Part shown: piece after piece, positions 1 to 64,000 of the stretch
Position numbering within the stretch: position 1 is the stretch's first letter
How the letters are laid out: every line of letters starts with the position of its first letter
Source: an uncultured Candidatus Saccharibacteria bacterium
GTDB lineage: Bacteria; Patescibacteriota; Minisyncoccia; Phycocordibacterales; Phycocordibacteraceae
Reading direction: 5' to 3'
Length of the DNA stretch: 64,000 nucleotides
NCBI GenBank assembly: GCA_964652615.1
Contig: CAZZAT010000001.1
Location: 153,886-217,885 of the forward strand
Notes under the pieces: model-generated
Databases searched by the model: none
What the model saw: only the letters and a program-made list of their open reading frames with translations
What the model was told of the DNA's origin: nothing
Position numbers and translations under genes: made by a program

Positions 1-483
1 ACAAGCAGCGGCGGCACTCTTAGCCTTGGCCTGGACCTAACCGGAGAGTTCTCAAAGGAGGAGAAAGAAAGCGCTCTTGCGGAAGGTATTCGCGCTTGTG
101 TAGAGCAGATGGAAGCTCAAGGATACATTCCCTACAATGCGACGCTCATGTCTTCTGGGGACTTAGCCCGAGAATATGGCAAGACGAGACAGTACTGGGA
201 AAAACTCCTGAACGAAGGAAAGATCCATTACAAGGAGACATCCGCAGGACGTATCACCACAAACTTGTGGGTACAGGGATACTTGAACGACCGGGAAAAG
301 GTAAACAAGTATGTGCGTGATGTAAGGGACGTGCTTGAAACAATCGACGCTACCAGCAGCACTGGTGGTCGAGTGACATGCTCCGTTTGCGGTAAAGAGA
401 ATTTTGAGTTTCATGTAAACGGGGACGCTAATATCAATGGCTTATGTCGAGCCTGTGGCTTCCATATCCACACGACCAAGTAA
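1..483 (+). CDS. hypothetical protein, 5'-partial (open from window edge), C-terminal CxxC...CxxC zinc-ribbon-like motif
   Basis: Frame 1 is open from nt 1 into the listed 109..483 ORF. C-terminus has CSVCGKEN...GLCRACG cysteine pairs. No recognised family. Confidence 0.45.
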   Translation, partial: TSSGGTLSLGLDLTGEFSKEEKESALAEGIRACVEQMEAQGYIPYNATLMSSGDLAREYGKTRQYWEKLLNEGKIHYKETSAGRITTNLWVQGYLNDREKVNKYVRDVRDVLETIDATSSTGGRVTCSVCGKENFEFHVNGDANINGLCRACGFHIHTTK

Positions 484-486
484 CCC

Positions 487-1329
487 ATGAAAAAGAAACT
501 CAAGAAGAAGGTTGCGAAGAAAAGAGTAACTGTGACGGCGCCACAGGCGCAGGCGATTCGTGCGCTAGCCGAGCAGCTCGGGAAACTCATCGCCCTTTCG
601 GGATTCCGAAGCTCTTTTTCTCTTACAACCATTGCGAAAGAGAGGGGTCTATCGAAGTTTCTTCCAACCAAGGCAGCAAACAAGAAGGAGTCTTTCTATG
701 AATTTCTTCGGAACCTGTATTGCCAAAAGCCTCGAACAATCAAGATTCTTGTGCGGGAAATCCTTCCTAAAGCTATAGAGAAGCGGCACGAGAAGGGCGA
801 CCCCGTCCTAGAAGCGGAAGCGCTTGAGTTGTCAGCGCGGCTGAAAGCTCTGAACATTGACCTTGAGACAGAGATTCTTGCTATGAATCTCCCGAAAGAG
901 CGTCCCAAAACCGTGCCACCGCCGATAGCTATCCAGAAGATCCTTGACGCATATACTCTCCATCCATCACTACTTCCAGACTGCAAGAAGATGTTTATTG
1001 AAGGTCATATAAACGAATCCGTAAGGAAGGCGCTTGAGCGTTTTGAAAAAACTATTCAAGACCTCACTAGTACTCACGACAAGCAAGGACCGGACTTGAT
1101 GGCCACAGTTTTCAATGAGCAGAACCCTAAGATAAAGTTTAATGCGCTATCGACACCACAAGAAGTAAACAAGCAACTCGGGTTCAAGCTTACTACCATG
1201 GGCATCATGCACTGGTGGAGAAATAACCTGAGTCATGGTGACGAGGAGCAGCTCCCCCATCATGACGCACTTGGTCGTCTCATCATGATTAGCAATCTCT
1301 TCCATGAGATAGACGGGAGGTTTATCTAG
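487..1329 (+). CDS. HEPN-like (Rx4H motif) domain protein with lysine-rich N-terminus, Abi/TIGR02391-like C-terminal region
   Basis: C-terminal MGIMHWWRNNLSHGDEE contains R-x4-H, typical of HEPN/Abi C-terminal domains. N-terminus MKKKLKKKVAKKR is strongly basic. Followed by a hairpin terminator. Confidence 0.5.
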   Translation: MKKKLKKKVAKKRVTVTAPQAQAIRALAEQLGKLIALSGFRSSFSLTTIAKERGLSKFLPTKAANKKESFYEFLRNLYCQKPRTIKILVREILPKAIEKRHEKGDPVLEAEALELSARLKALNIDLETEILAMNLPKERPKTVPPPIAIQKILDAYTLHPSLLPDCKKMFIEGHINESVRKALERFEKTIQDLTSTHDKQGPDLMATVFNEQNPKIKFNALSTPQEVNKQLGFKLTTMGIMHWWRNNLSHGDEEQLPHHDALGRLIMISNLFHEIDGRFI

Positions 1330-1345
1330 ATTCTGAACTGGACAT

Positions 1346-1377
1346 CAAAAAGGAGCGACTTAAGGTCGCTCCTTTTT
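1346..1377 (+). terminator. rho-independent terminator hairpin (aaaaaggagcgac-ttaa-ggtcgctccttttt)
   Basis: Perfect 13-bp stem followed by a T-run directly after the 487..1329 stop. Confidence 0.55.
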
Positions 1378-1414
1378 GATGCTTTCAGGACGCACGAAAC
1401 TAACTCCTAAGTTG

Positions 1415-1485
1415 CTGCCGGACTTGGACTCGAACCAAGATAACAACCTCCAGAGGGTTGCGTCCTACCATTAGACGATCCGGCA
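1415..1485 (-). tRNA. tRNA-Gln(CUG)
   Basis: Manual fold: acceptor TGCCGGA/TCCGGCA, D-arm with AATGGTA loop, anticodon stem CAACC/GGTTG with loop CTCTGGA (anticodon CUG), T-arm CTTGG-TTCGAGT-CCAAG, discriminator G. 71 nt. Confidence 0.85.
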
Positions 1486-1640
1486 ATGGACTGCACGATA
1501 CCCCAAAAACCAAGCGTATTCAAGGCAAAAGCGCGCTTTCCTCTCTAGGAGTATGATTTATGAAGAGGTTCTTCATGAAGCCTTCACCTAAAGGATGGCA
1601 CCCTTTGGAGCGGACGTTATCAGACTAACCTATACCCCAT

Positions 1641-2315
1641 ATGAGACTCCTTGTTGTAGAAGATGAGCCGAAGCTTGCGGCAGTAGTCGCGAAGGGGCTC
1701 GAAGCGAAAGGATACGCTGTTGATACTATTGGTGACGGCGCTGAAGCCTTAACGCGTATATTGGTGCACGGGAAAGACTATGACCTTGTCATTCTTGATC
1801 TCATGCTTCCTTCAAAATCGGGCTCTGATATATGTAAAGAAGCACGAGCTGAAGGCGCTACGGTACCTATCCTTATACTCACTGCACGCGCAGAAACGGA
1901 GCATAAAGTAGAGCTTTTGCTTGCGGGTGCAGACGATTACATGGTGAAGCCTTTCTCGTTCGAGGAGCTTTTGGCACGCATTCAAGCAATTTTGCGTCGC
2001 CCTACCGAGTCTCTTCCCTCTCTTTTAAGCGTTGGCGATATTACGCTTGATCCCGTCAAACACGTCGTAACGCAAGAAGGAAAAGAAGTACCGCTCACCC
2101 TTAAAGAGTTTCGTCTTCTCGAGTACTTCCTGCGCCATCCGGGGCAGGTTATAAACCGCGAAGACTTCCTTACGCATCTATGGGATTTCAATTACGAATC
2201 ATTTAGCAATGTCATCGATGTCCACATCAAAAACCTCAGACAAAAGCTCGATCCTAAAGAGGGCCCTAGCCTATTTGAAACCGTTCGTGGAATCGGCTAC
2301 CGGCTTCGCGCGTAG
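1641..2315 (+). CDS. two-component response regulator, OmpR/PhoB family (receiver + winged-helix)
   Basis: MRLLVVEDEPKL...DLVILDLMLP receiver signature. C-terminal winged-helix region ...VRGIGYRLRA. Confidence 0.9.
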   Translation: MRLLVVEDEPKLAAVVAKGLEAKGYAVDTIGDGAEALTRILVHGKDYDLVILDLMLPSKSGSDICKEARAEGATVPILILTARAETEHKVELLLAGADDYMVKPFSFEELLARIQAILRRPTESLPSLLSVGDITLDPVKHVVTQEGKEVPLTLKEFRLLEYFLRHPGQVINREDFLTHLWDFNYESFSNVIDVHIKNLRQKLDPKEGPSLFETVRGIGYRLRA

Positions 2316-3369
2316 ATACCGCCGCGATATCTTCTATCGCACCGGCTGGAACGTCTTGTTCTTGCAGATGGGCTTTGCGCTTGTGTTAGTCGCACTTATG
2401 CTCGTCTCCCTCTCGTATCTGTATAACGAAATTATTGAAGGCCTTATTCACGCCATAACGCAAAGCGTTGCTTCTGGCGTAGACCCTTCAAGTGACGGCG
2501 CCTTCATTGCTTCCAGTCTTGAGTACGAGAAGCAAAAGAATATGGTGCTCACCGCTGCAGGCATTTTAATCGCAGCTGCAGTCTTCTCATGGCTCATAAC
2601 TGCTATGGCGCTTCGACCAACTCGTCTTGCGCTTCAAAGCCAGAAACAGTTCGTTGGAAACATCGCACACGAACTGCGCACTCCTCTTGCCATCATTAAG
2701 ACGAATACGGAAGTAACGCTCTTTAACGAACATCTAGGAACTGATACTAAGCAATCGCTTGCCTCAAACCTTGAAGAGCTCGACCGTATTTCAGATATTA
2801 TTAACAACCTTCTCTCAATGAACACACTTCTCGATCCGGGGAAGATGGTGTTCACAAACGTTGATCTCGAACCAGTCATACAGGGCGTCATGCATTCGCT
2901 TGAAGATCTTGCTAAGCAAAAAAGAATAGCGCTTACCTCTGCTTCAGAGGGGTACCAAACCGTGCGCGGTAACACAGTGGCACTTGAGCAAATCATCATG
3001 AATATCGTGAAGAATGCCGTCAACTACACGCGCGATGGTGGATCAGTCGACATCCAAACACGTCCTGACTATCACGGACATGTAGAAATTGCGGTGCGTG
3101 ATACCGGTATTGGCATACCAGAAAAGGATCTCGAACACGTGTTTGAACCTTTCTACCGAGGCGACAAAGCAAGAAATCGTGCATCTGGAGGAGGATCAGG
3201 ACTTGGGCTTGCAATCGTTGGAGAGCTCGTGCGCTCGCATAAAGGCCATATACGCATCACCAGCATTGAAGGCGCGGGCACGACCGTATTCGTGACGCTT
3301 CCTTGCGGAAAGGAAGAGGTAAAGAAGAAAGGGTCTGCGCCGAAAGAATCATCGGTAGACTACGCTTAA
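2209..3369 (+). CDS. sensor histidine kinase (2 TM, HisKA AHELRTPL H-box, HATPase_c); true start probably downstream of 2209 (e.g. near 2368)
   Basis: H-box NIAHELRTPLAII, N-box/G-boxes (NAVNYTRDGG, DTGIGIP, GGSGLGLAIV). The ORF overlaps the regulator by about 107 nt, so the start is uncertain. Confidence 0.85.
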   Translation: MSSMSTSKTSDKSSILKRALAYLKPFVESATGFARRYRRDIFYRTGWNVLFLQMGFALVLVALMLVSLSYLYNEIIEGLIHAITQSVASGVDPSSDGAFIASSLEYEKQKNMVLTAAGILIAAAVFSWLITAMALRPTRLALQSQKQFVGNIAHELRTPLAIIKTNTEVTLFNEHLGTDTKQSLASNLEELDRISDIINNLLSMNTLLDPGKMVFTNVDLEPVIQGVMHSLEDLAKQKRIALTSASEGYQTVRGNTVALEQIIMNIVKNAVNYTRDGGSVDIQTRPDYHGHVEIAVRDTGIGIPEKDLEHVFEPFYRGDKARNRASGGGSGLGLAIVGELVRSHKGHIRITSIEGAGTTVFVTLPCGKEEVKKKGSAPKESSVDYA

Positions 3370-3478
3370 ACTTCATCTTCACTTCACGGGGCGTGCGCTA
3401 TTGTGCCCTTGTGTACGCGGGTTCTCTAGTTCTTTCGGTGCCCTTTGCGCGGGGTGGCCAGAGCAGAACGGCTGTTTC

Positions 3479-5134
3479 CTAGGAAGCAGTCGTTGTGCTT
3501 TGGTCCTTTGCTGCTTCGAGAAACGCCGTGAAAAGCGGATGCGGAGCAAGCGGCCGCGCAATGAGCTCGGGATGAAACTGGGCTCCCACGAAAAACGGGT
3601 GTGTGTCTTTTGGCAATTCTGCTATTTCCATGAGAATGCCATCGGGAGATTTTCCCGAAAACACCATGCCGGCTGCCTCAATACGATCAATGTATTCTGG
3701 GTTCACCTCATAGCGGTGGCGATGCCGCTCTTCTATCTCCTCTTTGCCATACGCAGCCTCTGCAATAGTTCCTTTCGTGAGAACTGCAGGATAGACGCCA
3801 AGACGCATCGTGCCTCCGTAGTTTCCTTTGGCGATAAGTTCCTTTTGTTCTGGCATCACGTCAATCACGGGATGCTCAGCTTGCGGGTTAATTTCTACCG
3901 TGTGAGCACCAGAAAGACCCGCCATGTGTCGTGCGCATTCTATGACCATAAGTTGCATACCGTAGCAAAGACCAAAATAAGGAATCTTGTTTTCTCGCAC
4001 ATATCGAATTGCATGTATTTTTCCTTCAATACCCGTCTCGCCGAATCCGCCCGGCACCAAGATGCCGTCATATTCTGAAAGCCGCTCAAGCCCCTTCCCT
4101 TCTTGAAAGTCTTTTGCATTTATCCAGTCAAGCGCCACTTTTGCTCCTGTATGTGCTGCAGAGAATTTCAAAGCTTCAATGACCGAAAGATATGCGTCAG
4201 AAAGAACGAAATCACCCGTATCAAAATACTTTCCCACAATGCCGATCTTCACTGACGTCGATGCCGTCTTTGTCTTCTCTACAAACGCTTCCCATTTGGA
4301 CATTTCAGCACTCTTTCCCTCTGGAAGTCCGAGAGCTTTGGTAAGTATGTCGCCAAAGCGATCTTTCTCAAGATTAAGCGGGACGTCATAAATGCTTTCA
4401 ACATCAGGAGCAGAAATGATGCGGTCGGCACGAACAGATACAGACACCGCAAGCTTTTCCTTACGCTTCTCATCAAGTGCGACGCTTGCACGCGCAATAA
4501 GGAAATCAGGCTGTATGCCATACGCATTGAGTTGGCGTACAGCATTTTGGGTCGGCTTTGTTTTCATTTCTCCGAGCGTGCCTGGTGTTGGAAGGTAGGA
4601 GACCATACCGAAAATGACATCATCTGGCTGTTCCATTTTCAATACACGTGCTGCTTCTATGAAAAGAGCATTTTGGAAATCCCCTACCGTACCCCCTATT
4701 TCAACAACCGTTATCTTGCTCCCGTTATACGAAGCCGCCGCCTTGAGGCGGCGGAGAATCTCATCGCGCACGTGCGGGATAGCTTCGACGCACTTGCCTC
4801 CGTAGCGAAGCGCTCGTTCGTTTTCAATCACCGTCTGATAGACCATGCCGCCAGTCATATAATCTTCAGGTCCAAGATCACGATTCAAGAATCGCTCGTA
4901 ATTCCCCATGTCCTGATCAGTTTCAAGGCCGCTTCGAAGCACAAAGACTTCCCCGTGTTCAGTAGGATTCATAGTGCCTGCGTCTACGTTCAAATAGGGA
5001 TCTATCTTCACAAGATTCACCTCGTACCCGCGACTCTTTAAAATAAGGCCCATGGAAGAGACTGCGATTCCCTTGCCGACGCCGCTCATTACCCCGCCTA
5101 TGACGAATATGTATTTATGTCCATTCGTATCCAT
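3479..5134 (-). CDS. pyrG: CTP synthase
   Basis: N-terminal KYIFVIGGVMSGVGKGI synthetase domain and C-terminal glutamine amidotransferase (GLCYGMQ, HPE). 551 aa. Confidence 0.95.
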   Translation of the reverse strand: MDTNGHKYIFVIGGVMSGVGKGIAVSSMGLILKSRGYEVNLVKIDPYLNVDAGTMNPTEHGEVFVLRSGLETDQDMGNYERFLNRDLGPEDYMTGGMVYQTVIENERALRYGGKCVEAIPHVRDEILRRLKAAASYNGSKITVVEIGGTVGDFQNALFIEAARVLKMEQPDDVIFGMVSYLPTPGTLGEMKTKPTQNAVRQLNAYGIQPDFLIARASVALDEKRKEKLAVSVSVRADRIISAPDVESIYDVPLNLEKDRFGDILTKALGLPEGKSAEMSKWEAFVEKTKTASTSVKIGIVGKYFDTGDFVLSDAYLSVIEALKFSAAHTGAKVALDWINAKDFQEGKGLERLSEYDGILVPGGFGETGIEGKIHAIRYVRENKIPYFGLCYGMQLMVIECARHMAGLSGAHTVEINPQAEHPVIDVMPEQKELIAKGNYGGTMRLGVYPAVLTKGTIAEAAYGKEEIEERHRHRYEVNPEYIDRIEAAGMVFSGKSPDGILMEIAELPKDTHPFFVGAQFHPELIARPLAPHPLFTAFLEAAKDQSTTTAS

Positions 5135-5136
5135 GA

Positions 5137-6060
5137 CTAAATGCGCAGGTACCTGCGGACAGCAACGTAGCTTGCAATTCCTCCAAGAAGAACGCCCGCG
5201 CCAACTAAGATGATAAAGAAGGAGGCAAATTCACTCACGTAATACGTGAAAAGGTTAAAGCCACCAAGCCACGCAGAAAGCGCACTCGCTGCATACCATG
5301 AGATAGGATAGAACAAGAGGAGGACAATAAGAGCCGCAAGAAGTCCAGAAATGATGCCTGCAACGACAAATGGCCAGCGAATAAAACCGTTTGAAGCACC
5401 CATGAGCCGCATCACGGCTATTTCATCGCGCGAGGTATAGATAGCGAGGCGAACCGTTGCAAAGGCAATGGTTGCAGAGGCGAACGCGAAGAGGAGCACA
5501 ATAAGAAGCCCTGCGCGTTCAGTTGCGTCTATAGCTGCAGTCAATCTGTCGATGACTACTTTATTCTGGAAATAGTTCACCCTATCAACGATAGAAACAC
5601 CTTCACTGTTGGTTGCTGGGGTATTGGTGAGGAAATTTGCAATGCTCTCATACTGCGAAGGATCTTTCGCCTTAATCGCAAGAGAGGCGCCAAGCGGGTT
5701 ATCACCAAGCTCTTCAAGCGCCTGAAGAACGAGCTCATCCCCTTCGTGGCGTAGCTGGAATGCCTGAAGCGCTTCTTCACGCGTGGTGTAAGTTACGCGC
5801 TCGACTTCAGGAATTTCTGCAAGACGACGCTGATACGCGACAATATCAGTTTCGGAAGCGGTCGTAACGAAATAGAGGTTTACGTCCACCTTGTCGCGTA
5901 TGGAAGCGAGCGTGTTTGAAAGAATTGCCGAAAGGAAGATAAGGAGCGCTACAACAGCAAGCGTAACGGTCATGATGAGCACAGTTGCAAATGAAACTGA
6001 CCCGCTTCTTGCAAAGCTCTTTGCACCATTTATAGAAATACGTTTGAAGGTGGTCAACAT
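5137..6060 (-). CDS. ftsX: cell division ABC transporter permease FtsX
   Basis: Four-TM FtsX-like topology with a large periplasmic loop, directly downstream of ftsE. Confidence 0.85.
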   Translation of the reverse strand: MLTTFKRISINGAKSFARSGSVSFATVLIMTVTLAVVALLIFLSAILSNTLASIRDKVDVNLYFVTTASETDIVAYQRRLAEIPEVERVTYTTREEALQAFQLRHEGDELVLQALEELGDNPLGASLAIKAKDPSQYESIANFLTNTPATNSEGVSIVDRVNYFQNKVVIDRLTAAIDATERAGLLIVLLFAFASATIAFATVRLAIYTSRDEIAVMRLMGASNGFIRWPFVVAGIISGLLAALIVLLLFYPISWYAASALSAWLGGFNLFTYYVSEFASFFIILVGAGVLLGGIASYVAVRRYLRI

Positions 6061-6063
6061 ACG

Positions 6064-6744
6064 TTAGAGAATATAGTGGCCGCGCGGATCATCGCGCACG
6101 ACTCTTCCTTTATCCATAGTGATAACACGCTTGCCCATAGCATCCACGACACCTTTGTTATGCGTTGTGATGATGACGGTAGTACCGAGTTCGTTGATTT
6201 TCTTTAGAATCTCAATGACGTCATAGGTGTTGACCGGATCGAGATTTCCTGTTGGTTCATCTGCAACAATCAAATCGGGCTGATTGATGATGGCACGGCC
6301 AATGGCAACGCGCTGCTGCTCACCGCCTGAAAGCTGCGAGGGGAAATGGCGGGCTTTATCGCCAAGATCCACAAGATCAAGAATGTAGGGTACGTCTGAA
6401 GCGATGTCCTCGTCGCTTTTGCCTATCGCTTCCATAGCAAACGCAATATTCTCGTATGCGGTGCGGTTTGGAATGAGACGGAAGTCCTGAAATACCGTCC
6501 CTATCTTGCGACGATAGTGGTGAAGCGCGTTTTTAGGGATGTCGTTCACATTCATTTCTTCAAAATACACAGCGCCTTCGGAAGGAGTATCTTCTGCAAG
6601 GAGCATTTTCAAAAGCGTCGTCTTCCCAGCTCCTGAATGACCAACAATGGAGACGAATTCTTTGGGACCAATAGAGAGCGAGACATCGTGGAGCGCAGGA
6701 GTCCCGTCTTTGTATTGCTTTGTTACTTTGTCGAAAAGAATCAT
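6064..6744 (-). CDS. ftsE: cell division ATP-binding protein FtsE
   Basis: Walker A GHSGAGKTT, ABC signature LSGGEQQR, Walker B LIVADEPT. 226 aa. Confidence 0.9.
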   Translation of the reverse strand: MILFDKVTKQYKDGTPALHDVSLSIGPKEFVSIVGHSGAGKTTLLKMLLAEDTPSEGAVYFEEMNVNDIPKNALHHYRRKIGTVFQDFRLIPNRTAYENIAFAMEAIGKSDEDIASDVPYILDLVDLGDKARHFPSQLSGGEQQRVAIGRAIINQPDLIVADEPTGNLDPVNTYDVIEILKKINELGTTVIITTHNKGVVDAMGKRVITMDKGRVVRDDPRGHYIL

Positions 6745-6753
6745 ATAACCTCG

Positions 6754-7629
6754 CTATTCTACCCCACCTTTGGTGGATGCATCAATAAACGAATCCAAAT
6801 CTCCGGATAACACCGCGTCTGGATTCCCTGATTCGTGGCCTGTTTCGTGATCTTTCACCATTTTATACGGGTGTAATACATAGGAGCGGCGCTGACTCCC
6901 CCACTCATTCTTCGTAGAGGATGAGAGGGAGCGCCCCTTCGCCTCTGCCTCACGCCGCTCTTCTTCTAGACGAAAGAGTTTGGCTTGTATGATATCGAGT
7001 GCTCGTTCGCGGTTAGCTTGCTGGCTACGCTCGCTTGAAACATGAGCTGAAACGCCGGTAGGGGTGTGTACGATGCGCACCGCCGTCTCTCGCTTGTTCA
7101 CGTTCTGTCCGCCCGCTCCTCCTGAACGTGCAAATTGTATTTCAAGGTCTTCCGGCTTTAGTTCTTGCTTTAGGTTGGGCGCAAGCTTTGGGAGTACTTC
7201 AATCATTGCAAAACTGGTCTGCCGCTTGTCCTTTGCATTAAAGGGTGAGATGCGCACGAGACGATGCACCCCTGCTTCGTGTTTGAGCTTTCCGTATGCT
7301 CCCTTCCCGCGAACCTCAAGCAATAGGTTACGGTATCCACCATGATCATTTTCATTGGCGTGCAGCTCACTTACGCCCCACCCTTTTAAGGATGCATACC
7401 CTTCATACATTCTACGAAGCATTGCAGCGAAATCTTCAGCGTCATCGCCTCCTGCTCCCGCAAGCACCGCAAGCGTTGCGTCTCCGTCATCTTCTGCATT
7501 TCCGCTTCCCCCTTCTTTCAGAGTCTGGTATTCGCGCACGAGGAGCTGTGCCTTATCTTTATCCTCCCAGAAGTCGGATGAGGCCATGAGGGCCTCAAGT
7601 TCAGCTATGCGCGGATGCTCTTCGCTCAT
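6754..7629 (-). CDS. prfB: peptide chain release factor 2 (SPF and GGQ motifs), single uninterrupted ORF, short N-domain
   Basis: [16 protein letters not shown] (SPF, RF2-specific) and [20 protein letters not shown] (GGQ). 291 aa with no programmed frameshift visible. Confidence 0.85.
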
Positions 7630-7643
7630 GGAGGGAGTATAGC

Positions 7644-7666
7644 AAAACCCGCATCATGCGGGTTTT
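7644..7666 (-). terminator. hairpin aaaacccgcat-c-atgcgggtttt; inferred original terminator of tRNA-Thr, now 7.3 kb from the tRNA
   Basis: Perfect 11-bp stem with T-run. Joining it to the tRNA-Thr(CGT) 3' end at the shared gattttggag core gives tRNA immediately followed by a terminator, i.e. an empty attB. Confidence 0.5.
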
Positions 7667-7860
7667 GATTTTGGAGACCCTATTAAACTCCGTTAGAACC
7701 CATTTTGCAAAGGAGCCATGATTGCTCGCGCCTCGCAGACTCGGCGCTCGCCCCGACCCTGGTGGCTCAAGCAGACTTGACCACACTTGAAGCACTACGT
7801 GTCTTCGGCGTCCGCACTAAAATCCTTTTCTTTTTTCGCGGGGGAAATCCAAAAATCCGG
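7667..7860. repeat. repeat A (194 bp), left arm of element; perfect inverted copy at 12334..12527
   Basis: Reverse complement of 12334..12527 is identical base for base. Similarity continues imperfectly to about 7876 / 12318. Confidence 0.9.
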
Positions 7861-7981
7861 GCTCGGAGCGGCAGGGCTCGGGGGTAGCCCAAAATACCAG
7901 GGTGGTCTCGTGTCTGTTTTTTATCCGCTTTGAATCGTCCCTGACTAAAGAGATTCACCCCTCGGCATCCGCCTCGGGGCT

Positions 7982-8267
7982 GTTTCCGCTATGGCTACGA
8001 AGGCCTAGATTCCTCTGTGCCGCCTTTTCCTTGCTCTCCGCCCTGCGGGGCGGGAGCTTCGGGGCGGCTCTTGTTTGGGGGAAGGACGCATCCTTCCCCC
8101 AGCTCGGGTTCATCCTCGTTCCTTCGGATTCCACCCTCGCACAACCCCCATCCTCGTTTGCATACGAGTGTTCGCTGTGTCGCTTCCGCTTTTAGATACG
8201 GTGGCTTCGGTGTTCGTCGGCCTTCGTCCTTTAGCCATGGACGCTCATAGCGGAAACAGCCCCGAGG
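7982..8267. repeat. GC-rich structured non-coding region: 21-bp perfect inverted repeat arms (7982-8002 / 8246-8267) about 243 nt apart, plus partial secondary IRs
   Basis: ctcggggctgtttccgctatg and its exact reverse complement. No credible ORF in the region. It lies just inside the left end of the element. Confidence 0.5.
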
Positions 8268-8333
8268 CAAATACATAACGCTTGCCCCACCCACCCGTGC
8301 GCGCATAACCCGCCGCGAAACGCGGCGGACTCC

Positions 8334-8702
8334 CTAAGAATGACGCAACTGCTTATACACAAACCAGCCTAAGGGTATGAAAAATAAAGAAGTCATGAGA
8401 CCTGGAGTATAAGTTTGATGAATCAGAGCGGAAAACAGGTGAGACAGTTCAATTATAGAGAAAACCAACAAAACGAACCAGAGTATCCTAGCTCTCGGGG
8501 TGTCTCGAAAAAAATACAAAACAAACAGAAATATAAAAACTACTACTTGCACCAATAGCCAAACAGCAATTTGCGGCAGAGAAACCGTTTCTGAAAACCA
8601 CTTGAGGATAGTGTCAGTACGGTGAAATCCAGATAGGTACTCTTCAACGGCATGAAGGAAGAAAAGGATAGCCGAAAAGATTATCACGCGACTTGAGGTC
8701 AT
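8334..8702 (-). CDS. HXXEE-domain membrane protein (start taken at MTSSRV, internal to the listed ORF)
   Basis: LHAVEEY motif with four predicted TM segments. 4-bp ATGA overlap with the upstream gene. Confidence 0.55.
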   Translation of the reverse strand: MTSSRVIIFSAILFFLHAVEEYLSGFHRTDTILKWFSETVSLPQIAVWLLVQVVVFIFLFVLYFFRDTPRARILWFVLLVFSIIELSHLFSALIHQTYTPGLMTSLFFIPLGWFVYKQLRHS

Positions 8703-9091
8703 TTTCTCGATTTTGCGTACATCACGAGAACTGTAGGTATGGTAAGTGCAATAGCATCTATAAGAAGATGCATCAGATCGTCGGGTCGTATGAGACCAAT
8801 AACGAGCATCCCGAGAATATGCGCGAAAGTTGCGACAATTGTGAAATTTGTAAAAAACAAATGCTGTTCCGGAACCCGAGACGCGACCCACAGATAGTAG
8901 CCCCATACGGCAAACATCAGCGTGAACATCAACTCAAAATCCCACGCATATTCCGCGCCTCGAAACTCCGGAATAAGCGCGGACGGTAGTTGGACTCCGA
9001 GCAACGGAGCGACTGATAGCACGAACACCACGATGTACCACCAGAAGAACAGCGCGAGGATTTTTAGGGCAAGTCCTAGATTCAACTTCAT
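8699..9091 (-). CDS. hypothetical polytopic membrane protein
   Basis: Four hydrophobic segments and no recognised motif. Sits in an operon with the neighbouring membrane and metal genes. Confidence 0.55.
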   Translation of the reverse strand: MKLNLGLALKILALFFWWYIVVFVLSVAPLLGVQLPSALIPEFRGAEYAWDFELMFTLMFAVWGYYLWVASRVPEQHLFFTNFTIVATFAHILGMLVIGLIRPDDLMHLLIDAIALTIPTVLVMYAKSRK

Positions 9092-9137
9092 GACAGTAAT
9101 CCTACCATCGCAAAAGGCCCCTTTCGGGGCCTTTGTG

Positions 9138-9764
9138 CTAGAGAAGGATCAGGAGTAATCCTGCTAACGCTGCCATGCCGAAGTCCTCGATGAGAGTAAT
9201 TTTCGTTAGCGGTACTTTCAGGAAAGTTCCGAGGCATGCACACATGAATTCTTCCTTCTTCGCTATCTTGATCGCAACTCCGATACCGCTGAAGAGCATC
9301 ACGGCGAGTTCCGTCCATAGGAGCCATGCGTCGTGAATCCCTGCGAGCATGAGGAGACCGAACGCAAGTTCTATGAACGGATAGATATACCCGTAGGCAG
9401 GCCAACGACTCGCGAGAAGATCGTAGGTTGAATATCCCTCCGCAAATCCCTTGAGATCTAGGAACTTGAATCCGGCGAAGACAAGAAAGAATCCCGCCAT
9501 GAAGTATCCAATGGTACTTGTGAGCGCGAGTTCTCCGCTTGCATAATCTCCCCACGAAGCCGCAAGCGTACCCGCAACGAGAAGCCCGAAGATGACCATG
9601 AGCGGGATATAACTCTTCCAAGTTATGGGCCCGAGGCCGCGGTCTTCAATATGCTGTTTCGGTTTTGCGTGTACTTCTGTTTCCAGCACGAGCGCCATGT
9701 GGCACTTCGGACATCGTCCCGGTCCTTCTTGCCGTACTTCAGGGTGCATTGGACAGGTATACAT
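9138..9764 (-). CDS. heavy-metal-binding domain (CPMHPE...CPKCHM) fused to DoxX/MauE-like membrane domain
   Basis: N-terminal YTCPMHPEVRQEGPGRCPKCHMAL resembles the TCPMHP heavy-metal-binding domain. Followed by a four-TM MauE/DoxX-like region. Confidence 0.6.
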   Translation of the reverse strand: MYTCPMHPEVRQEGPGRCPKCHMALVLETEVHAKPKQHIEDRGLGPITWKSYIPLMVIFGLLVAGTLAASWGDYASGELALTSTIGYFMAGFFLVFAGFKFLDLKGFAEGYSTYDLLASRWPAYGYIYPFIELAFGLLMLAGIHDAWLLWTELAVMLFSGIGVAIKIAKKEEFMCACLGTFLKVPLTKITLIEDFGMAALAGLLLILL

Positions 9765-9766
9765 GG

Positions 9767-10258
9767 CTATATCGCTTCATAACTAATAACGACCTTCTCC
9801 TTGTCTTTAAGCACCGTGTTCTCGTAGGTATCCACTTCAACTCCGTCTACAAGAACCTTGATCCGATGAGTCTCGTCTGTCTTGAACCCGAGGATTTCTT
9901 CGGTTGTGAACGGCTTTCCCCAGACCGCGAAGAAGTCCGCGAGCGTGAAGTCGCGTCGTTCCGGCGATTCCACATGAATCGTCCCTACCGCGTCATGGGT
10001 ATGGAGCGCGTTCATACAGTTAGGAAGCACGCCTATGTTCGGAGGTATTTCCTGTTTCTCGCCGTTCACGACTATTTCTAGCGTCGGGTGAATGTGGAAC
10101 TCGGTCGCCATATCCGTCGTGCAAGTAAGCGCCACTTCTCTAGTTGTCCGTTCCGTCTTCACGGATTCTTGTTCTCCACGCGTGAACAGAACAAAGAAGA
10201 GGATGAGTGCCGATATGCCGAAGACAATTGCAACAGCCGTCTTCATACTAATTTTCAC
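9767..10258 (-). CDS. hypothetical secreted/anchored protein with His-rich motifs (HIHPT, HTHD)
   Basis: N-terminal TM/signal segment. Conserved-looking His clusters that could bind metal. No family assigned. Confidence 0.5.
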   Translation of the reverse strand: MKISMKTAVAIVFGISALILFFVLFTRGEQESVKTERTTREVALTCTTDMATEFHIHPTLEIVVNGEKQEIPPNIGVLPNCMNALHTHDAVGTIHVESPERRDFTLADFFAVWGKPFTTEEILGFKTDETHRIKVLVDGVEVDTYENTVLKDKEKVVISYEAI

Positions 10259-10985
10259 GCAAGGCCTGTTCTACCGCCTGCTTTATCGATTCATACGGCT
10301 GCGCTCCCGAAAGCGGATACTTCTTTCCGTTTTTTGTGATGACGACGCTCCACGGAGTTCCATTTCCGCCAGTTGCGGTCGCGTTGTCGAGGTCAGCTTG
10401 GATGTGAGCATTATGACGGTCGCTCGCCGCGCATGCACTGAACGCCACAGTATCAAGTCCAACGAATGCGGCGATTTTTGGCAACTCGGCAGCGTCAAGG
10501 CCGTCGTTTGAGGGAGTAATCTCAAACAAGCGATCGGCATACTTCCAGAACGCATCGTTTCCGCCAAGTTCAGCGGCACACTCAAGCGCAACCGCTTCGC
10601 TTCGCGCTTTCTTGTGAAGCGAGTCCAGCGGGAAGTGCCGATATACCCACGCAACTTTGCCGCCTGCACCATACTCGTTCATCACTTGCCTCATGGTCTC
10701 GTGGAAGCGTTTACAGAACGGACACTCAGTATCCGAATACTCCACGATAATCACTTCCGCATCCGCACTTCCGCGAATGTGGTCGTTCACCGTTATGGGT
10801 GCGATAGAATCTAGCGCTTTCTTAAGTGCTACTTGATCCTGTCCTTGCCCCTGTGGCTGATTGTCTGCTGTGAGCGCGCCGCCGCCCGAATATATGGCTC
10901 CGGCGATAAGGAGCGCACCAAACACTACCGCGAGCGGTGTGAGATATTTTTCAAGAGTTGGGTTCATAGTCGGTTTCTTACTCAA
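10248..10985 (-). CDS. DsbA-family thiol:disulfide oxidoreductase (CPFC active site), membrane-anchored
   Basis: IIVEYSDTECPFCKRFH thioredoxin-fold CxxC motif and an N-terminal TM anchor. Confidence 0.8.
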   Translation of the reverse strand: MSKKPTMNPTLEKYLTPLAVVFGALLIAGAIYSGGGALTADNQPQGQGQDQVALKKALDSIAPITVNDHIRGSADAEVIIVEYSDTECPFCKRFHETMRQVMNEYGAGGKVAWVYRHFPLDSLHKKARSEAVALECAAELGGNDAFWKYADRLFEITPSNDGLDAAELPKIAAFVGLDTVAFSACAASDRHNAHIQADLDNATATGGNGTPWSVVITKNGKKYPLSGAQPYESIKQAVEQALREN

Positions 10986-11370
10986 TGCCGTACCACTCCT
11001 TCTGCCACTCTTTCATCTGCGCGATTTCTGCGGCCTGCGCAGCAATGATGGCATCTGCCATCATCTTGATTTCAGCGTGTTTGGCATTGACCTTTGCCGC
11101 TTCAGCCATCTGGACTGCTCCCTCATGATGCATGATCATCTCCGACAGAAACGTTTTATCAAACGCGTCTCCCGTCTTGCCGGAAAGCCCCATCATCATT
11201 GAGTCCATTTCGCCCTTCATTCCAGAGGACATGGAACCGGACATCATGTTCCCATCCGGCATCATGTGTCCGTTTTTTTGTTCGGGAGCAGTTTTACCCA
11301 CGAACGCGTAAGTGCCGAGACCTCCGATAAGTAGCGATACAAGCGCTACAAGAACAATATTTTTTTGCAT
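10978..11370 (-). CDS. DUF305-family protein, Met/His-rich (putative copper-binding), secreted
   Basis: MIMHHEGAVQMAE matches the DUF305 core. Met-rich stretch MMPDGNMMSGSMSSGMKGEMDSMMMG resembles methionine-rich copper-binding motifs. Confidence 0.7.
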   Translation of the reverse strand: MQKNIVLVALVSLLIGGLGTYAFVGKTAPEQKNGHMMPDGNMMSGSMSSGMKGEMDSMMMGLSGKTGDAFDKTFLSEMIMHHEGAVQMAEAAKVNAKHAEIKMMADAIIAAQAAEIAQMKEWQKEWYGIE

Positions 11371-11412
11371 AGGTTGTGAATCAAAGCGAATAAGCGCACC
11401 TAAATGCGGTAC

Positions 11413-11775
11413 TTAGTACGCTTTAGAATTCAGGAGTCCTTGCGCGAACAATTCTTGAAAGAGTGTCGGCCGAGTCGCATAGGCAGGAGGCGGGGGCGAC
11501 CATTCGTTCCGGCGAGGAAGAAGGTACGCAAAGCCGATAGCAGCAACGACGGTAATGTAGGGGAGCGAATCAACGAGGGTGGTCGTGAACGCGCTTTGCC
11601 AATGTTCTATATGGTCAAAAACGCTCATGGCGCAGATGGACATCTGCCCTTGCATGAACGGACAACCGATTTCGTGATTCTCGGACATAGAGAGAATCGA
11701 GAATGGTCCAAGTACGACCATTACGAAAATGGCGACGGTAAGCCCTATGGAAACAAATCCTTTCCCGAAAGCCAT
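11413..11775 (-). CDS. small hypothetical membrane protein with CPFMQGQMSIC motif
   Basis: Two to three TM segments and a Cys pair. No family assigned. Confidence 0.45.
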   Translation of the reverse strand: MAFGKGFVSIGLTVAIFVMVVLGPFSILSMSENHEIGCPFMQGQMSICAMSVFDHIEHWQSAFTTTLVDSLPYITVVAAIGFAYLLPRRNEWSPPPPAYATRPTLFQELFAQGLLNSKAY

Positions 11776-11862
11776 GTATCCATTATACCGCGCAAGTCAA
11801 GGGCGCGGAATTATACCCCTTACGCCTTCACCATCCTGCCCGACTAGGATTACAATTACAGC

Positions 11863-12309
11863 ATGAACCATAGCCCCTATCCGCGCCTCACCGCGATGAT
11901 CCTGCTCTCGTTCGCCGCGATGTATGTCCTCATGTATTCAATGGCGAATGTCCTTGCGAATGTGTATCCGAACCTAAACCAACTCTATATGGCCGGACTT
12001 ATGACTGCGCCAATGGTGCTGTTTGAGATGTTCCTTATGAGTGCAATGTACCAGAACAAGAAACTGAATTTTGCGATTATCGCGGTTGCGCTAATCGTAT
12101 TTGTCGGCTTCTTTCTCGCGATTCGCTACCAAGTAGGCATATCGGACGAGGAGTTTGTGAAGTCAATGATTCCGCACCACGCAGGCGCAGTGCTCATGTG
12201 CGAGAAAGCAGACCTTAGCGATCCGGAGATTCATGCGCTCTGCGCGGGCATAATCTCAGGGCAACAGCAGGAAATTGAACAAATGAAAAAAATTCTTGAA
12301 AGAATATAA
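11863..12309 (+). CDS. DUF305-family membrane protein
   Basis: MIPHHAGAVLMCE DUF305 core after three to four TM segments. Divergent from the minus-strand cargo operon. Confidence 0.7.
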   Translation: MNHSPYPRLTAMILLSFAAMYVLMYSMANVLANVYPNLNQLYMAGLMTAPMVLFEMFLMSAMYQNKKLNFAIIAVALIVFVGFFLAIRYQVGISDEEFVKSMIPHHAGAVLMCEKADLSDPEIHALCAGIISGQQQEIEQMKKILERI

Positions 12310-12333
12310 AACCCTCCCCCCTGCCGCTCCTTG

Positions 12334-12527
12334 CCGGATTTTTGGATTTCCCCCGCGAAAAAAGAAAAGGATTTTAGTGCGGACGCCGAAGACACGTAGT
12401 GCTTCAAGTGTGGTCAAGTCTGCTTGAGCCACCAGGGTCGGGGCGAGCGCCGAGTCTGCGAGGCGCGAGCAATCATGGCTCCTTTGCAAAATGGGTTCTA
12501 ACGGAGTTTAATAGGGTCTCCAAAATC
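12334..12527. repeat. repeat A' (inverted copy of 7667..7860)
   Basis: Exact reverse-complement identity over 194 bp. Confidence 0.9.
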
Positions 12528-12668
12528 GAAATCAGCCCAGTTTTTCCCGAATGCATTTTCGCAGAATGCAATTCCCGCCAAGGTAATACAGGGATTCCGC
12601 GCGCTTCGCGCGCGTGGGGGAGGTTCAGAAATACAGAATCCGAAAATTTTCTGGAGGGAGGATTTTTT
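12518..12668. repeat. repeat B (about 150 bp), inverted copy of 14891..15034 with two small indels; contains palindrome cgcgcgcgaagcgcgcg
   Basis: Its reverse complement matches the sequence immediately upstream of the tRNA-Thr 3' end. It abuts repeat A', so together they form an inverted attP-like composite. Confidence 0.85.
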
Positions 12669-12759
12669 ACTTCTTGTGTGCTTGCCCCACCCTTCCCGTG
12701 CGCGCACACGAGCCCTTTCGCTAAAAACTCTGTAATTAGCGAAACTCCCTATAAAAGCG

Positions 12760-12782
12760 GAAAAGCCCCTCGGGGCTTTTCC
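12760..12782. terminator. hairpin gaaaagcccctcggggcttttcc, likely bidirectional terminator downstream of DUF3800 gene
   Basis: Perfect 9-bp GC-rich stem flanked by A/T runs. Confidence 0.45.
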
Positions 12783-12881
12783 AGATTGCCTGTGCTTCGG
12801 CGACGGAATACGCCGCTTACGTGCAGTACGCTCCGCGCAGGACTTACATCACTATCCAATATAACGAAAATATGCGTGAAA

Positions 12882-13526
12882 TCAAGGTGAAGGGTTGGGT
12901 GTGGGGATAGTAGGATTTTGTCCAAATTTGCTCTGCGGAAATCGTATAGATTCGCTTATCGTCAGCATGTTGTAGAAATGGCTCTTGCCGTAGTTGTAAT
13001 GAGCCCATATTGCGTTCGCAATTACATCCGCCGCTTGTACAACCTTCGAGTGTTGAGAGTTCGTATATGAAATCTGTAAATCGTGCTGAAAACCAAACTG
13101 TGTGAATGCTTTTATTTTTATGTAATCGGCAAGTGAATTTATTGAACCTACTTTAGTAGAGTGATTATCGAGCAGGATGCAAAGATCTTCAGGTGAACTT
13201 CTGATCGTTTTCTTCACGAGGAAAGAAAATAGGTAGTTGTAGCAAAGGTTCTTATCCTCGAAGAGTTTTTTGTTATCTATGTTTTGCTTATCTGCAACAA
13301 TGTAAGAAACTGTATAGTCATTCGCACTACAAAGCCTGTTAAAAATCTCTTGTTTTTGCTTGAAAGATAGATTACTTGCTTTCACTTCAGGAAGATTATT
13401 TCTGGTGCAAAATTTCCTCATGAAATTTACGATGCGTTTACTCCTTTGGGGCGCAAGCAAAACGAGCACGAAATAGCGGTCTTTCGTCCCTAGATTCCCC
13501 GACTCATCGACGAATAACGTTTTCAT
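12882..13526 (-). CDS. DUF3800-family protein (N-terminal LFVDESG motif), AT-rich gene
   Basis: MKTLFVDESGNLG is the hallmark N-terminus of DUF3800. Local composition is clearly more AT-rich than neighbours. Divergent from the recombinase gene with an 18-bp gap. Confidence 0.6.
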   Translation of the reverse strand: MKTLFVDESGNLGTKDRYFVLVLLAPQRSKRIVNFMRKFCTRNNLPEVKASNLSFKQKQEIFNRLCSANDYTVSYIVADKQNIDNKKLFEDKNLCYNYLFSFLVKKTIRSSPEDLCILLDNHSTKVGSINSLADYIKIKAFTQFGFQHDLQISYTNSQHSKVVQAADVIANAIWAHYNYGKSHFYNMLTISESIRFPQSKFGQNPTIPTPNPSP

Positions 13527-13543
13527 GGGCGTATAATCGAATT

Positions 13544-15064
13544 ATGCGCTTCTTCCTGTACGCTCGCAAATCAACCGATACCGAGGACAAACAGGTTCTC
13601 TCTATTGAGGCGCAGTTGGCCGAATTGCGCGCTCTAGCCCGCCGTGAAGGGTTGGAAATCGTTGAAGAATTTGTAGAGAAGCGTTCCGCAAAGTCTCTTG
13701 GTCGCCCCGTGTTCGGCGAGATGATGTCGCGTATCCAAAACGGCGAAGCACAAGGAATTCTCTGCTGGAAGATAGATCGCCTCGCGCGTAATCCCGTGGA
13801 CGGTGGACAGATTCAATGGCTTCTCCAGCGAGGTGTGATTCGGCATATTCAAACACACGACCGTTCCCATTTCCCGAACGACAATGTTCTTATGATGTCT
13901 GTCGAACTTGGAATGGCGAACGAATATGTGCGCCAACTCGCCGCTAATACCTCGCGTGGACTCCGACAGAAAGCGCGAACAGGTGTATACCCTGGACTCG
14001 CCCCCATCGGCTACCTAAACGACCCGCGTACAAAAACTATTCGCACTCACAAAAAGAACTCTGTGCTCGTGCGCGAAATGTTTGAACGGTACGCGAACGG
14101 AAACACAACGCTAAATGACCTCGCTATCGTTCTTGAGAACTCCGGCGTAATTTCTAAAGGCAATAAACGGGTAAATATTTCTCGCGTTTCATTCATTTTG
14201 CAGAACCCTTTTTATTACGGCCACTTCCGCTACGCGGGCGAAGTGTACGAAGGCAAGCACGAGCCGATTATTACGAAAGCCCTATACGATAAGGCGAACA
14301 GTGTTCTACGAAGTCGTGGCCGTACTCCCGCCTCTAAAGCTATCCCTAGCCCTTATTGTGGGCTCCTACGCTGTGGCGAATGCGGTATGGGTATCACAGC
14401 CGAAGTGAAGGAAAAGCACCAAAAGAACGGCAATATCCACCATTACACTTACTACCGCTGTACTCGCAAATCTAAAACCCAAAAGTGTAAAGAAGCGCCG
14501 ATACGAAGCGAACTTTTAGATTCGCAACTAACGGCACTTCTGGGCGAGTACACGATGCCTGCCGAGTGGGTGTCGCCTCTCAACGAAATGCTCAACCACG
14601 AGGCGACTACAGCCTCACAGACGGCATCAGGAGTGATTTTTGAACTGCGAGCAAAAGCAGAAGATATTGCACGTCAACTCTCCCGCCTCACGGATTTATA
14701 TGTTGCTGAAGATTTGGAGCGTGAGGATTATCTTTCCCGTCGCCGTGCTCTTACGAGCGAGAAGCGAACGATAGAGGAGAAAATCGCCAAACTTGAACAA
14801 GCCCCATCTGCATGGGTTGAACCTGTTAGGGAGTGGATTTTGGACGCTTCGCGTCTAGGTGAAATAGCAAAGTCCGAAGACCTGCATTCCAAAAAATCCT
14901 CCCTCCAGAAAATTTTCGGATTGAACCTCTCCCTCCACGCGCGCGAAGCGCGCGGAATCCCTGTATTACCTTGGCGGGAATTGCATTCTGCGAAAATGCA
15001 TTCGGGAAAAACTGGGCTGATTTCGATTTTGGAGCCATCGGCCGGGATTGAACCGGCGACCTAA
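13544..15064 (+). CDS. large serine recombinase (resolvase catalytic domain + recombinase domain + zinc ribbon + coiled coil)
   Basis: YARKSTDTEDKQ...SIEAQ catalytic-serine region, IDRLARN, zinc ribbon CGLLRCGECG...YYRCTRKSKTQKC. The last roughly 50 codons are encoded by repeat B' and the antisense of tRNA-Thr. Confidence 0.9.
   Translation: MRFFLYARKSTDTEDKQVLSIEAQLAELRALARREGLEIVEEFVEKRSAKSLGRPVFGEMMSRIQNGEAQGILCWKIDRLARNPVDGGQIQWLLQRGVIRHIQTHDRSHFPNDNVLMMSVELGMANEYVRQLAANTSRGLRQKARTGVYPGLAPIGYLNDPRTKTIRTHKKNSVLVREMFERYANGNTTLNDLAIVLENSGVISKGNKRVNISRVSFILQNPFYYGHFRYAGEVYEGKHEPIITKALYDKANSVLRSRGRTPASKAIPSPYCGLLRCGECGMGITAEVKEKHQKNGNIHHYTYYRCTRKSKTQKCKEAPIRSELLDSQLTALLGEYTMPAEWVSPLNEMLNHEATTASQTASGVIFELRAKAEDIARQLSRLTDLYVAEDLEREDYLSRRRALTSEKRTIEEKIAKLEQAPSAWVEPVREWILDASRLGEIAKSEDLHSKKSSLQKIFGLNLSLHAREARGIPVLPWRELHSAKMHSGKTGLISILEPSAGIEPAT
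14891..15034. repeat. repeat B' (right arm of element, abuts tRNA-Thr 3' end)
   Basis: Matches the reverse complement of 12518..12668. Ends in the gatttcgattttggag core immediately before the tRNA CCA end. Confidence 0.85.
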
Positions 15065-15105
15065 GGTTTACGATACCTTCGCTCTACCAACTGAGCTACG
15101 ATGGC
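15030..15105 (-). tRNA. tRNA-Thr(CGU), CCA encoded
   Basis: Manual fold: GCCATCG acceptor, GCTC-AGTTGGTA-GAGC D-arm, anticodon stem AAGGT/ACCTT with loop ATCGTAA, T-arm GCCGG-TTCAATC-CCGGC, CCA. 76 nt. Confidence 0.85.
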
Positions 15106-15122
15106 AACGCTTCAGGTGAAGC

Positions 15123-15198
15123 TGGAGCCGATGGCCGGGATTGAACCGGCGACCCCCACCTTACCATGGTGGTGCTCTACCAACTGAGCTACATCGGC
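15123..15198 (-). tRNA. tRNA-Thr(GGU), CCA encoded
   Basis: Same scaffold as the adjacent tRNA-Thr, but anticodon stem CCACC/GGTGG with loop ATGGTAA. 76 nt. Confidence 0.85.
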
Positions 15199-15309
15199 AC
15201 GCGCACCAGCGCATCCTAGCCGATTTTTCCCTTCATTTCAATCGCTTCGTTTCGCGCTATCCACGCGTTTTGTGCGGAGATTCTCGTGTCCTCTGCTACT
15301 CTCGAATAA

Positions 15310-15510
15310 ATGGATAAAGCCGACCCGCGCTGCGCATGCTTCCACCATCACATCGCGCCTGCAGCGCTCATTCTTATCGGCCTTGCTTTCATCCTCAATG
15401 CGCTCGGCTTCCTTTCAGATACACTCCTCACTCTCTCGTGGCCCTCGCTCCTTATCCTTGCAGGGCTCGCAAAGCTCATGGGACCCTCCTGTAGGTGCTG
15501 TAAGCGTTAG
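15310..15510 (+). CDS. small Cys/His-rich membrane protein (hypothetical)
   Basis: 66 aa, two TM helices, CACFHHH and CRCCKR motifs. Coding status uncertain. Confidence 0.35.
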   Translation: MDKADPRCACFHHHIAPAALILIGLAFILNALGFLSDTLLTLSWPSLLILAGLAKLMGPSCRCCKR

Positions 15511-15558
15511 CCCACAGCCCTCTCCTTCTTTTAGGGCGCTTCCTGCTATGATGCGCAT

Positions 15559-15945
15559 ATGAATAATCTCTTTAGACGGTTCGCCCAACATATAAGTAAA
15601 ATTGCTGGTTCGCCAAAAGCATTCGCGCTTGCGCTCGCCATAATAATCGTGTGGGCGATTTCAGGGCCCATTTTCGGCTTCTCTGATACGTGGCAGCTCA
15701 TGATTAATACAGGCACGACCATACTTACCTTCCTTATGGTGTTCCTCATCCAGAACACCCAGAACCGAGATTCGCACGCAATTCATCTCAAGCTCGATGA
15801 GCTCATTAATGCAATTGATTCGGCACGCAATCAGCTCATAGACATAGAAGACAGCACGGACGAAGCCATGGAGCTCTTTGACAAAGAGTTCGACGACATT
15901 CGCGAAACGCACACCAAGATTCTCAAAAAGGAAGAGTCGGCATAG
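15559..15945 (+). CDS. low-affinity iron permease-like membrane protein (PF04120-like)
   Basis: FLIQNTQNRDSHAIHLKLDELI resembles the conserved core of the low-affinity Fe permease family. Confidence 0.55.
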   Translation: MNNLFRRFAQHISKIAGSPKAFALALAIIIVWAISGPIFGFSDTWQLMINTGTTILTFLMVFLIQNTQNRDSHAIHLKLDELINAIDSARNQLIDIEDSTDEAMELFDKEFDDIRETHTKILKKEESA

Positions 15946-15948
15946 CGC

Positions 15949-16794
15949 ATGCTGGGCCTCATTCTCGTCGCCGTCTCGCAGGTTTTTGCAGAATTTGCTG
16001 CCTCGTTTGGCAAGCGCGAGGTCGAACGCAAAGAAGAAACCGTCTATGAGATGGCGTTCTTGAGCACGGTATGGGGCGCCGTCCTTATAAGCCTTTGGGG
16101 TGTCTTCCACGGTTCCTTTGTCTTTAATCCTGAAAGTCTCCCTCTCTTTCTGGTACGTTCGGTGCTTGAGATTGCACTTCTCTTCATCAGCTTCCATGCG
16201 GTGATACGTGCAGATCGAAGCACGTTTGCATTTCTGCGCGTCCTTACTATTCCTGCGGTACTTGCCGCAGATATCGTACTTGGATACACGCTCTCGCTTA
16301 CGCAAATACTTGGCATGCTTCTTATCGTGACCTCGCTCGGTCTTCTTTTCTTTGGGAAAGGACTAAGCGCTACAGGAAAGCTGCTTACGATAACTGCTGC
16401 CCTTCTTGCAGCGGCAACCGTGAGTCTCTTTAAATACAACCTCACCTATTATGGAAACTCTGTAGAGGCAGAAGAATCGATAATGTACGCGATACTTCTC
16501 GTCGCCGTCATCGCGGCCGGATTCTTCCGCGGACACCAGAATGTCTTTGCGTCGTTTCTACGACCTGCCCACCTCGCCCAGTCTTTTGCGGCAGGTATCG
16601 GTTCAATACTTATGGCATTCGCCTATGTATTCGCTCCCGCTTCCGTCATCATGTCAGGCAAGCGCGCGCTCGATATTCTCTATGCCATTGTCTCGGGCCA
16701 GACCTACTTCCATGAGAATCGTCTGGCTTTGAAGCTGCTGGCTTTTTTGGTTGTTGCGACAGGAGTCGGATTGGTTGCGTTTGGTGCGTTATAA
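15949..16794 (+). CDS. EamA/DMT-superfamily transporter (10 TM)
   Basis: Ten hydrophobic segments in two halves, about 280 aa. Confidence 0.55.
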   Translation: MLGLILVAVSQVFAEFAASFGKREVERKEETVYEMAFLSTVWGAVLISLWGVFHGSFVFNPESLPLFLVRSVLEIALLFISFHAVIRADRSTFAFLRVLTIPAVLAADIVLGYTLSLTQILGMLLIVTSLGLLFFGKGLSATGKLLTITAALLAAATVSLFKYNLTYYGNSVEAEESIMYAILLVAVIAAGFFRGHQNVFASFLRPAHLAQSFAAGIGSILMAFAYVFAPASVIMSGKRALDILYAIVSGQTYFHENRLALKLLAFLVVATGVGLVAFGAL

Positions 16795-16959
16795 CGCACA
16801 CACGCCGCCTGTGAGACGACGTGTGATGTTCTTACATTATGCGCGACCTCGTGGACATAACTGGAACCAGGATACGAGAGGCGTTGACTGAGAGACGGCA
16901 CGTTTATATCCCATCATTAAAAGAATCGGCTCCCGTACATAGACGGGAGCCTTCTTGAG

Positions 16960-18069
16960 TTAGCGAACAGCGAGAGTATCAGCAGCATATTCAATGCCTT
17001 TCGGCCTGATAACTACCTTCTTGGTCTCACTTCGGGTGATATGTCCGGCATGCAAGACGCCGAACGGTTGCCCTGCAGCGATGTCGCACACCTTCTGGAT
17101 GTCGTCAGGACACACGTAGAGTGCGAACCCTGCATTCATGTTGAAGTTTCCATAGGCCTCAACGTCATCAACCGGTCCGTGCTCTTGCAAGAAAGGAAAG
17201 ATTGGATGACGCCCATACGGCAGACGCTCGACCGTGTAGGTAAAGGGCTCATTGGACCGCATCAGCTTCCGCCATCCATGACCAGTGATGTTCACGGCGT
17301 AGTGGATGTCGACGCCACGATTGAGACAATCTTCTACGAGCCCGACATAGATGTGCGTCGGGTCGAGAAGCGCTTCACCGTAGGTGCGGCCGTCCGAAAG
17401 TTTCGTGAGATACCCGTCTGGCAACTTGTCAGCGATGCTTCGGGCCATAGTGAGGCCGTTGGCGTGAATGCCGGAGCTACCGAGCAACATAATGGCATCG
17501 CCATCTTGGATGTTGCCCGTAATGAGGCGTTCCTTCGGCTTTACGAGTCCAATCGCGGAACCGGAAAGCACGACTGTCTCAGGATTGATGATTCCCTTCA
17601 GCGTCGGCGTTTCGCCGCCGCCCCAAGTACATCGTGCCACGTCGCACGCCTTCTTCCAGCCGTCGACAAGGTCGCGCGAGCGTACTTCGTCATCGAACCA
17701 GCTTGAAGCACCAACCGCGAGATGCATCGCAACCGACAACGGCAACGCGCCGAGCGTTATCATGTCGTTCACAATCATCGCGACCGTGTCTTGGGCGATT
17801 TGGTCGTAGTACGACTTGCCGGTAAGCCGGTACATCGCATCTGCAACCAAATTCTTGGTCCCAAGACCTTCTTCAACGTGTGCGAAGTAGCTTTTAGCCG
17901 CTTCGATGAGATAGACGCTTTCACCGCGACTCGCTTCGAACTCCTGGAACTCACCGTCGTTGAGTCGACGAATGTTTCCAGCAGTCTCGCGGGCCGCAAG
18001 TTGCGCCATTCGCTTGAATGGGTCCATAGCGCCGTAGTCGACGCCGGTTCCCTTATACGTCATGGACAT
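16960..18069 (-). CDS. AIR-synthase-related protein, PurM-like
   Basis: GVDYGAMDPF, GLGTKNLVA, WGGGETP and LLGSSGIHANGLTMARSI parallel the PurM motifs GVDIDAGN, GVGTKL, VGGETAEMP and LGSSGPHSNG. Confidence 0.6.
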   Translation of the reverse strand: MSMTYKGTGVDYGAMDPFKRMAQLAARETAGNIRRLNDGEFQEFEASRGESVYLIEAAKSYFAHVEEGLGTKNLVADAMYRLTGKSYYDQIAQDTVAMIVNDMITLGALPLSVAMHLAVGASSWFDDEVRSRDLVDGWKKACDVARCTWGGGETPTLKGIINPETVVLSGSAIGLVKPKERLITGNIQDGDAIMLLGSSGIHANGLTMARSIADKLPDGYLTKLSDGRTYGEALLDPTHIYVGLVEDCLNRGVDIHYAVNITGHGWRKLMRSNEPFTYTVERLPYGRHPIFPFLQEHGPVDDVEAYGNFNMNAGFALYVCPDDIQKVCDIAAGQPFGVLHAGHITRSETKKVVIRPKGIEYAADTLAVR

Positions 18070-18226
18070 CTGTTTATCCCCTTTCTCTAAAGGTCAGGTC
18101 CGGTAAGACCCTACCCTTATTTCAGGATGACAGCAAGAAACCGCCCTTCGGCGGCATCTTGCTTTTACAACTTATCTATTTGAATCTGCGCACTCTAGTC
18201 AACGAAGTTGGAACCAGGATTAGGGC

Positions 18227-18967
18227 TTATGAAGGCCGTATCTTCATTCCTGCCTTACGAGACTGAGAGCGACGAAGATATTCGCCTTGCCAATATTCGT
18301 AGAATGGACCGAATACGAGACCAGCCAAAAACCAGAAGGCCAGTTCCTCTACGGGTATACCGATGAGGTGAATACCGCTTAGATACTGGTAATTGTAGGT
18401 AGCCGCTATCCAGTCTGGTGAAACAAACATTATGGCGAAGTACGGAAGCAAGGAAAAAGCTACCATAAGTACGCCAGACAGGACTCCATTTGCCAATAAG
18501 TCGCGCCGATAATAAAACATAACCCCTGCGATAACTAAAAGAGCTAAGGTACTCGCCCAGAATGAAGTAATACCAACTCCCCAGAATAGCCAAGACGTAA
18601 GAAACGCCATTAAAAGCAGCAACGTGAACGCTCCTGGGCAGTGATGGTGCGATTTACGTTTGTAATAACGTTTCTTGAAAAGACCTTCGTACACTACTGC
18701 CATTACTCCACCACTCCCGAATCCCGCAATGAAATCCTCCACGCCTACTTTGGTGCCAGTAATCGTAAGAGGATGCCACCAATCGTGCGTCCACCAGTAG
18801 TACGAAGTACAGACACTAAGCACTCCAATACCGAGACTGAATATGAGCATTTCTTTCCGCGTCGATGGAAAAAGTGCATACAACACAACCCACACTATCA
18901 AAAAGATAGTGCTGCCAAATAAATATGCCCACTCAAGTGGAACCATGATGAAACTATACCAGTTCAA
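18227..18967 (-). CDS. hypothetical polytopic membrane protein (Trp/Tyr-rich)
   Basis: Seven to eight TM segments. No motif recognised. Confidence 0.5.
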   Translation of the reverse strand: MNWYSFIMVPLEWAYLFGSTIFLIVWVVLYALFPSTRKEMLIFSLGIGVLSVCTSYYWWTHDWWHPLTITGTKVGVEDFIAGFGSGGVMAVVYEGLFKKRYYKRKSHHHCPGAFTLLLLMAFLTSWLFWGVGITSFWASTLALLVIAGVMFYYRRDLLANGVLSGVLMVAFSLLPYFAIMFVSPDWIAATYNYQYLSGIHLIGIPVEELAFWFLAGLVFGPFYEYWQGEYLRRSQSRKAGMKIRPS

Positions 18968-19020
18968 ACGTCCCGTTTACCGAAACACAAAACCGCCTAG
19001 ATAGGCGGCTTGTGTGAGTG

Positions 19021-19094
19021 CGCGAGAGACGGGACTTGAACCCGCAACCTCCGCCGTGACAGGGCGGCGCTCTAACCAGTTGAGCTACTCCCGC
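19021..19094 (-). tRNA. tRNA-Asp(GUC)
   Basis: Manual fold: GCGGGAG acceptor, anticodon stem CCGCC/GGCGG with loop CTGTCAC, T-arm GCGGG-TTCAAGT-CCCGT, discriminator G. 74 nt. Confidence 0.85.
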
Positions 19095-19198
19095 AAATAG
19101 TGCGTTCGGAGGTTAACGGCTGTGAGAGGCGCGTGTCACCCGCGGATCGAACGTAGAGGGAATATAGCCTCTTTTATCGGAGGAAGCAAGGTTATGTG

Positions 19199-19270
19199 TG
19201 CCGGCGGGTGGAGTCGCGCCACCGTCTAGGGTTTATGAGTCCCTCGTTCTAACTCTTGAACTACGCCGGC
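19199..19270 (-). other. non-canonical tRNA-like element with CUCAUAA (CAU) anticodon loop; possible degenerate tRNA-Ile2/Met pseudogene
   Basis: Perfect 7-bp acceptor GCCGGCG/CGCCGGC and loop CTCATAA. But an A:A mismatch closes the anticodon stem, there is no G18G19 in the D-loop, and the T-loop CGCGACT lacks the U55C56 consensus. Confidence 0.3.
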
Positions 19271-19472
19271 AGGTTTCCTACGCGTGCCACTTGAGCTATA
19301 TCGGCCAAGATTCTATGGCGAAGATCTGCTCCTCTGGCTACCCGCAAGGTAAGGACACCATAATACAAATCGTGATTCTCGTAAACTTTCTTCCCCATTC
19401 TCCAGAAAGAAGGGTAGGTACGAATTATGCTGCTACCTCTTTTGCCGATTACAACATGCTAAAGTGTTATAA

Positions 19473-20165
19473 ATGCAGGAGGAAGCAACCACGCACGAGG
19501 ACCTTGTCCGAGAACTCATGGATCCCAAACTGCGCGCAGAATACGCTGCGCCCTACGACCGCTATCGCGCAGGATTCATCCCTTGTGCCCTTGCCGCAAC
19601 CCTCATCTTCCTCGGAGACCTCATGTATGGAAAGAAGCCTTCGTATGGAAAGTTCAAAGCCATAGAAGTAATCGCCCGCATTCCCTACCAGTCATGGGAA
19701 GCGGCCGCGTATACGCTCGTCTCTCTTTTCCATGGCGACGAAGCGCGTGCTGTGGAACTTTCAAAGACCGCGGCATTTAGCCGGTCCGCACAAGATAACG
19801 AGACCATGCACGTGGTCGTCATTTCGCATCTTGCAAAAAAAGCAAACAAAACTGCTTTTATGCGGCACCTACTCCTCCCTGCTCTTTTTGCATTCGTCTA
19901 TTTCTGGATACTCTATGCGCTGTATTTCGCATCGCGCCGCGCATCCTTTGAACTAAACTATCTCTTCGAGACCCATGCGTATCAGCAGTACAGCGCATTT
20001 CTTGAGCAGAACGAAGCGATGCTCCGCTCAAAGCCAGTCGTCTCCGATTTCCTCCAATTCTATGGCCGCGAAGTCCGGAGCGAATACGAATTCTTCGAGA
20101 GCGTGCGCAACGATGAGCTCATTCACCGTAACCGCTCCATCCACGAGATACGCGGAAGGCGATAA
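19473..20165 (+). CDS. alternative-oxidase-like di-iron carboxylate membrane protein (four E / ExxH motifs)
   Basis: WEAAAY, NETMH, FETHAY and NDELIHRNRSIHE mirror the AOX iron-ligand motifs LET, NERMHL, LEEEAxH and RADExxH. Confidence 0.5.
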   Translation: MQEEATTHEDLVRELMDPKLRAEYAAPYDRYRAGFIPCALAATLIFLGDLMYGKKPSYGKFKAIEVIARIPYQSWEAAAYTLVSLFHGDEARAVELSKTAAFSRSAQDNETMHVVVISHLAKKANKTAFMRHLLLPALFAFVYFWILYALYFASRRASFELNYLFETHAYQQYSAFLEQNEAMLRSKPVVSDFLQFYGREVRSEYEFFESVRNDELIHRNRSIHEIRGRR

Positions 20166-21086
20166 TTACTCTTCAAGAAGGATAAGTGCCTGTTCAGCTG
20201 CCTCATTCGCGCTGCGTGCTTCCTTTATAGCGGCTTCACGATTCCCTTCTAGACGGAAGGACTCGGCGTCTTCAGAAGAAGCACGTGACTCTTCAAGAAG
20301 CGCTTCTGCTTCTTCTGCAAACTCCGTCTCCGCTTCTGTAGTTTCCATGAGCTTAGACTCGGCCTTTTCGAGTACCTCCTTAGTATCAGCAGACAACTCA
20401 TCGAGTACGGGAGTCGTTGTTTCTTCCGTATCATCAACTATAGCTGCAGCTTGCTCTCCTATCTTCTCGGTCTCCGCTCCAAGGGAGGAAATTTGCTCGA
20501 GAAGGACTACTACTTCTGGAGACGCTGCTTCCTCTCCCCTGATTAGAATGCTTAGGACGCGTTCATATGCGCCAAGCGAATGTTGCAGTTCGGAACTTGC
20601 ATCAAGCACTTCCGAAAAGTTCCCTTTCTCGCCCGTTTCTACAAGATACGTCTGTATAGAGCGCGAATGGCGTTCGATTCCCTTTTGAAGGATTTGTATA
20701 TCTTTTGCGTCATATTCTGCGCGAGCGACAAGCTCCTTAGCGTCAGCCAAACGGCGCTTCACGAGTGCGTTATTGACACGTGCTTCAACACCGTCGAATC
20801 CGGATACGAGACTAAGCACAGCAGGCTCGAGCACATGCGTCTTTAGCGTGTAGAGAGGATCCCGAGGAGCAGAGTGCTCTGCAGCGAAGACAACTGGCCC
20901 ACCAACCAAAAGCACGAGTGCGAACGCATAGACTGCGCCAAAGCGATAGAAATACGGAGAAGCGACCGCGCGCGCAGAAGGAGTGCTGTCGAGGTACGCC
21001 AAAAACTCCTTCTTCAAAGAGGAGCGCTCGTCCTGTGAGAGTGACGGAGTGAGTGCTTTGCGTAGCGTTTCGAATTCTTTATTCAT
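20166..21086 (-). CDS. putative anti-sigma factor / membrane-anchored coiled-coil protein downstream of ECF sigma
   Basis: N-terminal cytoplasmic segment, single TM, then a long acidic coiled-coil region. 4-bp overlap with the sigma gene. Confidence 0.45.
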   Translation of the reverse strand: MNKEFETLRKALTPSLSQDERSSLKKEFLAYLDSTPSARAVASPYFYRFGAVYAFALVLLVGGPVVFAAEHSAPRDPLYTLKTHVLEPAVLSLVSGFDGVEARVNNALVKRRLADAKELVARAEYDAKDIQILQKGIERHSRSIQTYLVETGEKGNFSEVLDASSELQHSLGAYERVLSILIRGEEAASPEVVVLLEQISSLGAETEKIGEQAAAIVDDTEETTTPVLDELSADTKEVLEKAESKLMETTEAETEFAEEAEALLEESRASSEDAESFRLEGNREAAIKEARSANEAAEQALILLEE

Positions 21087-21601
21087 AGGGTTGGTTCGTA
21101 TAATGCTTTCAGTTTTTTCAGGGCTCGATGCAGCCGGACGCTTACGGCCGTTTCTGTCTTTCCAAGCGCCTCGGCTATCTCCTTTATCGCAAGCTGGTCG
21201 AGATAGCGCAGGCGCACGACTTCCTGAAGCGAAGCCGGGAGGGCGGCAACTCGCTCCATCAGGAGTTTCGCGTCCGCACGAACTTCGGGACTCGTCTCCT
21301 CCTGCGAGAAATCATGCCCCGCCTCAAGCATCTCATCAAGAGATGCGACGGGGCGCTTTGCCCGAAGTTCGTTCTTGAAGAGGTTCCCAGCGGTCGTATA
21401 GAGAAAGGACTTGAGAGACTGAATGGTTCCTCCTCTGCGCTCGTAGTCCCATGCCTTCATGAAAGCCTCTTGAGCCAGATCTTTTGCACGATCCCGGTCG
21501 CCGAGCCTATAGAAGAAATAGCGGAACAACGGCTCAAAAAGCTCGTCGTAGGCTTCCTCAAAGGCCTGCCTGCGGTCTCCTGTCTCCATCATATGAGACA
21601 C
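21083..21601 (-). CDS. RNA polymerase sigma-70 factor, ECF subfamily
   Basis: Region 2 (DLAQEAFMKAW) and region 4 (VVRLRYLDQLAIKEIAEALGKTETAVSVRLHRA) signatures. Confidence 0.85.
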   Translation of the reverse strand: MSHMMETGDRRQAFEEAYDELFEPLFRYFFYRLGDRDRAKDLAQEAFMKAWDYERRGGTIQSLKSFLYTTAGNLFKNELRAKRPVASLDEMLEAGHDFSQEETSPEVRADAKLLMERVAALPASLQEVVRLRYLDQLAIKEIAEALGKTETAVSVRLHRALKKLKALYEPTL

Positions 21602-21758
21602 CTTACCGCCTATTCTCTTACCTTCCTAGGGCGCTTTTTGATAAGTAAGGAAGCGCTCTATCCCGTGTCTCTATATACGAGCACTCGCGTAGCGGCCCGC
21701 TGGTGGCCGGCGCACGCTCATTATTTAGCAAACCATTACCATAACGGATACAATTATC

Positions 21759-23582
21759 ATGACTGCACACAAACACATGATTGCGAAGACCGCGGCGCTT
21801 GTCGCAGGCTTCGCACTCGTTGCTTCTTCGTTCGTCGCGTTCACGCCTTCTGCGCGCGCTGCGACGATCGATGAGCTTCAGGCGCAGATACAGGTACTTC
21901 TCGCACAGATCGCTTCCCTCAACGGAGGCGCATCTGCAGGAAGCTACACGTACACGCGCGATCTTACGCTCGGCGCCTCTGGTGCTGACGTTACCGCTCT
22001 CCAGAGCTGGCTTATTAGCAAGGGATACTCTATCCCAGCAGGTGCAACTGGCTACTTCGGTGCCCAGACGCAGTCTGCTCTTGCCGCCTACCAGGCAGCA
22101 AACGGTATCGCTCCAGCAGCAGGTTACTTTGGCCCGGTTACCCGCGCTAAGGTAAATGCTCAAGGCACCGTAACCATCCCAGACACCGGCGGTTCTACCT
22201 CGGGTCTTGGAAAGGGCGAAGCTTCTATCGAACGCCTTCGCGCTTCTAGCGGCGAAGAGGACGAAGTAGCTGAAGGCAGCGCTGCCGAAGTTGCTGAATT
22301 CGAGTTCCGCGTAAAGGATGGTGACATCCGCGTTGAGCGCCTCGATCTCACTTTCGAACCGGCTTCCGGAAACGATGAAGACGAGCCATGGAAGACCTTC
22401 GACACCATCACCATCCTTGATGCTAAGGGAAAGACTCTTGTTTCCAAGGACGTCTCTGATGAAGATGATTGGCTCGAAGACGATGAGCCATACGTATTCC
22501 GCTTCACCGGCCTTAACTATGTCGTGAAGAAGGGCGATACGGGAACGCTCGTTGTAGAGGCAGAGGTACAGAACTCGGTTGACGGCACGAACGACGGCGA
22601 GTCTTGGACGATCTACATCGACAGTAACGACCTCCGCGCTATCGACGGCGAAGGTATCGACCAGTACGCTGGCAACAGCAACCAGAGCGTTACGTTCGAT
22701 GTTGTTGCAGAGGGCGAGGGCGAGGAACTGAAGGTCCGCTCTTCAAGCGACAACCCAAGCTCCACGATTCTTAAAGTCGAGAACAACAAGCGTTCTTCTT
22801 GGTACACCATCTTCGCATTCGACATCGAAGCTGAAGATGCTGATATCGAAATCGAGACCGCAACCACCACAATTCAGGTTAGCTCGAACGACTTTGTTTC
22901 AGGCGTCGTGAACGACCTTGAGCTCGTCATCGATGGCAAGACTATCGACGACTGGTCATGGGTTTCCGGTGCTAACTCGGATACCGCAGTTATCGCGTTC
23001 GATGTTGACGGCGACGTCACTATCGACGAAGGTGACCGCGTTACTGCCGAGCTTCGTGCGCGCTTCAACGCCACGAGCACCAGCTCGACCATCAAGGCGA
23101 GCGTTGCATCAGGCGCAATTGAAGGCGAGGGCGCAGATGATGTGTTCAGCACAGGAGCAGCTTCCGGCAACACGCATACGCTTAGCCTCTCGACTGCTCG
23201 AATCTCGAACGTCAGCTGGACCAAGTCGGTTACTGGCGACAGCACCGATGGTACGCTCGACTTCTTCTTCACTGTTACGGCGGTAGATGAAGACTTCGAT
23301 CTCCTTGCTGCCGAGATTATCGACAGCAACACGATGTTCTTCGGAGCAACGACTACTCCGGTAACTCTCTCGCAAGATGGCTCCTTGAGCCGCGTATCAG
23401 GCGACAGCGTAACGGCGATTGGCACCACTGGCTTCACCATCTCTGAAGGTGATACCACCCGCTTCCGCGTCCGCTACGTACTCGCTGACGCTGGCACCTA
23501 CGAAGTCACTATCGAGTCGATTGCCGGCATCGAAATTGACGACGAAGATCAGCTCTCCCCAACAGTTATCCTTGCAAGCTAA
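21759..23582 (+). CDS. secreted acidic cell-surface protein with peptidoglycan-binding (PG_binding_1-like) domain and long repetitive beta-rich region
   Basis: Signal peptide. DLTLGASGADVTALQSWLISKGY...TQSALAAYQAANGI. D/E/T/S-rich remainder. Confidence 0.65.
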   Translation: MTAHKHMIAKTAALVAGFALVASSFVAFTPSARAATIDELQAQIQVLLAQIASLNGGASAGSYTYTRDLTLGASGADVTALQSWLISKGYSIPAGATGYFGAQTQSALAAYQAANGIAPAAGYFGPVTRAKVNAQGTVTIPDTGGSTSGLGKGEASIERLRASSGEEDEVAEGSAAEVAEFEFRVKDGDIRVERLDLTFEPASGNDEDEPWKTFDTITILDAKGKTLVSKDVSDEDDWLEDDEPYVFRFTGLNYVVKKGDTGTLVVEAEVQNSVDGTNDGESWTIYIDSNDLRAIDGEGIDQYAGNSNQSVTFDVVAEGEGEELKVRSSSDNPSSTILKVENNKRSSWYTIFAFDIEAEDADIEIETATTTIQVSSNDFVSGVVNDLELVIDGKTIDDWSWVSGANSDTAVIAFDVDGDVTIDEGDRVTAELRARFNATSTSSTIKASVASGAIEGEGADDVFSTGAASGNTHTLSLSTARISNVSWTKSVTGDSTDGTLDFFFTVTAVDEDFDLLAAEIIDSNTMFFGATTTPVTLSQDGSLSRVSGDSVTAIGTTGFTISEGDTTRFRVRYVLADAGTYEVTIESIAGIEIDDEDQLSPTVILAS

Positions 23583-23612
23583 CAGCTGAAAGGAATCCCA
23601 AAAGGAGAAAAG

Positions 23613-23645
23613 AAAAACCACCCCGTACGGGGTGGTTTTTCTTTT
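23613..23645 (+). terminator. rho-independent terminator (aaaaaccaccccgtacggggtggttttt)
   Basis: 10-bp stem plus T-run immediately after the 21759..23582 stop. Confidence 0.55.
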
Positions 23646-23647
23646 AC

Positions 23648-23673
23648 GTGTTGCGGGGGCCGGAATCGAACCG
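23648..23673. repeat. 26-bp direct repeat of the 3' end of the intron-containing tRNA(CAU) (identical to 25943..25968); attR-like island boundary
   Basis: gtgttgcgggggccggaatcgaaccg is identical at both sites. It covers trailer, discriminator, acceptor 3' strand and T-arm. Confidence 0.75.
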
Positions 23674-23700
23674 AATATTCTGCGGCCTATTCCCTATAGC

Positions 23701-24405
23701 CTAATATTGACGAAAGCTTCTCAAGTGCTGGTTCGCGAGAATTGCAAGCCTTGAGCCAGACGTATCATCAAGTTCGTGGCCAAGAGAAGGATATTCTATC
23801 CACGCACGTACGGCGGCGTTCTCCGCAGACGAGAAAATCTTCTGTTGAGACTCCAACGGAACGATGGTGTCACGACCGCCATGAAGAAACACGAACGAGC
23901 GCTTGAATGTCTTGATCGCGGACAAAAGAATATCCGTGTCGGGCAGGGTGTTTAGCAACGGCTTCGTCGTCTCAGGATTTCGCCCGCAACCGCTTCCTGC
24001 GAACACTACCGTATCCATGGCACAAAGCACGGACGGAAGACCGAGGAGGGTCGTCCCTCCGAACGAAAGCGCGATGCTGTGCAGACGCGTGCTTTCGGGA
24101 AGTAAACGCTTCCTTGCGTAATCGAAGGCTCGAGCGACATCTTCGCACTCCTGCTCGAATGTCTTTCCCTCGAACTGCTCTTTCTTATTTTCGGCATCCA
24201 AACGACCCGTGTGTATACAAATGACATGGTGATCGTGCCGCAGAAGTTCGACAAGTTCATTGTCCCAGGAGTCTCCTGACGGAATATGCCCCCCGTACAA
24301 CCCCTTCAAAACAAGCACCGCATCAGCTTCTTCTTGTGCAGCGGGATAGTGGTAGACGCTTGTTTTGGTTCCTTTGAAAGGAGACTCCAGGGTATGCTCG
24401 CTCAT
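23701..24405 (-). CDS. alpha/beta-hydrolase fold protein (dienelactone-hydrolase-like)
   Basis: ALSFGG nucleophile-elbow-like motif, HGGRD, C-terminal GHELDD. Confidence 0.65.
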   Translation of the reverse strand: MSEHTLESPFKGTKTSVYHYPAAQEEADAVLVLKGLYGGHIPSGDSWDNELVELLRHDHHVICIHTGRLDAENKKEQFEGKTFEQECEDVARAFDYARKRLLPESTRLHSIALSFGGTTLLGLPSVLCAMDTVVFAGSGCGRNPETTKPLLNTLPDTDILLSAIKTFKRSFVFLHGGRDTIVPLESQQKIFSSAENAAVRAWIEYPSLGHELDDTSGSRLAILANQHLRSFRQY

Positions 24406-24455
24406 AAAAGAATAGTACCCTCATCGCTTGCAGAAGCAATGAGGGTATCAGGCAA

Positions 24456-25364
24456 TCAGCGGAACTCCGGCGGAATCTCCGTATCGACGAAGCTAATGTC
24501 GTTCCCAACCTGATCTCGCGCCGCGACTGCGAAGCGATACGTCGTCGGAGGAAACTTCGCCACTGTCCACCCCGGCAGACCGTGGTGATACTCCCTGAAG
24601 GCGTTCGCCACTTTTGTGTATTCGAACGGGAAATAGAGACAGAAGCTCCTCGTCAGGCGAAGGAGCAGGTACCGCCCTATCATGCCATCGAAGACGTGGC
24701 TGTATTGGGATTCTACAGTGGTACCAGGCTCAGCGCCCGCAATGTGCTTCGAGAAAAGCGGAAGACTGAGTCCCTTCCTTATCTCTGAGTCGCTATAGGT
24801 TCCTTGAAAATCCCGGTGCACAACGCGTCGAATCTCAAGGTTTCCGTCAATTTCCGCGAGCGTATTCTGCCCATGAAGCTCGGGAAGCAGACCCCGCTTC
24901 GAAACGAGTGCGACCCAGGAATCCAAGAGCGGTCCTGCGACGCGTTCAACGAAATACTCCATCGGCAACCGCCCTCCGTGCATCCTGACGATTTGCACGG
25001 CCAACGGCTCGTCCTCGGACGCATGAGGGTCGTGCGCGTACAACGAATGGTACGGCATGAGTACATGGCCGCCCGCGTGATGCGGATAGGGAACGACTTC
25101 TCGATAGACGATTCCAGAACCTTCGTAGTCGCCGCCTTGAATGACGACTCCTAGCGATTCGGGAAGGAACGCATACCGGTCCGGATGCAGATTTGCATCG
25201 CAAAATGCCCGCAGATCGGAACAGATGGCGATGCTATGCTCGATCGAACTTCTTTGAAGCCTTCGAACGAAGCGGAAATGCTTCTTGTCGAGATCGGTCT
25301 TGATATAAACCCGGAACGCATCTTCTGTCAGAAGCGTCCGGGTCGAGCTCGTCGGCTGCGCCAA
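24456..25364 (-). CDS. IucA/IucC-family (siderophore synthetase C-terminal / FhuF-like) protein; TTG start; possibly the 3' part of a gene split by an in-frame stop
   Basis: ELHGQNTLAEIDGNLEIRRVVHRDFQG resembles the IucA/IucC C-terminal core. At 302 aa it is about half the size of a full NIS synthetase. Confidence 0.4.
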   Translation of the reverse strand: MAQPTSSTRTLLTEDAFRVYIKTDLDKKHFRFVRRLQRSSIEHSIAICSDLRAFCDANLHPDRYAFLPESLGVVIQGGDYEGSGIVYREVVPYPHHAGGHVLMPYHSLYAHDPHASEDEPLAVQIVRMHGGRLPMEYFVERVAGPLLDSWVALVSKRGLLPELHGQNTLAEIDGNLEIRRVVHRDFQGTYSDSEIRKGLSLPLFSKHIAGAEPGTTVESQYSHVFDGMIGRYLLLRLTRSFCLYFPFEYTKVANAFREYHHGLPGWTVAKFPPTTYRFAVAARDQVGNDISFVDTEIPPEFR

Positions 25365-25367
25365 GAC

Positions 25368-25694
25368 TTATCCATGGACGATAAGTCCTCGCCGGTCGAC
25401 GTCAGGATGCCAGAAGAACCGGCGCTTCCCTGCTTCTATCGACCAGTTCTCAAGAGCATCCGACGGTGCTGATCTATGGACCGTACACTCGCTATCGGAA
25501 AGTAACGTATACGGAAGCACCACATGGGCGATTTTCCCTTGCGGGTCGAAGACGGGATTCACTTCCGAATAGTCAGTAAAGCTGCCCTTCGTGTCGTTAA
25601 GATGCCGTTCGCCGTAGACGGTCGAAACCAACGGATCGTTCACCAACAATTGTGCAAGTTTCATTCCAACCTCCTCTGTTGGGGTCCGGTGCAA
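25368..25694 (-). CDS. hypothetical protein, in frame with and separated by a single TAA from the downstream IucA/IucC-like ORF
   Basis: Same reading frame as 24456..25364 with a one-codon gap after the TAA stop. Looks like a nonsense-split pseudogene. Confidence 0.35.
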   Translation of the reverse strand: MHRTPTEEVGMKLAQLLVNDPLVSTVYGERHLNDTKGSFTDYSEVNPVFDPQGKIAHVVLPYTLLSDSECTVHRSAPSDALENWSIEAGKRRFFWHPDVDRRGLIVHG

Positions 25695-25945
25695 TAATCA
25701 CACAAACTTTCTTTTATGTCTACTCCATTCCAGAGAGCAAATACCAACAGCAAGAAAACAACCAAGAGGGCAATCGGAAAAGAACCGCGATTTTCGATGA
25801 TTTGGTCGGTGAGCACCCCGGCCAGAATACATAGCTAGAAAGTCCAACTTGCGTTGGACTTTCTAGCTTTTTAGAGACGAACAGGTCTGGCGGACTGGAA
25901 CCAAAATTAGGCGCTTTAAGCCAGCCAGCTGGTCTCTGAACCGTG

Positions 25946-26261
25946 TTGCGGGGGCCGGAATCGAACCGGCGTCTGGAGGTTCTTTTACACCTTTTGTTTC
26001 CAAAAGGAATGGACTATCCCATGATCCCTGTAGGATCCTCCCATTATAGTCTCTGAACCTTACTCAATATGCATTGAGTCTTGGCTGCTGATTGCCGAAT
26101 CTTCCTGTTTTTTTGCATTCGCGCCCATCCTTTCAGATCACGCTGTAGCACAGAAAGCTCTAACGGTATTCCAGCAATTTAGAGAGTTTTTCCACTACCC
26201 GTTACCGGATAGGGTCACGTATTCACATGAGCCTCCCGAGGTACCTCTCCTCTACCCCGCT
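25946..26261 (-). tRNA. initiator-like tRNA-Met(CAU) interrupted by a group I intron after anticodon position 36 (exon1 26261..26227, exon2 25981..25946)
   Basis: Exon 1 is AGCGGGG-TA-GAGG-AGAGGTA-CCTC-G-GGAGG-CTCAT. Exon 2 is AA-CCTCC-AGAC-GCCGG-TTCGATT-CCGGC-CCCCGCA-A. Spliced, this is a canonical 71-nt tRNA with loop CUCAUAA, A11:U24, a 1:72 mismatch and GG in the D-loop. Confidence 0.7.
25982..26226 (-). ncRNA. group I intron (245 nt) in tRNA anticodon loop; P, Q, R, S elements present; no ORF
   Basis: Intron starts GUG (guide sequence complementary to the exon CAU) and ends in G. P-like AAATTGCTGGAA (26169-26180 rc), Q-like AATCAGCAGC (26084-26093 rc), R-like GTTCAGAGACTA (26047-26058 rc), S-like GGGATAGTCC (26011-26020 rc). 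Same insertion site as the Azoarcus tRNA-Ile intron. Confidence 0.75.
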
Positions 26262-26382
26262 ATAGTTTCGCTTCTCGTATGAAGCGTTTTCAGAGGATAC
26301 CACTGGGGAAGATACTTTTCAAGATTTAACCATTAGTATGGGATTCATATATCTGGATAAATTATGATGCTATAATTTAAGC

Positions 26383-26772
26383 ATGCCTCTGAAAGATCAA
26401 AACAAAAGAAAGCTATATCACGCGAAATACATGAAGGAAGTGTGGTATCCGAAAAATAAAAAGAAACATATCGGATATGTAAAGAGGAATAAGCTTCGAG
26501 TTGCAGAATTTATTGATGAATACAAACGAAAGCGAGCATGTATGGATTGTGGGTTCTCTGGAGAAAAATTCCCTTTTGTTTTGGATTTTGATCATATTAA
26601 AGGTAAACCCTCAAAGAGGTTCAGTATTGGAAGTTGGTCACGGTCAGTATTGAGCATTCAAGCAATTGAACAAGAAATCAGAAAGTGTGAGATAGTATGC
26701 GCAAACTGCCATCGCGTACGCACCTTTTCAAAATCCAAAAGGAGGACTACTAAATCTCCCCGAATTCCTTAA
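26383..26772 (+). CDS. HNH endonuclease (free-standing, AT-rich)
   Basis: CMDCG...LDFDHIKGK...VCANCHRVRT, a classic HNH/zinc-finger core. The gene is markedly AT-rich and divergent from the intron-containing tRNA 120 bp away. Confidence 0.8.
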   Translation: MPLKDQNKRKLYHAKYMKEVWYPKNKKKHIGYVKRNKLRVAEFIDEYKRKRACMDCGFSGEKFPFVLDFDHIKGKPSKRFSIGSWSRSVLSIQAIEQEIRKCEIVCANCHRVRTFSKSKRRTTKSPRIP

Positions 26773-27361
26773 AGACTCTTTCGTATTTCTGAATCGTACG
26801 GTACGCAATGTTGTCATCAAGTTTGAAATCAGAGCCGCGGTGCGCTATGTCATTTCGCACTTTGTGCGCTTCCCATGCTTCTTCTAAGGAAGCGAACTTT
26901 GCACCCTTCAATCGGTCCCCCACTGAAGCGCCTTCGTATCCTGCCTGTCGCAACACTTCTTCAAGCATAATGTCTGCTTCAATAATCGCTTGACGCCAAT
27001 CGCTTTCTTGGGCGCTTTCAATAAGCTGCCGTATATGAGCCCAGCGTGAATGATCTTTCGTCTTTTCAGCAACATCAGGAGCAAGCGTTGAGTACTTTTC
27101 CTTGTCCTCTGCTCCCTTAATTTGCCCTATGCGCATGGTTGCATAAGTGATGAGGCCGAGCGCAATGAGAACGAACAAGAAAGAAATAATGCCGAGGATA
27201 CCCCACGCATGAGAGAACCAGCCCATAAAAGCTTCAAAGAGAGACATCGCAGGCAAGGAAGGTGTCGTGCCTGTTGAAACGGAAAACTGCCCGCCGTAGA
27301 TGAGACGGAAGAAATATTCGAGATTCAAGTATCGTATTGGTCCACCGTCTGCGCCTTCCAT
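26750..27361 (-). CDS. hypothetical membrane protein
   Basis: One or two TM segments. The C-terminal half is predicted soluble. No motif recognised. Convergent 23-nt overlap with the HNH gene. Confidence 0.45.
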   Translation of the reverse strand: MEGADGGPIRYLNLEYFFRLIYGGQFSVSTGTTPSLPAMSLFEAFMGWFSHAWGILGIISFLFVLIALGLITYATMRIGQIKGAEDKEKYSTLAPDVAEKTKDHSRWAHIRQLIESAQESDWRQAIIEADIMLEEVLRQAGYEGASVGDRLKGAKFASLEEAWEAHKVRNDIAHRGSDFKLDDNIAYRTIQKYERVFKEFGEI

Positions 27362-27363
27362 TC

Positions 27364-28767
27364 CTATGAGTATACCGCCTCTCCTGCCTTAAAAAGACGT
27401 TCTTCAGCTCCATGGGGCGCCATGAACTGAATGCCTGAAGGCAGTTCTTTGCCTTCTTCTTGAACAGAACGCATAGGAACGGAGATGGCTGGCATGCCGG
27501 TAAGGTTTGCGGTCACCGTAAAGATATCTTCGAGATAGAGCGAGACCGTATCTGTTTTTGCGCCAATCTTGAATGCAGGGGTGGGCATAGTAGGAGTTGC
27601 AATCACGTCTACCGTTTCAAACGCTTTTGCATATTCCTCACGAAGAAGGGTGCGGACCGCATTTGCCTTACGGTAGTAGGCGTCAATATAGCCTGCAGAG
27701 AGCACATAGGTACCAAGCAGGATGCGTCTCTTGCTCTCGGGACCGAATCCTTCGGTTCGAGAGCGCACGTAATCTTCAAGAAGCGTATCTCCAGTCTTTG
27801 CCTCTCCGTAGCGCATGCCGTCATAGCGAGAAAGGTTCGTCGATACTTCAGCAAAGTTAATAATGTAGTATGCAGAAAGCGCAGGCTCTGCAGACGGAAT
27901 CTCTACGTCGACTATTTCGTATCCTTTTTCTTTGAGCTCATCGAGTGTCTCTTCAAAACGCTTCGCAACCGCACTTCCCTGCATGGCATCCATAACGGAA
28001 CGCAATACGCCTATACGCTTAACTTCAGATGAAGGCGCGTCATATGTATGCGTTGTACTATCAAGCGGATCTTCTCCTCGTATTGCTTCGTAGAGTATGC
28101 GCGCATCTTCAACCGTCTTTGCAATGGGACCCGCCTGATCAAACGAGGAAGCGGCGGCAATAAGCCCGCTGCGCGACACATGTCCGTAGGTTGGCTTCAA
28201 GCCTACGACGCCACAGTAGCTTGCAGGATTTCGCACGGAGCCACCGGTATCCGTTCCAAGCGCGCCAAGCGCCATATGGGCTGCAACGGCAGCAGCAGAT
28301 CCGCCTGACGTACCTCCTGCAACCCGCTCAAGGTCATGCGGATTTTTAGTGGGGCCATATGCTGAATTTTCGGTCGAACCTCCGAGCGCAAACTCATCCA
28401 TGTTCGTGCGCCCTATAAAAAGCGCTCCCGCGTCTTTAAGCTTCTTTGTTACGGTTGCATCATAGGTTGCAACATAGTTTCCAAGCATTTTGGAAGCGGC
28501 GCTCGCTATTCTTCCTTCAATAAGGATATTGTCTTTCATCGCAAGCGGAATCCCGCATAGAAGAGGCGCATCTCCTGCATCGATACGCTTCTGTGCTTCT
28601 TCTATTCCCCCGCCTGCATCAAACAATTCAAGGTAGGCATGCAGTTCTGGGTTTCTTTTTTTCGCTTCAGCAGTACAGGCATCCCACAGCTCTTGTACAG
28701 TGCATTCCTTTGCGCGAAGAGCGCGCGCCGCCTGTGCAATAGTAAGCTCGTGCAGAGGAGTATTCAT
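27364..28767 (-). CDS. gatA: Glu-tRNA(Gln)/Asp-tRNA(Asn) amidotransferase subunit A
   Basis: Amidase signature GGSSGGSAAAVAA and Ser-cisSer-Lys triad context. 467 aa. Confidence 0.95.
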   Translation of the reverse strand: MNTPLHELTIAQAARALRAKECTVQELWDACTAEAKKRNPELHAYLELFDAGGGIEEAQKRIDAGDAPLLCGIPLAMKDNILIEGRIASAASKMLGNYVATYDATVTKKLKDAGALFIGRTNMDEFALGGSTENSAYGPTKNPHDLERVAGGTSGGSAAAVAAHMALGALGTDTGGSVRNPASYCGVVGLKPTYGHVSRSGLIAAASSFDQAGPIAKTVEDARILYEAIRGEDPLDSTTHTYDAPSSEVKRIGVLRSVMDAMQGSAVAKRFEETLDELKEKGYEIVDVEIPSAEPALSAYYIINFAEVSTNLSRYDGMRYGEAKTGDTLLEDYVRSRTEGFGPESKRRILLGTYVLSAGYIDAYYRKANAVRTLLREEYAKAFETVDVIATPTMPTPAFKIGAKTDTVSLYLEDIFTVTANLTGMPAISVPMRSVQEEGKELPSGIQFMAPHGAEERLFKAGEAVYS

Positions 28768-28768
28768 A

Positions 28769-29059
28769 CTAGTCGTTACTGATGATCTGGCGCACTTTCA
28801 ACGCGCCCTTCTCCTCATCTCTAAACTGTTCTATAAGTTTTTCTGTATATATGCCTGTTTCGTGTGGGGTACCGTCTTCGCGAAGTACATTGCGAGACGT
28901 GGGGTGTGCATCAGGCGCGGCTGAAACCTGCAAAGACTCAAGCTGTCCCACATACCCGAGAATGCTCTCAAAATCAGCGGCAAAAGACGCCACTTCTTCC
29001 TCGGGAACCTGTATGCGTGCAAGCGCGGAGAGCCTGCGCACTTCTTCTTTCGAGTCCAT
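28769..29059 (-). CDS. gatC: Glu-tRNA(Gln) amidotransferase subunit C (start taken at MDSKEEV)
   Basis: About 97 aa, VRRLSALARIQVPEEEVASFAADFESILGYV, typical GatC. Immediately upstream of gatA. Confidence 0.8.
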   Translation of the reverse strand: MDSKEEVRRLSALARIQVPEEEVASFAADFESILGYVGQLESLQVSAAPDAHPTSRNVLREDGTPHETGIYTEKLIEQFRDEEKGALKVRQIISND

Positions 29060-29182
29060 GAGGGCACTGTAGCATAGAGAACGCCCGCCATCACGATGAT
29101 GGCGGGCGTCTATAGCACCGCCCACCGCAAGAATGAACACTTCTCTTGGCATCTCTACCTCCGTCCTTATCACGCCCCTCCT

Positions 29183-31222
<2,040 letters not shown>

Positions 31223-31675
31223 CTAGTACGTCACCTTGAGTCCGCGCTCGATACGACGTGTGTTTGTCGTATCGCAGGTATTGAAACCGCTCGCAAATAT
31301 CGTTGTCGAACCGGTGCTCCATTTATATACAACAACTGAACTTGCTGTCCCTGCTCCGCACGCAATCGAAAACGAACGCGTGCGCGGGCTTGCACCTCCA
31401 GGCGCACTAACGTTTATTGATGTTCCGCCGCAGCTAATGCTTGCTGCAGGTGTAAGATACGCAAAAGCATTGAACTGCTGATCATGATAGAGGGCACACT
31501 CCAGAGCGGTATCTGCGTTATAAAACGCAATTTGGGATTGGCGCGCAGAGGCCGCGAGAATCACTTGCTTGTATGCGATATCAAGAAGCGCGACGCCAAT
31601 AGCAAGCGCAACGGAAGAAAGTACGACCGCAATAAGCAAGGTGAAGCCTTTGTGAGAAGTGCGTATCATATCCAA
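31223..31675 (-). CDS. type IV pilin-like / pseudopilin (prepilin N-terminus KGFTLLIA)
   Basis: Class III signal-peptide-like N-terminus followed by a hydrophobic helix. Confidence 0.6.
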   Translation of the reverse strand: MDMIRTSHKGFTLLIAVVLSSVALAIGVALLDIAYKQVILAASARQSQIAFYNADTALECALYHDQQFNAFAYLTPAASISCGGTSINVSAPGGASPRTRSFSIACGAGTASSVVVYKWSTGSTTIFASGFNTCDTTNTRRIERGLKVTY

Positions 31676-32199
31676 TTGTGCATGTTATCAAACACATCTA
31701 TCGAGTACGTCTTGCCGGACGTTCTCCACTGCACGTTCACCCACACACGCACCTCGGTAGCACTCACGACATATATGCGAAGCAACCGCTTGAAACGCGT
31801 TTGGTTTCCGGAGCTTTGCTGGTTATACAGATTTGTTGAAGAGAGATAGAGAAAAGGTGCAGCGGATGTTGCGTTATGTGCCGCCATCGCCCCCGACTGC
31901 GTAATATGTCCGCGAGTCGGATCAACGGTGCAGTAGTTTCCGGGTGTTGCGCCATAGCATGAATATGAAGAAAGGTAGTGCATCCAAGTGTTCCCTGAAA
32001 GATAGTTGGTGTCGCGCACAGAACGTACATACTCCATTCCTTCTTGAGCGAGCTGCGAAGCAATGAGCTGGTCGCGTGCGACATAAGAACTTTGCACAGC
32101 ATTTTGTACGGCAACGAACGGTCCAATAAGCGCAACTGCAAGCAGCGTAATCGCCACCATCGTTTCTATGAGCGTAAAGCCTTTTCGAGGAGTCATCAT
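31666..32199 (-). CDS. pseudopilin (prepilin-type N-terminal cleavage/methylation domain, KGFTLIE)
   Basis: MMTPRKGFTLIETMVAITLLAV. Confidence 0.7.
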   Translation of the reverse strand: MMTPRKGFTLIETMVAITLLAVALIGPFVAVQNAVQSSYVARDQLIASQLAQEGMEYVRSVRDTNYLSGNTWMHYLSSYSCYGATPGNYCTVDPTRGHITQSGAMAAHNATSAAPFLYLSSTNLYNQQSSGNQTRFKRLLRIYVVSATEVRVWVNVQWRTSGKTYSIDVFDNMHNWI

Positions 32200-32786
32200 A
32201 GTTCAAGAAGCCGCTGGGTTGCACCACCCTGTATGGTAAAGGTCGTCGAAGCAGTTGGGCCGGTAGCCATTTCACCTCGAATAGTAAAGAGGACGTTGGG
32301 TTGTGCTCCATCTCCTGTCCCTACCCCGCGCAGATAAAAGGTAAGGCCATTAATGAAGATGCGCGGATCGGTAAGAGGCGTAGCGGCAGCTCCTCCAACA
32401 GAAGCCATAACTCGCCCATTTGAAAGCGAGTAAACGACAGGGCGTGCAGGCGTCTCGCTGTCATTAAACGAAAACTGCGTACAGGTGCCATTCCAATTGT
32501 TGCCATTTGCGCCCCCGGCAGGCGTGCACGTATACCCAGTACCCGTACGCATAGCGCGCGCCATACTGTCGACGGCAAAAGCAAGATTGTTCGCCACATC
32601 GTTTGTTGCGCGCGCATGTCTATCAAGGCGAATGAGTGAGAGGTACGCACCCGTTGCCGTAAGCATGACAATGGAGAAAATACCTACAGCAACAACCATC
32701 TCGAGCAATGTATAGCCTCTGTGCGTAGTGTTTCTCATGGGCATGTTCCAAACGCTACGGACACTTGGCCCACCTGCGAGACGCAA
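32196..32786 (-). CDS. pseudopilin (RGYTLLEMVVAV prepilin N-terminus)
   Basis: Prepilin peptidase motif G|YTLLE plus a hydrophobic helix. Confidence 0.7.
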   Translation of the reverse strand: MRLAGGPSVRSVWNMPMRNTTHRGYTLLEMVVAVGIFSIVMLTATGAYLSLIRLDRHARATNDVANNLAFAVDSMARAMRTGTGYTCTPAGGANGNNWNGTCTQFSFNDSETPARPVVYSLSNGRVMASVGGAAATPLTDPRIFINGLTFYLRGVGTGDGAQPNVLFTIRGEMATGPTASTTFTIQGGATQRLLEL

Positions 32787-33430
32787 ATGCCGCGGGTATC
32801 GCCTCCGTTATTCGATCGTATATATATCTCTGCTTTTGAAAGCGCGGTAGGACCAGCACTGCGCTGCCCAGTCATGATGGTATCGGTTGTATTCGAGCGA
32901 AGAAACACGACATCAATTGAGGAGAGTGAGTCGTTCGTTGAACAATATCGCGTGCCGTTTGAAGAAGCAGTACCGCATATATGGCTTAGCGAGAAGCGGT
33001 TGCTAAACGAGTAGCGTTGAACAAGACCGTCTGTGGCCACCTCGTAGCGACAGTTCCCCGGCTTCCAATCAGGCTGCCCCGAAGTTCCTTTCGGGCAGGC
33101 AGTAGGTGGAGAACTGCCGCCAATATCTGCAAACAAAATGTAGGATGAGGTATTGTTCGTAGCGAAATAGGCGCCATAGCCCGCATTCTGGACTGCACCG
33201 AACTTGCGGCTTGAAAGTCCGAGCGACTGCATCTCGCGAAGCGAAAGCGCTACCGTATACGCAGTGTCTGTAAGAAGCACCGAGCGATTGAACGTAGACT
33301 GCCCAAACAAAGAAATCATGGTGATGATAGCAATAATGGAGAGCACCACCAGCATTTCAACCAAGGTAAACCCGCGAGAAGCGAGCGTACTTTGCAAACG
33401 CTTTGGCTTTAGAGTCCGAGAAAGTTCCAT
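32735..33430 (-). CDS. pseudopilin (RGFTLVEMLVVL prepilin N-terminus)
   Basis: Prepilin motif G|FTLVE plus a hydrophobic helix. Confidence 0.7.
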   Translation of the reverse strand: MELSRTLKPKRLQSTLASRGFTLVEMLVVLSIIAIITMISLFGQSTFNRSVLLTDTAYTVALSLREMQSLGLSSRKFGAVQNAGYGAYFATNNTSSYILFADIGGSSPPTACPKGTSGQPDWKPGNCRYEVATDGLVQRYSFSNRFSLSHICGTASSNGTRYCSTNDSLSSIDVVFLRSNTTDTIMTGQRSAGPTALSKAEIYIRSNNGGDTRGICVSQVGQVSVAFGTCP

Positions 33431-34155
33431 TGTGTGAAGTAGGCGAGAAGAAAGCCGATAGCAAGAAACGGCACAAACGGCACCTCAATACCCATTCTAG
33501 GCCCCCCGCGCCGCACGAACAACACGACTATCCCCCAGAGCGCCCCTATCCAAAATGAGAACAAAACCCCGTAGAGCGCGTAGGGCGCCGCCACAAGAGC
33601 AAGCGAGAAAGAAACAGGAGCGTCCCCAAGACCCATTGCCCTTCCCTTTGAAAACACATGGAGCGCTAAAAATGAAAGCGCAATACCTCCTGCAATTAAA
33701 AGTGAGAGACCAAAAGAAGAGAGAGACGGAGCGGTAAGCCACGCAAAAAGAAGTGCAAGTGCCGCAAGAAGCGATGACGCTTGCGGCGGAACAAGCGTAT
33801 GTCGGATGTCGTAGATACCAATGAACAAAAGGACGGCAAGCAAGGCAAGGAGTGCAAAGAGCGCGAAAGATATGCCAAGAATAAGGTATGAGAGTACATA
33901 GAGCGCGGCAAGCAAAAGCTCAAAGACAACATACCCAAAAGGTACTTTCGCCCCACACATGCGACATCGACCACGATGTATAAGCCATGAAATAACCGGT
34001 ATGAGGTCGCGTGGCGTAAGCGCTAGGGCGCACGAGTTGCACCTCGAGCGGCTTTTTGCCCACGCCTGCCCCGTAAACAAACGCTCTGAAAGAACACCGA
34101 CGAAGCTTGCAACAATAGCGCCAAGAACAGCGAAGGAGAAACTGGTTATCATCAC
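33409..34155 (-). CDS. pilD: prepilin peptidase (A24 family)
   Basis: N-terminal CxxC...CxxC zinc-binding segment and polytopic peptidase A24 topology. Confidence 0.85.
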   Translation of the reverse strand: MMITSFSFAVLGAIVASFVGVLSERLFTGQAWAKSRSRCNSCALALTPRDLIPVISWLIHRGRCRMCGAKVPFGYVVFELLLAALYVLSYLILGISFALFALLALLAVLLFIGIYDIRHTLVPPQASSLLAALALLFAWLTAPSLSSFGLSLLIAGGIALSFLALHVFSKGRAMGLGDAPVSFSLALVAAPYALYGVLFSFWIGALWGIVVLFVRRGGPRMGIEVPFVPFLAIGFLLAYFTQWNFLGL

Positions 34156-34222
34156 TGTATTTTAACGCACCAAAAGAAAACAGCGCACCCTCATGGGTGC
34201 GCTGTTTTCAAGAAAACTCCTG

Positions 34223-34681
34223 CTAGTTACAGCTTGCCGTGGTGATGGCAGTCGAAGAGGTAGAGACCTTTCCGGTAGAGTCGATGCAGAACCCTTGAGC
34301 GTTCGAGGTCATCGGATGGAAGATAGCCCACGCCGTGGAGCTTGCCGCGCAGGTAGGATCGCTTGCCGAGGTTGCTGCCTTGAGATCAGTGATGATTTGA
34401 GCGATGTTTGGGCTCGTTGCTGCGAAGATACCGGAAGTACATGCAGTGGTGTCGTTCGCTGCGACAGTCACACCGTAGCTGTTTCCGTTATTGTCGTAAT
34501 AGATCTCTGCGTTCACCGCGATAGAGCGGATCTCGCTTTGAATCTTAGCGTCGGTTCCCTTTGAGCGTGCCGTGTTCAAGGATGCGAGAACAACAGACGA
34601 AAGGATACCGATAATTGCAATCACAACGAGAAGCTCGATGAGCGTAAAACCTCGCTTTGATGCCAAAGGTGCAATGTTCAT
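34223..34681 (-). CDS. pilA: type IV major pilin
   Basis: KRGFTLIELLVVIAIIGIL prepilin N-terminus. 152 aa with a C-terminal Cys pair. Confidence 0.8.
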   Translation of the reverse strand: MNIAPLASKRGFTLIELLVVIAIIGILSSVVLASLNTARSKGTDAKIQSEIRSIAVNAEIYYDNNGNSYGVTVAANDTTACTSGIFAATSPNIAQIITDLKAATSASDPTCAASSTAWAIFHPMTSNAQGFCIDSTGKVSTSSTAITTASCN

Positions 34682-34776
34682 AAGAATGTGTGAAGAATGT
34701 GCGCGGGTTGGTAAATAATTCCGCTTCCCTTCATTCTACGAGGAATACTGCGCGATACGCGTATGCGTGTGGATAA

Positions 34777-35985
34777 CTACGATATAGAACCGGCAAGATT
34801 GTAAATCGGAATAAGCACTGCAGAAAGGAGGATGCCCACGCCAAGACCAAGAAATACGATCATGAGCGGCTCGATAAGGTCGACGAGCGTGTCAACGGCT
34901 TGAGATACTTCGCGGCGATAGAACTTTGCAAGTGTATTCAAGATGTTTCCAAGTTCTCCCGTTTCCTCTCCCACCTTAATCATGGCTATCATGATGCCAG
35001 GAATTTCCTCATGCTTTGCAAGCGCATCTGAAATGGAAGAACCTCCTTTCACATCTTCCCCTACCTGTAGGAGTATGCGCTCATATACGGCGTTTCCTAC
35101 GACTGAACCAGTGATTTCAACCGCCTCCACTACCGGCACGCCGGAAGCAAGCATGGTTGAGAAGTTGTCTGAAATGCGCGAGAGGTAGAGTTTTTCATAG
35201 AGTTCGCCGATATACGGAACGCCAAGCTTCAAGCCATCGAAGAAAAGCTTCCCTTCTCCTGTCTGGAGCGCTCTCCATATAAAGAACCCGCCGATAACAA
35301 GCCCTACCATAATGAACGGACCGAAGTTCACAATGAAATCTGAAAGTGCTATGACGATCTTCGTATAAATCGGTATTTCCTGCCCCGAATCGATGAGTAT
35401 CTTCGAGACGTTTGGAATAACCAAAGTGAGCATGAGCGTCATCACGACGACGAAGACGACAACGACGAAAGCTGGGTAGATAAGAGCGTTCTGTGCCTTG
35501 CTCAACACTTCATAGGTGCGGTCGAGATAATCGGCAAGATAGCCGAATGTCTCAGAGAGTTTTCCGGCTTCTTCACCGCTCTTCACCATGTTTACGTAGA
35601 ACTTACTGAATGCTTTAGGGTGGCGTTCAAGCGCCTTTGAAATAGGGCTTCCTCCCTGCAAATCGTCTGCAACTTGCGTCAATATTTCAGAAAGATATTT
35701 ATTATCAACTTCAGCGGCAAGAAGACGGAAGACGCGCAGCGCAGAAACCTGCGCTTCAAAGAGTGTCGCGATCTGCCGTGAGAGAATAACTATTTCTTTG
35801 TTTGAGACCGATTTAAAGAGGCCGATGTCTGCAGATAGGAGCGACTTCTTTATAGAAGGCTCAATGGAAGAAACAATAAGACCGCGGCGCTGGAGCGTAG
35901 AAACAGCAACATCCATGGAAAGCGCTTCAACGCTTCCCTCTCGCTCATGCCCGTCTGTATCGAGGGCTTTATAGGTGAATAGCAT
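34777..35985 (-). CDS. pilC: type IV pilus assembly platform protein (GspF/PilC family)
   Basis: Two GspF repeats, 402 aa, three TM segments. Confidence 0.9.
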   Translation of the reverse strand: MLFTYKALDTDGHEREGSVEALSMDVAVSTLQRRGLIVSSIEPSIKKSLLSADIGLFKSVSNKEIVILSRQIATLFEAQVSALRVFRLLAAEVDNKYLSEILTQVADDLQGGSPISKALERHPKAFSKFYVNMVKSGEEAGKLSETFGYLADYLDRTYEVLSKAQNALIYPAFVVVVFVVVMTLMLTLVIPNVSKILIDSGQEIPIYTKIVIALSDFIVNFGPFIMVGLVIGGFFIWRALQTGEGKLFFDGLKLGVPYIGELYEKLYLSRISDNFSTMLASGVPVVEAVEITGSVVGNAVYERILLQVGEDVKGGSSISDALAKHEEIPGIMIAMIKVGEETGELGNILNTLAKFYRREVSQAVDTLVDLIEPLMIVFLGLGVGILLSAVLIPIYNLAGSIS

Positions 35986-36035
35986 GTGTATTTAGTATCG
36001 CATGGAGGCGGTAAAAATCTCCCCCACAAGGTGGA

Positions 36036-36458
36036 TTATCCGGTTTCTTTCCCCTCCCAAAATGCAGTACGTTGTGCATTAACAAACACTGACATTTCCT
36101 GACAGGCACGTATAAAAGCTGTTGGATTAGATGTTGTATTCGCCGTTTGTGCAAGCTCATCAAGAACTTTTACTTTTTCTGTATCCTGCATATCTGCTGG
36201 ATAGTCATGTAGTTCTTTGTCTTTAAGTGCGTACCGTTCTGAATATGTCTTAATCCCGATCCGTTGTACTTCCTGAAGCATTTGAGGAGTGAGTTGTGCA
36301 TAGTAGGAGTCAGTTGTTTCTCCTTTTTCATGAACTATGCCGTGTCTTTTTAGCGTACGACGCACAAGCGAGAATACCGCTGCAACTTCGTTGTGATAGT
36401 CACCCACAAAAGACTCTGGTCCTGTCTTTGATGCCAAAGCTTTTTCAAGCTCATCCAT
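36036..36458 (-). CDS. hypothetical protein embedded in pilus cluster
   Basis: 140 aa soluble protein, no motif recognised. Sits between pilC and pilT. Confidence 0.45.
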   Translation of the reverse strand: MDELEKALASKTGPESFVGDYHNEVAAVFSLVRRTLKRHGIVHEKGETTDSYYAQLTPQMLQEVQRIGIKTYSERYALKDKELHDYPADMQDTEKVKVLDELAQTANTTSNPTAFIRACQEMSVFVNAQRTAFWEGKETG

Positions 36459-36468
36459 ACATTAAGGG

Positions 36469-37533
36469 CTACAGATACCGCTCAAACGTCTTCTGATCCG
36501 TCGCACGCTCATACGCATCCTCAACCGTCACCTCCCCTCTTCGCACAAGTTCTGCCAATGAGCGGTCCATATCTATCATTCCGTCTTGCGATGAGGTCTG
36601 CACCACCGTCCCTATCTCGTGCGTTCTTCCTTCGCGTATCAGGTTTGCGATAGCGCTGTTGTTAATGAGAAGCTCGTAGGCTGGGATAAGGCCGCCGGCG
36701 ATGCGCGGCACAAGGCGCTGCGAGAAGATGCCTGCCAAAGAGCCTGCAAGCTGCACGCGCACTTGATCCTGCTGGCTTGAAGGGAACATGTCGATGATGC
36801 GGTCGATGGTTTGTGATGCGTTGTTTGTATGCAAGGTTGAGAGCACGAGGTGACCGGTTTCAGCTGCGGTAACTGCAGAAGAGATAGTCTCGTAGTTGCG
36901 CATTTCGCCCACCATGATGACGTTCACGTCCTCACGAAACGCAGCAGTCAAGGCGTTATGGAAGTCCGGCGTATCGATATGCACTTCGCGCTGGTGGATA
37001 AGAGACTTCTTTTGCTCAAAGAGATATTCGACCGGATCTTCAATCGTTACGATATGCTCTGCTCTCGTCTCATTAATGCGATCAAGCATTGCTGCAAGCG
37101 TTGTCGACTTTCCCTGCCCCACCGGACCCACCACAAGGAAGAAACCTTGCTGGCGCTGCGTAAAGACTTCGAGAATTGGAGGGAGATTCAGTGCAGTAAA
37201 CGTACGTATCTCTTTTGGGATAAGGCGAGCAGCAACAGAAATGGTGCCGGTTGTCTGATATCCGTTTATGCGAAAACGTGAACCATCGACGTGCGCATAG
37301 GAGAAGTCCACGGACTGTTCCTTTTCAAAGATTTCCCAACGGCCCTCCGGTAAAAGCACGCGAAGCATTGCTTCGGTATCAGCACTCGTAAGCTTATCTT
37401 GATGCACTAAAGGAACAAGCGCGCCTGATACGCGAATGATAGGGTGCGAACCTGCTGAAAGATGGAGATCGGACCCCCCTTCAGATATGACCGTATCAAG
37501 GAGTTTTAGCGTACGCTCTTTAGCATCGGTCAT
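36469..37533 (-). CDS. pilT: twitching motility / pilus retraction ATPase
   Basis: Walker A GPVGQGKST, Asp and His boxes. 354 aa, PilT-sized. Confidence 0.9.
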   Translation of the reverse strand: MTDAKERTLKLLDTVISEGGSDLHLSAGSHPIIRVSGALVPLVHQDKLTSADTEAMLRVLLPEGRWEIFEKEQSVDFSYAHVDGSRFRINGYQTTGTISVAARLIPKEIRTFTALNLPPILEVFTQRQQGFFLVVGPVGQGKSTTLAAMLDRINETRAEHIVTIEDPVEYLFEQKKSLIHQREVHIDTPDFHNALTAAFREDVNVIMVGEMRNYETISSAVTAAETGHLVLSTLHTNNASQTIDRIIDMFPSSQQDQVRVQLAGSLAGIFSQRLVPRIAGGLIPAYELLINNSAIANLIREGRTHEIGTVVQTSSQDGMIDMDRSLAELVRRGEVTVEDAYERATDQKTFERYL

Positions 37534-37910
37534 ACCTTCTTCTCGATTATCTCAACCGTCTTTGCGAACACTTCTGAAGGAATTGCAGATGCTTTGATGA
37601 TATAGCCTGCTGCAGAAAGCTCTTTTGCTTTTTCAAGATCAGAGTCTTGTCCTTGGTTTGAAAGCACGATGTACTTTGTGTCTGGTCCAAGCTTTTCTTT
37701 TCGTATAGCTTCAAGCATCTCAAATCCCGTCATGCCCGGCATGATGACATCGAGAAGCATAGCGTCTGGGGCAGGATCTTTTTTGAGCGCAGCAAGCGCT
37801 TCCTCTGGTGTTTGAAATGCAGTCACTTCATGCCCTGCGTTCTTAAACTTTATTGCGTACATGTCGAGAAGAAACCGGTCGTCGTCTACAAGATAGATGC
37901 GGTATGCCAT
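37530..37910 (-). CDS. single-domain response regulator receiver (CheY-like)
   Basis: YLVDDD...LLDVIMPGMTGFE...IVLSNQG, conserved Asp residues. 126 aa. Confidence 0.85.
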   Translation of the reverse strand: MAYRIYLVDDDRFLLDMYAIKFKNAGHEVTAFQTPEEALAALKKDPAPDAMLLDVIMPGMTGFEMLEAIRKEKLGPDTKYIVLSNQGQDSDLEKAKELSAAGYIIKASAIPSEVFAKTVEIIEKKV

Positions 37911-37918
37911 ATCCCCTA

Positions 37919-39676
37919 TTATGCCGTCTCTTCCTCCTCTTCGGCAAGCAAGGCTCCGCCCAGAGTGTTGACTTCCTCAAAGGGAATCTCCCCTGCAAGC
38001 GCCTTCACAATGGCGTCCTCGCGCATCGTGCGCATGCCGTTTTTGCGAGCTGCTGCATATACCGCCTCCTCTACAGGGTTGGTGAGTACTACGTGCTCAA
38101 GCTCTTTGTCCATTTTCAATATCTCAAAGACACCCGTTCGCCCCCTCGTGCCGTTTGGACAGTCAGGTGTAGGTTTTGCACGATATAAGGAGTCGAATGC
38201 GGGAAGGTTTTTGCGATGCTCGGGAGGCAAATCAGCAAATTCCTTTTCAAGAAGCACCTTGATGCTTTCTGACACGGGAAACTTCTCGCCTGCGTCAGGA
38301 CAGAGTTTGCGTACAAGGCGCTGGCCAATAGAAGCAATGAGGGTAGGTGCGATGAGATACGGGTCAACGCCCATATCAACAAGACGCGGCACAATACCTG
38401 CTGCGGTGTTCGTGTGAATAGTTGAGAACACAAGATGGCCGGTCAGAGCAGCTTGAATAGCAAGCTGCGCTGTCTCTTTATCGCGGATTTCTCCCACCAT
38501 GATGACGTCAGGGTCCTGGCGGAGTATCGAGCGAAGTCCTGAAGCGAAGGTATACCCGATTTCAGGGTGCACCTGCGACTGCGCTACTTCAGGAATCTGG
38601 TACTCGACCGGATCTTCTACCGACACGACGTTCCTCGTCTCCCTATCAAGCTCGGAGAGCATGGCAAAAAGCGTTGTCGACTTTCCAGAACCGGTAGGGC
38701 CTGACATAAGGATGATGCCGTAGGGAGCACGGATGATTTCGCGTATGGTTTCAAGGTCTTCTTTTGAAAAGCCGATGCTTTCAAGCGTTGCAACTGACTT
38801 TGCACGGTCCAAGATACGCATCACCACCTTTTCACCGTACTCCGTCGGGAAGGTTGAGACGCGGAAGTCGATACGGCGTCCTTCAACATTTGCCGAGAAG
38901 CGTCCGTCCTGCGGCTTTCGTTTCTCATCAAGACGCATCTGACAAAGGATCTTTATGCGCGCAACGACTGCAGAATGCACCTTGGGCGGCAGTTCAAGCG
39001 AGGTATGCAGATCGCCGTCCATACGAAAACGCACCTTCACTTTCTCGGGAGATGGCTCAACGTGAATGTCGGACGCACCTCCTTCTACCGCATAGCGTAG
39101 TATCGTCGCTACAATCTTTGTGACCGGCGCGTCTGCCTTGATGCGCTCTTCGGTCATCGTCTTGCCTTCTATCTCCTCTTCCTTGCGCTTCGTGAGTTCA
39201 TCATCAAGCGATACTTCAAGCTCGGAGAGTGCTTGCCCCACTTCCCCCGTAAGGTTCTCGTACTCTTTAATGACGCGTGCAAAATCCCCCTCCCCGATAA
39301 GGTAGAGCTTATAGGGCATGCCCGAGTCCGCAGTAATAAACTGCAGTGCATCAAGAGCCTGCAAGTTGTCAGGATCCATCACACCCACTTCAAGAGCGCC
39401 ATCAGCAAGCCCTATGGGAACGATGTTGTAGTGGCGCGCAGACTCTTCGGGAAGATACGCCAAGGCTGCATGATTTATGGTTGTGCCTTGCGGTATCACG
39501 CGATACGGAAGGTTATAGTGCTCGGAAGCGGCTTTGAGTGCTTGTTCGCGAGTGATGCCACGCTTCTCAAGGACTGCCTCGAGCGTTGTCTTGTCACTCT
39601 TTATTTCGCTTTCAATGCTCGCGACATCGCCAGCCTTAACGAGTCCTTTCTTGGTAAGTAATGAAAGAAGGTTCAT
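37919..39676 (-). CDS. pilB: type IV pilus assembly ATPase (GspE/PilB family)
   Basis: N-terminal GspII_E domain, Walker A GPTGSGKST, tetracysteine-like motif. 585 aa. Confidence 0.9.
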   Translation of the reverse strand: MNLLSLLTKKGLVKAGDVASIESEIKSDKTTLEAVLEKRGITREQALKAASEHYNLPYRVIPQGTTINHAALAYLPEESARHYNIVPIGLADGALEVGVMDPDNLQALDALQFITADSGMPYKLYLIGEGDFARVIKEYENLTGEVGQALSELEVSLDDELTKRKEEEIEGKTMTEERIKADAPVTKIVATILRYAVEGGASDIHVEPSPEKVKVRFRMDGDLHTSLELPPKVHSAVVARIKILCQMRLDEKRKPQDGRFSANVEGRRIDFRVSTFPTEYGEKVVMRILDRAKSVATLESIGFSKEDLETIREIIRAPYGIILMSGPTGSGKSTTLFAMLSELDRETRNVVSVEDPVEYQIPEVAQSQVHPEIGYTFASGLRSILRQDPDVIMVGEIRDKETAQLAIQAALTGHLVFSTIHTNTAAGIVPRLVDMGVDPYLIAPTLIASIGQRLVRKLCPDAGEKFPVSESIKVLLEKEFADLPPEHRKNLPAFDSLYRAKPTPDCPNGTRGRTGVFEILKMDKELEHVVLTNPVEEAVYAAARKNGMRTMREDAIVKALAGEIPFEEVNTLGGALLAEEEEETA

Positions 39677-39742
39677 GAAATATGCGCGCAGTACCTACGC
39701 ATCATAACGCATTGATGCGCAGTATGCGCGCATCTCTGGTGC

Positions 39743-40036
39743 TTAACGTCCAAGCGGAGCGAACGGATCTATTCTTCCTGACGTTTCCGGGATAATCGCT
39801 ACACGAATATCTTCAAGAGACATGAAGCGCGGATCCTGCAATACGTTCGTAGTAAGTCGAACTGGATCAATTCGTGAAGTGAGAAGGAGGAAGGTTTGTT
39901 CTGCGCTTGTTGCCGGAGGCGCATCTGCAGAAACACCAGCCTCTCCTCCATTAGTACCAAACAGTATGTAGCCCGCAGCCCCAAGCACGAGGAGTCCGAG
40001 AATGATGAGCACGCCGGTGGTTTTTGAAAGAGGCAT
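39743..40036 (-). CDS. small hypothetical signal-anchored protein (possible PilP-like)
   Basis: N-terminal TM helix, 97 aa. Position between pilO-like and pilB. Confidence 0.4.
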   Translation of the reverse strand: MPLSKTTGVLIILGLLVLGAAGYILFGTNGGEAGVSADAPPATSAEQTFLLLTSRIDPVRLTTNVLQDPRFMSLEDIRVAIIPETSGRIDPFAPLGR

Positions 40037-40042
40037 AGGGTA

Positions 40043-40591
40043 TTAGCGAAGCCAGTAAATACGGAACGTCATGGTGTAGGTGTACACACCTGTTTCGGAG
40101 TCCTCGATGCGCAGCTCAACAAGGTCGAGCGGGCGAAGACTCCGTTCGGTAGCCGCAAGAAATGTCTTAAATGATGCGTAATTCCCTATCGCTGTAACGC
40201 CAATATCGAGCGATTCGATAGGCGTATCTGCTTCAAGCGAGAGTGCGCCACTCTCATCTATGCGTTCGGTACTCTCAACATCAAACTGTGAGAGTGTAAC
40301 GCCAGAGCGGTCTGCAAGCGCATCGAGGTCAAGAATAAGCTGCACGTTATCAACGCCGTCAGGAAGAAAAGCTTCGAGGCGCGCAAGATCTTCTGCCGGA
40401 AGCGCATCACGCTCGGCCTGTATCTGCTCTTCTTTCTTTGCATATTCGCCCGCTGCCGCAAGAGCTGCGTCGTATCCGCGTATTTCAGCACGCAACATCT
40501 GCACATTCTCGGAGTACGCAGGGTTGGTGTACGCAAAGAATACGCCAATGGCAACGAGTATCAGTATAACGGGGGTAACGCGAGAAATCAT
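40043..40591 (-). CDS. PilO-like pilus assembly protein
   Basis: Single N-terminal TM, coiled-coil, then an alpha/beta domain. Position and size match PilO. Confidence 0.55.
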   Translation of the reverse strand: MISRVTPVILILVAIGVFFAYTNPAYSENVQMLRAEIRGYDAALAAAGEYAKKEEQIQAERDALPAEDLARLEAFLPDGVDNVQLILDLDALADRSGVTLSQFDVESTERIDESGALSLEADTPIESLDIGVTAIGNYASFKTFLAATERSLRPLDLVELRIEDSETGVYTYTMTFRIYWLR

Positions 40592-41295
40592 AGCGATGGC
40601 GGTGTTAGCTCTTCAGTAGGAAGGACTTCTTCTACCGGAGGCATTGGTGCTTCCTGTGGAAGCAAGAATCCTTCTTCCTCAACAGCAGGCATCGTTACAG
40701 GCATGCTTGCTTGGGGCGCAACAAAAGAAAGGAGTGAGGGGGCGAGGACTGCTGAAAGCGAGAAGGAGACGGTATCTGTGTCTTCATTTACATCGATTTC
40801 TGAAAATATGGCACGCTTCACTTCACGTTCTTCAGCCAGTGCAGAAGATTGTGCTGCAAGGCTGTTAAAGGTGGTTGCGACGCCATCCATTATGATGGAC
40901 GCAGAGCGGTCTTCAGCAAGCGAAAGCGAAAGACTATTAAAACGCACGGTTGCAAGGGTGACGCGCTCGAGAAGTTCGAAGAATCGCGATGAGGCAACAT
41001 GGCCGTCAAGGAGTCCTTGCGCTGCGTTAAAGCGATCTCGCGTGCGGATGAATTCTTCAACTGAAGCCGTATCGATGCTCTGCTCCGCATTCTCAACTGC
41101 CGAACGCTTTGCATCACGTACGCCTTTCAAATATTCGCTGTATCCAAATACTGCAGCTGCAGCAAAAAGAGAGATGAACAGGATACCAATGCTGGAAAGG
41201 AGAATGATGTTGCCGCCAGACTTCGAGAAGCGCCCGGAAGAGCGCACCGGCTGTTTCGGTACAAAGGATGTCGGAATGATTGGGGAAGGAGCCAC
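40588..41295 (-). CDS. PilN-like pilus assembly protein
   Basis: Single TM after a short cytoplasmic N-terminus, then a periplasmic domain. Immediately downstream of pilM. Confidence 0.55.
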   Translation of the reverse strand: MAPSPIIPTSFVPKQPVRSSGRFSKSGGNIILLSSIGILFISLFAAAAVFGYSEYLKGVRDAKRSAVENAEQSIDTASVEEFIRTRDRFNAAQGLLDGHVASSRFFELLERVTLATVRFNSLSLSLAEDRSASIIMDGVATTFNSLAAQSSALAEEREVKRAIFSEIDVNEDTDTVSFSLSAVLAPSLLSFVAPQASMPVTMPAVEEEGFLLPQEAPMPPVEEVLPTEELTPPSL

Positions 41296-41347
41296 GTTTG
41301 TATTATAGACGCTTCTTACCGAGGCCTACATCTGTTATGCACATGCG

Positions 41348-42433
41348 CTAGCCAAGCTCTTCAAGCTTACGCAGTGCAAGCCCTACCGCAACCGCAAATT
41401 CAGGACCTATTTCCTTTAGGACTGGACGCATGAATTCGGGTGCTGAAGTCTTTGAAAACGGATCGGCGATTTCAATATCAATAGCAAAGAAGTCTTTTGC
41501 ATACGCACCGAGTTCTTTCGTAACGCCACCGCCGCCTGTTAAGACAAGGCGAGAGACGGGACGCTGGTGTACCGTCTCATACTTCGTCAACACGCGTCGT
41601 GCTTCATCGAAAATACGTGAGAAGACAAGCTCGATAGTCGCGCGGTCATAGGGCGCTCCCCCATTCCCAAAGCCGTGCTCCTTCTTTACGGTTTCTGCAT
41701 GCGCAACATCGAGATTGTGTGCGCTTGCAATGGTGCGCGTCACATCCTGCCCTCCTTGCCGAATGTTATGCGAGAGCGCTACCACACCGCGCTCAACCAC
41801 ATATGCTTTGGTTGCCGATGCGCCAATATCAAGCACCATGACCGGCTTTACCGGTTCATCCACGACCGAGCGTATAGTGCTGAAAATCTCTATTTCATAG
41901 AAGCTCGCTTCGAGACCCGCTCCCTCAACGGTCTTTTGTAGAAGTGAAAGCTGGTCGTTATGCACGGCAACAATAAGCACCTTCACCTTATCGGAAGTCT
42001 GTCCTTTTTCTGGAAGCGCTTCTGGAATGATGAACCAGTCGAGCTGCACTTCTTGGACAGGGATAGGGATATATTTGCGCGCTTCAAGAGAAATGACGGT
42101 CTTTTGTTCCTCGGGGTCCGCACGGCGCGGAAGTTCGACAAGCGTTAGCAAAGAGCGAGAAAACGGTATTGAGATGCCTGCGTTCTTGGTGGTGACATTC
42201 GCTTCTCGAAGCAAGTCCTTTAGGGTCTCTGCGATCTTTTGCGCGGGAAGGTTCGTGGCCTGCCCCACTTCTGCTCCTGCATAGGGGCCAAGCGCTATCT
42301 CCCCGTAGGTTTCAAGCACAGCGGTGCCGCCTTCACGACGAAGCTGCACTACCTTCAACGACGAAGAACCGATATCGATGCCGATAACGCTTCCTCCTTT
42401 CTTTGCACCGAACAGGTCAGACAAAAAGCTCAT
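41348..42433 (-). CDS. pilM: type IV pilus assembly protein PilM (actin-like ATPase)
   Basis: GIDIGSSSLKVV actin-fold phosphate-1 motif. 361 aa. Confidence 0.85.
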   Translation of the reverse strand: MSFLSDLFGAKKGGSVIGIDIGSSSLKVVQLRREGGTAVLETYGEIALGPYAGAEVGQATNLPAQKIAETLKDLLREANVTTKNAGISIPFSRSLLTLVELPRRADPEEQKTVISLEARKYIPIPVQEVQLDWFIIPEALPEKGQTSDKVKVLIVAVHNDQLSLLQKTVEGAGLEASFYEIEIFSTIRSVVDEPVKPVMVLDIGASATKAYVVERGVVALSHNIRQGGQDVTRTIASAHNLDVAHAETVKKEHGFGNGGAPYDRATIELVFSRIFDEARRVLTKYETVHQRPVSRLVLTGGGGVTKELGAYAKDFFAIDIEIADPFSKTSAPEFMRPVLKEIGPEFAVAVGLALRKLEELG

Positions 42434-42448
42434 TGGTATGATTCTAAC

Positions 42449-43072
42449 ATGCAGTGGTTTGCCCTACTTGAAGCAAGTCTTTTTCCACCTCGGGAAACCG
42501 AACGGCTTGTGCGCGAAACAACAAAAGAAACCGTTCTTTCGCTCCTCTCCCCTACCGCATTCCCGCAGGGTGTTTCGTTGTCTTCATACGAAGATTCGCG
42601 TATTGCAGCACTCATCGTCGAGGCGAAATATCATCGAAATAAGAAAGCGTTCGAGCTGCTTGGTGCCCTCCTTGCAAGCTATCTTGAAGAATACGTACTC
42701 GATGCAGATGCGTATGAGAATCGCCCCTTCATTCTTGTGCCGATTCCGCTTGCAAAGGAGCGTAAGCGTGAGCGCGGGTATAACCAAGTTGAAGAGATAG
42801 TGAAAGCTGCACTCGTGCATCTTACTCTTCCCCCGTCCTCGTTTTCTCCTTTACTGCAAAGAACAAGAAACACTCCAACACAGACAAAACTCACGCGTGC
42901 AAACCGGTTCAGTAATATGGAAGGAGCGTTTATTGCAACCAAAGAACTTACACAAAGCTCGTATATTCTCATCGATGATGTCATGACTACCGGTGCAACA
43001 CTTCAAGACGGAGCTCGCGCGCTTCGTGCGGGTGGTGCGCAAGAGGTGGTATGTATTGCACTCGCGCATTAG
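42449..43072 (+). CDS. comF: ComF-family competence protein (phosphoribosyltransferase domain); start taken at MQWF internal ATG
   Basis: ILVPIPLAKERKRERGYNQ and ILIDDVMTTGATL PRTase motif. Divergent from the pilus cluster. Confidence 0.8.
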   Translation: MQWFALLEASLFPPRETERLVRETTKETVLSLLSPTAFPQGVSLSSYEDSRIAALIVEAKYHRNKKAFELLGALLASYLEEYVLDADAYENRPFILVPIPLAKERKRERGYNQVEEIVKAALVHLTLPPSSFSPLLQRTRNTPTQTKLTRANRFSNMEGAFIATKELTQSSYILIDDVMTTGATLQDGARALRAGGAQEVVCIALAH

Positions 43073-43101
43073 TGCCGAAAGTGATAGTTTGTCCTTTATA
43101 C

Positions 43102-43189
43102 GGAGAGGTGGGTGAGCTGGTCGAAACCACCACACTGCTAACGTGGCAGGGAGTAAAATCCCTCGAGGGTTCGAATCCCTCCCTCTCCG
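43102..43189 (+). tRNA. tRNA-Ser(GCU), long variable arm
   Basis: GGAGAGG acceptor, 3-bp D-stem, anticodon loop CTGCTAA, variable arm CAGGGAGTAAAATCCCTCG, T-arm GAGGG-TTCGAAT-CCCTC, discriminator G. 88 nt. Confidence 0.85.
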
Positions 43190-43252
43190 CAACTTTTCCG
43201 GAATCTATATTTCTGGCATACAATACCTCTCGGGGCTTGCGGAGAAATAGCA

Positions 43253-43528
43253 ATGCCAAAGCATCCCATGTCCGTTCCTGGGTTTACAGGAACAAACGAA
43301 GAGCTCGGCAAGCAGATGGCGAATTTGCACTATGACGCCATCGTTGAAATCCTTTCAGCCTTCTCAAGCGAAACACGAGACGCTGCAATTAAGGATGGCG
43401 ACGCAGGGCGCATGCACCTTGCAACCGCTCTCAAAAGCAGCGTCGTTGCTCTTGAGCGCGCAAAGGACTGCTTTGCGCAAGCAGCCGAAATCTCAAAACC
43501 CTTTATGCAAGAACGGGTCCCGTCGTGA
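43253..43528 (+). CDS. hypothetical small protein
   Basis: 91 aa, no motif recognised. Confidence 0.4.
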   Translation: MPKHPMSVPGFTGTNEELGKQMANLHYDAIVEILSAFSSETRDAAIKDGDAGRMHLATALKSSVVALERAKDCFAQAAEISKPFMQERVPS

Positions 43529-43540
43529 GACGGGACTTTT

Positions 43541-44674
43541 CTATGCCTTTACCGCTTCCGCAACAGCTTCTATTACTCGCGGGTCAAGCACCTCCGGAAT
43601 AATGCGGTCTGCTGTGGGAGTCTCAATAAGAGAAGCGAGCGAGCGAGCTGCGCGAAGCTTTATGTCGTCTGTAATACGGGTAATGCCTCCATCAAGCGCT
43701 CCGCGAAATACTCCAGGAAACACGAGTGCGTTGTTAATTTGATTAGGAAAATCAGAGCGTCCCGTCGCAACCACTGCAGCACCTGCAGCCTTTGCTTCTT
43801 CCGGCATGATTTCCGGTACCGGATTTGAAAGTGCGAACACAATTGCCTTGTCTGCCATCAGCGCAACTGCTTCTTTTGTCAGGAGAGACGGGCCCGAAAC
43901 GCCAATGAACGCATCGGCATCACGAAGCGCATTTTCAAGCGTTCCTGAAATGCTGCGTGGATTCGTGCGTGTTGCAAGCTCAAGTTTCATCCCCGAAAGG
44001 TCAGTACGAGACGATACAACCGCGCCAGCACGATCAAGCACTACAATGTCTCGTACGCCAAAGGACGTAAGGAGAAGCGCAGTAGCGGCTCCTGCGGCTC
44101 CTGCACCAAGAATGGCAACACGTAGTGTCTCTATGTCCTTCCCTACTACCTTCGCTGCGTTTATAAGCCCCGCAAGCACCACAATAGCGGTGCCATGCTG
44201 ATCATCATGCATCACCGGAATATCAAGCGCTTCAACGAGTCTTCGCTCGATATCAAAACACTCTGGAGCTTTTATGTCTTCGAGATTGATGCCGCCAAAT
44301 GACGGCGCTATCGCAAGCACCGTGCGCACAATCTCGTCTGGATCTTGCGTTGAAAGAACGATAGGCCACGCATCGACATTCGCACGCTCTTTGAAAATGA
44401 GCGCCTTCCCTTCCATGACCGGAAGCGCCCCATACGGGCCGATGTTTCCAAGACCAAGAACGGCAGAGCCGTCTGAAATGACTGCAACGCTATTTCCTTT
44501 CACGGAAAGAGCGCGCGCATCTTCCGGGTGCGCTGCCAGATGCGAAGACACCTTCCCTACCTGCGGGGTATAGAAAAGAGCAAGGTCTTCTTTCGAGGCA
44601 AGGGATACTTTGCTTTTTGTTTCAATGCGCGCTCCTACTTCCCGATAGCGCTTCAGTACTTCTTCCGCATCCAT
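43541..44674 (-). CDS. NAD(P)-dependent malic enzyme (small type)
   Basis: Malic enzyme N-terminal and NAD-binding motifs (GLGNIGPYGALPVMEGKALIF, ILGAGAAGAA). Confidence 0.85.
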   Translation of the reverse strand: MDAEEVLKRYREVGARIETKSKVSLASKEDLALFYTPQVGKVSSHLAAHPEDARALSVKGNSVAVISDGSAVLGLGNIGPYGALPVMEGKALIFKERANVDAWPIVLSTQDPDEIVRTVLAIAPSFGGINLEDIKAPECFDIERRLVEALDIPVMHDDQHGTAIVVLAGLINAAKVVGKDIETLRVAILGAGAAGAATALLLTSFGVRDIVVLDRAGAVVSSRTDLSGMKLELATRTNPRSISGTLENALRDADAFIGVSGPSLLTKEAVALMADKAIVFALSNPVPEIMPEEAKAAGAAVVATGRSDFPNQINNALVFPGVFRGALDGGITRITDDIKLRAARSLASLIETPTADRIIPEVLDPRVIEAVAEAVKA

Positions 44675-44729
44675 AAGGGCCCATCATAGCAGAACACCCT
44701 AGGCTTTCGCCGAGGGTGTTCTTTCTTTT

Positions 44730-45548
44730 CTACAGCTCGTCGAGTATCTGCTGTGTAATATCGAAGGTCTCGTAGTGAAGGACATCACCGCCCTTTGTAA
44801 CGTACACATGGTAGGTACCTTTCTCGATAGGTATTTCAAACTCGTAGAACCAACGACCATCGACTACCTTCACCTCTTCGCTTCGTGAGCCGTATATCTT
44901 TGCACCTTTCTTCATATATATCGCGAACTTTGTAAGGCCTTGCGCCTTTCCGCCCATCTTAAGCGCTCTATCTTCGTACTTTATTTCATCCATACCCACT
45001 TCCACCTTTATAGGAGGAAGCGTCTTCGTGGTCGTTGCAGGCGAAGAAGTGGCTGTTGTTGTCATAGGGGTATTTTCAAGCTCGCTTCGCACAGGACGAG
45101 CAGGCGTGCCAGCGCACCCTCGTGCCATAGCATCTCTCGTGCGAGGGCCAACTACACCGTAGCCGGTCGTCTCCGGCGTGCCTTCTGCAACAACGCCGTT
45201 TTGCGCCTGCCACTGCTGCACGCGCGTCTGTGTAGCAGCATCAAACGTGCCGGTAGCGCTCATGCCAAGAAAAGTCTGCAGGCGAGACACTTCTCCATAG
45301 GTACTAGCGTCTGTTGAACCAAGTGCGAGGCGCTGTGACAGTACGACGCATGACGTATCTGCAGACTGCTCTGCCTGCAGCGCAGCGAGTTGCTGTGTAA
45401 GCTGCTGTATTCGCGCCTCAAGCTCTTCTATCGTTGCAGCAGAAGAAGTAGACGGCACGAGCAGCAAGAAGAGTGCAAGTGCAGCTGAAGTAAGGAAGGT
45501 GCGTAGAGGCATAGAGAAAGGTAAAGGGCTACGCACATACGCTAGCAC
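44730..45548 (-). CDS. secreted protein with peptidoglycan-binding domain; paralogous N-terminal motif to 21759..23582
   Basis: Signal peptide, ATIEELEARIQQL, then LALGSTDASTYGEVSRLQTFLG...QQWQAQNGV PG_binding_1-like. Confidence 0.6.
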   Translation of the reverse strand: MLAYVRSPLPFSMPLRTFLTSAALALFLLLVPSTSSAATIEELEARIQQLTQQLAALQAEQSADTSCVVLSQRLALGSTDASTYGEVSRLQTFLGMSATGTFDAATQTRVQQWQAQNGVVAEGTPETTGYGVVGPRTRDAMARGCAGTPARPVRSELENTPMTTTATSSPATTTKTLPPIKVEVGMDEIKYEDRALKMGGKAQGLTKFAIYMKKGAKIYGSRSEEVKVVDGRWFYEFEIPIEKGTYHVYVTKGGDVLHYETFDITQQILDEL

Positions 45549-45583
45549 ACAAAAGAGATGCGATACGTTCCCCTATGTGAATT

Positions 45584-46723
45584 CTAGAAGTCTGCTGCCT
45601 GGAGCGCAGCTTTTGTCATAGGGCCAATTGCGCCCGTAGGCGTCCACCCTTTTGAAGCTTGAAACGCATTCAGAGCACTCGTCGTACATGCATCCATCAC
45701 GCCTGAAAGCGGACATCCAATGATAAGTTCTCCCTGCGGTGGGAAGAAACCAAGCTTTTTGAGCGCTACTTGAAGCGCATACGCCTGTGCACTCGACTTC
45801 CCTTCCTCAAGCGCGCCCTCTACCCATACATACGGAAGAATGCGCGTATTACTTCCTGAAACAGCCGCTCCAAGATACCGGTCTATGCCGCGTACTGTCT
45901 GATGCGCCATATCGGAGAGAACCGCGTCGCGCGCTTCTATGTTCTTAATTTTTGATTCGTAGAGATACGCATACTCAATAAGGACCGAAGGAAGCTCCGC
46001 AGTGTTGTATGCGCCAAGCGCAATGAGGCTCTGATCTTCGACGATGCCGTAGTTTTCAATAGGAAGCGTGGATGTCGCGCTGAACTGATTCAATTCATAG
46101 GCAATAGATTCACCAAGCGAGAGCGATGCCGCAGCATTTTGGTACTGCGCATCAGGTACATATACGGCAAAGCCCTGATGGTTCTGCGCTCCCGTATCGT
46201 TTAAATGCAGGTGCACCATAAGATCGTACCCTTCTTCGTTCGCCCATTTCGTGATGCCATAAAGGCGGAGCGCCACATCAGTTGCAGCGGTATTGTGCGC
46301 AGGTTCAAAGTCGCGTGTCTCTATTTCTCCTTTACGAATAGCCCGCTGCATTATCTTCTTCTTATCCGAGACGAACTTCTCAATATCTTTCCACTCGTCT
46401 TCAAAGTATTCCTGGAGTTCAACGCTCCACGAAAGCTGGTCACGCGCAACCGTCACTTCAAGATATGGATTCTTCCGGAGTTCAATGGCCATTTTATTTG
46501 CAACATCCACCATAAGGTCACGCTCTTTTAGGTCAGGAAGTTCTGCGCCGCCATAGCTTGGTTCGTGTCCTGGCATAAGGAGGATTTTCACTTTCTCGCC
46601 TCCTTGAGTTGCGTGCATATATTTCGCGCGCACATCTTCGGTTGTGACAACCGCAGGAAACGCCGCATACGACGCAAGAGGCATCAGAAGAAACGAAGCA
46701 AGTAGTATAAGAGCTGTTTTCAT
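45584..46723 (-). CDS. N-acetylmuramoyl-L-alanine amidase (Amidase_3) with C-terminal PG-binding domain
   Basis: ILLMPGHE...H...E zinc-ligand arrangement of Amidase_3. C-terminal AYALQVALKKLGFF PG-binding repeat. Confidence 0.85.
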   Translation of the reverse strand: MKTALILLASFLLMPLASYAAFPAVVTTEDVRAKYMHATQGGEKVKILLMPGHEPSYGGAELPDLKERDLMVDVANKMAIELRKNPYLEVTVARDQLSWSVELQEYFEDEWKDIEKFVSDKKKIMQRAIRKGEIETRDFEPAHNTAATDVALRLYGITKWANEEGYDLMVHLHLNDTGAQNHQGFAVYVPDAQYQNAAASLSLGESIAYELNQFSATSTLPIENYGIVEDQSLIALGAYNTAELPSVLIEYAYLYESKIKNIEARDAVLSDMAHQTVRGIDRYLGAAVSGSNTRILPYVWVEGALEEGKSSAQAYALQVALKKLGFFPPQGELIIGCPLSGVMDACTTSALNAFQASKGWTPTGAIGPMTKAALQAADF

Positions 46724-46787
46724 ACCTTCTTTTATACCCTATCAGACACTTAACGCGAATGGATATGACCTAGACTATACTGCCTAG

Positions 46788-48932
46788 GTGAATCCAAACG
46801 ATCCTCTTTCCCTCCACTTCAAGCACCTAAAGCCCGAACAGAAGTCGGCCCTTACCCGCCTTGGTATTCGCACCATACGCGATCTCTTGTATCACTTCCC
46901 GTTCCGCTACGACTCTTCGGAGAGCATACGCACTGTAGGGGCACTTGTTCCAGGCGAGACCGTAACACTCTACGGACAACTCAAAGGAGCAAAAGCAAAG
47001 CGAACGTGGAAGAGCCACACGCCTTCAGCTGAAGCATATCTTGAAGATGGCTCCGGACGCGTGAAGATTATGTGGTTTCGGCAGCCGTACATGGCAAAGA
47101 TGACCGAAGGCATGGGACTCGTGAAAGTAACGGGCAAGGTAGCGGGAACGGAAGGTAAGCTTTATATAACAAACCCCGCTATTGAAAAAGCGTCCACACT
47201 TCCTCCCACTTCCCCAGACTCGTTATTCGGTGGAGAGGCAACACTATTTGCCGTGTATCCAGAAACAAAAGGCGTCTCCTCGCTTTGGATACGGCACGCA
47301 ATTGAACGCGCAATTAAGGCTGGCGCACATGAAAAAATAGACGACATTATTCCCGAAGATCTGCGCACTGCGTACCACCTTCCTAAAGTATCCTCTGCAC
47401 TGGTATGGATGCATACGCCAAAGAAAGATGCGGATGCACACTCTGCGAAAAAGCGCTTTGCATTTGAAGAGGTATTTGCCATACAGCTGTCTGTACAGAA
47501 AGCAAAAGCAGAAGCGAAAGAGAAAGACGCACCTTCACTTACCGTTGACGCTGCAGTTGTTGACGCGTTTGTGCAGGATTTCCCCTTTACTCCAACTGAC
47601 GGTCAAAAAGACGCTATACAAGCGATACTTGCCGACTTTGAGAAACCGCATCCCATGCGCCGCCTCCTTGAAGGAGATGTGGGAAGCGGCAAGACTGCCG
47701 TTGCAGCAGCGACAGCGTATGCGGTTGCACATGCGCGAGACCGTGTGGGTTCTCGCCACCTGCAGGTTGCGTATATGTGCCCTACTGAAATACTTGCAAA
47801 ACAGCACTTCGCCTCTTTCATAGAGTTCTTCCGCAAGCACTCCCTCTCTATCGGCCTTATCACCGGCAAAGAGTGCTACAAGTTTCCTTCAAAGGTACGC
47901 GGAGAGGATGCGACACGCATTTCACGCGCACAGCTTTGCAAATGGGTCGCAAACGGCGAGATACCGCTGGTCATTGGTACGCATGCGCTCATACAAAAGG
48001 GGGTGGTGTTTCGCGAGCTTGCGTTCGCCATTATCGACGAGCAGCATCGCTTCGGAAAGATGCAGCGCCATACGCTTGCGAGAAAGGACGGAAAAGAACC
48101 GCATCTCCTTTCTATGACGGCAACTCCCATCCCGCGCACCCTTGCGCTCACGGTATATGGAGACCTTGATCTGACGGTGCTCGATCAGATGCCTTTAGGC
48201 CGTAAGCCGGTGATTACTGAAATCGTGTCGGACACAACAAGGAACAAGGCATATGCAAAAATGCACGAAGAACTGCAGGCAGGCCGCCAATGCTATGTCA
48301 TCTGTCCGCGCATTGATGAACCGGACCCGCAAAAAGAATTCGCGCTTCAAGCAAAGTCAGCCAAAAGCGAACAGGAGCGACTCCAGAAAGGAGAATTTAA
48401 GGAATACGCCGTGGGGCTTCTTCACAGCAAGATGACTCCTATCGAAAAAGAAGAAGCGATGCGTGCCTTCAAAGCAAACGAAACCCAGATACTCGTTGCA
48501 ACATCAGTGGTTGAAGTGGGCGTGAACGTCCCAAATGCAACCGTTATCTTGATTGAAGGTGCTGAACGCTTCGGCCTTGCCCAGCTCCACCAGCTTCGCG
48601 GGCGCGTCATACGCTCAAGTGAGCAGGCATACTGTTTTGTGCAAACAGAGAGCAAGGCGGCGAGTGTTGGACGCCTCAAAGCACTCGTTACCGCAAAGAA
48701 CGGCTTTGAGCTTGCCGAACGAGATCTTGCGCTTCGCGGTTCTGGAGAGCTGTATGGCCCGCGCCAATGGGGCGTTTCAGATATTGCCATGGAAGCACTC
48801 ACCAACTTGAAGATGGTGGAAGCGGCACGAAATGCAGCGAAGGCTATTGTTACAAAAGATCCTTCCCTTCTAAATCATCCTCTGCTTCTTGCGCGCGTAG
48901 AGCTTGTGGCGAAGAAGTTGTACGGTGAATAA
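46788..48932 (+). CDS. recG: ATP-dependent DNA helicase RecG
   Basis: Wedge domain, helicase motifs GDVGSGKT, DEQHRFG. 714 aa. Confidence 0.95.
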   Translation: MNPNDPLSLHFKHLKPEQKSALTRLGIRTIRDLLYHFPFRYDSSESIRTVGALVPGETVTLYGQLKGAKAKRTWKSHTPSAEAYLEDGSGRVKIMWFRQPYMAKMTEGMGLVKVTGKVAGTEGKLYITNPAIEKASTLPPTSPDSLFGGEATLFAVYPETKGVSSLWIRHAIERAIKAGAHEKIDDIIPEDLRTAYHLPKVSSALVWMHTPKKDADAHSAKKRFAFEEVFAIQLSVQKAKAEAKEKDAPSLTVDAAVVDAFVQDFPFTPTDGQKDAIQAILADFEKPHPMRRLLEGDVGSGKTAVAAATAYAVAHARDRVGSRHLQVAYMCPTEILAKQHFASFIEFFRKHSLSIGLITGKECYKFPSKVRGEDATRISRAQLCKWVANGEIPLVIGTHALIQKGVVFRELAFAIIDEQHRFGKMQRHTLARKDGKEPHLLSMTATPIPRTLALTVYGDLDLTVLDQMPLGRKPVITEIVSDTTRNKAYAKMHEELQAGRQCYVICPRIDEPDPQKEFALQAKSAKSEQERLQKGEFKEYAVGLLHSKMTPIEKEEAMRAFKANETQILVATSVVEVGVNVPNATVILIEGAERFGLAQLHQLRGRVIRSSEQAYCFVQTESKAASVGRLKALVTAKNGFELAERDLALRGSGELYGPRQWGVSDIAMEALTNLKMVEAARNAAKAIVTKDPSLLNHPLLLARVELVAKKLYGE

Positions 48933-49243
48933 ATAGGGTGAAGGCCCAGCACACGCTGAGCCTTCTTGCAGGTTATTTTCTATGGCCGGCTGCTTTCCGC
49001 CATTTCCGGATGAACCAGATCAAAAGGATGGCAACCCCAGAAACCATGCCGCCGATGATGGCGTATGGAAGCCACTCACAACCACACATACGGACATTCT
49101 TACCAGCAGCAGACGGATGCCTGCATGATGTTCTGGTAAGCCTTTCCTGCCTTTGACTATACTATATCTAGCGTATAAAGTCAATATTTTCCTTTGATCC
49201 AAAGTTGCGTCCCTCCCGCTCTCTGTGAGACACTCAAAAGAAC

Positions 49244-50059
49244 ATGTTCAAAAAGCTCTTTACCATCGTCGTCTATATCTTCGCCGCCATTGGCTTTATC
49301 TTGGTCGCAGGATACGCGGCAGTTCGTCTTGGACTCACCAATGAACCAGGAATTATCGATATGCAACGCGAAGGATTTCTCGGCGCTGCGGTAGGGCAAA
49401 GCTCGTATGAAGGTCCGTGGCAAGAAAGCGAAGAATGGGCAGTGCTTGAAGAGGCGCTTCGGCGCGATGAAGCAGTGTTAGAGCGTGCAGCACAAGATGC
49501 TGGCGTCCCTGCTCGCCTTATCGCGGCAAACCTCGTCGCTGAACAGCTCCGTCTCTTCTTTACGGAGCGTGAGGCGTATAAACAATTCTTCTACCCGCTT
49601 AAAATTCTCGGGCCGCAAACACAGTTCTCATGGGGTGTGATGGGTATGAAAGAAGAAACAGCAATTCCTGTTGAGCTACACCTTACCGACCGCTCTTCAG
49701 TGTTTTACCTTGGCCCCTCCTATGAAAGACTGCTCGATTTTCCAAAAGATACGCAGGACATAAAAACGGCACGCTTTACGCGCATGACCGACCAGCACGA
49801 CCATTACTGGAGCTACCTCTACGCAGGACTCTATCTAAAGCAGATAGAAGCACAGTGGCGAAGTGGAGGCTTCCCTATCGACAACCGTGTCGACATTCTC
49901 TCAACGCTCTACAACATCGGATTCGAACGCTCCGTGCCAAAAGCAAACCCCCAGACAGGAGGAGCGGCTATTCAAATAGCAGGCAAGGTATACAGCTTTG
50001 GCGGGCTCGCTTCAGAGTTCTACTACTCCGACCTCCTTATCGATGTGTTTCCTCGCTAG
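49244..50059 (+). CDS. hypothetical membrane-anchored protein
   Basis: N-terminal TM helix, 271 aa, no motif recognised. Confidence 0.5.
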   Translation: MFKKLFTIVVYIFAAIGFILVAGYAAVRLGLTNEPGIIDMQREGFLGAAVGQSSYEGPWQESEEWAVLEEALRRDEAVLERAAQDAGVPARLIAANLVAEQLRLFFTEREAYKQFFYPLKILGPQTQFSWGVMGMKEETAIPVELHLTDRSSVFYLGPSYERLLDFPKDTQDIKTARFTRMTDQHDHYWSYLYAGLYLKQIEAQWRSGGFPIDNRVDILSTLYNIGFERSVPKANPQTGGAAIQIAGKVYSFGGLASEFYYSDLLIDVFPR

Positions 50060-50073
50060 AAAAGAATCTGTTG

Positions 50074-50146
50074 TGCACCCGGCAGGCCTCGATCCTGCGA
50101 CCGCCTAGGTATAAGCTAGGTGCTCTACCAACTGAGCTACGGGTGC
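50074..50146 (-). tRNA. tRNA-Ile(UAU)
   Basis: GCACCCG acceptor, GCTC-AGTTGGTA-GAGC D-arm, anticodon stem CCTAG/CTAGG with loop CTTATAC (UAU), T-arm GCAGG-ATCGAGG-CCTGC. 73 nt. Confidence 0.8.
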
Positions 50147-50283
50147 CAAACCATACTACCTTTTCATCTTTCGTACGCCAACAATGCATACCGGAAGTCC
50201 TGCTACCAACATGCCGCGGCTTTTCCTTTTCCCTTCTTTTGCGCTACAGTGCCGGCAGTTGCACCTTACAGAAAGGGTTTTCG

Positions 50284-51201
50284 ATGATTAAGCATATCTT
50301 GAAAGCAACCAGCCTCTCGCCAGACGAACTGAAGCGCATCTGCGTGCGAGCAGCCAGCATGAACTGCGATGGGTACGAGAACATGCTTCCTAAAAAGCGT
50401 GTCGCCCTCCTCTTCTACCAAGCATCAACGCGCACACGCCTCTCGTTTGAAGCGTCTGTGGATGCTCTTGGTGGCAGAAAGCTCACCATGAGCGACATGG
50501 AACAGTTCTCTTCGGAGGTGAAGGGCGAATCGTTTGAAGACACCATCCGCGTCGTCTCTGGGTACTGCCACGCTATTGTCTTGCGCCATCCGCATGCGGG
50601 TGCCGCAGCAAAAGCCGCAGCAGTCTCAAGAGTCCCCATCATCAACGCAGGTGACGGAAACAACGAACATCCAACTCAAGCGTATCTTGACCTGTTCACC
50701 ATTTGGCAGGCCTTGAACGAGGATAGGCTCCCTGATAAGCCGCTCAACATCCTCTTCTTCGGGGATAATAAAAACAGTCGGACGGTGCGTTCCCTTGCAA
50801 CGCTCTTGGTGTCGCATGGACCTGCGCTTGGTATTCAGGTAGGGCGCATGCACTTTGGTGGTCCTGTCGGATACGGAACACCACCAAACGATGTCATAGA
50901 GGCGATTCGTACCTCGTGCGATTTCTCGCTCTCGAGCGCACCGCAATCGCTCTCCGATACGGACATTGTGTATGTAACGCGTCCGCAGAAGGAGTATCAT
51001 GGCGACACGAAAATCGAAGTGATCCCATTCACTCCGGAACTTGCCGCCCTTCTTCCTGCGCAAGCAATCATCATGCACCCGCTCCCGCGCACCACCGAGC
51101 TCCCTGTTGAGCTCGACAATGATCCGCGCGCCGTGTACTTTCGGCAATCGGATAACGGTATGCTCATTCGAATGGCGCTTTTGTGGCACTTGCTGCAATA
51201 G
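50284..51201 (+). CDS. pyrB: aspartate carbamoyltransferase catalytic subunit
   Basis: STRTR, HPTQ and HPLP motifs. 305 aa. The listed 448-aa ORF's N-terminal extension overlaps the tRNA and is rejected. Confidence 0.85.
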   Translation: MIKHILKATSLSPDELKRICVRAASMNCDGYENMLPKKRVALLFYQASTRTRLSFEASVDALGGRKLTMSDMEQFSSEVKGESFEDTIRVVSGYCHAIVLRHPHAGAAAKAAAVSRVPIINAGDGNNEHPTQAYLDLFTIWQALNEDRLPDKPLNILFFGDNKNSRTVRSLATLLVSHGPALGIQVGRMHFGGPVGYGTPPNDVIEAIRTSCDFSLSSAPQSLSDTDIVYVTRPQKEYHGDTKIEVIPFTPELAALLPAQAIIMHPLPRTTELPVELDNDPRAVYFRQSDNGMLIRMALLWHLLQ

Positions 51202-51426
51202 TGAGTTTGGCCGCGGCACACATGTGTCGCGGCTTTTCTTTTACCTATCCTCGCGCTACGCTTAGAAAAGAAGGAGGAAGCGATGCGTTGGTTCTTGCAA
51301 CTTCTCAAACAATGGACGCGTTCTGACGAGGAACTCTCGAAAGAGACGCTCGTGCCGTACCACACGCTCCTGTACGCAGGAATTGCGGCATGAAAAATGC
51401 GCTGGCCTTTGCCAGCGCATTTCTTC

Positions 51427-53376
51427 TTATTTCCCTTCTGCCTCCTTTTCTTTCGGCGTTATGCCGTTTGCAATGAGAAGCTTTTCAAATTCATCACGCT
51501 CCATCGTCTCTATTTCAACAAGCTTCTCGCTCATGGCATCAAGCGCGCTACGATGATCATCGAGGACTTGGCGCGCCTTCTGCTTTGCACCTTCGATGAT
51601 GCGTGCGACTTCCGTGTCTATCTTCGCCGCTACTTCTTCCGAGTATTCATTCTCTCCGCTGGTGCGGTCGTTTTCAAAAGCAATAGGGCCAAGCTCACTC
51701 ATGCCGTAGCGAACCACCATGTCGCGCGCAAGAGCAGATGCAACCGAGAGATCGTTATGGGGGCCAGTCGTAATATCGCCAAAGACAAGGTCTTCAGCAA
51801 CATATCCGCCAAGCGTTGAAGCAATATCATCCAAGAATTGCTTTCTCGACTGCATCTTCTTATCTTCAAACGGAAGCTTGAGCGTGTATCCTGCAGCGCG
51901 GCCACGACTAATGATAGATACCTTATGCACCGGATCAGCGTAGGGCAGCACAGAAGAAACGAGTGCATGGCCCATTTCATGGTATGCGGTAACGCGCTTT
52001 TCTTTTACGGAAAGCAAGTGGCTCTTGCGTTCAGGGCCAAGCATCACCTTTTCAATGGAGCGTATAAGGTCGTACTGGGTTATTTCCTTGCGGTCTTCAC
52101 GCGCAGCAAGAATAGCGCCCTCGTTCATAAGCGAGTAGAGCTCTGCTCCGGAGAAGCCAGGAGTGCGTTCAGCAATAACTTCAAGCTTCACATCAGCGCC
52201 AAGCGGCTTCTTGCGCGCATGCACCTTGAGGATTTCCTCGCGATCCTTGCGGTCGGGGAGATCTATCGTAACGCGGCGGTCAAAGCGGCCTGGACGAAGC
52301 AGTGCCGGATCAAGAACATCAGGGCGGTTTGTTGCGGCCATCACGATAACCTTCTCGGTTGGATCAAACCCGTCCATCTCGACGAGTATCTGGTTCAACG
52401 TTTGTTCGCGCTCGTCGTTGCCTCCCCCTACCCCGGTACCGCGCACGCGCCCCACCGCATCAATTTCATCTACGAAAATAATGGCAGGGGCTGTGCGCTT
52501 TGCCATTTGGAACAAATCGCGTACGCGCGATGCGCCAACGCCAACAAACATCTCAACGAACTCGGATCCTGAAATGGAGAAGAACGGCACGCCCGCTTCT
52601 CCTGCAACGGCGCGCGCAAGCAACGTCTTTCCCGTACCTGGTGCACCCATCAAGATGATGCCTTTGGGGATGCGTGCACCGATATCCAAGAACTTCTTCG
52701 GATTTTTTAAGAAGTCGACAATTTCCGCGAGTTCTTCTTTTGCTTCTTTTGCGCCAGCAACATCAGCGAAGACAACGCGCTGGGACGTATCTTTTGGATC
52801 AATGACACGCGCCTTCGACTGCCCGAAGGTAAACGCCTGCATGCCTGCACCTTTAACCTGCCGCATCAAGAACCAGAAGAGAACGATAAGGAACAAGAGC
52901 GGAATGAGAATAGGTGCAAGGGTGCTAAACCAGAACATAAAGCCTGACGGGCTTTGTATCGTAATGCTTGCCTTTGCAAGCTCTTCAGGAAGAACGCCAT
53001 AGGTAGCGAGCGTCTCGGGAAGCGCAGCATCTGGGTCTTTCATCGAGGTACGCTCAACGCCGTCAGCATAGGTCAAGGTGAGATCGTTTCCTTCAACAAC
53101 AATAGAGGTAACGAGCCCTGCCTTCACATCTCCTGCCACCTGCGAGAGCGCTATCTCTTCCTTCTTTCCTGACTGGTCAGTAATAAGGGTGTAGAGCGAG
53201 GAGAGGATAAGGAAGATGAGTATCGCGTAGAGGAGATTGCCTAGAAAACCGCCGCGTGGTGGTGGAGTGAGCAAAGGCGGAAGCTTTGGGTTCTTCCCTT
53301 TTCCTTTCTTCTGCACGCCCTTTGTTGCAGGCTTTTTTACTGGCGGCAGTTTCGTTGGAGGCATAATGCGACTCAC
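51427..53376 (-). CDS. ftsH: ATP-dependent zinc metalloprotease FtsH
   Basis: AAA Walker [18 protein letters not shown] zinc motif, two N-terminal TM segments. Confidence 0.95.
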
Positions 53377-53382
53377 TATACC

Positions 53383-53853
53383 GTGCCCATTAATGATACG
53401 CTAGCAGGAATGAGCATATTGCTTGAGAACAAGAAGGCGCGTTTGCGGTTTCAAGTGCTTGAAACGTATTCCGCCGGCATCGAGCTCTCGGGAGCCGAAA
53501 CAAAATCCTTGCGCAGTAAGCACGGTTCTCTTGAGGGTGCCAGGGTCATCGTGCGCGGAGGTGAAGCGTATCTTGTGGGCGCAACCATTCCTCCCTACCA
53601 AGCAAAGAACACGCCAGAGAGCTATGATCCCGAGCGCTCGAGAAGACTTCTTCTGAAAAAGAGCGAGATAGCAGAGCTTGCTGAAGGCGAATCAAAGAAA
53701 GGCTTGACAATTGTGCCTTTAGAGGTATATAATAATAGGTATATCAAGGTGCGTGTTGCGCTCGTGAAAGGTAAAGGCAAGGCAGATAAGCGCGAAGACC
53801 TTAAAAAGCGCGATGCTAAGCGAGAAGCCGAGCGAGTATTAAAGCGCCGCTAA
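53383..53853 (+). CDS. smpB: SsrA-binding protein
   Basis: Conserved SmpB core (LLENKKARLRFQVLETYSAGIELSGAE...KSEIAEL...). 156 aa with a basic C-terminal tail. Confidence 0.95.
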   Translation: MPINDTLAGMSILLENKKARLRFQVLETYSAGIELSGAETKSLRSKHGSLEGARVIVRGGEAYLVGATIPPYQAKNTPESYDPERSRRLLLKKSEIAELAEGESKKGLTIVPLEVYNNRYIKVRVALVKGKGKADKREDLKKRDAKREAERVLKRR

Positions 53854-53899
53854 AAGCGGGCTCGCAGTAAGCAGAGGAACGAGGTATCGTCTTCTTACT

Positions 53900-54306
53900 G
53901 GGGGTGACCGGCTTTGACGGTCTGTTCTTTGAGAGACGTGCGACGCGGCGGAAGTTTGCTGTCCGCCTACAAACGCAAACAAACATACTTGCAAAGAACA
54001 CTCTTGCAAGCGTGAAGTCTCCATACTTCGGTATGTCTGATTTCGCGTTCGCTTACGCGCGCGCCTAACGGCCCTTCGCCTAAGCGACATCCAGCCAGCT
54101 GAGATCTCATAGTCTCTGGTTTCTGGGTGTAATTACCTATGAGATGGACACTCTGTTTTCCCGTGCAGAGGTCGAGATAAGGGATACGATAGGAGCGGTT
54201 TCGTGCCGGTTCCTCGCGCCCTATCGGAATGCCTAGCCGGCACTACGCGTCGTAGACTCGCTCTCAAAGACGGATTCGGACTGGAGTTCGATTCTCCACA
54301 CCTCCA
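53900..54306 (+). ncRNA. ssrA: tmRNA (ssrA)
   Basis: 5' GGGGGTGACCGGCTTTGACGG (acceptor strand plus the GGNUUYGACGG box). 3' GGAG-TTCGATT-CTCCA T-arm followed by CACCTCC pairing the 5' GGGGGTG, then A-CA. About 407 nt, directly downstream of smpB. Tag ORF not confidently identified. Confidence 0.7.
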
Positions 54307-54367
54307 CAGCTATACTCATTTTGACTATACTCAAAATGACTGGAAATACCGCCTCTCAGGCGGTTTT

Positions 54368-54829
54368 CTAGTTGAGCATCATGACTGCGTAGTTCAAGTA
54401 TGCAGCAAAGAATACCCAAACGGTGTATGGCAGAAGAAGTAGTGACGCCTTCTGTGAACGCGGATAAATAAGCGCCATAAGCGCAAGAACCGATACACCG
54501 AGAAGGAGCGCGCACCACACGGCTCCACCAAGCAGGTGCAATTGGAAAAAGATAATGCTCCATGCAAGGTTGATGAGTGTACTGAGCGCGTACCCGCCCA
54601 TAATCCAGATGAATCGTTTGTCGTGAGGAGTTTTATTCCAGACGGTAAGAAGAGACCATGCCGCAAGGACATAAATTACTGCCCAGATAAGTGCAATGAT
54701 TCCTGCTGGCGGATTCCACACTGGAAGCGTAAGTGTGTGATACCACACAACGCCTCCGCTATTCAAAATGCCGCCGAATATGAACGCCAGTATCGCTAGG
54801 TATGGAATTGCGAGGTGATTCAACTTCAT
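54368..54829 (-). CDS. TspO/MBR-family (tryptophan-rich sensory protein) membrane protein
   Basis: Five TM segments and a Trp-rich pattern, about 150 aa, as in TspO. Confidence 0.65.
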   Translation of the reverse strand: MKLNHLAIPYLAILAFIFGGILNSGGVVWYHTLTLPVWNPPAGIIALIWAVIYVLAAWSLLTVWNKTPHDKRFIWIMGGYALSTLINLAWSIIFFQLHLLGGAVWCALLLGVSVLALMALIYPRSQKASLLLLPYTVWVFFAAYLNYAVMMLN

Positions 54830-55233
54830 GGCGTAAGGTCATCAGTGGTTTCCCCTTCAAAGTGCTCGTCATTTTTAAGCGCGTCTGCTTTCGTCTTGTG
54901 TACGATTGCGTCCTTGTGGTGTGGTGGCGAATAGAGCGTATAGAGTTTCAACGCATCACTTTGCGAAGTGTTCTTGATGTTATGTCGCACTCCTGCGGGA
55001 ATAACGACCACAGAACCATCAGTAAGTTCACGCTCAACTCCATCTAATATACTTTGCCCTTCCCCCTCCTCAACGCGTATGAACTGGTCGACATCGTGGA
55101 CCTCCTCGCCAATATCTTCTCCCACAGGAATAGACATAACCACAAGCTGGGAGCGCTCAGCCGTGTAGAGGACACGGCGGAAATCCTCGTTTTCTAGGGT
55201 GACTTGTTCTATGTTGGTGACGAATCCTTTCAT
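54826..55233 (-). CDS. cupin-domain protein (start at MKGFV)
   Basis: Cupin motifs G(x)5HxH-like (PVGEDIGEEVHDVDQ) and IPAGVRHN. Confidence 0.65.
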   Translation of the reverse strand: MKGFVTNIEQVTLENEDFRRVLYTAERSQLVVMSIPVGEDIGEEVHDVDQFIRVEEGEGQSILDGVERELTDGSVVVIPAGVRHNIKNTSQSDALKLYTLYSPPHHKDAIVHKTKADALKNDEHFEGETTDDLTP

Positions 55234-55267
55234 GCATTTATGGTAGCACTTTCTGGGGTGTACACTA

Positions 55268-55732
55268 TTGGCCATGACTGAAACTGGAAAAGCAGGTGCT
55301 AAGTCCTTCCTGCAAAAGCATTCCGTTGGTGTGCTGGCCAGCCTTTCCCCAGACGGCACTCCCCGCGCCCGTACCGTCTACTACGCTACTGACGACTCGT
55401 TTAGCGTCTATTTCTGTACGCTTACGAGCACCAGAAAAATAGAAGATATCGCTAAAGACGCACACGGAGCTTTCGTAGTATCTGACGAGAATGCTCCCCA
55501 GACCATCCAAATAGAAGGAACAATCTCCAACCTCACTGAAACAGCGACAATTAACGATGTCATCCACAGACTTTCAGAGAAGTTTATGGAGCGTGGTGCT
55601 CAGTTTGCCCCGCTTACCCACTTGGACTCAGGGAAAATAGCATTCTACAAACTCACACCGACATGGGTACGCTTTGGAGATTTCACCGATGGCTTTGGTT
55701 CTGATAAAACCTTTACTGAGATACTGCTCTAA
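55268..55732 (+). CDS. pyridoxamine 5'-phosphate oxidase-family FMN-binding protein
   Basis: Split-barrel PNPOx-like pattern (VGVLASLSPDGTPRARTVYY). 154 aa. Confidence 0.65.
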   Translation: MAMTETGKAGAKSFLQKHSVGVLASLSPDGTPRARTVYYATDDSFSVYFCTLTSTRKIEDIAKDAHGAFVVSDENAPQTIQIEGTISNLTETATINDVIHRLSEKFMERGAQFAPLTHLDSGKIAFYKLTPTWVRFGDFTDGFGSDKTFTEILL

Positions 55733-56241
55733 CGCTTCTTGCGGGCAGATTGTGCTTTCTTGATATTTGCTTTCTGTGCCCGCTTCATTGCAGGAGTTGG
55801 CTTTGCTCGTTCAGGAACATTCTTTACAGGGTGCGCGGTAAACACATCTCCTTTCACATGGGTAATCTTTCCTCGTAATGCCTTTGCGAGTGCCGTTCGC
55901 TCTTTCTTGTCATCAATAACCAGCACGCCTTTAGTATTTACATGCGCATTCTTTTTAGAGACAAGCCATGTAGCTGTTGCCCAGCTTCCGCTTGAACGGC
56001 GACCAGCGATGCGTTCCAGTCCACCTTTCCCTCCAACATCCTGCGTACGGAACGAAGTGAAACTGCCTTTTGGTCGCACCTCAATGCGGTAGAATTTACC
56101 AGCACCAGTAGTGCCTGGCTTCTTTCTTCCGCGTCCCTGTGGTTGTGCAAGCGAATGCTGCCGCTTAGACATGCTCTTCCATTTGTTCTGTGCCTTTCGG
56201 ATGTTCTTCTTTGCAGCAGTAGCCTGTTTTCGAGTAGCCAT
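55729..56241 (-). CDS. hypothetical highly basic protein (K/R-rich termini)
   Basis: 170 aa with about 25% Lys plus Arg. Possible nucleic-acid-binding protein. Confidence 0.45.
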   Translation of the reverse strand: MATRKQATAAKKNIRKAQNKWKSMSKRQHSLAQPQGRGRKKPGTTGAGKFYRIEVRPKGSFTSFRTQDVGGKGGLERIAGRRSSGSWATATWLVSKKNAHVNTKGVLVIDDKKERTALAKALRGKITHVKGDVFTAHPVKNVPERAKPTPAMKRAQKANIKKAQSARKKR

Positions 56242-56330
56242 AGCAGAGTAAATATTGGTAAGTGTCCTCTATATTCTACTACCGCACGAAGGAATGTGGT
56301 GGACTGTCAACGGTGGCTTAAAATGACTTT

Positions 56331-57200
56331 ATGAGACTGGCAGTCGTCCACACCATTCCCGCCATAGTCGTTCTTGGCGCGCTAACTGCATGGACGCTCA
56401 GCATATCCCCTGCCGATTCAATTCCTGAACAGGAACCAGAGGTGCCTGTTCCTACCACTGCTTCCACTACCCCAACACAAGCAGTAATCAACTACATAGA
56501 GGTCATCGATAGTTGTGGACCCCATTTTGAAGGCGAGTGTGTCAACATTCGTTCTGGACCGTCAAGCACATTCCCTGCTGTTGCAAAACTCCGGAACGGA
56601 ATTGTACTTGCTGTTGCGACCACAACTACAACTGATGATGGTGGCACGGACTGGTACAAAGTTGTGTTTAGTGAGTGGATTCGTTATCCAGAGCGCGTAG
56701 GTAAAGAGTGGTATGTCGCAACTACCTACACGAAAGGTTTTGTTGATGTTGGCCCTCAAGAATATGAGGCGCCTCTTCCTGCTCTGCTTCAACAAGCAGG
56801 AGAAAAGCTAGGACTTGTATCTCCAGAAAAACGAATTCTCGTTGACCGCTCTGAACAGAAACTCTACGCTTATGAAGGAGACGATCTCTTTCTAGAGTCA
56901 GCAATATCAACGGGGCTTGACCTTACCCCAACGCCACGCGGCACCTTCAGTGTCTATAAGAAGACTCCGAGCCGATATATGCAGGGACCTCTGCCTGGCA
57001 TCAGCGACCAGTACTACGACCTCCCTGGAGTGCCTTGGAACATGTACTTCACCAAAGAAGGTGGGGCTATTCATGGAGCGTATTGGCACACGGAGTTTGG
57101 GAAACAGTGGTCGCACGGATGCGTGAATCTTCCTCTCGATGTAGCGCGTACTCTTTATGACTGGACTCCGCTTGGTACGACAGTAGTTGTGCAAGACTAG
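56331..57200 (+). CDS. L,D-transpeptidase (YkuD domain) with N-terminal TM and SH3b-like region
   Basis: Catalytic HGAYWHTEFGKQWSHGCVNLP (His...Ser-His-Gly-Cys) motif. Confidence 0.85.
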   Translation: MRLAVVHTIPAIVVLGALTAWTLSISPADSIPEQEPEVPVPTTASTTPTQAVINYIEVIDSCGPHFEGECVNIRSGPSSTFPAVAKLRNGIVLAVATTTTTDDGGTDWYKVVFSEWIRYPERVGKEWYVATTYTKGFVDVGPQEYEAPLPALLQQAGEKLGLVSPEKRILVDRSEQKLYAYEGDDLFLESAISTGLDLTPTPRGTFSVYKKTPSRYMQGPLPGISDQYYDLPGVPWNMYFTKEGGAIHGAYWHTEFGKQWSHGCVNLPLDVARTLYDWTPLGTTVVVQD

Positions 57201-57432
57201 TGGTTCTAATCTCTGTAGGCCTACCTATTCATTTTGATTACACCGATTGGCTTTCCTACTCTCTACTCCCCTACCATTCGTCTACGACAGATAGGAAGTT
57301 TGTTGCTCTGCTTAACAGAAGTGAGGTTCTAACGTCTGTAAGCCACCTCCACAAAACTACAACGTCCCGCCTACCAGCGGGACGTTGTCTTGTAGTGCTA
57401 TACTCCCCTTCGGACCAACCACGAGGACTCCT

Positions 57433-57804
57433 ATGACCTACGAAACTAACCTCCCCAAGCGCATGCCTCAAATGGGCTTCTACTACCATTACAAGCATGA
57501 CGAAGCGAAGGGCATGCGCGACTACGCATATTTCATCTATGGCGTAGGACACCATACGGAAGACAACCCACCCAAGGGAGATGAGCTCTTTTTGAACTAT
57601 CAACCGCTCTATGAAGCGTTTGTCTATGTGAACGGCAAGATGTATGACAATCGTCCGCTCGACATGTTCTATGAACCGGCCGAATGGCAAGGAAAAACAG
57701 TAGGGCGCTTCACGCGCATTACTGACGCCGATACCATCCGCGAATTGCAAAAGGTGCACCGACAGATGTATCCCGAACTCTACGAAGCGCTCGGTGTCCT
57801 GTAA
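57433..57804 (+). CDS. hypothetical protein (start at MTYETN)
   Basis: 124 aa, aromatic-rich, no motif recognised. Confidence 0.45.
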   Translation: MTYETNLPKRMPQMGFYYHYKHDEAKGMRDYAYFIYGVGHHTEDNPPKGDELFLNYQPLYEAFVYVNGKMYDNRPLDMFYEPAEWQGKTVGRFTRITDADTIRELQKVHRQMYPELYEALGVL

Positions 57805-57897
57805 TGAACCAGAAGCCCCTCTCTAGGAGGGGCTTCATTTTGTCTTCATGAGGAAACCGCTAGTGTACCCACACGGTTATTCATAATCGACTTTCGC

Positions 57898-58203
57898 ATG
57901 GAACAAAAATCTACTATGAGCTGGATAATCGCTGGCATCCTTGCAATCGCAGTCATCGCGCTTGCAAGCATTGTGTGGCACCAGCATCAAGAAAAGCAGA
58001 AGGACATAGACCACGTCCTCTCTGAAGGATATGAAAATATTGCTTTGGTGCGCGCACAAATGCAGATAAAGTGCGAAGGACCTGCAAGAAACGATGCGGA
58101 GTGCGAAGAAGCGCTCGAAGACCTTGCGGAAATTCTGCGCGACTTCGGCCAAGACCTCTCTCAAGCATCCACAACTGAAACCGAGCCTGCGCCAGCTCCG
58201 TAG
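57898..58203 (+). CDS. small membrane-anchored hypothetical protein
   Basis: N-terminal TM helix, Cys pair, acidic C-terminus. 101 aa. Confidence 0.4.
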   Translation: MEQKSTMSWIIAGILAIAVIALASIVWHQHQEKQKDIDHVLSEGYENIALVRAQMQIKCEGPARNDAECEEALEDLAEILRDFGQDLSQASTTETEPAPAP

Positions 58204-58260
58204 CGGAGTCCACAGATACGGAGGGACGCGAAAGCGTCCCTCCTTTCTGCATCCTCTTCC

Positions 58261-58836
58261 TTGTGTTATAGTCCTTTTCATCCAACCGCTTTGAGTACTA
58301 CTGAAAAGACACGCATTAACCGCGAGATCCGTGCTAGGGAGCTCCGCGTCATAGGCAAGGAAGGCGAGAACCTCGGGGTGCTCTCCTTGGAGGACGCCCT
58401 AAAGGCAGCAGAAGCTGCTGGCGTCGACCTTATCGAGATCTCGCCAAACGCCCTCCCTCCCGTTGCGAAAGTCATGGATTATGGTAAATTTCAGTACGAG
58501 TCGAAGAAGAAGGAGAGTGCTGCCCGTGCCAAGGCCAAAGTGTCTGAAACCAAGGAGGTCCAGATAAAGGTCGGAACGGGCGAAAACGACATGCGCTTGA
58601 AGGCCAAGAAAGCGGCCGAGTGGCTTGCTGAAGGGCATCGGGTGCGTGCCGAGCTTTTCCTCAAGGGACGCTACAAGGGTATGGACGAGGCATTCCTGAA
58701 GACAAGGCTCGAGAAGTTCCTGCTCCTCATTCCGTACGCATATCGCATCGCCGAACCCATTGCGAAATCCCCCAAAGGATTTGCTGGCATCGTTGAACGT
58801 GATATGAAAGCGGAGCGCGAGAAGAAGGGCGAATAA
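58261..58836 (+). CDS. infC: translation initiation factor IF-3 (non-ATG start; true start likely downstream, e.g. TTG near 58280)
   Basis: RINREIRARELRVIGKEGENLGVLSLEDALKAAEAAGVDLIEISPNALPPVAKVMDYGKFQYE, then the C-terminal domain. In an operon with rpmI-rplT. Confidence 0.85.
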   Translation: MCYSPFHPTALSTTEKTRINREIRARELRVIGKEGENLGVLSLEDALKAAEAAGVDLIEISPNALPPVAKVMDYGKFQYESKKKESAARAKAKVSETKEVQIKVGTGENDMRLKAKKAAEWLAEGHRVRAELFLKGRYKGMDEAFLKTRLEKFLLLIPYAYRIAEPIAKSPKGFAGIVERDMKAEREKKGE

Positions 58837-58841
58837 TCACC

Positions 58842-59024
58842 ATGAAAACCAACAAGTCTTACAAAAAGCGCATCAAGGTAACGAAAAACGGCAAGCTCAT
58901 CGCGAGAAAGCCGGGTCAGAACCATTTCAATGCAAAGGAGCGCGGCCGCACCAAAGGCGTGAAGCGCCGCAGCGTATCGCTCACCCTTAACAAGCGCATT
59001 ACCCGCCGCTTCCTCGGTAAGTAA
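58842..59024 (+). CDS. rpmI: 50S ribosomal protein L35
   Basis: MKTNKSYKKRIKVTKNGKL. 60 aa. Confidence 0.9.
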   Translation: MKTNKSYKKRIKVTKNGKLIARKPGQNHFNAKERGRTKGVKRRSVSLTLNKRITRRFLGK

Positions 59025-59049
59025 TTAATCTCCCTCTAATCCCTTTCAT

Positions 59050-59397
59050 ATGCCACGAGTAAAAGGAGGAATGCAGTCATTGAAGCGCCGCAGAAACGTC
59101 TTGAAGCGCGCCAAGGGCTACCGCCACGAGAGAAGCAAGAAGGAGCGTCGTGCAAACGAGTCTTTGGTGCACGCTGGCCGCAACGCTTTTGCTGGACGCC
59201 GCGACAAGAAGAACGATTTCCGCCAGCTTTGGATTGTCCGCTTGAATGCAGCACTTCGTGAGAACGAAAGCGGCTCATACAGCACCTTCATCGCAAAGAT
59301 GAAGAAAGGCGGCATAGCGCTCGACCGTAAGGTACTTGCAACGCTTGCGCAAAAGCACCCTGAAGCTTTCAAGCGAATGCTTGCAAAGGTGAAGTAA
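59050..59397 (+). CDS. rplT: 50S ribosomal protein L20
   Basis: MPRVKGGMQSLKRRRNVLKRAKGYRHERSK. 115 aa. Confidence 0.95.
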   Translation: MPRVKGGMQSLKRRRNVLKRAKGYRHERSKKERRANESLVHAGRNAFAGRRDKKNDFRQLWIVRLNAALRENESGSYSTFIAKMKKGGIALDRKVLATLAQKHPEAFKRMLAKVK

Positions 59398-59399
59398 AG

Positions 59400-59432
59400 A
59401 AAAGCCCCGCGACAGCGGGGTTCTTTCTTACT
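59400..59432. terminator. rho-independent terminator (aaagccccgcgacagcggggttctttctt), bidirectional position between rplT and RNase J
   Basis: 8-bp GC stem plus T-run immediately after the rplT stop. Confidence 0.55.
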
Positions 59433-59612
59433 CTGAAAGTGGCTCCTCGAAGGGTTTTGTCTCCGTCGCTCTCTCCTCGTTACGATTTTTATCGAGAAAC
59501 CGTCCCATGTTTTGGTTATTGTCGCGGCCTTTGTGTACAATTGCACGTCCCGCACTTCGCTGCTGCTTATATGCATCTTTTGCGTTTAACGGTTCAGGAA
59601 AAGAATTTAAAC

Positions 59613-61019
59613 TCATGCAGACAGTATACTCTCAAACCGCGCTCCTTCTTTTGAAATAAGGAATGATTGTCCATTCATAGGGACAATGGCTTTTGTACCA
59701 AGATACCCGTGTATACGCTGCGCGAGAAAGCGCGCTGATGAAGGCTCCCCTATTCCTACAATAAAAGTCTTGGTTCTCGGAAGGCACGCTTCAGCGTATG
59801 AAAGTAGTCCATCACGGTCAGCATGTCCCGACCACCCATGGAGGGTTTCAACGGTTGCGCGCACGCTAACCTCCCTGTTGTCGATACGTACGCGCCTTGC
59901 TCCGTCTTGGAGGCGGCGGCCTGGAGAACCTGGCGCCTGATACCCAACCATAATAAGGGTGGTGTGCGGGTCAGGAAGATAGAGGTGTTCCCATTTGCCA
60001 ATGCGCCCACCATGACTCATGCCTGCTCCAGCAATAATAATTTTAGGGTTCTTCGCTCCTCGTATAGTCTCGGATTCTTCGCGTGAGAGTGTTGTGGTAA
60101 GGAACGGAAAACGAAAGAGGTCATGCTCTTTTGCCTCGTCTCTCGCTTCGCTATTGAAATACGTCCCTCCCCATTTTCGATAGATGTCGGTTACGCGTAT
60201 AGCAAGCGGCGAGTCGAGGAATACCGGAATCTTCTGTAGGCGCCCTTCATCCATAAGCTTTCCGATTTCATAAAGCATGAGCTGGCTGCGCTCAATTGAA
60301 AACGCCGGCAAGAGTATCGCTCCCCCCTTTGCAATGGCTTTTTTAAGCGTTGCTTCGAGCTTTTGAAGTCGATGCTCCTTTTCGTCATTTGCTCGGTCAC
60401 CATATACGCTTTCAATAAGAACAGCATCTGCATCAGTAATGGGTTCTACGTCAGGCAAAAGAAGTGCGGGTGAGTTCCCGATATCGCTTGTTACCGCAAG
60501 CGCCGTACCGTCAGGACTTTTGACCCGCACACTTGCAGAACCCAGAATGTGGCCCGTGTCCCGAAGCAAAATGGAAAGCCCTTCTCCCACTTCTTTTTCT
60601 GTGCGATACGATAGTGGCTCAATAAGAGAGAGGAAGGTTTCAACATCAGCATCGCCGTACAGGGGCGGCATATCGTGCTGCTTTGCGTTTCGTCCGAGAA
60701 TATCAACGCTGTCGCGCAATATCGCTTCTGAAAGATCACGCGTAGGAGGTGTCATATATACTTTCCCGCGAAAACCCTCTCTCACCAGACGCGGAGCTCT
60801 CCCCACATGATCAAGATGCGCATGGGTAATGACGAGCGCATCAAGCGTCTTTGGATCATACGGAAACGGCGCATAGGCACGCGCTTCTGAATAATCTCTC
60901 CCCTGCTCTGTCCCACAGTCAATGACAAGCGTTGCGCCTGTCTCTACATTTTCAACAAGAAAGTTCGAGCCGGTAACGCTTTCTGCGCCCCCGTACGTTG
61001 TGAGCCTTAGTTGCGCCAT
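59613..61019 (-). CDS. rnj: ribonuclease J (metallo-beta-lactamase / beta-CASP)
   Basis: HAHLDH metallo-beta-lactamase motif, beta-CASP region. 468 aa. Confidence 0.9.
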   Translation of the reverse strand: MAQLRLTTYGGAESVTGSNFLVENVETGATLVIDCGTEQGRDYSEARAYAPFPYDPKTLDALVITHAHLDHVGRAPRLVREGFRGKVYMTPPTRDLSEAILRDSVDILGRNAKQHDMPPLYGDADVETFLSLIEPLSYRTEKEVGEGLSILLRDTGHILGSASVRVKSPDGTALAVTSDIGNSPALLLPDVEPITDADAVLIESVYGDRANDEKEHRLQKLEATLKKAIAKGGAILLPAFSIERSQLMLYEIGKLMDEGRLQKIPVFLDSPLAIRVTDIYRKWGGTYFNSEARDEAKEHDLFRFPFLTTTLSREESETIRGAKNPKIIIAGAGMSHGGRIGKWEHLYLPDPHTTLIMVGYQAPGSPGRRLQDGARRVRIDNREVSVRATVETLHGWSGHADRDGLLSYAEACLPRTKTFIVGIGEPSSARFLAQRIHGYLGTKAIVPMNGQSFLISKEGARFESILSA

Positions 61020-61363
61020 AGCGTGAAGCGCGCAAGTACGTATGCGGCAAGTGCACCAAGAAAGCCGGTCAATAAATCAAGCGTGGTATCGAAGATATAG
61101 TTCGTATCGCGCGGAACGCCGAAGTAGTACTCAAATACCTCCCACGCAACAGCAACTGCAAAGAATCCTGTAAGAAAGAGAAACGGGCGAAAACGTATAA
61201 GAAACCCTGCAAGAAAGATACCGATGGTAAAGCCTCCCACAAAATGCACAGGCACATCAAGCCATACGTTGCGCCAGTACAAATACTCTTGAAGCGCATG
61301 GACATGAAACGCCGCGAGAAGCGCGCTTAGGACAAGCGCTCCGAGAAGCCAGAGAGAACGCAT
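61007..61363 (-). CDS. small hypothetical membrane protein (4 TM)
   Basis: 118 aa, four hydrophobic helices. Confidence 0.45.
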   Translation of the reverse strand: MRSLWLLGALVLSALLAAFHVHALQEYLYWRNVWLDVPVHFVGGFTIGIFLAGFLIRFRPFLFLTGFFAVAVAWEVFEYYFGVPRDTNYIFDTTLDLLTGFLGALAAYVLARFTLWRN

Positions 61364-61602
61364 AGTAGAGTCATCCTAGCATGGCAAAAGAAAACGTCCC
61401 CGATTATAGCGGAGACGCTTTCGTGGGGCCACCCCGTCGCGGCAACTGTGTGTGCCACGTGGGTTTCCGCATGCCGCCCGTCGGCCTTACGGCACCAGAG
61501 TCGGCAGATATAAGAATCCCTGAAGGTAGGTAGTTGCGTTAGTAGGAATGGCTCCCATAGGTAGTATACCTCTGCCCAAAAGTAAGGGTGTGGATACTCC
61601 TT

Positions 61603-62211
61603 TTACTCCATAATCCCGTCCAAGTTCACGTCGTAGAGTATTTGCTCTTGTACGATGCGGTAGTTCAAGAGATCCTCTGGCTTAAGCCAAAGCGTAATCT
61701 CACGCTCTGCTTCTTCTGGAGAGTCCGAGCAGTGCACAAGGTTTCGTATGCCGCGGTCATCGAGTGCCGACACGCTATAGGAATCGAGCGTGTAGTCGCC
61801 GCGTATCGTTCCCACATCTGACGTTGCAGGTTCTGTGCCTCCCACAAGCTTTTTCACAACCGCAACTGCCTGATTGCCCTGAAGTACCATCACTACAACC
61901 GGACCAGAAATCATGTACTTCTCAACCACGCGGATAATGTCCTTGCCGTACTCAAGCGCATCTTTTTCAACGGGAAGCCCGTGCGCAGTGCGGTCATCGA
62001 TAATGCCCTGCCCTTTGCGCAGATACCATTCGTCTTGTTTTCCGTAGTGCGTATTCACGCGCTCTTGATCAAGCATCGTAAACGAAAGGTGGGTAATTTT
62101 AAGACCTACGCGCTCGAAGCGCTTTATGATTTCGCCCACAAGAGAACGCTGCACAGCGTCTGGCTTCAATATGACGAACGTGCGCTCTTTGGAAGGATGC
62201 GGATGTGCCAT
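61603..62211 (-). CDS. ndk: nucleoside diphosphate kinase (extended form)
   Basis: ERTFVILKPDAVQR and NLVHCSDS (active-site His). About 60 aa longer than canonical NDK. Confidence 0.85.
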   Translation of the reverse strand: MAHPHPSKERTFVILKPDAVQRSLVGEIIKRFERVGLKITHLSFTMLDQERVNTHYGKQDEWYLRKGQGIIDDRTAHGLPVEKDALEYGKDIIRVVEKYMISGPVVVMVLQGNQAVAVVKKLVGGTEPATSDVGTIRGDYTLDSYSVSALDDRGIRNLVHCSDSPEEAEREITLWLKPEDLLNYRIVQEQILYDVNLDGIME

Positions 62212-62274
62212 GGTGTGGTAATTAAAAAATGGCCCGAGGGCTTCTATGCAGGCACCATAGCACGCCGTTTCAGT

Positions 62275-63054
62275 TTACGAAACCTCAGAGGGGCGCCGCG
62301 TAAGCACGCGTGTACCCGCCTTTTCGATGAGAATGGTGTGTTCGTGATGCGAGGCACGAGAGCCATCCTTGGTACGATACGTCCATCCGTCAGGAGCAAG
62401 TACGACCGTTCCTTTGCCTGACGTTGCAATAGGTTCAAGCGCAAGCACCATCCCCTCTACAAGTTCGGGGCCTGTACCCTTGCTTCCCGTATTCCCTATC
62501 CAAGGCTCTTCATGCACGCTCTCTCCAACGCCATGGCCCCCGAGTACTTTCACAACCGTAAACCCCGTTCCCTTGAAAGCCTTTTCTGTTGCATATGAGA
62601 TATCACCGACTCTTCCCCCTACCTTTGCCGCAGCAATAGCAGCTTCAAGAGAGCGTTTGGTTGCTTCCATAAGCGCGCGGTATTTCTCCTCAACCGCACC
62701 AACAGGAACGGTAACAGCCGAGTCAGAGACGAATCCGTTATGAATAAGTCCAAGATCAAGCGATACAATATCGCCCTCCTCCAAAATGCGCGGCTCTTCG
62801 TTTGGAATACCGTGCACTACCTCATCATTTACTGACACACATAGTGTTGCTGGATACGGGCGTGCCCCATCAGTTGCATAGCCTAAGAAAGCAGGCACAT
62901 CGCCGCCGTCGCGAATAAGCTCTTCTGCGCGCGCATCAAGCGCTTCGGTTGAAACACCAGGTGCAACCATGCGGGTAAGCTCTTCAAGCACGAGTCCTAG
63001 GCGTCGCCCTGACTCAAGTATGCCGTCTCGCTGTTCTTTCGTTCTGACAATCAT
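62275..63054 (-). CDS. map: type I methionine aminopeptidase
   Basis: Pita-bread fold metal ligands (D...D...H...E...E pattern: VSVNDEVVHGIP, GHGVGESVHE). Confidence 0.95.
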   Translation of the reverse strand: MIVRTKEQRDGILESGRRLGLVLEELTRMVAPGVSTEALDARAEELIRDGGDVPAFLGYATDGARPYPATLCVSVNDEVVHGIPNEEPRILEEGDIVSLDLGLIHNGFVSDSAVTVPVGAVEEKYRALMEATKRSLEAAIAAAKVGGRVGDISYATEKAFKGTGFTVVKVLGGHGVGESVHEEPWIGNTGSKGTGPELVEGMVLALEPIATSGKGTVVLAPDGWTYRTKDGSRASHHEHTILIEKAGTRVLTRRPSEVS

Positions 63055-63626
63055 GAAAGCTGTAGTACTTTTGCGATATCTTCTGCTATCTTCTCGGGCG
63101 CCTGTTCCCCATCTATATCGATAAGAACGCCGTTCTTCTCAAAGAGTGCGATGGCTTTCGAGGTGTACTGCTCGTATTCTTCGAGTCTCGTTTCAACCGA
63201 ATGGTCATCTGCCCTATCCTGCACCTCTTTGCGCAAATCAAGGCGGCGGCGCACTTCCTCATCAGACACGCGTATGTGAAGCACGGTGAAAGGGCGTTCA
63301 AGCCAGTTCAATGAGGAGATAATAAGCTCCGCTTCCTGCTCCTTGCGGTTGAAGCCATCAAAGATAATGTTCGCATCCGCAGGCAAAGAAAAGAGGCCTT
63401 TCAGATAGAGGTACATCGCAAACCAGTGCGGCATCAAAAGACCCTGATCGATATCGTATTTGGTTTTTCGTCCTGCGGGCGATTCCTCTTTTGCTATTTC
63501 TCGAAACGCAGCTCCTGCGGCGATAACATCCCAGCCCGTCTTTGCGGACAAGAGCTTTGTCTGCGTACCCTTTCCGCAGCCTGGCTTTCCGATGAAAAAG
63601 ATTGTTCGTGGTTCCATGCCTATCAC
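63051..63626 (-). CDS. adk: adenylate kinase
   Basis: P-loop GKPGCGKGTQ, LID-less short form. 191 aa. 4-bp overlap with map. Confidence 0.95.
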   Translation of the reverse strand: MIGMEPRTIFFIGKPGCGKGTQTKLLSAKTGWDVIAAGAAFREIAKEESPAGRKTKYDIDQGLLMPHWFAMYLYLKGLFSLPADANIIFDGFNRKEQEAELIISSLNWLERPFTVLHIRVSDEEVRRRLDLRKEVQDRADDHSVETRLEEYEQYTSKAIALFEKNGVLIDIDGEQAPEKIAEDIAKVLQLS

Positions 63627-63671
63627 TCTAGCATTAACGAACGCGGGCCCTGATGCGGCCCGCGGTTCCTT

Positions 63672-64000
63672 CTAGTATTCGCGAAGCGACGTCTGCGCGT
63701 CCACTTTGCGTATAAGGTCGAGGAGTACCGTAACGACGATAAGAAGCGCTGTACCACCAATAAGGATAGCTGAAATGCCTGTAATGCCTTGAATGATGAA
63801 GGGCACGACAGCAATAGCACCAAGGAAGAAGGATCCTGGAAGCGTAATGCGGTTTACGACGTTGCCAATGTACGTCTCGGTCTCGCGGCCAGGACGCACT
63901 CCAGGAACAAACGCTCCTGACTTCTGAAGATTCTCCGCCACTTTATGCGGTTCAAACGTAATCGAGGTGTAGAAGTAGGTAAACATAACAACGAGAACGA
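63672..64000 (-). CDS. secY: preprotein translocase subunit SecY, C-terminal fragment (gene continues beyond window end)
   Basis: C-terminal TM9-10 region with FVPGVRPG and the ...LDLIRKVDAQ...REY tail. Canonical secY-adk-map order. Confidence 0.9.
   Translation of the reverse strand, partial: VLVVMFTYFYTSITFEPHKVAENLQKSGAFVPGVRPGRETETYIGNVVNRITLPGSFFLGAIAVVPFIIQGITGISAILIGGTALLIVVTVLLDLIRKVDAQTSLREY

Follow-up and report, generated by a model that had tools for sequence, protein, structure and literature searches.

A group I intron in an initiator-type tRNA gene of Patescibacteria, next to a free-standing HNH endonuclease gene that may take part in its homing

Introduction

[quoted passage not shown] Introns of initiator tRNA genes are already known too, at 33/34 (Biniszkiewicz 1994, via PMC2686568; PMC13011429), and the tRNA intron of Azoarcus sits in the anticodon loop (PMC13168695).

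Collaborative homing is described in a review (PMC3984707). Phage examples include the pairing of F-CphI and the psbA intron in cyanophage S-PM2 (Zeng, Bonocora and Shub 2009; PMC3984707), the Aeh1 system (Bonocora and Shub 2009; PMC3984707) and, in T4, mobE and the I-TevIII intron (PMC2790892). In the phage systems the endonuclease cuts at the insertion site, so that the intron confers immunity and the two are inherited together (PMC3984707).

Here we analyse a window of 64,000 nucleotides (64 kb) in which a group I intron splits a tRNA(CAU) gene of the initiator type and a small HNH gene diverges from it. The reading that best explains the locus, a split initiator gene together with collaborative homing, has in our estimate a probability of roughly 85%. 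The part of it that concerns the intron and the tRNA we consider close to certain.

Results

The split gene and its junction

On the minus strand of the window, a 5' exon of 35 nt (26261..26227; nucleotides 1-36 in standard numbering, ending CTCAT) and a 3' exon of 36 nt (25981..25946; nucleotides 37-73, starting AACCTCC, with CCA not encoded) join into a 71-nt tRNA(CAU). The 245-nt group I intron between them (25982..26226, minus strand) reads GTGAATACGTGACC...GTGTAAAAG, and its terminal G (omega-G) is 25982. A previous sequence-only reading of this DNA had given exons and insert exactly so, base for base. ARAGORN in intron mode, an intron-aware check of the kind it had proposed, recovers the same junction as tRNA-Met(cat), 'ctcat-Intron-aacct', and the resulting drawing shows a cloverleaf with the anticodon loop CUCAUAA, a mismatch at 1:72 (A1xA72) and the pairs A11:U24, A29:U41, G30:C40 and G31:C39, all of which that reading had listed. 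It had also warned that the gene would be hidden from the open reading frame track; in the window, default ARAGORN and the Rfam tRNA model miss it as well.

The insertion point, between nucleotides 36 and 37, is fixed by intron-less homologues, which read CAT|AACC and thereby confirm the site that had been likened to that of the Azoarcus tRNA-Ile(CAU) intron. In some relatives ARAGORN calls a tRNA-Leu(CAG) with the intron shifted by 2 nt; we rejected this call on the reading of the intron-less homologues, on the initiator-type acceptor and D arms, and on the rules of group I introns, which require a U before the intron and a G at its end. Nor is the locus a tmRNA, as the previous reading had rightly concluded: the resemblance is confined to 18 nt of the 3' exon that look like a T arm (14.8 bits vs 47), and the full tmRNA of the window lies at 53900..54307.

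Assembly breakpoints fall on the same junctions. Of the assembly contigs of sample SRR15237804, one breaks off exactly at 26227 and another begins exactly at 25981, the first base of Logan contig L003. This is the pattern expected if continuous and interrupted versions of the gene have their exons in common.

Around the gene, a consensus scan gives a tentative promoter-like site (26294..26322, minus strand; TTGAAA, 17 nt, TG-n-TATCCT), and a similar motif, TTGNNN...GTGGTA, occurs in the spacers of other HNH-bearing loci. Just upstream of nucleotide 1 of the tRNA, a small 5'-leader hairpin (26270..26285, minus strand; GCTTC-ATACGA-GAAGC) is conserved in the spacer alignment, with a compensatory change to GCCTC/GAGGC in relative L035. 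Some 78 nt beyond the 3' end of the tRNA, a hairpin of 16 perfect base pairs (25833..25868, minus strand), whose T tail is weak, is a possible terminator.

Initiator identity

The features of the spliced tRNA indicate that the intron interrupts the initiator tRNA (tRNA-fMet, CAU) of a member of the Patescibacteria (Paceibacteria/Parcubacteria-type), in agreement with the initiator-like character first read from the letters. The 1:72 mismatch, with A73, and A11:U24 argue for it, and so does the best match in E. coli, a tRNA-Met gene between argG and rimP (78% over 71 nt) that has matches at 4 places per genome. E. coli has four initiator tRNA genes, and we take the position between argG and rimP to be that of metY. 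If the gene were instead an elongator tRNA-Met, or a lysidine-modified tRNA-Ile2 (CAU) as in Azoarcus, the insertion site of the Azoarcus tRNA-Ile(CAU) intron would be matched, and two departures from the canonical initiator would be accounted for: position 1 is A and not C, and A29:U41 in place of G:C breaks the set of three consecutive G:C pairs at 29-31/39-41. Initiators with an AU/GC/GC anticodon stem exist in mycoplasmas, and relative L023 has all three G:C pairs, that is, the full GGG/CCC stem. Several relatives have C1xA72 and a few U1:A72. Moreover, the window holds a separate CAU tRNA (19198..19270) whose G1:C72 and U11:A24 follow the elongator pattern, and a tRNA-Ile(UAU). A non-initiator identity is thus very improbable.

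The split gene is the only initiator-type tRNA in the 64-kb window, so that translation initiation in this organism probably requires splicing of the intron.

Fold of the intron

The intron matches Rfam RF00028 with 64.7 bits, above the gathering score of 50 (E 4e-14 when the entire window is searched), the covariance-model match that had been proposed as a check, and 14 relatives score 60-97 bits. There is no open reading frame inside the 245 nt. The strings that had been read as the conserved elements P, Q, R and S lie in the right order (26180..26169, 26093..26084, 26058..26047 and 26020..26011; all intron features are on the minus strand).

The guide was only half right in the sequence-only reading. 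Exon CAU does pair with a GUG, with U.G at the splice site, but the first three bases of the intron, which had been taken for that GUG, are not the guide: the Rfam alignment points to a second GUG, intron nucleotides 9-11, within the internal guide sequence GUGACCC (26212..26218), whose G26218 supplies the wobble partner of U36 at the 5' splice site. Intron nucleotides 1-2 lengthen P1 by pairing with nucleotides 7-8. These two pairs, the ones in P1 that the search pattern left free, co-vary in relatives, with 19 double changes at alignment columns 37/46 and 17 at 38/45. P1 also includes a conserved C32xC mismatch.

P2 (26195..26212) is a hairpin with a GNRA loop (GUAA) and compensatory changes in 6/9 pairs. 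The 5' strand of P3 (26186..26182) lies just upstream of element P, which comprises J3/4 and the 5' strand of P4 (AAATTGCTGGAA, 26169..26180). Alifold then draws P5 with a long unbranched extension (26095..26167), a GAAA loop and an A-rich 3' bulge; in these helices (5-8) 18/21 pairs co-vary, and the 73-nt extension is missing from the 206-nt intron of L023. Element Q, the 3' strand of P4 (AATCAGCAGC, 26084..26093), is followed by the P6 hairpin (26057..26085), at which L014, L040, L041 and L048 carry inserts of about 75-95 nt. Element R (J6/7 and the 5' strand of P7, 26047..26058) is invariant in 43 sequences. It contributes G26051 to the predicted guanosine-binding pair of P7, G26051-C26012, which we assign by analogy with G264-C311 of Tetrahymena. 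Only 4 nt (UAAU) separate the 5' strand of P7 from the 3' strand of P3 (26042..26038), and P7.1/P7.2 are therefore absent. After the P8 hairpin (26023..26038; compensatory changes in 5/6 pairs) come element S, J8/7 with the 3' strand of P7 (GGGATAGTCC, 26011..26020), and the P9 hairpin (25990..26007; GAAA loop; compensatory changes in 6/7 pairs), with an 8-nt tail, UGUAAAAG, ending in the omega-G. In the conserved core, P3-P4-P6 and P7-P3'-P8, the guanosine pocket of P7 is joined to P3 in a pseudoknot. No convincing P10 pairing could be drawn by hand.

Covariation across 43 aligned copies supports this fold. From P1 to P9, 97.7% of cells are paired, compared to about 40% when the partners are slid, and compensatory (double) changes occur in 48/75 pairs, a number reached by 0/500 shuffles. 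P3, P5, P6 and P8 show such changes; P4 and P7 are complementary and invariant, and since they never vary they draw no support from covariation. Across the 43 copies no change is seen in the U.G wobble, in the P7 pair, in J3/4 and J8/7 or in the terminal G; the invariance of the exon GGCTCAT and of the guide GTGANCC is not independent evidence, because the search pattern fixed both. A terminal G is found in all 48 parsed homologues and also in L011 and L059.

The layout is best described as IC3-like. Alifold, Rfam and covariation agree on a P2 without P2.1, no P7.1/P7.2 and nothing from P9.1 on, and both L2 (GUAA) and L9 (GAAA) are GNRA loops; the simple P5 of IC3 introns is absent, its place being taken by the 73-nt unbranched extension with the A-rich bulge, which L023 lacks. 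The Azoarcus tRNA-Ile intron is close in several respects: it follows directly upon the CAU anticodon, a GUG guide pairs with its exon CAU and includes a U.G wobble, and it is compact and ORF-less, with the order P1-P2-P3-P4-P5-P6-P7-P3'-P8-P7'-P9 and with P2 and P9 capped by GNRA loops. Its 5' exon ends in CAU, hence the precedent for 36/37 in a CAU tRNA. It differs in its host, a proteobacterium, in its tRNA, Ile2 rather than initiator, and in its 205 nt without a 73-nt P5 extension, a size to which the 206-nt L023 comes closer. We know of no partner endonuclease of the Azoarcus intron.

The tRNA-Asn introns of Patescibacteria compare differently. Several have the core strings AATTGCTGGAA, AATCAGCAGCCAAG, GGTTCAGAGACTA and GATAGTCC that the present intron also has, yet they were classed IA and carry an extra hairpin between P7 and the 3' strand of P3, where they have 20-40 nt and the intron described here has UAAU; and unlike the introns of this phylum at 35/36, it is inserted at 36/37 and in an initiator tRNA (PMC13011429). 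Nakagawa et al., whose survey is the one systematic study of this phylum, assign no Patescibacteria tRNA intron to class IC, and their Table S3 has no 36/37 intron in a CAU tRNA among 95 complete genomes (PMC13011429).

A patchy family of split genes

A scan of GTDB genomes gave 57 matches, of which 53, each from a different species genome, are the same split gene; all those with a named lineage are Patescibacteria. Among the matching loci, the nearest intron is 87% identical and the nearest GatA 70%. The uninterrupted gene (CAT|AACC) is found in at least 120 metagenome contigs, in 26 of which the tRNA, its 5' half included, is identical to the spliced product. Viral contigs yielded one related intron core, below the Rfam threshold and in a DnaE-like phage gene rather than a tRNA.

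Intron-bearing and intron-less genomes have the same gene order, gatC-gatA-p203-tRNA, so the locus is orthologous and probably single-copy. This bears on whether the tRNA gene might be dead, with a decayed intron that no longer splices and a functional initiator elsewhere in the genome. Our view is limited to 64 kb of that genome, which leaves room for a second gene; the shared synteny, the identity of both exons to intact genes in 26 metagenome contigs, the intact state of all core elements and compensatory changes across 43 species, a sign of ongoing selection on the fold, make a dead gene the least credible of the explanations we considered.

The intron family thus occurs in no fewer than 53 species of Patescibacteria but is missing from many close relatives. 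On a GatA tree of 77 tips (neighbour-joining, unbootstrapped) the intron changes state at least 19 times, and intron-bearing and intron-less loci are interleaved within the HNH-bearing clade. The distribution fits repeated gain and loss. The cyanobacterial tRNA-fMet intron (Biniszkiewicz, Cesnaviciene and Shub 1994; Paquin et al. 1997) is similar in host gene, an initiator, and in its patchiness among related strains, there interpreted as lateral transfer; it is unlike the present one in its site, 33/34, before the anticodon, and in its homing endonuclease, which, where present, is an intron-encoded PD-(D/E)XK enzyme (PMC13011429).

The adjacent HNH gene

A free-standing gene for a protein of 129 aa (26383..26772, plus strand) diverges from the tRNA; its start is 121 nt from the 5' end of the tRNA, and TGcTATAAT stands directly 5' of its ATG. 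The sequence-only reading did not take in this gene. The protein matches the profiles PHROG_2255 (1e-23) and PHROG_3106 (4.5e-22) and has the motif CxxC...H...CxxCH, with the catalytic His and the zinc motif of HNH (beta-beta-alpha-Me) endonucleases; Pfam gave no HNH match for the 129-aa ORF at E<=0.01, and a look-up of the exact protein sequence returned no record. It belongs to the same HNH family as the endonucleases encoded in Patescibacteria tRNA-Asn introns, with which it is 31-36% identical and which, unlike this gene upstream of the tRNA, lie inside their introns (PMC13011429). C53, C56, H71, C106, N108, C109 and H110 are invariant between this protein and the intron-encoded ones.

The gene was seen only where the intron is. 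In the same slot and orientation it is present at 20/48 loci with the intron and at 0/87 without it (Fisher p 4e-11), the former coming from GTDB MAGs and the latter from JGI metagenomes. The same holds within the GatA clade of the window itself (16/24 vs 0/12, p 1.7e-4); these counts are not phylogenetically independent. The HNH protein is as conserved as GatA (median 73.5% vs 70%), and two degenerate copies exist.

An intron that is real but immobile, inherited vertically with many losses, next to an unrelated selfish or phage-derived HNH gene that homes to the p203-tRNA spacer, would also link the two, merely by tight physical linkage and shared ancestry. All HNH-bearing loci do fall in one major GatA clade, HNH genes of this family are often found in viral contigs (169 relatives), and 28/48 intron-bearing loci have no HNH gene. 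The correlation between HNH identity and GatA identity is weak (rho 0.22), which could be read the same way, although this value does not separate vertical from horizontal inheritance. Against an immobile intron stand the interleaved clade, where none of the 12 intron-less loci has the gene and 16 of the 24 intron-bearing ones do, and the presence of the same HNH family inside other tRNA introns of the phylum. We consider such an unrelated neighbour unlikely, if still the most serious of the competing accounts.

The intron might also spread with no endonuclease, by reverse splicing into tRNA-fMet transcripts, reverse transcription and recombination. The complementarity of GUGACCC to the conserved anticodon loop would suit this route, as would the 28/48 copies without an adjacent HNH gene; nothing near the locus looks like a reverse transcriptase, and the one-way association of HNH gene and intron would go unexplained. 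We deem it improbable, and it is compatible with homing rather than exclusive of it.

Collaborative homing makes that one-way association a comparative signature predicted by the model. HNH gene and intron are separable in one direction only, as loss of the gene without loss of the intron is frequent. With no more than about 160 bp between gene and insertion site, recombination replacing the whole segment could also delete the two at once, even if the site were not a target of the nuclease.

Discussion

The fold suggests how the intron may leave the precursor. Nucleotides 30-36, in the anticodon loop and stem, would pair with the guide GUGACCC, with the U36.G wobble, and an external guanosine in the P7 pocket would cut after U36. 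The terminal G would then replace the external guanosine, and the freed 3'-OH of U36 would attack the bond after the terminal G, joining CAU to AACC in the mature anticodon loop CUCAUAA; the junction would read CTCATAACC. Judging from the sequence, the intron is probably active in splicing.

As for mobility, the HNH nuclease would cut tRNA-fMet genes that lack the intron, at the insertion site or close to it, and repair from an intron-bearing copy would copy in the intron, often along with the nuclease gene, which lies about 160 bp from it. The intron, by splitting the nuclease target, would shield its own chromosome. From the comparative data, we lean slightly towards the HNH gene being a free-standing homing endonuclease that acts in this collaborative manner, in trans. 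Traits of such systems are found at this locus: the intron is ORF-less, a free-standing endonuclease gene lies beside the interrupted gene, and the endonuclease occurs only with the intron, the last by correlation (20/48 vs 0/87 loci). The phage systems resemble it in that an ORF-less or defunct intron lies beside a free-standing endonuclease gene, and differ in that they concern protein-coding genes of phages and are biochemically proven, whereas the present case concerns a tRNA gene on a bacterial chromosome and comparative evidence. To our knowledge, only a few phage cases have so far supported the model, and we know of no earlier chromosomal case outside phages.

The HNH gene is, to us, the more informative part of the locus, more so than the intron. 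Its kinship to nucleases embedded in sister introns bears on the origin of mobile introns. We see it as an evenly balanced question whether intron and HNH gene form a natural chromosomal collaborative-homing pair, cutting at the anticodon loop, with both the 'before' and the 'after' stages preserved in Patescibacteria. [quoted passage not shown] The patchy distribution offers a large natural data set on intron gain and loss.

For annotation, default tRNA finders miss the gene, and genomes of this lineage appear to be without an initiator tRNA, a gap that touches at least 53 species genomes. For the biology of these bacteria, a cell whose genome is minimal would rely on a ribozyme to start translation.

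An initiator tRNA gene interrupted by a group I intron

On the minus strand, a 5' exon (AGCGGGGTAGAGGAGAGGTACCTCGGGAGGCTCAT, 26261..26227) and a 3' exon (AACCTCCAGACGCCGGTTCGATTCCGGCCCCCGCAA, 25981..25946) are separated by 245 nt (26226..25982) that begin with GTGAATACGTGACC and end with GTGTAAAAG. In a scan of the window the gene escapes both ARAGORN at default settings and the Rfam tRNA model. When introns are allowed, ARAGORN finds a tRNA-Met(cat) whose intron measures 245 nt ('ctcat-Intron-aacct') and the joined exons fold into a normal cloverleaf, in agreement with the exon and intron limits that an earlier sequence-only reading had drawn on this strand. The group I intron proposed there is also borne out: the Rfam model RF00028 matches end to end over 26237..25990 with 64.7 bits, above its gathering score of 50 (E 4e-14 across the full 64-kb window), the P, Q, R and S elements follow each other in order as strings at 26180..26169, 26093..26084, 26058..26047 and 26020..26011 (minus strand), and the intron ends in G, as it does in every parsed relative. 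What did not hold is the pairing of the exon CAU with the first three intron bases: its partner is the second GUG (intron nt 9-11, within GUGACCC at 26218..26212), and in the Rfam alignment intron nt 1-2 pair with nt 7-8, lengthening P1. The finding is real and that interpretation essentially right; for its intron and tRNA part we put the probability at about 0.95.

P1 also contains a C32xC mismatch (26212..26218 with 26230..26236, minus strand) in 43/43 aligned homologues. A guide with G there would pair perfectly, and guide position 5, the sole free base of the guide in our search pattern, is always C.

The interrupted tRNA has an A1xA72 mismatch, A73, A11:U24, G30:C40 and G31:C39, with an adjoining A29:U41, as had been noted in calling it initiator-type with 29:41 as the exception. 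Its body is common to relatives and intron-less homologues, in which position 1 is mostly A, in several C (canonical C1xA72), or U; the relative L023 has the full GGG/CCC anticodon stem. E. coli has four initiator tRNA genes, and the spliced sequence matches four places per E. coli genome, the best (78% over 71 nt) falling on a tRNA-Met gene flanked by argG and rimP, the position of metY. A second CAU tRNA in the window (19198..19270) shows the elongator pattern (G1:C72, U11:A24), and a tRNA-Ile(UAU) is present too. From these sequence features, E. coli match and separate tRNAs taken together, we conclude that the interrupted gene is an initiator with one non-canonical trait, two G:C pairs instead of three.

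Other RNA genes deserve mention. The tRNA-Ile (anticodon UAU, gene TAT) lies at 50073..50146 on the minus strand. Such a tRNA is uncommon in bacteria, where AUA is usually read by a lysidine-modified CAU tRNA; given also the single elongator-type CAU tRNA of the window, AUA may be decoded without TilS in this lineage. A one-piece tmRNA of ~408 nt (53900..54307, plus strand; Rfam 92.8 bits) encodes a predicted tag peptide of unusual length, AKNTLASVKSPYFGMSDFAFAYARA. In four related loci (L019, at 4752-4901, L057, L059 and L011) elongator tRNA-Met and tRNA-Asp directly follow the split initiator gene, while in the window this pair lies 7 kb away (19020..19270), indicating that a former tRNA cluster was rearranged.

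Fold and splice junction

The fold was obtained with RNAalifold on an alignment of 43 intron copies, adding P7 as a pseudoknot. This alignment backs the P1-P9 fold expected for an intron above the RF00028 threshold: standard pairs fill 97.7% of cells, compared with 39-42% after shifting partners by 1-3 columns, and 48/75 pairs show changes on both sides, values reached by 0/500 shuffles. Compensatory changes occur in the P1 extension, P2, P3, P5 and its long extension, P6, P8 and P9; P4 and P7 are invariant, and hence fit the model yet are uninformative. The order is P1-P2(GUAA loop)-P3-P4-P5(+extension)-P6-P7-P3'-P8-P7'-P9(GAAA loop), and then an 8-nt tail closing in the terminal G. With only four bases between P7 and the 3' strand of P3, there is no P7.1/P7.2 insert of the kind usual in IA introns, and the arrangement looks like that of compact IC3 tRNA introns, a likeness that describes the subgroup without assigning it. 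The unbranched 73-nt P5 arm, which has an A-rich bulge and is capped by GAAA, is a trait of this lineage and is missing from the 206-nt intron of L023.

If the established group I pathway is applied to this fold, guanosine would attack after U36 in P1, the terminal G would dock in P7 and ligation of the exons would yield CUCAUAA.

The junction is fixed independently, by sequences from metagenomes. A 22-mer across the predicted ligation point is found without interruption in JGI metagenome contigs, at least 120 of them, and, among the matches listed, 26 contigs carry a tRNA identical to the spliced product over 71/71 nt. Run SRR15237804 has two Logan contigs that agree base for base with the window's flanks: one stops exactly at 26227 (…GGCTCAT) and the other starts exactly at 25981 (AACCTCC…), where a de Bruijn graph would break if the sample also held CAT directly before AACC. 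We rejected a merely different intron as the cause, since it would share the final G and shift the break. Because the exons are conserved beyond k-mer length, the continuous form possibly comes from another species, so that the breaks fix the junction without proving polymorphism within one strain. A further Logan contig (L002, SRR15237806) ends at 26235, 8 nt short of the exon-intron junction (…CCTCGGG), which hints at a co-occurring variant tRNA differing in the anticodon stem.

A widespread family of split genes

A pattern combining exon end, guide and element P, run against a single genome of each GTDB species, gave 57 matches. ARAGORN parsed 48 as CAU tRNAs split at the same site, three are truncated by contig ends, and two, from Gribaldobacteria, have a complete intron on inspection; the remaining four (Streptomyces, Pseudomonas, Blautia and Latescibacterota) were discarded as chance matches. 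All real matches with a lineage in the record title are Patescibacteria (Paceibacterota/Parcubacteria, Kaiser-, Sung- or Gribaldobacteria, and submitter-labelled 'Saccharibacteria'), the rest being titled only 'bacterium'. The split gene is thus widespread, in at least 53 species. Introns measure 206-341 nt, the nearest intron is 87% identical to the window's, and 14/14 relatives tested pass the RF00028 threshold (60-97 bits).

Four introns (336-341 nt in L014, L040 and L048; 320 nt in L041) have P6 inserts of ~75-95 nt, GC-rich in L040, in which we found no ORF of homing endonuclease gene size; these inserts are possibly peripheral elements, or what is left of an earlier insertion. A related core (AAATTGCTGGAA, AATCAGCAGCCAA, GGTTCAGAGACTATAATGG, GGTATAGTCC) appears in the phage contig IMGVR_UViG_3300028601_000047 (L181:9784-9828, minus strand), within coding sequence that reads like DNA polymerase III alpha (DnaE-like), and scores below the RF00028 gathering score.

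An adjacent HNH gene and the spread of the intron

The order gatC-gatA-p203-tRNA (p203 being a protein gene) is kept in intron-bearing and intron-less loci, which means that the same orthologous locus is compared. Between p203 and the tRNA, the window has its single HNH gene (26383..26772, plus strand; 129 aa; PHROGs HNH endonuclease, 1e-23), divergent from the tRNA, with its start 121 nt from the tRNA 5' end. The product has a CxxC…H…CxxCH motif and no Pfam match at E<=0.01. Homologues (61-74% identity) sit at the same place and in the same orientation in 20/48 informative intron-bearing loci, two of them (L007 and L055) clearly degenerate, and in 0/87 informative intron-less loci among the matches listed (Fisher p 4e-11). 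The p203-tRNA spacer is accordingly 330-547 nt with the gene and mostly 40-250 nt without it. In a GatA neighbour-joining tree of 77 tips, loci with and without the intron are intermixed, the state changing at least 19 times; in the window's clade 16 loci have both intron and HNH, 8 the intron alone, 12 neither, and none HNH alone (p 1.7e-4). The HNH protein matches GatA in conservation (median pairwise identity 73.5% vs 70%). It is 31-36% identical to HNH genes inside Patescibacteria tRNA-Asn introns (Nakagawa et al.), with all catalytic and zinc residues aligned, and its family is frequent in viral contigs (169 relatives).

These data carry four of the signatures expected of such homing by a nuclease acting in trans: a nuclease gene adjoining the interrupted gene; a one-way association, the nuclease never occurring without the intron in the loci compared (intron-less ones among the matches listed); a patchy distribution with nuclease copies intact, degenerate or absent; and kinship to intron-embedded nucleases. 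In collaborative (trans) homing, a scheme described in phages (Zeng et al., 2009; Bonocora and Shub, 2009; reviewed in PMC3984707) and represented by T4 mobE (PMC2790892), the free-standing nuclease would target the insertion site, the ORF-less intron would shield its own host by splitting that target, and both would be copied during repair. The main rival is that physical linkage and shared ancestry explain the association: intron and HNH gene are ~160 bp apart, so one segment-replacing recombination event could remove both. Collaborative homing, with a predicted cleavage site, is the best-supported reading of the spread, at odds barely better than even.

Around the HNH gene, an extended -10-like TGcTATAAT (26364..26382, plus strand), whose core TGATGCTA is kept across HNH-bearing loci, ends 8 nt before the ATG and suggests a leaderless or very short-leader nuclease mRNA. 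Directly 5' of the tRNA, a small hairpin (GCTTC...GAAGC; 26270..26285, minus strand) is kept in most HNH-bearing loci (L013, L021, L035 and others), shows a compensatory change in L035 and is a possible signal for processing or part of a leader. Downstream lie genes for a 302-aa siderophore-synthetase-like protein (24456..25364; weak IucA/IucC C-terminal and FhuF-like matches) and an alpha/beta-hydrolase-like protein (23701..24405), both on the minus strand and unexpected in a reduced Patescibacteria genome.

Relation to known systems

That group I introns occur in the anticodon loops of bacterial tRNAs is long established. The present intron shares its insertion site with the Azoarcus tRNA-Ile intron, its host gene with the cyanobacterial fMet intron, and its core sequences and nuclease family with Patescibacteria tRNA-Asn introns; the gene arrangement is like that of phage collaborative homing. 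According to a 2026 survey of 4,934 complete genomes, in which the authors left out drafts, the usual sites are 33/34 in tRNA-fMet, 34/35 in tRNA-Leu and 36/37 in tRNA-Arg, and Patescibacteria tRNA introns are nearly all IA and none IC; Table S3 (95 complete Patescibacteria genomes) has Met(CAT) introns twice at 33/34 and never at 36/37, and the survey makes no mention of free-standing nucleases (PMC13011429). The combination of 36/37 site, fMet host, tRNA-Asn-type core and HNH family, and collaborative-homing arrangement is not described in the searchable literature. Taken alone, the intron is one more case of a well-known class, and introns of this kind are by now expected in the phylum. What it adds is a family in at least 53 species, with a combination of site and host gene unlisted for the phylum.

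Follow-up and report, generated by a model that had tools for sequence, protein, structure and literature searches.

Mobile introns have been proposed to originate by collaborative homing, the convergence on one site of a free-standing endonuclease with an intron that lacks an open reading frame (ORF); according to a 2014 review, the idea rests on two phage systems, and there is little evidence for bacterial introns moving between bacteria (PMC3984707). F-CphI is a free-standing enzyme encoded beside the ORF-less psbA group I intron of cyanophage S-PM2 (PMC3984707, PMC6083498), and in phage T4 the free-standing HNH endonuclease MobE drives trans homing of the nrdB intron with its defunct I-TevIII (PMC2790892). 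T4 SegB is a homing endonuclease located inside a tRNA gene cluster (PMC2330249), and HNH genes have been recorded in mycobacterial and phage tRNA arrays, for which no biochemical characterisation was reported (PMC5966550, PMC6409571). As cited in the 2014 review, the cyanobacterial tRNA-fMet intron encodes its own endonuclease, which has a PD-(D/E)XK fold and is aimed at the anticodon region (PMC3984707). tRNA introns in candidate-phyla genomes are mentioned in passing only (PMC8172020). Literature searches brought up general remarks about tRNA introns of candidate-phyla bacteria and about HNH genes within tRNA arrays, but no account of an HNH gene paired with a tRNA-fMet intron.

Here we describe such a pairing in a stretch of 64,000 nucleotides of a Patescibacteria genome (contig CAZZAT010000001.1), hereafter the window, in which an HNH nuclease gene lies 156 bp from a group I intron, termed class A, that splits the initiator tRNA gene. 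[quoted passage not shown] Unlike F-CphI, which belongs to a phage and to a protein gene, the present case concerns a Patescibacteria chromosome and an initiator tRNA. The likeness to MobE is one of analogy, a free-standing HNH enzyme mobilising itself and a neighbouring intron that is unable to move alone, but the T4 intron holds a decayed endonuclease ORF and the intron in the window holds none. Like SegB and the array-associated HNH genes, the gene would be a selfish nuclease gene among tRNA genes, whereas SegB is a GIY-YIG enzyme and neither SegB nor the arrays involve an intron. With the cyanobacterial intron our case shares the initiator tRNA as host, the insertion in the anticodon loop and an endonuclease aimed at the anticodon region, here a candidate; the cyanobacterial intron contains its PD-(D/E)XK endonuclease, whereas the window's intron is ORF-less and the candidate HNH enzyme is encoded outside. 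From these described cases the locus is set apart by four features: a chromosomal position, occurrence in Patescibacteria, the initiator tRNA as host gene and an ORF-less intron.

Results

Interrupted tRNA gene and its intron

The features of the locus are collected in Table 1. Because of its A1xA72 mismatch (C1xA72 in relatives) and its A11:U24 pair, the interrupted tRNA(CAU) is to all appearances of the initiator type (tRNA-fMet). Hallmarks of bacterial initiators are a 1:72 mismatch, a purine11:pyrimidine24 pair and three G-C pairs at the base of the anticodon stem; in the present tRNA the stem has G30-C40 and G31-C39, but A29-U41. A separate elongator-type tRNA(CAU) lies at 19198-19270. 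The 3' exon is identical to intron-less alleles in many relatives.

Table 1 Features at the tRNA-fMet locus of the window and at related loci (positions are those of the window unless a locus number is given)
Feature	Position	Strand	Basis or remark
Initiator-type tRNA(CAU) gene with intron	25945..26261	-	ARAGORN with introns allowed; 72 nt after in-silico splicing
5' exon, tRNA positions 1-36, 3' end is the anticodon CAU	26227..26261	-	ARAGORN
Group I intron (class A), 245 nt, between tRNA positions 36 and 37	25982..26226	-	Rfam RF00028, ARAGORN
3' exon, tRNA positions 37-72 plus discriminator region	25945..25981	-	ARAGORN
Divergent spacer, tRNA 5' end to HNH ATG	26262..26382		121 bp, 33.9% GC
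Promoter-like site of tRNA precursor (TTGAAA, 17 nt, TG-n-TATCCT)	26294..26322	-	Consensus match only
Extended -10-like TGATGCTATAAT (TGnTATAAT)	26365..26376	+	Ends 6 nt before HNH ATG
HNH nuclease gene	26383..26772	+	ATG start, 129 aa; ORF list, PHROG, conserved residues
CxxC…DH…CxxCH core	C-terminal part of HNH protein	+	Sequence, AlphaFold2 model
Gene D, 203 aa, membrane anchor and HEPN-like RNxIAH motif	26750..27361	-	ORF list, synteny
Longer intron copies	L007 1640-2051; L176 1003-1408; L136; L167		Peripheral-loop insertions
tRNA-Asp GTC with insertion	L029 7228-7556; L032 6570-6857; L038 7204-7491		ARAGORN
tRNA-Thr GGT with insertion	L033 8305-8573		ARAGORN
tRNA-Arg GCG with insertion	L036 3358-3637		ARAGORN
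HNH ORFs stopping inside downstream tRNA	L030, L035, L040, L043, L047, L067, L071, L075, L078, others		
~55-nt AGCGGGGTAGAGGAGAG element	L124 4114-4248 (two copies); also L116, L130, L132, L138, L142, L143, L012		Absent from window

The Rfam model Intron_gpI (RF00028, gathering score 50) matched positions 25990-26237 (-) over its full length (1-253) with 64.7 bits, and intron homologues in two other loci (L023 and L133) scored ~69 bits against the same model. In the consensus fold of class A, drawn from 10 homologues, 40 of the 94 pairs are preserved even though both partners have changed, and P1 invariably has its U·G pair at the 5' splice site (U36; columns 35:47). The last nucleotide of the intron is G. 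The ORF list holds no endonuclease-sized ORF in the window's intron, which is too short for an endonuclease gene, and the sole listed ORF reaching into it (25863-26003, -) lies mostly over the 3' exon and the flank. Judged by its sequence, the findings suggest an intron that is ORF-less and by structure competent for splicing.

Some introns of class A and of a further class B, inserted between tRNA positions 33 and 34, are 60-95 nt longer owing to insertions in peripheral loops and measure 334-340 nt (class A) and 291-295 nt (class B). These longer copies are all free of ORFs, so none is a composite intron harbouring an endonuclease gene.

HNH gene and its product

A first-pass annotation of the window had described an AT-rich HNH gene with a zinc-finger core that diverges from an intron-containing tRNA about 120 bp away, the intron itself having no ORF, and all of these points held. 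The ORF was confirmed, and in profile searches its product matched two HNH endonuclease families, PHROG 2255 (E=1e-23) and PHROG 3106 (E=4.5e-22). The motif residues C53xxC56, D70-H71 and C106-A-N-C109-H110 do not vary among 25 aligned homologues with 49-74% identity. The GC content of the ORF is 37.4% vs 51% for gatA and for the whole window, and the bias is kept in 38 homologous loci, where HNH genes lie on average 12 GC points below the adjoining gatA. ARAGORN and Rfam place the divergent tRNA at a distance of 121 bp (26261 to 26383), and the 245-nt intron lacks a listed ORF of endonuclease size. The region between the two genes, given by the same annotation as 26062-26382, had to be redrawn: the spacer proper at 26262-26382 is AT-rich as described, but the remainder belongs to the intron (26062-26226) and the 5' exon (26227-26261). 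For the comparison with I-HmuI or MobE-like enzymes that it proposed, no match in sequence or fold was obtained, and the likeness to them is one of analogy only.

HNH superfamily proteins are marked by a catalytic His after an Asp (DH), a second metal-binding His or Asn and usually two CxxC pairs of zinc ligands. The CxxC…DH…CxxCH layout of the 129-aa product fits, and the protein is a predicted member of this HNH, or beta-beta-alpha-metal, nuclease superfamily. Searches with it gave nothing significant in Pfam and NCBIfam and nothing matching among PDB sequences. In the AlphaFold2 model (pLDDT 81), the N-terminal third is predicted to be a 44-residue basic helix, which is followed by a small strand-strand-helix core. 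Foldseek comparison of the model with the PDB returned weak HNH-type matches, none of them a significant match to a characterised homing endonuclease; the best, likewise non-significant, were the HNH domains of CBASS Cap5 (E=0.7) and T4 endonuclease VII (E=3.2, TM 0.34).

Purifying selection acts on intact copies of the gene, in which the median pN was 0.16 and the median pS 0.89. The HNH protein is conserved more strongly than GatA.

The spacer corresponding to that between the tRNA and the HNH gene measures 107-182 bp in relatives. When 12 spacers were aligned, columns T111-A118 and T122 of the extended -10-like element upstream of HNH were invariant and its distance to the ATG was fixed; the consensus promoter scan did not call this element, which has no -35 match. 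Since it ends so close to the start codon, the HNH gene probably has its own promoter and an mRNA that is leaderless or nearly so. The -10 region of the candidate tRNA promoter is also kept in relatives in the spacer alignment.

Layout of the locus

The synteny gatC-gatA-D was found at >100 loci, and the order gatC-gatA-D-[HNH, tRNA-fMet] is kept in L001-L043. In the arrangement of the window (arrangement 1), HNH lies between D and tRNA-fMet, a position that we call the slot, and is antisense to both; the final 23 bp of its ORF overlap the 3' end of gene D on the opposite strand. In arrangement 2, D, tRNA-fMet, HNH, a second tRNA(CAU) and tRNA-Asp follow each other on a single strand, and the HNH ORF ends inside the second tRNA or a few bases before it.

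Gene D, which in L001-L160 always comes directly after gatC-gatA, has an N-terminal membrane segment and an invariant AWEAHxVRNxIAHEG motif (Rx4H, HEPN-like). Its match to Pfam HEPN_RiboL-PSP is weak (E=0.0047) and below the family cut-off. The product looks like a conserved membrane-anchored HEPN-like protein of Paceibacteria.

HNH gene and intron in relatives

Two samples were drawn, namely a scan for HNH with one genome per species (80 loci) and a D-anchored sample in which the locus was taken from metagenomes by gene D, independent of HNH (80 loci). Patescibacteria hold 321 close HNH homologues, and those 50-75% identical all come from Patescibacteria/Paceibacteria. Within the Paceibacteria clade of the window, an HNH gene in the slot was accompanied by the class A intron at 27 of 28 loci, the exception being the intron-less tRNA of L022; this 27-to-1 count combines the D-anchored and species-genome loci with four further look-ups. 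In the D-anchored sample, a slot ORF occurred with an intron at 6 loci and without one at 0, and loci lacking a slot ORF had an intron in 8 cases and none in 43 (Fisher p=8e-5, computed ignoring phylogeny). Neither of the two slot ORFs, HNH and the second one described below, was present within the fetched sequence at 67 of the 80 D-anchored loci.

Most D-anchored loci consist of D followed by an intron-less tRNA-fMet with no ORF, and their exons are often identical to the window's spliced tRNA. Many such empty sites mean that targets exist. In them the distance from the D stop to the tRNA ranges from 8 to 371 bp and the intervening sequence is not conserved, which leaves the tRNA gene as the sole conserved candidate target close by. 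On a neighbour-joining tree of gatA, loci bearing the cassette, loci with the intron only and empty loci were interspersed (for example L016/L088, L004/L081, L012/L087 and L015/L110).

The closest filled and empty loci, L011 and L124, are ~99% identical through gatA and D (98.8% over D) and cannot be aligned past the D stop codon, where L011 has HNH and an intron-containing tRNA and L124 has a 169-bp spacer and then a tRNA of identical exons that lacks the intron. Because homology breaks at this point, the D stop codon appears to be the boundary of the cassette on that side. In a second comparison, the introns of L098 (HNH and intron) and L137 (intron only; D and tRNA 34 bp apart) are nearly identical, and their D 3' ends resemble each other. 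L098/L113, the next closest pair of a filled and an empty locus, gave no information, since in L113 unrelated genes follow D and a tRNA is missing. When L018 is compared with L098, 60-bp windows across tRNA, intron, spacer and HNH show ~73-98% identity, mostly >=85%, against mostly 57-87% for D and gatA, and no homology is found beyond the tRNA 3' end. In several pairs of loci, pS was 0.32-0.41 for HNH vs 0.62-0.66 for gatA, roughly half as much.

HNH pseudogenes were found beside intact introns in L042 (N-terminal truncation) and L048 (frameshifts), and class A introns without HNH in L133, L137 and L159.

The first-pass annotation had suggested that HNH and intron form an active or recently active homing unit and had expected intron-less relatives to lack HNH. 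The co-occurrence at 27 of 28 loci, the L011/L124 pair and the pseudogenes speak for such a unit; against it stand the introns without HNH and 13 gatC-gatA-D loci at which HNH lies beside an intron-less tRNA-fMet (L021, L022, L024, L027-L032, L034, L036, L037, L040), and the expectation of HNH-free relatives failed on these same loci. On balance the suggestion is supported in part. Only L022 among the 13 has the window's arrangement; in the others HNH lies just upstream of the second tRNA(CAU). In arrangement 2, HNH is found with the class A intron, with the class B intron (L026, L033, L038) or with no intron, and since both classes accompany it there, it shows no strict specificity for one insertion site. 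A strict reading in which HNH needs the intron is ruled out by L022 and arrangement 2. All HNH-bearing genomes with an intron-less tRNA-fMet differ from the window in the anticodon stem, which fits immunity of the target site or, equally, phylogeny.

Distance matrices of HNH, intron, D and gatA are mutually correlated (Mantel r 0.55-0.69), and these correlations did not separate co-transfer from vertical descent. Correlation of all four suggests that a good part of the history is vertical and that repeated loss could yield part of the patchiness.

A second ORF in the slot

In some relatives the slot is occupied by an unrelated protein of 233 aa in the same orientation as HNH, which has an N-terminal helix-turn-helix (HTH) and a conserved LGLGLYWGEGYK motif. 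At all eight loci with a visible tRNA, it adjoins only the class B intron, whose insertion site in the anticodon loop of tRNA-fMet is 3 nt from that of class A. That two unrelated ORFs are each paired with their own intron in one slot argues for a pairing beyond chance proximity.

The 233-aa HTH protein is a candidate nuclease. It was considered as a LAGLIDADG enzyme on account of LGLGLYWGEGYK and the order of its secondary structures; Pfam, PHROGs, PDB profiles and Foldseek (PDB, BFVD) recognise the N-terminal HTH only and did not confirm this assignment.

The wider HNH family

A profile search with the HNH family retrieved 31,924 cluster representatives at E≤0.001 and 10,285 at E≤1e-10. Distant homologues occur in Acidobacteriota, Gammaproteobacteria, Actinomycetota, Saccharimonadia, one archaeon and phages. 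Outside Paceibacteria, the HNH gene lies <=100 bp from an intron-less tRNA gene at 27 of 37 loci, the tRNAs being of many isotypes, and tRNA clusters of Mycobacterium phage Phabba, Streptomyces phages and cyanophages also harbour homologues. Because distant and phage homologues adjoin intron-less tRNA genes, the family is tied to tRNA genes as such and not to introns. Its habit of abutting tRNA genes agrees with enzymes that would recognise tRNA gene sequence.

The HNH ORF runs into the downstream tRNA and stops there at 17 loci, 10 of which use U8-A9-G10 (TAG) of that tRNA as the stop codon. As a speculation, RNase P processing would strip the stop codon from such HNH mRNAs, possibly as a built-in limit on expression.

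Among the family representatives (P0242-P0389) are many of 200-450 aa in which two or three stretches are matched, so that either the module is repeated in tandem within a single predicted protein or gene calls were fused.

Discussion

We put at roughly 55% the probability that the HNH gene and the class A intron form a mobile cassette that spreads in a manner like collaborative homing and stems from a family of free-standing homing endonucleases colonising the edges of tRNA genes. The cassette would comprise HNH, the divergent promoters, the 5' exon and the intron. The HNH enzyme would nick or cut tRNA-fMet alleles free of both HNH and intron, in or near the region coding for the anticodon loop, and recombinational repair off a cassette-bearing copy would co-convert the intron and the HNH gene, with gene D and the 37-bp 3' exon serving as the two homology arms. 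Since the intron would split the HNH target, the carrier would be protected, and after fixation HNH may decay or be deleted, leaving solitary introns. We infer the cleavage target, the immunity provided by the intron and the direction of events.

Patchiness, a near-isogenic filled/empty pair, pseudogenes and purifying selection are the marks expected of a homing cycle that would run through invasion, fixation, decay and loss. The presence of HNH is polymorphic at a fixed site among close relatives (L011/L124, L098/L137, the gatA tree), degenerate copies (L042, L048) exist beside intact ones under purifying selection, and the slot occurs in nature as empty, intron-only, decayed and full.

The main rival to the cassette takes HNH for a selfish homing endonuclease associated with tRNA genes whose target and spread are independent of an older resident intron. 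At ~150 bp apart the two would be co-inherited in any recombination event, whatever the enzyme cuts, and proximity might account for their joint distribution. Such an enzyme would be at home beside the intron-less tRNA genes that the family abuts at 27 of 37 loci outside Paceibacteria and in phage tRNA clusters, and it would explain the 13 Paceibacteria loci with HNH next to an intron-less tRNA-fMet, the introns that exist without HNH and the company of both intron classes in arrangement 2. It does not readily account for the asymmetry that a slot ORF almost never occurs without an intron (1 of 28 loci for HNH, 0 of 8 for the second ORF) whereas an intron without an ORF is common, nor for the fact that two unrelated ORFs sharing one slot keep to different intron classes. 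The asymmetry could, however, arise if precise loss of the intron were much rarer than deletion of the ORF. Weighing these points, we regard independence of the two elements as unlikely, at about one chance in a few.

A domesticated HNH gene, serving the host in DNA repair, in maintenance of tRNA genes or in assisting the intron and inherited vertically like an ordinary gene, would be expected to be under strong purifying selection and more conserved than GatA, to keep its own putative promoter and to stay syntenic across lineages, as HNH does where gatA is merely 48-70% identical; its distances also correlate with those of host genes. We consider this improbable, because a slot ORF is missing at 67 of the 80 D-anchored loci, including the near-isogenic L124, because HNH pseudogenes occur and the AT bias persists relative to the host, and because homologues are scattered over phages and unrelated phyla. 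A part in a restriction, Cas-associated or other anti-phage defence system is hinted at by the non-significant Foldseek match to the CBASS Cap5 HNH domain (E=0.7) among the best ones. We rejected it as very improbable on the null result of PADLOC, in which no model matched, and on gene context: HNH has no partner gene, its neighbours are gatCA, D and tRNA genes, and the same context recurs in >40 loci with no methylase, Cas or cyclase genes.

If the cassette reading is true, collaborative homing would take place on a bacterial chromosome and in an essential single gene, the initiator tRNA, with every stage of the homing cycle on view in metagenomes and a second, independent cassette to compare it with. 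The locus would also provide a first functional handle on a very large family of HNH proteins, found in bacteria and phages, that shadow tRNA genes and for whose member in the window no curated model gave a match. If the enzyme cuts elsewhere, the gene would be an ordinary free-standing HNH gene beside a tRNA. More tentatively, with a confidence short of even, we suggest that the tRNA-fMet locus of Paceibacteria may be an arena of collaborative homing in which HNH with the 36-37 intron and the 233-aa HTH protein (with its LAGLIDADG-like motif) with the 33-34 intron compete for the slot, and that the HNH family of >10,000 clusters targets the 5' edges of tRNA genes and often borrows U8-A9-G10 of the tRNA as its stop codon.

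Additional observations

Several observations concern the surroundings of the locus. The 3' end of tRNA-fMet is a synteny breakpoint at the strain level, L172 and L173 being 99.9% identical to 12 bp past the tRNA and unrelated thereafter, and large serine recombinase genes lie near the tRNA-fMet locus in L172 and L166. The window genes at 23701-25694, one with a weak IucA/IucC match, are without counterpart in L001-L043. The region 19300-25900 of the window, beyond the tRNA-fMet 3' end, may be an integration hot spot or island.

Other tRNA genes were also noted. In relatives, ARAGORN reported tRNA genes with 195-254-nt insertions in the anticodon loop (Table 1); those in L029 and L032 were not called group I by Rfam at the gathering threshold. 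A tRNA-Ile with anticodon TAT lies at 50073-50146 (-), and this UAU tRNA may read AUA in the window's genome. In relatives, a third tRNA(CAU) of 75 nt, which is tRNA-Ile2-like, adjoins HNH.

Upstream of tRNA-fMet in some relatives we observed an element of ~55 nt that repeats the first 17 nt of the tRNA (AGCGGGGTAGAGGAGAG) and continues with a hairpin and then GCGGGAG…GCGAAG. The hairpin stem varies with compensating changes, and the element may be a repair scar at the tRNA or a small structured RNA.
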